Shown here: positions 1-6,082 of the stretch, in pieces
How positions within the stretch are numbered: the first letter of the stretch is position 1
Layout of the letters: each line of letters opens with the position of its first letter
From: a virus
Virus record (IMG/VR): IMGVR_UViG_3300020029_000044
Span: 1-6,082 of that record
Length of the DNA stretch: 6,082 bases
Strand: one strand, 5' to 3'
The notes under the pieces: model-generated
Seen by the model: the letters and a program-made list of their open reading frames with translations, nothing else
Database searches by the model: none
Told to the model about the DNA's origin: nothing
Position numbers and translations under genes: made by a program

Positions 1-121
1 GCGCGGTACTGTGTTAAATATGTTGTTAAACAGATTGGATTTGATTTTGAACAAATCCGAGATAAGTATGTTACTGTAGATGGAAAAATTCAATCATTGT
101 CTTCCCTTCTTGAGCACAAAC
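1..121. repeat. Terminal direct repeat, copy 1 (wrap-around of a circular genome; unit length 5961 nt)
   Basis: Read base by base: 1..121 (gcgcggtactgtgttaaatatg...cttgagcacaaac) is identical to 5962..6082. The repeat lies inside a coding region and restores one continuous ORF when the ends are joined. That is the signature of a circular contig written with an overlap. Confidence 0.97.
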
Positions 122-552
122 GCTACACTCGGAAGTTTGTCAGTGCTGGAGTTGGTGATTTTCTTGGCTATAATCCCCGTCCTTCTGCTCGTGTTACGTC
201 TTGGTCTTATATGGACCCTTCGAAAGGCATCGTATATAATTACGCGATCCCTCGATACTATGATCGGTACCTTAAACCAGAAGACGAAAGACGAAAAGCC
301 ATATTGGCTGCTGATGCGTATTCACGTTTTAGCAAGTCTTCTTTGGTGCGTCATATCGTTTCTTTGTGTGTTGCATCTTTCCTTCCCGCTTCCTCCGTAT
401 CCGGTCGAGATACATACACCTGGGAACAAAAGCAAGTGTTGAAATTTCGTGCCTCGAAGCGTAGGATGCCCGACCTGGATCCGCCAACCTTCCTGGATAG
501 GGACATCTTGCGCTTCTGGCGCGACGAATATAATCTTCAACTAACTATTTGA
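1..552 (+). CDS. VP4: Replication initiation protein VP4, C-terminal part (wraps from 5443..5961)
   Basis: Frame 1 is open from base 1 to TGA 550..552. The track shows only 97..552, starting from an internal TTG. The catalytic motif YCVKYVVK is at 7..30. The reading frame is continuous with 5443..5961 through the terminal repeat. Confidence 0.93.
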   Translation, partial: ARYCVKYVVKQIGFDFEQIRDKYVTVDGKIQSLSSLLEHKRYTRKFVSAGVGDFLGYNPRPSARVTSWSYMDPSKGIVYNYAIPRYYDRYLKPEDERRKAILAADAYSRFSKSSLVRHIVSLCVASFLPASSVSGRDTYTWEQKQVLKFRASKRRMPDLDPPTFLDRDILRFWRDEYNLQLTI

Positions 553-554
553 TT

Positions 555-2348
555 ATGGGAAAACAACCCTTCATTTCGCATGCTGTGAATGGCTACTCTC
601 GCTACGACGTTCCCGAGAGCAAGGCCTTTACGTGCACACCGGGTATTTTGTATCCAGTGCGCGTCGATTTTATTAATGCACGTGATCGTGTATCTATCGA
701 TCAGGGTATTGATGTTCGTAGTAATTCTCTTGCTGTTCCGTCATTCAACCCCTACACTGTTCGACTTCACCGTTTTTGGGTGCCGCTTCAGTTGTATCAC
801 CCCGAGTTGAGGACGAATAGTAGTAAGTTCGACATGAACAATTTAAGTTTGAATTTTGTCGCCGCCTCATCGACTGCGTCTTATCCGTATACTACTAACA
901 ATTACCCTTATTCCAACTCACTGCTTCGCTGGCTGCGTATTGTTCCAGCCACTATTCCAGTGACGACTTCTAGCAATGTTCCCATGTCGGCCAACCTTTC
1001 GACTGCCCAATTGGGACACCCCCTGGGTTGGTGTACTGCCGATTCCTATCTTGCTTATTGGGATATTGTTCGCAACTATTACAGCTACTCTCAGTGGGGT
1101 CTCTACTCTTTTGCCTGGCCTAGTAGTTGGTATTTCATTCCCAATAACACTGGCACCGCATATAACGTTTCCCAGTTCAGTGACAAGCAGTCGTTTTTCA
1201 CACAAAGGTTCGGAAATCTCGAATTCCTGGATGCTTATTTTGAGAGCCAGTTCTATCCTTCGGCCGTGCCGTCGTCGAACAATACGTATAATAGAGGAAA
1301 CCTTTTTTCTCAGATATTGCTCTCCGATCTTGGCGCTACGATTACTGCTTCCAAGGACGGCTATCCCGTTTCCACTATTTACCCTGGAAGTACCTCGCTG
1401 ACTGCTGCAGGTCCTGCGGATCAGTTTGCCGTTGAACCTGGTACTACGGACGTTACTACGCTTGGAGCATTTCTTGTATCCCATCCGATGGCTGTTGTAC
1501 CTGCGAACCCTGACCGTTACAGTCGTTTACTCCCTGTTGGTAGTTCCGAGGGCGTTTCCATGTCTGGTGTTTCAACTATTCCACAATTGGCTATTGCTTC
1601 ACGTCTCCAGGAATACAAGGATTTGCTTGGCGCTGGAGGTAGTCGATATAGCGACTGGCTTGAAACGTTCTTTGCATCAAGGATCGAACATGTTGATCGT
1701 CCCAAGCTTCTGTTTAGTGCCTCGCTGACCGTTAATGTCCAGGTTGTTATGAATCAAGCGGGTGCTAACAATTTTCAAGGTGATTCGTATTCCATGCCTC
1801 CTCTTGGTCAGCAAGGTGGTTCTATCGCATTTAACGAGCGCCTTGGTCGTCGTCAATCCTATTATTTTCGCGAGCCTGGCTACATGATTGATATGCTGAG
1901 TATTCGTCCTGTCTATTATTGGGCAGGTATCTACCCCGACTATCTCCATTATACCGGTCCTGACTACTTCAATCCGATCTACAATGATATCGGATACCAG
2001 GATGTTCCTGGATTTCAGTTTGGTTTTGGAACTACATCCACTGCGGAAACCGTGGCTTACGAGCCTTGCTTTAACGAGTTTCGATCTTCTTACGACGAGG
2101 TTCTCGGTCAGCTGTCTCGATTCCAGGGTGCTTCCAGCGCTCTACCTCTTTACTCCTATTGGGTGCAACAGCGCGTTTTGTCGGCGAGCTACAATCAGTA
2201 TTATTCCCTCCTGTTTGTGGATTTGGATCAGGTGAACTCGCCGTTCCTCTCCAGGAGAGAAGATAATTTCTTCGTTAATCTCTCGTATTCTGTTCAGAAG
2301 AAGAATTTGGTTAATAAAACATTTGCAACTCGTTTGTCCAATCGCTAA
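555..2348 (+). CDS. VP1: Major capsid protein VP1 (phiX174 F homologue, large gokushovirus/alpavirus-type form)
   Basis: 597 aa counted from ATG 555. The track start at 549 is a TTG overlapping the Rep stop, so the ATG two codons downstream is preferred. This is the largest ORF and has T-rich third codon positions. The N-terminal block FTCTPGILYPVRVDFINARDRVSI...VRLHRFWVPLQLY resembles the conserved N-terminal strands of Microviridae capsid proteins, including the FFVP.R-type block. At about 600 aa it fits capsids that carry the large surface insertion and have no separate spike (G) gene. Confidence 0.95.
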   Translation: MGKQPFISHAVNGYSRYDVPESKAFTCTPGILYPVRVDFINARDRVSIDQGIDVRSNSLAVPSFNPYTVRLHRFWVPLQLYHPELRTNSSKFDMNNLSLNFVAASSTASYPYTTNNYPYSNSLLRWLRIVPATIPVTTSSNVPMSANLSTAQLGHPLGWCTADSYLAYWDIVRNYYSYSQWGLYSFAWPSSWYFIPNNTGTAYNVSQFSDKQSFFTQRFGNLEFLDAYFESQFYPSAVPSSNNTYNRGNLFSQILLSDLGATITASKDGYPVSTIYPGSTSLTAAGPADQFAVEPGTTDVTTLGAFLVSHPMAVVPANPDRYSRLLPVGSSEGVSMSGVSTIPQLAIASRLQEYKDLLGAGGSRYSDWLETFFASRIEHVDRPKLLFSASLTVNVQVVMNQAGANNFQGDSYSMPPLGQQGGSIAFNERLGRRQSYYFREPGYMIDMLSIRPVYYWAGIYPDYLHYTGPDYFNPIYNDIGYQDVPGFQFGFGTTSTAETVAYEPCFNEFRSSYDEVLGQLSRFQGASSALPLYSYWVQQRVLSASYNQYYSLLFVDLDQVNSPFLSRREDNFFVNLSYSVQKKNLVNKTFATRLSNR

Positions 2349-2360
2349 TACATTAATCTT

Positions 2361-2657
2361 ATGGCACTTGATTGGTTACTTGAGGACGCCCCCGCTTATG
2401 TTTCTCGTGGGCAGCGCATCCTCTCCGTTCTTAATGGTTCTGGCTCTGTCGATATTCTTCCTGGTCGTCCGGACGTGACGGCGGAGCCCGCTGACTTCGA
2501 TAAGGGTGAGAAGTTTGACCCTGATATTGATTTTGATCCTAATGCTTTCTCTCGTATGGATAAGTTTGACGGCCTTGAGGTAGGTCAAGAACTTATTGAT
2601 TTAGAGTTGGATAGACCGAGGTCTGCTTCTAAATCTGCCGATTCTGAAGAAAAATAG
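2361..2657 (+). CDS. Small acidic protein, possible internal scaffolding protein (VP3-like by charge and position only)
   Basis: 98 aa from ATG 2361 to TAG 2655..2657, 12 nt after the VP1 stop. It has 23 D/E against 11 K/R, with repeated KFD/DPD motifs (EKFDPDIDFDP, DKFDG). Codon style matches the neighbouring genes. I recognise no family motif; the scaffold call is inference. Confidence 0.6.
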   Translation: MALDWLLEDAPAYVSRGQRILSVLNGSGSVDILPGRPDVTAEPADFDKGEKFDPDIDFDPNAFSRMDKFDGLEVGQELIDLELDRPRSASKSADSEEK

Positions 2658-2679
2658 TACTTTCTTTACTTGACGATAT

Positions 2680-2922
2680 ATGTTACGTGCGCGGACCCCT
2701 TCTGTGAGAGTCCGTGAATCGCTGAAGGTTATTGGTAACGACTGCAGGAGAGGCCGCGCATTTTTCTATCGTTCTTTAATTTTTAATTATGAAACTCAAA
2801 GATGTCTTGCACTCCAAAAAGTTTTGGGCGCTGGTTACGGCGATCGTGGCTGCCCTTGCGTCTTTTTTCCTCGAATCGTGTACGGCGCGACATTATGTCG
2901 TCCAGTCGGCGTCCTCCGTTAA
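2680..2922 (+). CDS. Hypothetical very basic Arg/Cys-rich 80-aa protein (possible DNA-binding/packaging protein); overlaps 2789..2986 in another frame
   Basis: ATG 2680, frame 1. It has 13 R + 2 K against 4 D/E, and 5 Cys. The codons (cgt, ggt, gct, cct, tct; G-rich first and pyrimidine-rich third positions, e.g. ggc gct ggt tac ggc gat cgt ggc tgc cct tgc gtc) resemble the preferred codons of VP1 and VP2. Two points count against it: its 5' third coincides with the 2688..2760 hairpin, and the start context (gatatATG) differs from the other genes. Confidence 0.3.
   Translation: MLRARTPSVRVRESLKVIGNDCRRGRAFFYRSLIFNYETQRCLALQKVLGAGYGDRGCPCVFFPRIVYGATLCRPVGVLR
2688..2765 (+). terminator. Long imperfect hairpin closed by a 7-bp GC helix and followed by T5 (possible terminator or ssDNA structural signal)
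   Basis: TGCGCGG (2688..2694) pairs perfectly with CCGCGCA (2754..2760). After a bulged A2695 the helix continues with C2696-G2753 and C2697-G2752. A C2698/A2751 mismatch follows, then 2699..2704 (CTTCTG) pairs with 2745..2750 (CAGGAG) with one G-T wobble. TTTTT lies at 2761..2765. The apical region of about 40 nt is only weakly paired, so this is not a textbook intrinsic terminator. Confidence 0.3.
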
Positions 2923-2986
2923 GTCCGGTGATACCACCAGAACTGTTATCACATACGAGCAGATAGGTAACTTTAAACGCCCTTAA
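2789..2986 (+). CDS. Small secreted/membrane protein with a lipoprotein-like signal peptide (65 aa)
   Basis: Sequence: MKLKDVLHSKK-FWALVTAIVAALASFFL-ESC-TARHYVV.... It has a Lys-rich n-region and a 17-residue hydrophobic h-region. A lipobox-like L-E-S-C follows, with Cys31 at 2879..2881, leaving a 35-aa mature part. The start context aattATG is the same as VP2. Its TAA (2984..2986) is separated from the VP2 ATG by only TT, the same junction seen at Rep/VP1 and at ORF65/Rep. Caveat: Ala codons are mostly GCG, which is atypical for this genome. Confidence 0.58.
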   Translation: MKLKDVLHSKKFWALVTAIVAALASFFLESCTARHYVVQSASSVKSGDTTRTVITYEQIGNFKRP

Positions 2987-2988
2987 TT

Positions 2989-4359
2989 ATGCCTGCTCCT
3001 GTTGCTGCTGCTCTTGCCGGAACTTCATTCGGCAAACAGTTATATCAAGGCGCCGCTCAATCTGGTGCATCTGGCCTTATCTCCGGTGGTATTGGTCAGA
3101 TTTTTGCCGGCATGAACGCCCGTCGCCAATGGAAATACACTCAGAAGCAAATGGCCCTTCAGCAGAAGTATGCCCTTGAGCAGATGGCCAAGCAGGCTGA
3201 GTACGAGTATGGTAATTGGCAAAAACAGTTTGATTACGAGAACGCATACAACGACCCGTCCAAGGTTTTTGATCGTTATAGCAAGGCCGGTGTTACGCCC
3301 GCTGCTGTTTTAGGCGGCTCCGGTGTTGGTGTCAATGCTACCATGTCCGGTGGTTCTGCCGGTTCTGTCGGTGCTTCCGGTCCTTCGGGTGGTTTTTCTG
3401 CCCCTGGTGTTGGTCCTCTCGATATGACCGCTGTTGGTCAGAACATGCTTACTGCTTCGGAATCTCGGCGTAATCAGGCTGCCGCTGCTCGCGATGAGGC
3501 TGAAGCTCGTTCTATTGACGATCAGAACGTTGGCAACCAACTTTATACTGCTATGGCCAGGGCCCGTGTAGGTCTTGATGAGGCGATTGCCAAACATAAC
3601 CTGGCTGCTCGCGATGTTCTTAAGGTTCAGGAGGATATAGAAAAGAATAATCGATTTATTTCCGATGCCACCCTCTTGAGTTCTGTTGATGAAAAGAAGA
3701 ATCAGGCTACCCTTGTTGCCGCAGAGGTTAAGCGTTTAGGTATTGAGAATGAAAATTTAGGCAAACTCATGTCTGCCCAGGCTTTTATGATGAATACCCA
3801 GGGCGAACTCAATCGGATTCTTGGTGAACAGGCTCGCGAGGTAATTCAATCTCTCCGCCTTGATAATCTTGATTCTGCTTATGAGCTTTCGCGTAATTGG
3901 GATGAGCGCTTTTCCGTTGAAATTCCTAATCCTCAGTATTCGGAAAATATCAGGAGTAGCAACCCTGTTGTTCGCGCCAATCCTGGCCCTCGATCCTTTA
4001 CCGTTTCAATGTCTCTTAAGGATTTCCTCGATAAGACTGTTGTGAATCAGGCGAATGCTTCTGAATTTCTCCCCGAACAGGCTCGCGTTGCCCTTCGTAA
4101 CGCAAAGCTTGATCCGTATATTGAAATTTCGAAAGCCCTTATTGGTGTTGCCGGTAGTATCACTGGTGCTGGTATTATCCGTGGTGGAATGTCGCGTGCG
4201 GCCGGCACTATTTCTGCCGGTGGTTCTTCCGCCAATTCCACGACCTCTTCCATGACCACTCGTTACAATTCCAGGGGCGATGTTGTTGGTTATGCCAAAA
4301 CTGAAATGAATCGTAGCGGTTATTCGAGTTCGTACAATAATTCTCGTCGTTCGCGTTAA
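2989..4359 (+). CDS. VP2: Minor capsid / DNA pilot protein VP2 (phiX174 H analogue)
   Basis: 456 aa. The N-terminus is Gly/Ala-rich and hydrophobic (PAPVAAALAGTSF...GLISGGIGQIFAG). A Q/K/M-rich helix follows, ending in DRYSKAGVTPAAVLGG, which resembles the AGLNP-type motif I recall from gokushovirus/alpavirus VP2 proteins. Next is a Gly/Ser-rich linker. The central region is long, charged and heptad-like (RNQAAAARDEAEAR...LDEAIAKHNLAARDVLKVQEDIEKNN...), consistent with a coiled-coil tube. The C-terminal tail is Gly-rich, then Ser/Asn/Arg-rich. It is the second-largest ORF, as expected for VP2. Confidence 0.87.
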   Translation: MPAPVAAALAGTSFGKQLYQGAAQSGASGLISGGIGQIFAGMNARRQWKYTQKQMALQQKYALEQMAKQAEYEYGNWQKQFDYENAYNDPSKVFDRYSKAGVTPAAVLGGSGVGVNATMSGGSAGSVGASGPSGGFSAPGVGPLDMTAVGQNMLTASESRRNQAAAARDEAEARSIDDQNVGNQLYTAMARARVGLDEAIAKHNLAARDVLKVQEDIEKNNRFISDATLLSSVDEKKNQATLVAAEVKRLGIENENLGKLMSAQAFMMNTQGELNRILGEQAREVIQSLRLDNLDSAYELSRNWDERFSVEIPNPQYSENIRSSNPVVRANPGPRSFTVSMSLKDFLDKTVVNQANASEFLPEQARVALRNAKLDPYIEISKALIGVAGSITGAGIIRGGMSRAAGTISAGGSSANSTTSSMTTRYNSRGDVVGYAKTEMNRSGYSSSYNNSRRSR

Positions 4360-4364
4360 TTTTT

Positions 4365-4394
4365 TTTGGAATTTCATTTTTTTTGTTATATTTG
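4365..4394 (+). promoter_or_regulatory. Candidate Bacteroidota-type promoter (TTTG ... TAnnTTTG) in the AT-rich VP2-to-ORF104 spacer
   Basis: TATATTTG at 4387..4394 matches the Bacteroides -7 consensus TAnnTTTG exactly. TTTG at 4365..4368 lies 18 nt upstream; the -33 TTTG element is usually spaced about 19-21 nt as I recall. The motif sits 28 nt upstream of ATG 4422, in a 62-nt spacer containing two T8 runs (4360..4367 and 4377..4384). Confidence 0.35.
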
Positions 4395-4421
4395 CATTGT
4401 CAAACCAATAACCTTTATATC

Positions 4422-4736
4422 ATGGAAAAGTGTAATTTTGATTCAAACTTACTGATTTTCAACGTTTTCGACTACATGTTCGTTGAGTGGCTTTCTCGTC
4501 GTGGCCTTTACTCGAAATTTGTAGCAAACCTTCCGGCTGTCAAGGACAATTCGCTGCCTCATCGCACTGCTGTTTGCGGACTTATTGCTTACGTCCTTGA
4601 TACCCCTTATCTCACCTTGTCTAACGCTGTCTTTTCGGCCTTCCCTTTTGATTCGACCCCCGAGGGCTCAACCTTCTGGCTCAACGTTTCGAGAGAGTGG
4701 GAACAATTTGTCAAATCGCTTCCTCATTTTATTTAA
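4422..4736 (+). CDS. Hypothetical protein, 104 aa (ORFan)
   Basis: ATG 4422; the track start at 4383 is a TTG inside the T-rich spacer. Stop is TAA 4734..4736. The protein is aromatic-rich, with a C-terminal block FPFDSTPEGSTFWLNVSREWEQFV. Codon style is consistent with the rest of the genome. I recognise no family. Confidence 0.55.
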   Translation: MEKCNFDSNLLIFNVFDYMFVEWLSRRGLYSKFVANLPAVKDNSLPHRTAVCGLIAYVLDTPYLTLSNAVFSAFPFDSTPEGSTFWLNVSREWEQFVKSLPHFI

Positions 4737-4750
4737 TCTGCTTTTTTGCT

Positions 4751-5074
4751 ATGACACAGGTTCATCTTGTTCTTCGACGTATCAATCCTTCGCTTAAGAT
4801 TGATCTCGCCCAGGTTGGTTATATTGAGAATGGCCAGTTTGTTAGCCTTCCTGTTTCTTCCTTGAAAGATACTGTTCTTCCGACGCTGTTGAAAGCTGAT
4901 TCAATCTCCGACAGCTGTTATGTCTTCCATTCGGATGTGTCGTCCCTTGTCGTTAGCCTGTCTTCGCTTCCAGGGTTCGCTATCGAGTATTTTGACAATA
5001 CTTTGGTTGTTATGTTTGATTTTAATATTGATCTCCATGAAAGCGCGTCGAAAGAAGAAGGGAAAGGGGACTAG
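4751..5074 (+). CDS. Hypothetical protein, 107 aa (ORFan; beta-rich with an acidic/basic C-terminal tail)
   Basis: ATG 4751; the track start at 4697 is a GTG overlapping the previous ORF. Stop is TAG 5072..5074, and the gene begins 14 nt after the upstream stop. Sequence: MTQVHLVLRRINPSLKIDLAQVGYIENGQF...HESASKEEGKGD. I recognise no family. It could be a functional analogue of VP3 or VP5, but that is speculation. Confidence 0.55.
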   Translation: MTQVHLVLRRINPSLKIDLAQVGYIENGQFVSLPVSSLKDTVLPTLLKADSISDSCYVFHSDVSSLVVSLSSLPGFAIEYFDNTLVVMFDFNIDLHESASKEEGKGD

Positions 5075-5120
5075 AATCGTCACCCGCCCCCTTGGTGGTA
5101 AGGTACTTTAACTGGTTTTC

Positions 5121-5188
5121 GAAGCAGGTGCGGACAGCCAAAGGCTGTGGCCACCCACGAAGTGGGTAAGGAACCCCGCGCCTGCTTC
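5121..5188 (+). other. 68-nt three-way-junction structured element in the main intergenic region (candidate complementary-strand origin/primosome site, or a structured RNA)
   Basis: The outer stem pairs 5121..5133 (GAAGCAGGTGCGG) with 5176..5188 (CCGCGCCTGCTTC): 12 Watson-Crick pairs plus one G-T. Arm 1 is ACAGCC-AAA-GGCTGT (5134..5148), with a 6-bp stem. Arm 2 is ACCCAC-GAA-GTGGGT (5153..5167), also 6 bp. Arm 2 can be extended by CC(5151..5152)/GG(5170..5171) and GG(5149..5150)/CC(5174..5175) across two AA bulges. About 29 of a possible 34 pairs are formed, and no plausible + strand ORF covers the element. Confidence 0.6.
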
Positions 5189-5242
5189 TCCGTTTAATCG
5201 CAGTCGGCTCGCCGAATCGATTGCCCTTATATACAAATTTTT

Positions 5243-5440
5243 ATGGATGCGTATGACACTTCGAAATATTCTCCTGTGGTTGATGGTCGCCCTTTTCGGT
5301 GGTCTGTCGGAAAATATTTGGGAAAGCGACGAGTAGTTGTTGCCTGGTTTGAGTACGAACAGGATGCAAGGGATTACGTCAAAAACTCCCGTTATTACGC
5401 CCCTGGTACTAAATACGATTATTGTCAAAGTATGTTCTAG
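5243..5440 (+). CDS. Small basic aromatic-rich protein, 65 aa, possible AP2/integrase-type DNA-binding fold
   Basis: ATG 5243; stop TAG 5438..5440 is followed by TT and then the Rep ATG (coupled arrangement). Third codon positions are T-rich. The segment RPFRWSVGKYLGKRRVVVAWFEYEQDARDYV resembles the AP2-domain pattern W.a.i...gk.r.wLG.F.T.EEAA.AY (three strands followed by a helix). That resemblance rests on my memory of the family consensus. Confidence 0.55.
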   Translation: MDAYDTSKYSPVVDGRPFRWSVGKYLGKRRVVVAWFEYEQDARDYVKNSRYYAPGTKYDYCQSMF

Positions 5441-5442
5441 TT

Positions 5443-6082
5443 ATGGCCTGCCAGTCTCCCATATGGATTCGCAACCGTCGTTATTACGACAGTAAGAACC
5501 CTTCCCGTTCTGGATCTGACGTCGCGCGTTCTGCGCTTGCGCTTCGCCCCTGGGATGTTTCCCGTCAGTGGCTCATGGTCCCTTGTGGCAGGTGTGATGA
5601 CTGTCTCCGTCGTCTTCGCAATGATTGGTTCGTTCGCCTGGAGCGCGAGTTGGCTCGTTGTAGAGCTGAATCGCAGCAGGCTATTTTTATTACCATAACT
5701 ATCAATCCCTCTCATTATAACGCTGCGCTTCTCGATCCTGCTTCATTTATTCGAAAATGGAATGAGAGAATCCGCCATCGGATTGGCCATTCCTTTAAGC
5801 ATTGTTTTTTTCAGGAATTCGGCACGCATCCGGAAATCGGATCTGAGCCTCGTCTTCATTTTCATGGATTCCTGTTTGCAACAAACGTCCTGTATAATGA
5901 AATTCGATCTGCCGTTTCTGATCTTGGGTTCGTCTGGCTTTCAAAGGCCACACTTAAGCGCGCGCGGTACTGTGTTAAATATGTTGTTAAACAGATTGGA
6001 TTTGATTTTGAACAAATCCGAGATAAGTATGTTACTGTAGATGGAAAAATTCAATCATTGTCTTCCCTTCTTGAGCACAAAC
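5443..6082 (+). CDS. VP4: Replication initiation protein (Microviridae VP4 / phiX174 gpA-like HUH rolling-circle endonuclease), N-terminal part; continues at 1..552
   Basis: ATG at 5443. Frame 1 stays open to the last base of the window. 5962 is a codon start and equals position 1, so the ORF continues in frame 1 to TGA 550..552 (1071 nt, 356 aa in total). My translation begins MACQSPIWIRNRRYY. It contains PCGRCDDC (5581..5604), FITITI (5686..5703, HUH motif I) and RLHFHGFLF (HFH at 5857..5865, HUH motif II). It also contains YCVKYVVK (5968..5991 = 7..30, two-tyrosine motif III; compare phiX174 gpA YVAKYVNK). The ORF is not in the supplied track because there is no in-window stop. Confidence 0.93.
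   Translation, partial: MACQSPIWIRNRRYYDSKNPSRSGSDVARSALALRPWDVSRQWLMVPCGRCDDCLRRLRNDWFVRLERELARCRAESQQAIFITITINPSHYNAALLDPASFIRKWNERIRHRIGHSFKHCFFQEFGTHPEIGSEPRLHFHGFLFATNVLYNEIRSAVSDLGFVWLSKATLKRARYCVKYVVKQIGFDFEQIRDKYVTVDGKIQSLSSLLEHK
5962..6082. repeat. Terminal direct repeat, copy 2 (same sequence as 1..121)
   Basis: Identical to 1..121; the offset is exactly 5961 nt. Confidence 0.97.

What the first reader, a model, noticed from the sequence alone, without database searches (positions are those of the whole stretch)
2680..2986. Overlapping ORF pair: a very basic protein and a 65-aa prolipoprotein-like protein (candidate lysis or exclusion factor)
Two ATG-initiated ORFs overlap by 134 nt (2789..2922) in different frames. 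Frame 2 encodes a textbook signal-peptide layout: MKLKDVLHSKK, then a 17-residue hydrophobic core, then L-E-S-C. After cleavage at Cys31 this would leave a 35-residue lipid-anchored peptide. That size class matches bacteriocin release (colicin lysis) lipoproteins, Rz1-type o-spanins and phage exclusion lipoproteins such as Cor/Llp. Gokushovirus-like microviruses have no recognised lysis gene, and phiX174 solves lysis with a small membrane protein (E) overprinted on gene D. Frame 1 encodes an 80-aa protein with net charge of about +11 and codon usage typical of the genome; it could be a J/VP5-like DNA-binding protein. Genuine dual coding would recreate the D/E-style architecture in a distant microvirus. 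The TAA-TT-ATG coupling of the frame-2 ORF to VP2 supports its expression.
Basis: partly seen in the sequence, partly recalled or inferred. Interest (0 to 1): 0.7.

Follow-up and report, generated by a model that had tools for sequence, protein, structure and literature searches.

The report
Microvirus lipoprotein gene, not dual coding
Only one of the two overlapping reading frames is a real gene, encoding a tiny lipid-anchored envelope protein found in hundreds of gut microviruses; the "basic protein" frame is a chance ORF lying over a conserved, folded non-coding element.

Summary
The window is a complete circular microvirus genome (5961 nt plus 121 nt of terminal redundancy). Both ORFs exist exactly as described.

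The 65-aa ORF (2789..2986) is a real gene. It belongs to a family of at least 669 protein clusters, nearly all on ~6-kb microvirus contigs or microvirus prophages of Bacteroidota. The Cys is invariant, the lipobox context is canonical in most members, codon-position variation is classic, and the tight junction to VP2 is kept.

The 80-aa ORF (2680..2922) is not a gene. In 141 distinct relatives the ORF from the same ATG stops early (77), runs in frame into the lipoprotein gene (56) or overlaps it by less than 100 nt (6). Only 2 overlap it out of frame by 100 nt or more. Its frame carries stops in 15 of 28 close relatives.

Its 5' third is a non-coding element (about 2664..2777) with invariant flanks, an invariant 8-bp stem and a hairpin with many compensatory changes. 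The structure is specific to the + strand, occurs once per genome and matches no Rfam family.

Function is inferred, not shown. My best guess is an envelope-directed late lipopeptide for lysis or release, resembling colicin-lysis proteins. Exclusion is the main rival. A genuinely overprinted 2-TM gene (80..442, inside Rep) and a 24-aa J-like peptide (5037..5111) lie elsewhere.

The parts
2789..2986 (+). Real gene: 65-aa prolipoprotein-like protein (stop included)
   Evidence: tblastn finds it in 67 phage records. A profile search finds 669 clusters of about 61-68 aa and 84 clusters at 50% identity. There are no stops in 28 of 28 aligned relatives, and diversity follows pi3 > pi1 > pi2. A small lipoprotein ORF sits at this position in 141 of 142 distinct loci.
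2789..2878 (+). Predicted signal peptide: n-region MKLKDVLHSKK, then h-region F12-L28, then E-S
   Evidence: Read from the sequence. AlphaFold2 places a helix at residues 10-32 with pLDDT 85-91. KKFWTL[VI]xAIVAALxAFF is nearly invariant in the lineage.
2870..2881 (+). Lipobox L-E-S-C, with Cys31 at 2879..2881
   Evidence: Cys is present in 120 of 120 listed homologues. 111 of 120 fit a PROSITE PS51257-type pattern; the 9 misfits are the LESC subgroup, which includes the window. 68 of 83 distant representatives fit.
2879..2983 (+). Predicted mature lipopeptide, Cys31 plus 34 residues (CTARHYVVQSASSVKSGDTTRTVITYEQIGNFKRP), predicted beta-hairpin
   Evidence: AlphaFold2 predicts strands at 36-45 and 48-57 with low confidence, pLDDT about 58-62. 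The motif H.V.QS...GD......I.YEQ.G is kept in distant members that have unrelated signal peptides.
2984..2991 (+). TAA-TT-ATG junction between the lipoprotein gene and VP2
   Evidence: Annotated relatives keep 1-2 nt between the stop and the VP2 ATG.
2680..2922 (+). 80-aa ORF: not a gene (chance ORF over a non-coding element and the 5' part of the lipoprotein gene)
   Evidence: The ORF from the homologous ATG is 7-158 codons long. Of 141 loci, 77 stop before the lipoprotein ATG, 56 read through in frame, 6 overlap out of frame by less than 100 nt, and 2 by 100 nt or more. In the overlap, 15 of 28 relatives have a stop, and identity is 0.48 against 0.78 for the 65-aa frame. No hits in Pfam or PHROGs.
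2664..2686 (+). Invariant 5' flank of the element (CTTTACTTGACGATATATGTTAC), containing the ATG of the spurious ORF
   Evidence: Alignment of 32 relatives. The pattern occurs once per genome in at least 119 IMG/VR microvirus contigs.
2687..2694 (+). P1 5' arm (GTGCGCGG)
   Evidence: It pairs with 2754..2761. The 8 bp never change on both sides; the changes seen are G-C to G-U.
2695..2736 (+). P2 hairpin (apical loop 2708..2718, conserved GAGTNNGTGAA)
   Evidence: 7 of 10 main-stem pairs show compensatory changes on a structure-blind MAFFT alignment. 36 double-change cells are seen against 12.0 +/- 3.4 in shuffles (0 of 500), and slid controls give 10 or fewer. On 85 distinct sequences the count is 163 against 42.8.
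2737..2753 (+). Conserved unpaired segment (AACGACTGCAGGAGAGG)
   Evidence: An A[AG]CG...RAG.G motif is kept in all five unrelated core types.
2754..2761 (+). P1 3' arm (CCGCGCAT)
2762..2777 (+). Invariant T-rich 3' flank (TTTTCTATCGTTCTTT)
   Evidence: Most conserved stretch of the genome, and not part of the pattern used to collect the relatives.
2361..2657 (+). Upstream gene: acidic 98-aa protein (context; possible scaffold)
   Evidence: Found in 114 of 117 genomes at a median 80% identity with no stops. No family match.
2989..4359 (+). Downstream gene: VP2 DNA pilot protein (context)
   Evidence: phrog_8689, pilot protein, E = 5e-6. Annotated as DNA pilot protein in relatives.

Best explanation
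The region holds one protein gene and one non-coding element, not two overlapping genes.

(1) ORF 2789..2986 encodes a 65-aa precursor with a lipoprotein-type signal peptide. After export, lipidation and cleavage before Cys31 (inferred), it would leave a lipid-anchored peptide of Cys31 plus 34 residues, probably a beta-hairpin, in the envelope of a Bacteroidota host. It is made together with the late pilot protein VP2.

(2) The 80-aa ORF is accidental. Its first ~100 nt lie on a conserved structured element (2664..2777). The element has invariant flanks, an invariant 8-bp stem P1 followed by a T-run, and a covarying hairpin P2, and it acts in the + strand, either as viral ssDNA or as mRNA. The rest of the ORF is an unconstrained alternative frame of the lipoprotein gene.

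(3) Function, inferred only. The lipopeptide is most likely a core late envelope-directed factor for lysis or release. It would work like a colicin-lysis (bacteriocin release) lipoprotein, possibly together with the overprinted 2-TM protein encoded inside Rep. I put this at about 0.45, exclusion or receptor masking at about 0.25, and other roles at the remainder.

(4) The element's role is unresolved. My ranking is: complementary-strand origin recognised by a host enzyme (about 0.35), terminator/attenuator in front of the lipoprotein-VP2 block (about 0.3), Rep origin (about 0.2).
For: Gene is real:
- tblastn finds it in 67 phage records, 23 of them covering at least 80% of the query.
- A profile search finds 669 clusters of about 61-68 aa, almost all on contigs of about 6 kb or less, and 84 clusters at 50% identity.
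- In 28 aligned genes, pi1/pi2/pi3 are about 0.2/0.07/0.45, with no stop in any.

Lipoprotein:
- Cys is present in 120 of 120 homologues, in the context [LVAT][STVAEG][GSA]C, and 111 of 120 fit the PROSITE-type rule.
- Distant members keep the lipobox and the mature motif while having unrelated signal peptides.
- The AlphaFold2 model shows a helix at 10-32 followed by a hairpin.

Bacteroidota host:
- Homologues sit in integrated microvirus prophages next to DUF4199 and DUF4293 genes, and in Alistipes montrealensis.
- No Shine-Dalgarno motif precedes any gene in the window.

Core late gene:
- 141 of 142 loci carry a small lipoprotein ORF in this slot, and one of them is a non-homologous 53-aa lipoprotein.
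- The junction to VP2 is conserved.
- No M15 peptidase occurs in any of about 160 loci, whereas the peptidase-bearing Bacteroides microvirus phiHBP1 has no such lipoprotein.

80-aa ORF is spurious.

Element:
- Alignment and covariation.
- 150 G-U against 4 A-C pairs, so the structure is specific to the + strand.
- Five unrelated cores sit between invariant P1 arms.
- One copy per genome.
- No Rfam family.
Against: - The window's own lipobox has Glu at position -2 (LESC), which lies outside the canonical set. No SignalP or LipoP run was possible and there is no experiment.
- The h-region is more conserved than is usual for a cleaved signal peptide. Synonymous diversity is also lower in codons 9-31 (about 0.3 against 0.5). 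I cannot explain this dip. It could mean the helix itself is the effector, or that a further nucleic-acid constraint acts there.
- Nothing links the protein to any lysis or exclusion family by sequence or fold.
- A second, arguably better, lysis candidate exists: the 2-TM ORF inside Rep.
- Relatives in a prophage lineage are about 170-220 aa long with a basic C-terminal tail, which does not fit a simple lipopeptide model.
- P1 never covaries, so its pairing is inferred from complementarity alone.
Confidence: 0.8

Rival explanations
1. The lipoprotein is a superinfection-exclusion or receptor-masking factor, like T5 Llp or phi80/N15 Cor. Anchored in the outer membrane, it would inactivate the phage's own receptor. 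This would protect lysogens, or keep progeny from being lost on cell debris and vesicles.
For: - Most characterised small phage lipoproteins outside spanins are exclusion factors (my own knowledge: Llp, Cor, Ltp).
- Homologues occur in integrated prophages.
- The gene moves between genome positions in different microvirus lineages, like an accessory module.
- It sits next to the pilot gene, as llp sits next to the T5 receptor-binding gene (my own knowledge).
- The lipoprotein and VP2 N-terminal block is the variable module of the genome.
Against: - It is present in essentially every genome of the lineage (141 of 142), which is unlike patchy exclusion genes.
- The mature motif is conserved across very distant lineages, which argues for a conserved host target rather than a lineage-specific receptor.
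- At about 30-35 residues (Cys included), the mature peptide is half the size of Llp or Cor.
- No sequence similarity to those families.
- In gokushoviruses, exclusion is attributed to the hypervariable region of the pilot protein itself (PMC10002423, citing Kirchberger et al. 2021).
Confidence: 0.25
2. The protein is not lipid-modified. It would be a bitopic inner-membrane protein whose conserved N-terminal helix is the effector, like the transmembrane domain of phiX174 E, which blocks MraY (a single-gene-lysis 'protein antibiotic').
For: - Within this lineage, 15 of the 18 most conserved positions lie in residues 9-31.
- The C-terminal part occurs in two quite different versions behind the same helix.
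- The window's lipobox is non-canonical at position -2.
Against: - The Cys is invariant, with Gly, Ser or Ala at -1, in 120 of 120 homologues.
- Distant members have different helices but keep the lipobox and the mature motif. That is the pattern expected of a cleaved lipoprotein.
Confidence: 0.12
3. Genuine dual coding: an 80-aa basic DNA-binding protein is overprinted on the start of the lipoprotein gene.
For: - In this genome the ORF is open, starts with ATG and has a net charge of +11.
- Its first 35 residues give strong tblastn hits.
- Synonymous diversity of the lipoprotein gene is somewhat lower in codons 9-31.
Against: - Only 2 of 141 relatives have a comparable out-of-frame overlap.
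- The frame has stops in 15 of 28 relatives, with identity 0.48 against 0.78.
- The conserved 5' part tolerates indels that are not multiples of three, stops and complete core swaps, while base pairing is preserved.
- The dip in synonymous diversity does not match the extent of the ORF: codons 32-45 are at 0.46.
- By contrast, the positive control inside Rep shows a sharp drop from 0.5 to 0.22 that coincides exactly with a conserved 116-119-aa ORF.
Confidence: 0.03
4. The element is coding after all, as an N-terminal extension. The real product would be a protein of about 100 aa (MLRARTP... fused to the lipoprotein). It would be read directly in relatives where the frames coincide, and by a programmed frameshift in this genome.
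For: - 56 of 141 loci have the ATG in frame with the lipoprotein gene and no intervening stop.
- Gene callers report 100-aa proteins there.
Against: - The spacing modulo 3 is 0, 1 and 2 in 78, 41 and 22 loci, and 77 loci have stops.
- Insertions of 90-230 nt separate the two parts in some genomes.
- The lipoprotein's own ATG and n-region are kept in the in-frame genomes.
- An internal signal peptide with its Cys at residue 70 would be atypical.
- The in-frame genomes are largely one clade.
Confidence: 0.03

Closest known systems
Colicin lysis proteins / bacteriocin release proteins (Pfam PF02402 Lysis_col)
   Same: - A very small prolipoprotein, leaving a mature lipopeptide of about 30-35 residues.
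- No enzymatic domain.
- The signal peptide is unusually conserved. In release proteins the stable signal peptide contributes to lethality (my own knowledge).
- Plausible single-protein envelope permeabilisation in a genome with no muralytic enzyme.
   Different: - No detectable sequence similarity.
- Encoded by an ssDNA phage of Bacteroidota, not by an enterobacterial SOS-controlled plasmid operon.
- The mature part is a predicted beta-hairpin.
- Dependence on outer-membrane phospholipase is unknown.
Rz1-type o-spanins of tailed phages
   Same: Small outer-membrane lipoprotein encoded among late genes of a phage of a diderm host.
   Different: - No i-spanin partner: the upstream gene product is acidic and has no transmembrane segment.
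- No endolysin in the genome.
- The mature part has no Cys for intermolecular disulfides and is not proline-rich.
- No Pfam Rz1 match.
Phage exclusion lipoproteins Llp (T5) and Cor (phi80, N15, HK022)
   Same: Phage-encoded lipoprotein placed next to a host-recognition or DNA-delivery gene, and also present in prophages.
   Different: - About half their mature size.
- No sequence similarity.
- Near-universal presence in the lineage, and a mature motif conserved across distant lineages.
phiX174 D/E overprinting
   Different: It does not apply at 2680..2986. It does apply at 80..442: a conserved 116-119-aa two-helix ORF inside Rep, where Rep's synonymous-site diversity falls from about 0.5 to about 0.22.
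Single-strand (complementary-strand) origins: the G4 and phiX174 origins in the F-G intergenic region, and ssoA of rolling-circle plasmids
   Same: - Non-coding, one per genome, downstream of the capsid gene module.
- Strand-specific folded structure.
- Sequence-invariant base and short motifs around an interior that varies in sequence but keeps its structure.
- A TAGCGA/TAACGA motif resembles the ssoA CS-6 motif TAGCGT (my own knowledge).
   Different: - No sequence homology has been shown.
- The host is Bacteroidota.
- The function is untested.
- The P1 stem plus T-run equally resembles an intrinsic terminator with a branched interior.

Membership tests
Bacterial lipoprotein precursor (signal peptidase II substrate; PROSITE PS51257-type rule) | Positively charged n-region with K or R in the first 7 residues | tested here: met
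   MKLKDVLHSKK: K2, K4, K10 and K11.
Bacterial lipoprotein precursor (signal peptidase II substrate; PROSITE PS51257-type rule) | Uncharged hydrophobic h-region directly before the lipobox | tested here: met
   F12-L28, 17 residues. AlphaFold2 helix at 10-32.
Bacterial lipoprotein precursor (signal peptidase II substrate; PROSITE PS51257-type rule) | Lipobox [LVI][ASTVI][GAS]-C with Cys at position 15-35 | tested here: inconclusive
   The window has L-E-S-C31, and Glu at -2 lies outside the canonical set. 111 of 120 homologues (LSSC, VSGC, LTSC, AVSC and others) fit the rule, and all 9 misfits are the LESC subgroup.
Bacterial lipoprotein precursor (signal peptidase II substrate; PROSITE PS51257-type rule) | Invariance of the lipid-modified Cys across the family | tested here: met
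   120 of 120 homologues. It is an invariant column in A2 and A5. 68 of 83 representatives at 50% identity fit the strict pattern; the rest show near-variants, truncated or frameshifted products, or spurious matches.
Bacterial lipoprotein precursor (signal peptidase II substrate; PROSITE PS51257-type rule) | Actual diacylglyceryl modification and globomycin-sensitive cleavage | not testable with these tools
   Needs labelling and an inhibitor experiment.
Colicin lysis protein family (PF02402) | Sequence match to the family profile | tested here: not met
   No Pfam hit at E <= 1 for the window protein. None of 113 family members matches it.
Colicin lysis protein family (PF02402) | Mature lipopeptide of about 27-35 residues that causes quasi-lysis | tested here: inconclusive
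   The size criterion is met (about 35 residues in the window, about 30 in the second type). Activity was not tested.
Two-component spanin, o-spanin (Rz1-like) | Adjacent, overlapping or embedding i-spanin gene with an N-terminal transmembrane segment | tested here: not met
   The upstream 98-aa product is acidic with no hydrophobic segment. The downstream gene is VP2.
Two-component spanin, o-spanin (Rz1-like) | Endolysin and holin lysis cassette in the genome | tested here: not met
   No muralytic domain in any ORF. No M15 peptidase homologue in about 160 related loci.
Cor / Llp exclusion lipoproteins | Sequence or fold similarity to known members | tested here: not met
   No significant Pfam, PHROGs, NCBIfam or PADLOC match. 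Foldseek against PDB and BFVD finds nothing at E <= 0.001.
Overprinted (dual-coding) gene pair of the phiX174 D/E type | Both frames conserved as ORFs in relatives | tested here: not met
   The 80-aa frame has stops in 15 of 28 relatives. Only 2 of 141 loci have an out-of-frame overlap of 100 nt or more.
Overprinted (dual-coding) gene pair of the phiX174 D/E type | Suppressed synonymous variation that coincides with the overlap | tested here: inconclusive
   There is a mild dip (about 0.3 against 0.5) in codons 9-31 only, while codons 32-45 of the overlap are at 0.46. The positive control in Rep shows a sharp, coincident drop.
J / VP5-like DNA-binding protein (for the 80-aa ORF) | Conserved small basic ORF in relatives | tested here: not met
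   A conserved 24-aa basic peptide is instead at 5037..5111, in 92 of 118 genomes.
Any Rfam family (for the element 2664..2777) | Covariance-model match | tested here: not met
   cmscan of the whole window at E <= 10 gives no hit in 2600..2800.
Rho-independent terminator (for the element) | G+C-rich stem immediately followed by a T/U run | tested here: met
   P1, GTGCGCGG/CCGCGCAT, is followed by TTTTTCT.
Rho-independent terminator (for the element) | Simple hairpin with a short loop and a freely covarying stem | tested here: not met
   The interior is 57-77 nt and structured. P1 and about 23 nt of flank on each side are sequence-invariant. The consensus scan did not call it.

The most novel reading that the evidence does not exclude
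The lipoprotein would be the missing lysis or release effector of a large group of Bacteroidota-infecting microviruses that have neither an E-type gene nor a peptidase. It would be a lipoprotein-based, enzyme-free lysis device convergent with colicin release proteins. It may act together with the overprinted 2-TM protein inside Rep. The upstream structured element (stem plus U-run, with a start codon 7 nt in front of the stem) would gate how much transcription or translation reaches it. Alternatively, the same element is the first complementary-strand origin defined for non-Bullavirinae microviruses.
Probability: 0.3. Interest if true: 0.8.

Novelty: new variant of a known kind. Interest (0 to 1): 0.55.

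Why it matters
How most microviruses outside the phiX174 group lyse their hosts is unknown. The papers I could read name only phiX174 E and occasional M15 peptidases (PMC3394797, PMC9239249). None of the papers I searched links Microviridae with a lipobox or lipoprotein.

This work yields three concrete, testable objects:
- A small lipoprotein present in essentially every genome of an abundant gut microvirus lineage, and in prophages of Bacteroidota.
- A genuinely overprinted two-helix membrane protein inside Rep.
- A conserved + strand structured element that no RNA family describes. It is a candidate replication or expression signal.

It also corrects annotation. The 100-aa "proteins" called in many relatives, and the 80-aa ORF here, are artefacts of an open frame across a non-coding element.

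Tried and rejected
- **Family libraries.** Pfam, PHROGs, NCBIfam and PADLOC scans of both ORFs, and Pfam on 113 family members, gave no meaningful family, only noise driven by the transmembrane helix.
- **Structure.** The PDB sequence profile search found only insignificant lipoprotein-signal matches to NosL, E about 0.7. The AlphaFold2 model has mean pLDDT 69.8. Foldseek against PDB and BFVD found nothing at E <= 0.001.
- **RNA families and signals.** The Rfam scan gave nothing in the region. The sigma-70 promoter and simple terminator scan found nothing at the element. I saw no match to the Bacteroides -7/-33 promoter consensus by eye.
- **Outer stem.** Single-sequence folding predicts a stem GACGATA/TATCGTT. 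I rejected it because one-sided G-to-A changes in 10 of 32 relatives create A-C mismatches with no compensation.
- **dif/Xer-like attP reading of the element.** A related prophage is flanked by a dif-like repeat. However, the window has no dif arm above chance, 5 matches against 2.5 expected, and the flanks match dif only weakly.
- **Resemblance of the 5' flank (ACTTGAcgATAT) to the phiX174 origin (CAACTTGATATTAAT).** This is a 6-mer plus an AT run, not significant on its own, and the T before GA varies.
- **Peptidase co-occurrence.** No lipoprotein-bearing locus has an M15 peptidase, and phiHBP1 has the peptidase but no lipoprotein. The peptidase side is n = 1, so this is only suggestive.
- **Literature.** Kirchberger et al. 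2021 (PNAS) on microvirus exclusion is not held in the library, so I used secondary citations only.
Full report
**Context.** The window has a 121-nt terminal repeat, so it is a circular genome of 5961 nt. All genes lie on the + strand, in this order:
- Rep/VP4, wrapping 5443..6082 and 122..552;
- the major capsid protein, 549..2348 (Pfam Phage_F, phrog_514);
- an acidic 98-aa ORF, 2361..2657;
- the region of the finding;
- VP2 pilot protein, 2989..4359 (phrog_8689);
- several small ORFs.

The closest database relatives are unclassified faecal microviruses from pig, rodents, lemurs and tortoise, at 70-78% DNA identity over about half the genome.

An 80-aa ATG ORF is not unusual here. The capsid gene alone contains alternative-frame + strand ORFs of 83, 100 and 141 aa. 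The 80-aa frame scores -0.14 bits per codon under the genome's codon usage. In-frame capsid windows score +0.27 +/- 0.09, and off-frames score about -0.6 to -0.7. So its codon usage is not typical of the genome.

**The 65-aa ORF is a gene.**
- tblastn finds it in 67 phage records.
- A single-sequence search finds 17 close clusters.
- A profile search finds 669 clusters, almost all 61-68 aa and almost all on contigs of about 6 kb or less.
- An exhaustive HMM search finds 84 clusters at 50% identity.
- In 28 aligned 65-codon genes, nucleotide diversity is highest at third positions and lowest at second positions along the whole gene. No sequence has a stop.
- Relatives keep 1-2 nt between its stop and the VP2 start.
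- Databases call it 'hypothetical protein'. One automated name, 'chitin synthase regulator', has no support in any library.

**It looks like a lipoprotein precursor.**
- The Cys is present in 120 of 120 listed homologues, preceded by [LVAT][STVAEG][GSA].
- 111 of 120 fit a PROSITE PS51257-type rule. The 9 exceptions are exactly the LESC subgroup, to which the window belongs.
- Distant members (for example P0178-P0203) have unrelated n- and h-regions but keep the lipobox and the mature motif C-[ST]-x-[ST]-H-x-V-x-Q-S...G-D...I-x-Y-E-Q-x-G. This is what is expected if the mature lipopeptide is the functional part.
- AlphaFold2 gives a confident helix at 10-32 and a low-confidence beta-hairpin at 36-57.

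Two caveats apply:
- Glu at -2 is non-canonical.
- Within this lineage the h-region (KKFWTL[VI]xAIVAALxAFF) is more conserved than the mature part. The mature part occurs in two versions, HYVVQSASS...TITYEQ and AQAKVxRxGxHIDTVRVDYIIRS.

**Host.**
- Homologues lie in integrated microvirus prophages flanked by Bacteroidota-type genes (DUF4199, DUF4293, a glycosyltransferase, ZnuA) and in Alistipes montrealensis.
- No gene in the window has a Shine-Dalgarno motif; the leaders are A/T-rich. Established knowledge of Bacteroidota translation makes this fit such a host.

**The 80-aa ORF is not a gene.** tblastn with it matches relatives mainly over residues 1-35. That stretch contains a nearly invariant DNA motif, ATG(C/T)TA(C/T)GTGCGCGGAC. 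The ORF starting at that ATG, however, is anywhere from 7 to 158 codons long.

Among 141 distinct loci with a downstream lipoprotein ORF:

| Fate of the ORF from the conserved ATG | Loci |
|---|---|
| Stops before the lipoprotein ATG | 77 |
| Reads in frame into the lipoprotein gene (source of the 100-aa 'proteins' reported by gene callers) | 56 |
| Overlaps out of frame by less than 100 nt | 6 |
| Overlaps out of frame by 100 nt or more (the window type and L023) | 2 |

The distance from the ATG to the lipoprotein ATG ranges from 106 to 250 nt in the first set of relatives. Across the 141 loci it falls in all three classes modulo 3. Inside the overlap, the 80-aa frame has stops in 15 of 28 relatives and a mean identity of 0.48. 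The 65-aa frame has no stops and a mean identity of 0.78, at 0.76 nucleotide identity.

Synonymous diversity of the lipoprotein gene is somewhat lower in codons 9-31 (about 0.3) than in codons 32-65 (about 0.46-0.50). This dip does not follow the limits of the 80-aa ORF, and I cannot explain it.

**What the conserved 5' part is.** An alignment of 32 relatives shows the following features:
- invariant flanks, CTTTACTnGAyrATATATGyTAy and TTTTCTATCGTTCTTT;
- an invariant 8-bp stem P1, GTGCGCGG/CCGCGCAT (2687-2694 with 2754-2761);
- a hairpin P2 (2695-2736) whose stem varies by compensatory changes around a conserved loop.

On the structure-blind MAFFT alignment, 95% of cells are paired. 36 cells carry changes on both sides, against 12.0 +/- 3.4 in shuffles (0 of 500) and 10 or fewer when partners are slid. 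On 85 distinct sequences aligned to a covariance model, the figures are 163 against 42.8; this alignment leans toward the model.

Other properties of the element:
- Non-Watson-Crick pairs are 150 G-U against 4 A-C, so the fold belongs to the + strand, as virion DNA or as mRNA.
- At least five unrelated interiors of 57-77 nt sit between the same P1 arms. All keep an A[AG]CG...RAG.G stretch before the 3' arm.
- The element occurs once per genome in at least 119 IMG/VR microvirus contigs.
- It is absent from other microvirus lineages that carry the lipoprotein.
- It matches no Rfam family.
- It marks a sharp boundary between the conserved Rep-capsid-acidic module and the variable lipoprotein-VP2 module.

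One caveat on conservation: the relatives were collected with the 5' motif, so only the 3' flank and the structure are unbiased evidence.

**How the element might work (inference).** Sequence invariance of P1 and both flanks, around an interior that varies, argues for sequence-specific recognition rather than a mere hairpin. I rank the candidates as follows:
1. A complementary-strand origin read by a host enzyme on the incoming ssDNA. This would be analogous in position and logic to the G4 and phiX174 F-G intergenic origins and to plasmid ssoA.
2. A partial terminator or attenuator (P1 plus U-run) that lowers expression of the lipoprotein and VP2 relative to capsid.
3. The Rep nicking origin.

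None of these can be decided with the tools available.

**How the lipoprotein might work (inference).** These observations bear on its role:
- A small lipoprotein ORF occupies this slot in 141 of 142 loci, one of them a non-homologous 53-aa lipoprotein.
- It is co-expressed with a late structural gene.
- The mature part is only about 30-35 residues.
- The signal peptide is conserved.
- The genome and about 160 related loci have no muralytic enzyme, while the peptidase-bearing Bacteroides microvirus phiHBP1 lacks the lipoprotein (PMC13064476).

This favours a core lysis or release role that works like a colicin-lysis lipoprotein (about 0.45). An Llp/Cor-like exclusion role is the main rival (about 0.25). 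An E-like role for the helix itself comes third (about 0.12). Membership in any of those families is not supported by sequence or fold.

- ORF 80..442, in another frame inside Rep, is kept as a 116-119-aa ATG ORF in most relatives at 37-55% identity. It has two hydrophobic helices and a conserved tail, IPPYPVERRIRGSKSK. Synonymous diversity of Rep drops from about 0.5 to about 0.22 exactly across it. This is genuine overprinting and a holin- or E-like candidate.
- A 24-aa basic peptide, MKARRKKKGKGTRIVTRPLGGKVL (5037..5111), is conserved in 92 of 118 genomes. It resembles the J proteins of phiX174 and G4 in design.

**Literature.** Searches found no paper linking Microviridae with a lipobox or lipoprotein gene, or describing this element. 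Reviews of microvirus diversity mention only peptidases as lysis-associated accessory genes, and they explicitly omit overprinted genes (PMC9239249).

Noticed in passing
window 80..442 (+), inside the Rep gene in another frame: This is a genuinely overprinted gene. A 116-119-aa ATG ORF with two hydrophobic helices and a conserved tail (IPPYPVERRIRGSKSK) is kept in most relatives at 37-55% identity. Synonymous diversity of Rep falls from about 0.5 to about 0.22 exactly over the overlap. It has no family match. It is a holin- or phiX174-E-like lysis candidate.
   Followed up: yes
window 5037..5111 (+): A 24-aa basic mini-ORF, MKARRKKKGKGTRIVTRPLGGKVL, is conserved in 92 of 118 related genomes. 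It underlies a conserved DNA island at about 4981-5100 and resembles the J DNA-packaging peptides of phiX174 and G4 in design. It overlaps the end of ORF 4697..5074 in another frame.
   Followed up: partly
window 1..121 and 5962..6082: The two ends are an exact 121-nt terminal repeat, so the record is a circular 5961-nt genome and Rep runs across the ends.
   Followed up: yes
proteins P0122, P0128, P0129, P0132, P0139, P0153, P0169; locus L041 5953..6603: In a prophage lineage (for example Alistipes montrealensis) the lipoprotein ORF continues for about 130 more codons of S/T/P/L-rich sequence. It ends in a basic tail, RSRRGGRRKGRPRPKIKTIPLGGSHL, like the 24-aa peptide of the window. Whether this is one protein, dual coding or a gene-calling artefact is unexplained.
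   Followed up: partly
L039 2827..2857 and 8848..8878: A microvirus prophage of about 6.0 kb is flanked by a 31-nt direct repeat, ATCGTTATTATGTTAAATTAT.... The repeat contains the exact XerD arm of E. coli dif (TTATGTTAAAT), and the left copy completes a dif-like site. This points to Xer/dif integration in Bacteroidota microviruses. Two different prophage lineages sit next to znuA.
   Followed up: partly
L001 2330..2420; also L005, L010, L021 and L031, between the element and the lipoprotein ATG: An insertion of about 90 nt, G+C-rich, has a long inverted repeat (GGTGCCGCA...TGCGGCACC around CGGTTCGGAGAACCG). It is present in some relatives and absent from the window. It may be a second structured or mobile element.
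   Followed up: no
one IMG/VR locus among L042-L159, in the slot homologous to window 2789..2986: A non-homologous 53-aa lipoprotein, MKRIFSFFLILAVFVVVFASCAVSYSVRVINTCPDGSVDSTAIYIKSSARKVP, occupies the same position downstream of the element. It has no PHROGs match.
   Followed up: partly
window 2813..2881 (lipoprotein codons 9-31): Synonymous-site diversity is lower here (about 0.2-0.4) than in the rest of the gene (about 0.5). The dip does not coincide with the 80-aa ORF and has no explanation yet.
   Followed up: partly
window about 2780 and about 5400: There are sharp conservation boundaries. Rep, capsid, the acidic ORF and the element are conserved (0.6-0.9 identity across 116 genomes), while lipoprotein, VP2 and the small ORFs are variable (0.01-0.3). 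This suggests modular recombination with one junction at the element.
   Followed up: no
window: 25 nt upstream of each gene start: No Shine-Dalgarno-like motif precedes any gene, and the leaders are A/T-rich. This is consistent with a Bacteroidota host.
   Followed up: partly

Follow-up and report, generated by a model that had tools for sequence, protein, structure and literature searches.

The window, a 6,082-nt stretch of viral DNA (IMG/VR record IMGVR_UViG_3300020029_000044), contains a 68-nt three-way junction, here termed the Y-element, that is genuine, conserved and able to move from one phage genome to another. It lies on the packaged strand and is followed by another hairpin and a TAWAATAC motif. 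The balance of probability tips slightly towards these parts together forming a complementary-strand (minus-strand) origin, an sso-like single-strand initiation signal. The support for this reading is circumstantial. We infer that the Y-element acts at the DNA level and primes synthesis, and what kind of host enzyme would read it.

The Y-element and its surroundings

The features of the region are as follows, with coordinates in the window.

5037–5111, + strand: unannotated ORF for a 24-aa basic peptide (MKARRKKKGKGTRIVTRPLGGKVL), conserved in 28 related genomes and recognised by its codon-position variability
5121–5188, + strand: Y-element, a three-way junction on the packaged strand, identified by fold z-score, best fold of the genome and covariance model R1
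5121–5133, + strand: 5′ arm of the outer stem (GAAGCAGGTGCGG), pairing with 5176–5188 over 13 bp
5134–5148, + strand: hairpin 1, ACAGCC-AAA-GGCTGT, a 6-bp stem with compensatory stem variants in relatives
5149–5175, + strand: hairpin 2 region, with the core ACCCAC-GAA-GTGGGT at 5153–5167, flanked by conserved GG-CC and by the junction bases GTAAGGAACC
5176–5188, + strand: 3′ arm of the outer stem (CCGCGCCTGCTTC), pairing with 5121–5133
5189–5196, + strand: T/C-rich linker (TCCGTTTA), conserved after the outer stems of cassette types 1, 2 and 3
5197–5221, + strand: downstream hairpin, ATCGCAG-TCGG-CTCG-CCGA-ATCGAT, with near-invariant flanks (TCGCAGTCG and CGAATCGA) and a covarying inner stem
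5228–5234, + strand: TATATAC, a form of the TAWAATAC motif and the end of the module, found after the last hairpin in every cassette type
5243–5440, + strand: ORF65, the first gene past the module, from the ORF list, with homologues in relatives
5443 (start), + strand: Rep (VP4), from the ORF list

An earlier, sequence-only reading had described a 13-bp outer stem enclosing two 6-bp hairpins with AAA and GAA triloops at 5121–5188, and folding returned the structure as described. The minimum free energy (MFE) as DNA is –24.2 kcal/mol (z –6.6; 0 of 200 shuffles folded as well or better) and as RNA –41.6 kcal/mol (z –6.9), bearing out the expectation that pairing this dense exceeds chance. In an 80-nt sliding scan, the Y-element is the top DNA fold of the whole genome (–25 kcal/mol versus –17 for the runner-up). 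The element had been said to resemble no known RNA family, and an Rfam 15 cmscan of the whole window at E ≤ 10 agreed, giving no match at the Y-element and two chance matches elsewhere; ARAGORN found no tRNA or tmRNA. The core of hairpin 2 can be lengthened by CC/GG and GG/CC pairs across two AA bulges. Types 1 and 3 retain this proposed extension to about 10 bp, but it shows no compensatory change and is not conserved in type 4.

Two statements about the surroundings needed correction. The element had been placed in a 168-nt gap with no plausible plus-strand ORF, yet 5037–5111 encodes the conserved 24-aa peptide, whose variable alignment columns number 12, 9 and 21 by codon position. This ORF overlaps the end of ORF107 in a different frame and bounds the non-coding region on the left, so that the true gap is 5112–5242 (131 nt), with the Y-element beginning 9 nt past the stop codon. 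The peptide is probably a J/VP8-like DNA-binding protein. Nor is this the only long non-coding region: 2658–2788 has the same length of 131 nt and includes a further conserved structured element, U (2668–2775), present in 29/29 genomes of the clade. A universal ACTTGAYRATATATG adjoins U and is a better plus-strand origin candidate than the Y-element. U may be the plus-strand origin, with ACTTGACGATATATG as the putative Rep nick target. U could also be the essential origin in place of the Y-element, a point against our preferred reading. A hammerhead-like core in U was dropped, having no Rfam support. The Bacteroidota-type TTTG/TAnnTTTG pair occurs only at 4365–4394.

Downstream of the Y-element, the linker TCCGTTTA and the last TTC of the stem form a conserved TTC-TCCATTT-like tail. 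The inner stem of the downstream hairpin covaries (GGC/GCC versus GAC/GTC). This hairpin is common to type-1 and type-2 cassettes and missing in type 3, and type 4 has other hairpins instead. The module layout is a Y-junction, a variable second hairpin and then the TAWAATAC motif, which lies 3′ of the last hairpin in type 4 and in the distant genome L313 as well. The motif may mark where a primer starts, or it may be a –10-like box.

Conservation of pairing, loops and strand

The three helices of the Y-element stay paired through compensatory changes in 25 distinct relatives; conservation and covariation are both strong. Positions of the inner hairpins are paired in 97.7% of alignment cells across types 1 and 3, and the figures by type are 97.5% (type 1), 98.0% (type 3) and 99.3% (type 4). 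Both sides have changed at 6 of 16 pairs in the inner hairpins, 10 of 29 in type 1 and 9 of 23 in type 4, and for each of these three sets 0 of 500 shuffles matched the observed percentage paired or the covariation score. Type 3 varies little: 2 of its 27 pairs changed on both sides, and 7/500 and 1/500 shuffles matched the observed values. One caveat is that a handful of faecal metagenome studies supplied most of the sequences, and hence these counts are not phylogenetically independent.

The outer stem has both-sided changes at 5 of 13 pairs in type 1, with 98.9% of cells paired. In type 3 its sequence is wholly different (GAACCCCAGGGG / CCCCTG.GGGTTC) and pairing is kept. Hairpin 1 is 100% paired, and its stem variants (ACAGCC, ACGGCC, ACAGGC and ACAACC) differ in a compensatory manner; hairpin 2 shows both-sided changes at 3 pairs. 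Conservation is higher in the inner hairpins and the junction bases than in the outer stem, and CCA.C and TA..(N)AC, in the hairpin 2 region and its junction bases, are invariant over types 1, 3 and 4.

The loops follow a rule. Hairpin 2 carries a GNA loop in 25/25 distinct relatives (GAA in 20, GGA in 2, GCA in 2 and GTA in 1) and a C:G closing pair in 24/25. For hairpin 1, the loop is GNA in 21/25, with AAA in the window, and the closing pair is C:G in 25/25. In most relatives hairpin 1 is GCC-GAA-GGC; hairpin 2 is GCGAAGC or C-GGA-G. This is the form of the DNA mini-hairpin, a G-N-A triloop (any N) closed by C:G on a short GC stem, and hairpin 2 shows all four possibilities for N. C-GNA-G sequences such as CCGAAGG and GCGAAGC make ultra-stable DNA mini-hairpins that bind SSB poorly, and they are present at the priming sites of G4, St-1/alpha3 and RSF1010 ssiA (PMC13037366). 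Judging from its predicted stability and this reported behaviour, the Y-element may resist SSB.

The structure is also specific for the strand that exists as ssDNA. Strong covariance-model matches are confined to the coding (packaged) strand, G.T cells outnumber A.C cells in the stems by 16 to 2, and 33 genomes together contain 36 perfect C-GNA-G hairpins on the plus strand and 5 on the minus strand. However, because the packaged strand has the same sense as mRNA, every structural argument fits RNA too, which weighs against the origin reading.

Distribution, mobility and rival explanations

Model R1 scores 78.5 bits at the Y-element of the window and gives one match of 65–80 bits in every type-1 and type-3 genome, whereas in 678 kb of unrelated DNA its scores never exceeded 16.9 bits. 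No genome yielded more than a single copy, and every copy lay on the packaged strand. Three gene contexts were found: after the J-like gene (types 1 and 3), in the end of an ORF98-like gene (type 4), and between two other genes (the distant lineage L003). Type 4 is a 140–190-nt insertion at the 3′ end of the ORF98-like gene, with the old C-terminal codons left behind, and the genomes that carry it are precisely the ones whose J/ORF65 junction lacks an intergenic region. In another relative, L044, the Y-element stands directly before Rep and ORF65 is missing.

Two genomes are particularly informative. The Rep and VP1 of L003 are 28% and 20% identical to those of the window, and yet its module shares 74% nucleotide identity and scores 71.5 bits. 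Conversely, L006 encodes a Rep that is 82% identical and a near-identical J-like peptide but has no Y-element. It is likewise absent from type-2 genomes, and hence the Y-element must be dispensable or replaceable; that it is not universal counts against the origin reading. Among close relatives whose Rep is almost identical, some have an unrelated structured cassette and others lack one altogether. In the same slot, alternatives include the type-2 cassette, a different Y with GCGAAGC in L009, and a C-GGA-G cassette in L008. The position of the module does not depend on the neighbouring genes, and the module is interchangeable between replicons, as seen from the three contexts, the lineage with 28% Rep identity and the alternative cassettes.

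A capsid search found no relatives of L003 in IMG/VR, and the nearest GenBank capsids (31–33% identical) come without a Y-element. No sequence match to the module was obtained by blastn against 72,556 plasmids. The loose pattern GTGGCCA N3-5 CGNAG N3-5 TAWKG, run over genome and metagenome contigs, yielded no real element among the 240 matches listed. Hairpin-pattern matches on large contigs (L020, L027, L029, L030–L059 and most of L316–L332) had no surrounding similarity and were set aside as chance.

Could the element act at the 3′ end of a transcript? Its outer stem might serve as an intrinsic terminator, stabiliser or processing barrier in the late polycistronic mRNA, limiting read-through into ORF65/Rep, with the inner hairpins as decoration. 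We consider this unlikely, but several observations favour it, most of which also bear against the origin reading. The Y-element begins 9 nt past the J-like stop, and a T/C-rich tail, TTC-TCCGTTT, comes after it; the type-3 tail (TTCTTCCTTTT) contains more T. At the same place, L006 and L008 have a plain terminator-like hairpin followed by TTTTTATTT, and the stem of this hairpin is a homologue of the type-3 outer stem. As RNA, the element folds very stably (MFE and z-score above), and the outer stem tolerates some G.T (G.U) pairs. Hairpins in the intergenic regions of phiX174 also end or stabilise transcripts.

Other data argue against a terminator. L003 has a canonical terminator (stem plus T8) before its Y-element, and therefore the element is not needed as a terminator, in L003 at least; in L009, too, a terminator precedes the unrelated Y-shaped cassette. 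The type-4 element is located within the final part of a coding region, with another terminator-like element ~150 nt downstream of it, and the terminator-like tail is absent in type 4 and L003. A 42-nt branched insert is atypical as the loop of a terminator stem, the tail TCCGTTTA has 4 T in 8 and would be an imperfect U-tract, and a terminator scan called no canonical terminator at the site. Furthermore, it is the inner hairpins and junction bases that are most conserved, and the loops obey a stability rule specific to DNA. Of the earlier suggestion of a terminator-like site, then, the outer stem alone is still eligible.

The same suggestion had included a leader of ORF65/Rep. Such an RNA might act as a translational operator or resemble a riboswitch. 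The Y-element does sit just upstream of ORF65-Rep in the window, as does the slot in types 1–3, but positional data largely refute this reading. Neither the type-4 element nor that of L003 is upstream of ORF65 or Rep, the L044 element precedes Rep with ORF65 missing, and type-4 genomes join the J-like stop to the ORF65 start codon, leaving zero leader. There is also no Rfam match. A leader function is the least probable of the explanations considered here, and a highly improbable one.

The module might instead be a selfish miniature mobile element that spreads among microviruses, perhaps via strand transfer by an HUH Rep, and does the phage no service. A patchy distribution, the clear insertion in the 3′ end of the ORF98-like gene with old C-terminal codons remaining, and the occurrence in a very distant lineage all point this way. 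Against these stand the detection of no more than one copy per genome, the constant orientation relative to genes, strong purifying selection on structure with many compensatory changes, and the tight packing of these ~6 kb genomes; moreover, no terminal repeats or target duplications were seen. We regard a selfish element as very unlikely.

A different role at the DNA level is quite unlikely, if somewhat less so. The fold could be an accessory site for Rep (part of a plus-strand origin), a packaging signal read by the capsid or J protein, or a folded single-stranded recombination site, like the CTX-phage attP or integron attC, used for integration. The packaged-strand fold does leave conserved junction bases unpaired and available for a protein to read, the module was evidently inserted at new places, and some microviruses are temperate. 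On the other hand, the outer stem varies freely in sequence, unlike the core sites of recombinases, and by inspection only, the Y-element contains no dif-like or attC-like consensus; a dif, attC or XerCD site was dropped on these grounds. A plus-strand origin or a packaging signal is contradicted by L006, which has a closely similar Rep and J-like peptide and no Y-element, and by L003, which has a distant Rep and capsid and the element. The universal ACTTGAYRATATATG beside U also makes a better candidate for the plus-strand origin. The L003/L006 pattern would fit a site read by host factors.

A candidate complementary-strand origin

A complementary-strand origin would account for the structure as follows. 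The circular plus strand would enter the cell and receive a coat of SSB. The 13-bp outer stem and the two hairpins capped by C-GNA-G would remain folded and free of SSB, presenting a fork-like, three-armed DNA. A host priming enzyme, whether a PriA-type primosome, DnaG primase directly or RNA polymerase, would read this fold; a primer would be made beside or inside the module, and a host polymerase would then turn the genome into the double-stranded replicative form. PriA prefers branched DNA, and the three-way junction would mimic such a substrate.

For calibration, we ran the same folding scan on two phages whose complementary-strand origins are known. It placed the annotated complementary-strand origin of G4 (3970–3998) first in the G4 genome, and the F-G intergenic hairpin of phiX174 (2301–2380) first in the phiX174 genome. 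Taken with the strand specificity, the gene-independent position, the swapped cassettes and the loop rule, this makes the proposed signal for complementary-strand synthesis on the packaged strand the best supported of the readings, on circumstantial evidence.

The DnaG-recognised origin of G4 (and of St-1 and alpha3) resembles the Y-element in being intergenic, on the packaged strand of a microvirus, and a stable hairpin cluster that is the top DNA fold. A G(N)NA mini-hairpin motif with a C:G closing pair is also common to both, the G4 copy being CGGCGAAAGCCG at 3975. However, G4 has three separate hairpins in a row with GNNA loops, whereas here a closed three-way junction carries GNA triloops. 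In origins of the G4 type, DnaG begins the primer at a defined trinucleotide 3′ of hairpin I; in the module, the conserved TAWAATAC motif is found 3′ of the last hairpin. The phiX174 primosome assembly site (n′/PriA) in the F-G region is likewise a folded plus strand in an intergenic gap, in a region with GCGAAGC-type sequences, and differs in being a single long imperfect hairpin. No homology to either was found: R1 gave ≤6 bits on G4 and phiX174, and blastn found only chance 9-mers, which is a further point against the origin reading.

The behaviour of the cassettes mirrors that of the single-strand origins of rolling-circle plasmids. The classes of sso are flexible in position and fixed in orientation and limit host range (PMC5703833), and single-strand origins can be redundant (PMC4595007). 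Like ssoA, ssoU, ssoT, ssoW, ssoL and the sso1 of ICEBs1, the cassettes are strand- and orientation-specific folds, with unrelated classes interchangeable among replicons that have similar Reps; their flexible position relative to rep and their dispensability or redundancy match as well, features that in sso are linked to host range. In contrast, the plasmid and ICE elements are about 160 nt or longer, with priming mostly by RNA polymerase in Firmicutes. A sigma-70 consensus scan found no promoter-like site within 5112–5242, and hence no –35/–10 mimic stems of the Ff (M13)/ssoA type; this consensus covers promoters of the sigma-70 type.

Relatives of the Y-element contain the same mini-hairpin sequences as RSF1010 ssiA/ssiB and the hairpins of phage N4. 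RSF1010 ssiA uses CCGAAGG, and the N4 hairpin promoters (GCGGAGC) have GGA or GAA triloops on 5-bp stems (PMC13037366). Those signals, however, are read by dedicated enzymes, the RepB′ primase and the N4 virion RNA polymerase. Among the proteins of this genome, Pfam recognises only the capsid and Rep, so no dedicated reading enzyme was found here.

To our knowledge, the start of the complementary strand has been mapped only in the phiX174/G4/alpha3 group. The earlier statement that no such origin is defined for gokushovirus-like phages holds experimentally in the literature searched, but hairpins have already been proposed for other microvirus clades: roodoodoo- and reekeekeeviruses have conserved intergenic hairpins by Rep, with compensatory substitutions, as a proposed, unproven start of the negative strand (PMC9865509). 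Those are single hairpins in unrelated clades, whereas the Y-element is a three-way junction with GNA loops, and its mobility between gene contexts and lineages is documented here.

A bolder version of the origin reading is that the module is a self-contained, horizontally exchanged priming cassette, the phage counterpart of the plasmid sso classes. Such cassettes would be swapped among unrelated microviruses that share hosts, with the fork-mimicking junction and SSB-proof GNA mini-hairpins recruiting the host primosome. We put this forward tentatively, with the chances leaning against it.

Microviruses are among the most abundant DNA phages of animal guts. The results give a covariation-backed 68-nt element and a covariance model with which it can be detected. 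They also correct the annotation, adding a missed 24-aa J-like gene, and draw attention to a second element, found throughout the clade, as a possible plus-strand origin. Close relatives provide natural variants with, without and with swapped cassettes, making the question directly testable. If the module is a priming cassette, it would be the first complementary-strand origin defined at family level beyond the phiX174/G4 group, and it would be a determinant of which hosts microviruses infect. If the cassettes reflect the priming machinery of the host, they could explain recombination hot spots in microvirus genomes, and cassette type could help to predict the hosts of uncultured microviruses.

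Gene layout and structured regions

The window, 6082 nt in total, represents a circular microvirus genome (5961 nt) plus a terminal overlap of 121 nt, and all of its genes lie on the plus strand. Its relatives at 70–78% nucleotide identity are ∼60 microviruses in GenBank, from animal faeces, and at least 16 IMG/VR contigs. Several small ORFs accompany the features listed here.

Main features of the window
5443 across the junction to 552, +: Rep (VP4)
555–2348, +: major capsid protein
2668–2775, +: U element, with near-invariant ACTTGACGATATATGTTACG, a long stem, a variable interior and a T-rich tail
2989–4359, +: pilot-like protein, 456 aa
5037–5111, +: J-like ORF, unannotated, 24 aa, highly basic (MKARRKKKGKGTRIVTRPLGGKVL*), overlapping the 3' end of ORF107 in a different frame
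5121–5188, +: Y-element, a three-way junction
5197–5221, +: second hairpin; its flanks are near-invariant and its inner stem covaries
5228–5234: motif C(C/G)-T(A/T)AAATAC

The peptide MKARRKKKGKGTRIVTRPLGGKVL is kept in 28 relatives, whose GenBank annotations miss it; variable columns are distributed 12/9/21 by codon position, mostly third. It is probably a J/VP8-like DNA-binding protein. The sequence-only reading had described a 168-nt gap free of plausible ORFs as the only long non-coding region. Neither statement holds: 5037–5111 is coding, the true non-coding gap is 131 nt (5112–5242) with the junction starting 9 nt past the J-like stop codon, and another 131-nt non-coding region (2658–2788) also carries a conserved structured element.

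This U element, in which GTGCGCGG (2687–2694) pairs with CCGCGCAT (2754–2761) on the plus strand, is present in 29/29 clade genomes, with any Y-element type, and absent from the distant microvirus L003. Its left flank resembles the nick site of phiX174 gene A (CAACTTG/ATATTAATAAC) and the pC194 site CTTG/ATA. We regard the U element as a candidate for the plus-strand origin; it might serve as a terminator as well. Within the AT-rich 62 nt that precede ORF104, TTTG-N18-TATATTTG (4365–4394, +) is the only place in the genome to match the promoter consensus of Bacteroidota (TTTG / TAnnTTTG), which hints weakly at a Bacteroidota host.

As DNA, the 68 nt at 5121–5188 fold with −24.2 kcal/mol (z −6.6), equalled by 0/200 dinucleotide shuffles, and as RNA with −41.6 kcal/mol (z −6.9); the fold is just as the sequence-only reading had it. 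In an 80-nt sliding scan the Y-element is the genome's best DNA fold, at −25 kcal/mol (z −6.0) versus −17 for the next window. The impression that it belongs to no known RNA family was confirmed by an Rfam search at E ≤ 10, which gave no family, and a search for tRNA-like genes called none. We applied the same folding scan to G4 and phiX174, whose complementary-strand origins are established by experiment, and it ranked the origin region first in both. The top G4 window (3921–4000) includes the annotated primer (3970–3997) and origin (3998), the primer hairpin carrying CGGCGAAAGCCG on the packaged strand; the top phiX174 window (2301–2380) is the F–G intergenic region, location of the primosome site.

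Conservation of the paired structure

Parts of the Y-element, in order
Outer stem: sequence free to vary
Hairpin 1: 5–6 bp, triloop
Junction: short
Hairpin 2: starts CCA.C, finishes G.T
Unpaired TAAG/TAAA..AC: conserved, before the outer stem closes

A T/C-rich linker, the second hairpin and the C(C/G)-T(A/T)AAATAC motif follow, in that order, completing what we call the module. The second hairpin is missing from type 3, and unrelated hairpins take its place in type 4. The TAWAATAC motif comes after the last hairpin in all versions, even with no gene start downstream (type 4); equivalents of the window's copy were located in L003, L011, L012, L308, L309 and L313. It looks like a −10 box and, loosely, like the TA(A/G)TATTAC nonanucleotide of CRESS-DNA viruses.

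We gathered 25 distinct versions of the Y-element and sorted them into three types. In L004 (IMGVR_UViG_3300020030_000088), a doubled contig, a stretch is repeated around the Rep start and upstream region (ATGGCCTGCCAGTCTCC...); a circular assembly with a terminal overlap most likely accounts for this, and a biological duplication is less likely.

Pairing in the Y-element, tallied on MAFFT alignments under a structure specified by the analyst (members; distinct sequences; cells paired; pairs changing on both sides)
Type 1, whole structure: window, L001, L002, L004, L005, L010 and distant L003; 7; 97.5%; 10/29, five in the outer stem
Type 3: IMG/VR and GenBank genomes; 11; 98.0%; 2/27, little variation
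Type 4: L011, L012, L016, L017/L018, L333, OM869610, OM869561, PQ006896/PQ007377; 7; 99.3%; 9/23
Inner hairpins of types 1 and 3: 97.7%; 6/16

The type 3 inner hairpins are those of type 1, and its outer stem is wholly different (GAACCCCAGGGG / CCCCTG.GGGTTC) yet pairs. A percentage paired or a covariation score as high as that of the real alignment arose in 0/500 column shuffles for the inner hairpins, type 1 and type 4, and in 7/500 and 1/500, respectively, for type 3; these covariation figures, like those in the table, overstate independence, the sequences being related and from few studies. Shifting the 3' partners by 1–3 columns lowered pairing to 18–49%. Compensatory changes were found in all three types, and selection acts on the structure. 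Hairpin 1 alone occurs as ACAGCC, ACGGCC, ACAGGC, ACAACC, CAGGC, AAGGC, CAGAC and TCAGTC; even among related sequences, so many distinct compensatory states are difficult to account for unless pairing is under selection.

R1, a covariance model of the Y-element core, found one match per type-1/3 genome (65–80 bits), on the coding strand every time, and reached at most 16.9 bits on 678 kb of unrelated DNA. Because R1 gave only 15–28 bits on type 4, at the expected sites, that type is assigned through the alignment framework together with covariation of its own, rather than by R1 alone.

Slot contents and relocation of the module

What lies between the J-like stop codon and ORF65 (the slot) differs among closely related genomes.

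Contents of the slot
Type-1 or type-3 Y-element
Type 2: unrelated cassette of 85 nt whose outer stem has 10 bp, preceding the downstream hairpin shared with type 1 (L013–L015, L019, L022, L023, L026, L028)
Terminator-like hairpin and T-run only (L006, L008)
Canonical terminator, then a different Y-shaped element, again with GCGAAGC (L009)
Nothing; the stop codon overlaps the start codon in TAATG (L011, L012, L016–L018)

Precisely the TAATG genomes have a type-4 module elsewhere. There, and in L307–L310 and L333, it is a 140–190 nt insertion, flanked by a GGCC...GGCC stem, at the 3' end of an ORF98-like gene, which reads through the Y-element and ends at a TAA/TGA within conserved GGTAAATGACC; the codons that used to form the C-terminus (...TCTGAAGAAAAATAG) persist 100–190 nt downstream.

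L003 (OM869680) is very distant from the window (Rep 28% identical over 156 aa, VP1 20% over 103 aa), and its nearest GenBank capsids are 31–33% identical. Its type-1 module is 74% identical in nucleotides to the window's and lies between other genes, 20 nt past a canonical terminator. L006 is the reverse: its Rep shares 82% identity with that of the window, the J-like peptide is nearly the same, and the Y-element is absent. Given the slot contents, type 4, L003 and L006, the module is position-independent, can be exchanged and is not coupled to Rep or capsid; it is also orientation-fixed, and single-copy at most in the scanned genomes.

These positions bear on several explanations. The outer stem could be an RNA 3'-end element or terminator. 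In support, it sits directly past a stop codon, T/C-rich sequence follows it, and L006 and L008 have a plain homologous hairpin with T-run. Such a role would leave the conserved inner hairpins, L003 and type 4 unexplained, and we consider it unlikely. A Y-element past a strong terminator (L003) or within a coding 3' end (type 4) is at odds with both a terminator and a leader, and a Rep leader RNA, largely refuted by such positional data, is scarcely credible. Another DNA-level role (Rep accessory site, packaging signal or recombination site) is rather improbable, the L006 and L003 contrasts speaking against it, and we give very little weight to a selfish mini-element.

In its outer stem the type-2 cassette has one covarying pair. 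It also contains GATRCGT-GATRCGT in tandem, and its TAGCGT, invariant at a hairpin loop, may be the CS-6 motif of ssoA-type plasmid origins. Other non-homologous intergenic cassettes bear C-GNA-G capped hairpins on the packaged strand; none of this kind was found in L006.

Capped cassettes in other genomes
L008 (oriented), ∼4050–4130: GCGGTTC-GGA-GAACCGC, directly after U
L009 (oriented), ∼820–870: a different Y, GACGC-GAA-GCGTC, after a canonical terminator
L313, 2335–2474: ACCGC-GGA-GCGGT, a hairpin, then CCTTAAATACC
L312, 2180–2300: GTCGGGC-GGA-GCCCGAC

Loop signature and a candidate complementary-strand origin

The hairpin 2 triloop is GNA in 25/25 sequences (GAA 20, GGA 2, GCA 2, GTA 1), closed by C:G in 24/25; for hairpin 1 the corresponding counts are 21/25 and 25/25. 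Most relatives have literally CCGAAGG in hairpin 1 and GCGAAGC in hairpin 2. The loops match the mini-hairpin DNA rule (C-GNA-G): such hairpins, formed solely by GNA triloops with C:G closure, melt at 70–76°C as 7-mers and bind SSB poorly, and related GCGNNAGC mini-hairpins occur in the primase sites of G4 and St-1/alpha3, CCGAAGG in RSF1010 ssiA and GCGGAGC in phage N4 hairpin promoters (Kimoto and Hirao, PMC13037366).

Across 33 genomes, perfect C-GNA-G hairpins number 36 on the packaged strand versus 5 on the opposite one, nearly all in non-coding cassettes. Strand cannot by itself decide between DNA and RNA, because packaged strand and mRNA have the same sense. G.T cells make up ∼2.5% of stem cells (16/634) and are absent from hairpin 1 and the hairpin 2 core, though several AT-to-GC switches occur there; this scarcity is a weak sign of DNA-level action. 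Together, loops, strand bias, position and the few wobble pairs favour DNA as the acting molecule.

We think it somewhat probable that the module is a complementary-strand origin. The incoming plus strand would fold there into an SSB-resistant, fork-like structure, and the folded module would recruit host priming machinery; we infer this function, DNA as the molecule, and a reader that may be PriA, DnaG or RNA polymerase. A dual role, as origin and RNA 3' end, is possible. A promoter scan found no sigma-70-type promoter mimic in the Y-element. In presumed function and in behaviour the Y-element is akin to the minus origins of G4 and phiX174 and to plasmid sso elements; by sequence or model it is a member of none of these families.

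Conserved intergenic hairpins have been proposed, unproven, as minus-strand origins for two other non-phiX microvirus clades (PMC9865509). New here are the three-way-junction architecture, the GNA mini-hairpin signature and the evidence for cassette exchange and relocation. Plasmid single-strand origins are orientation-specific, can occupy various positions, comprise several classes and in some cases are redundant (PMC5703833; PMC4595007). Like those of rolling-circle plasmids, the module would be an interchangeable, host-limiting element.
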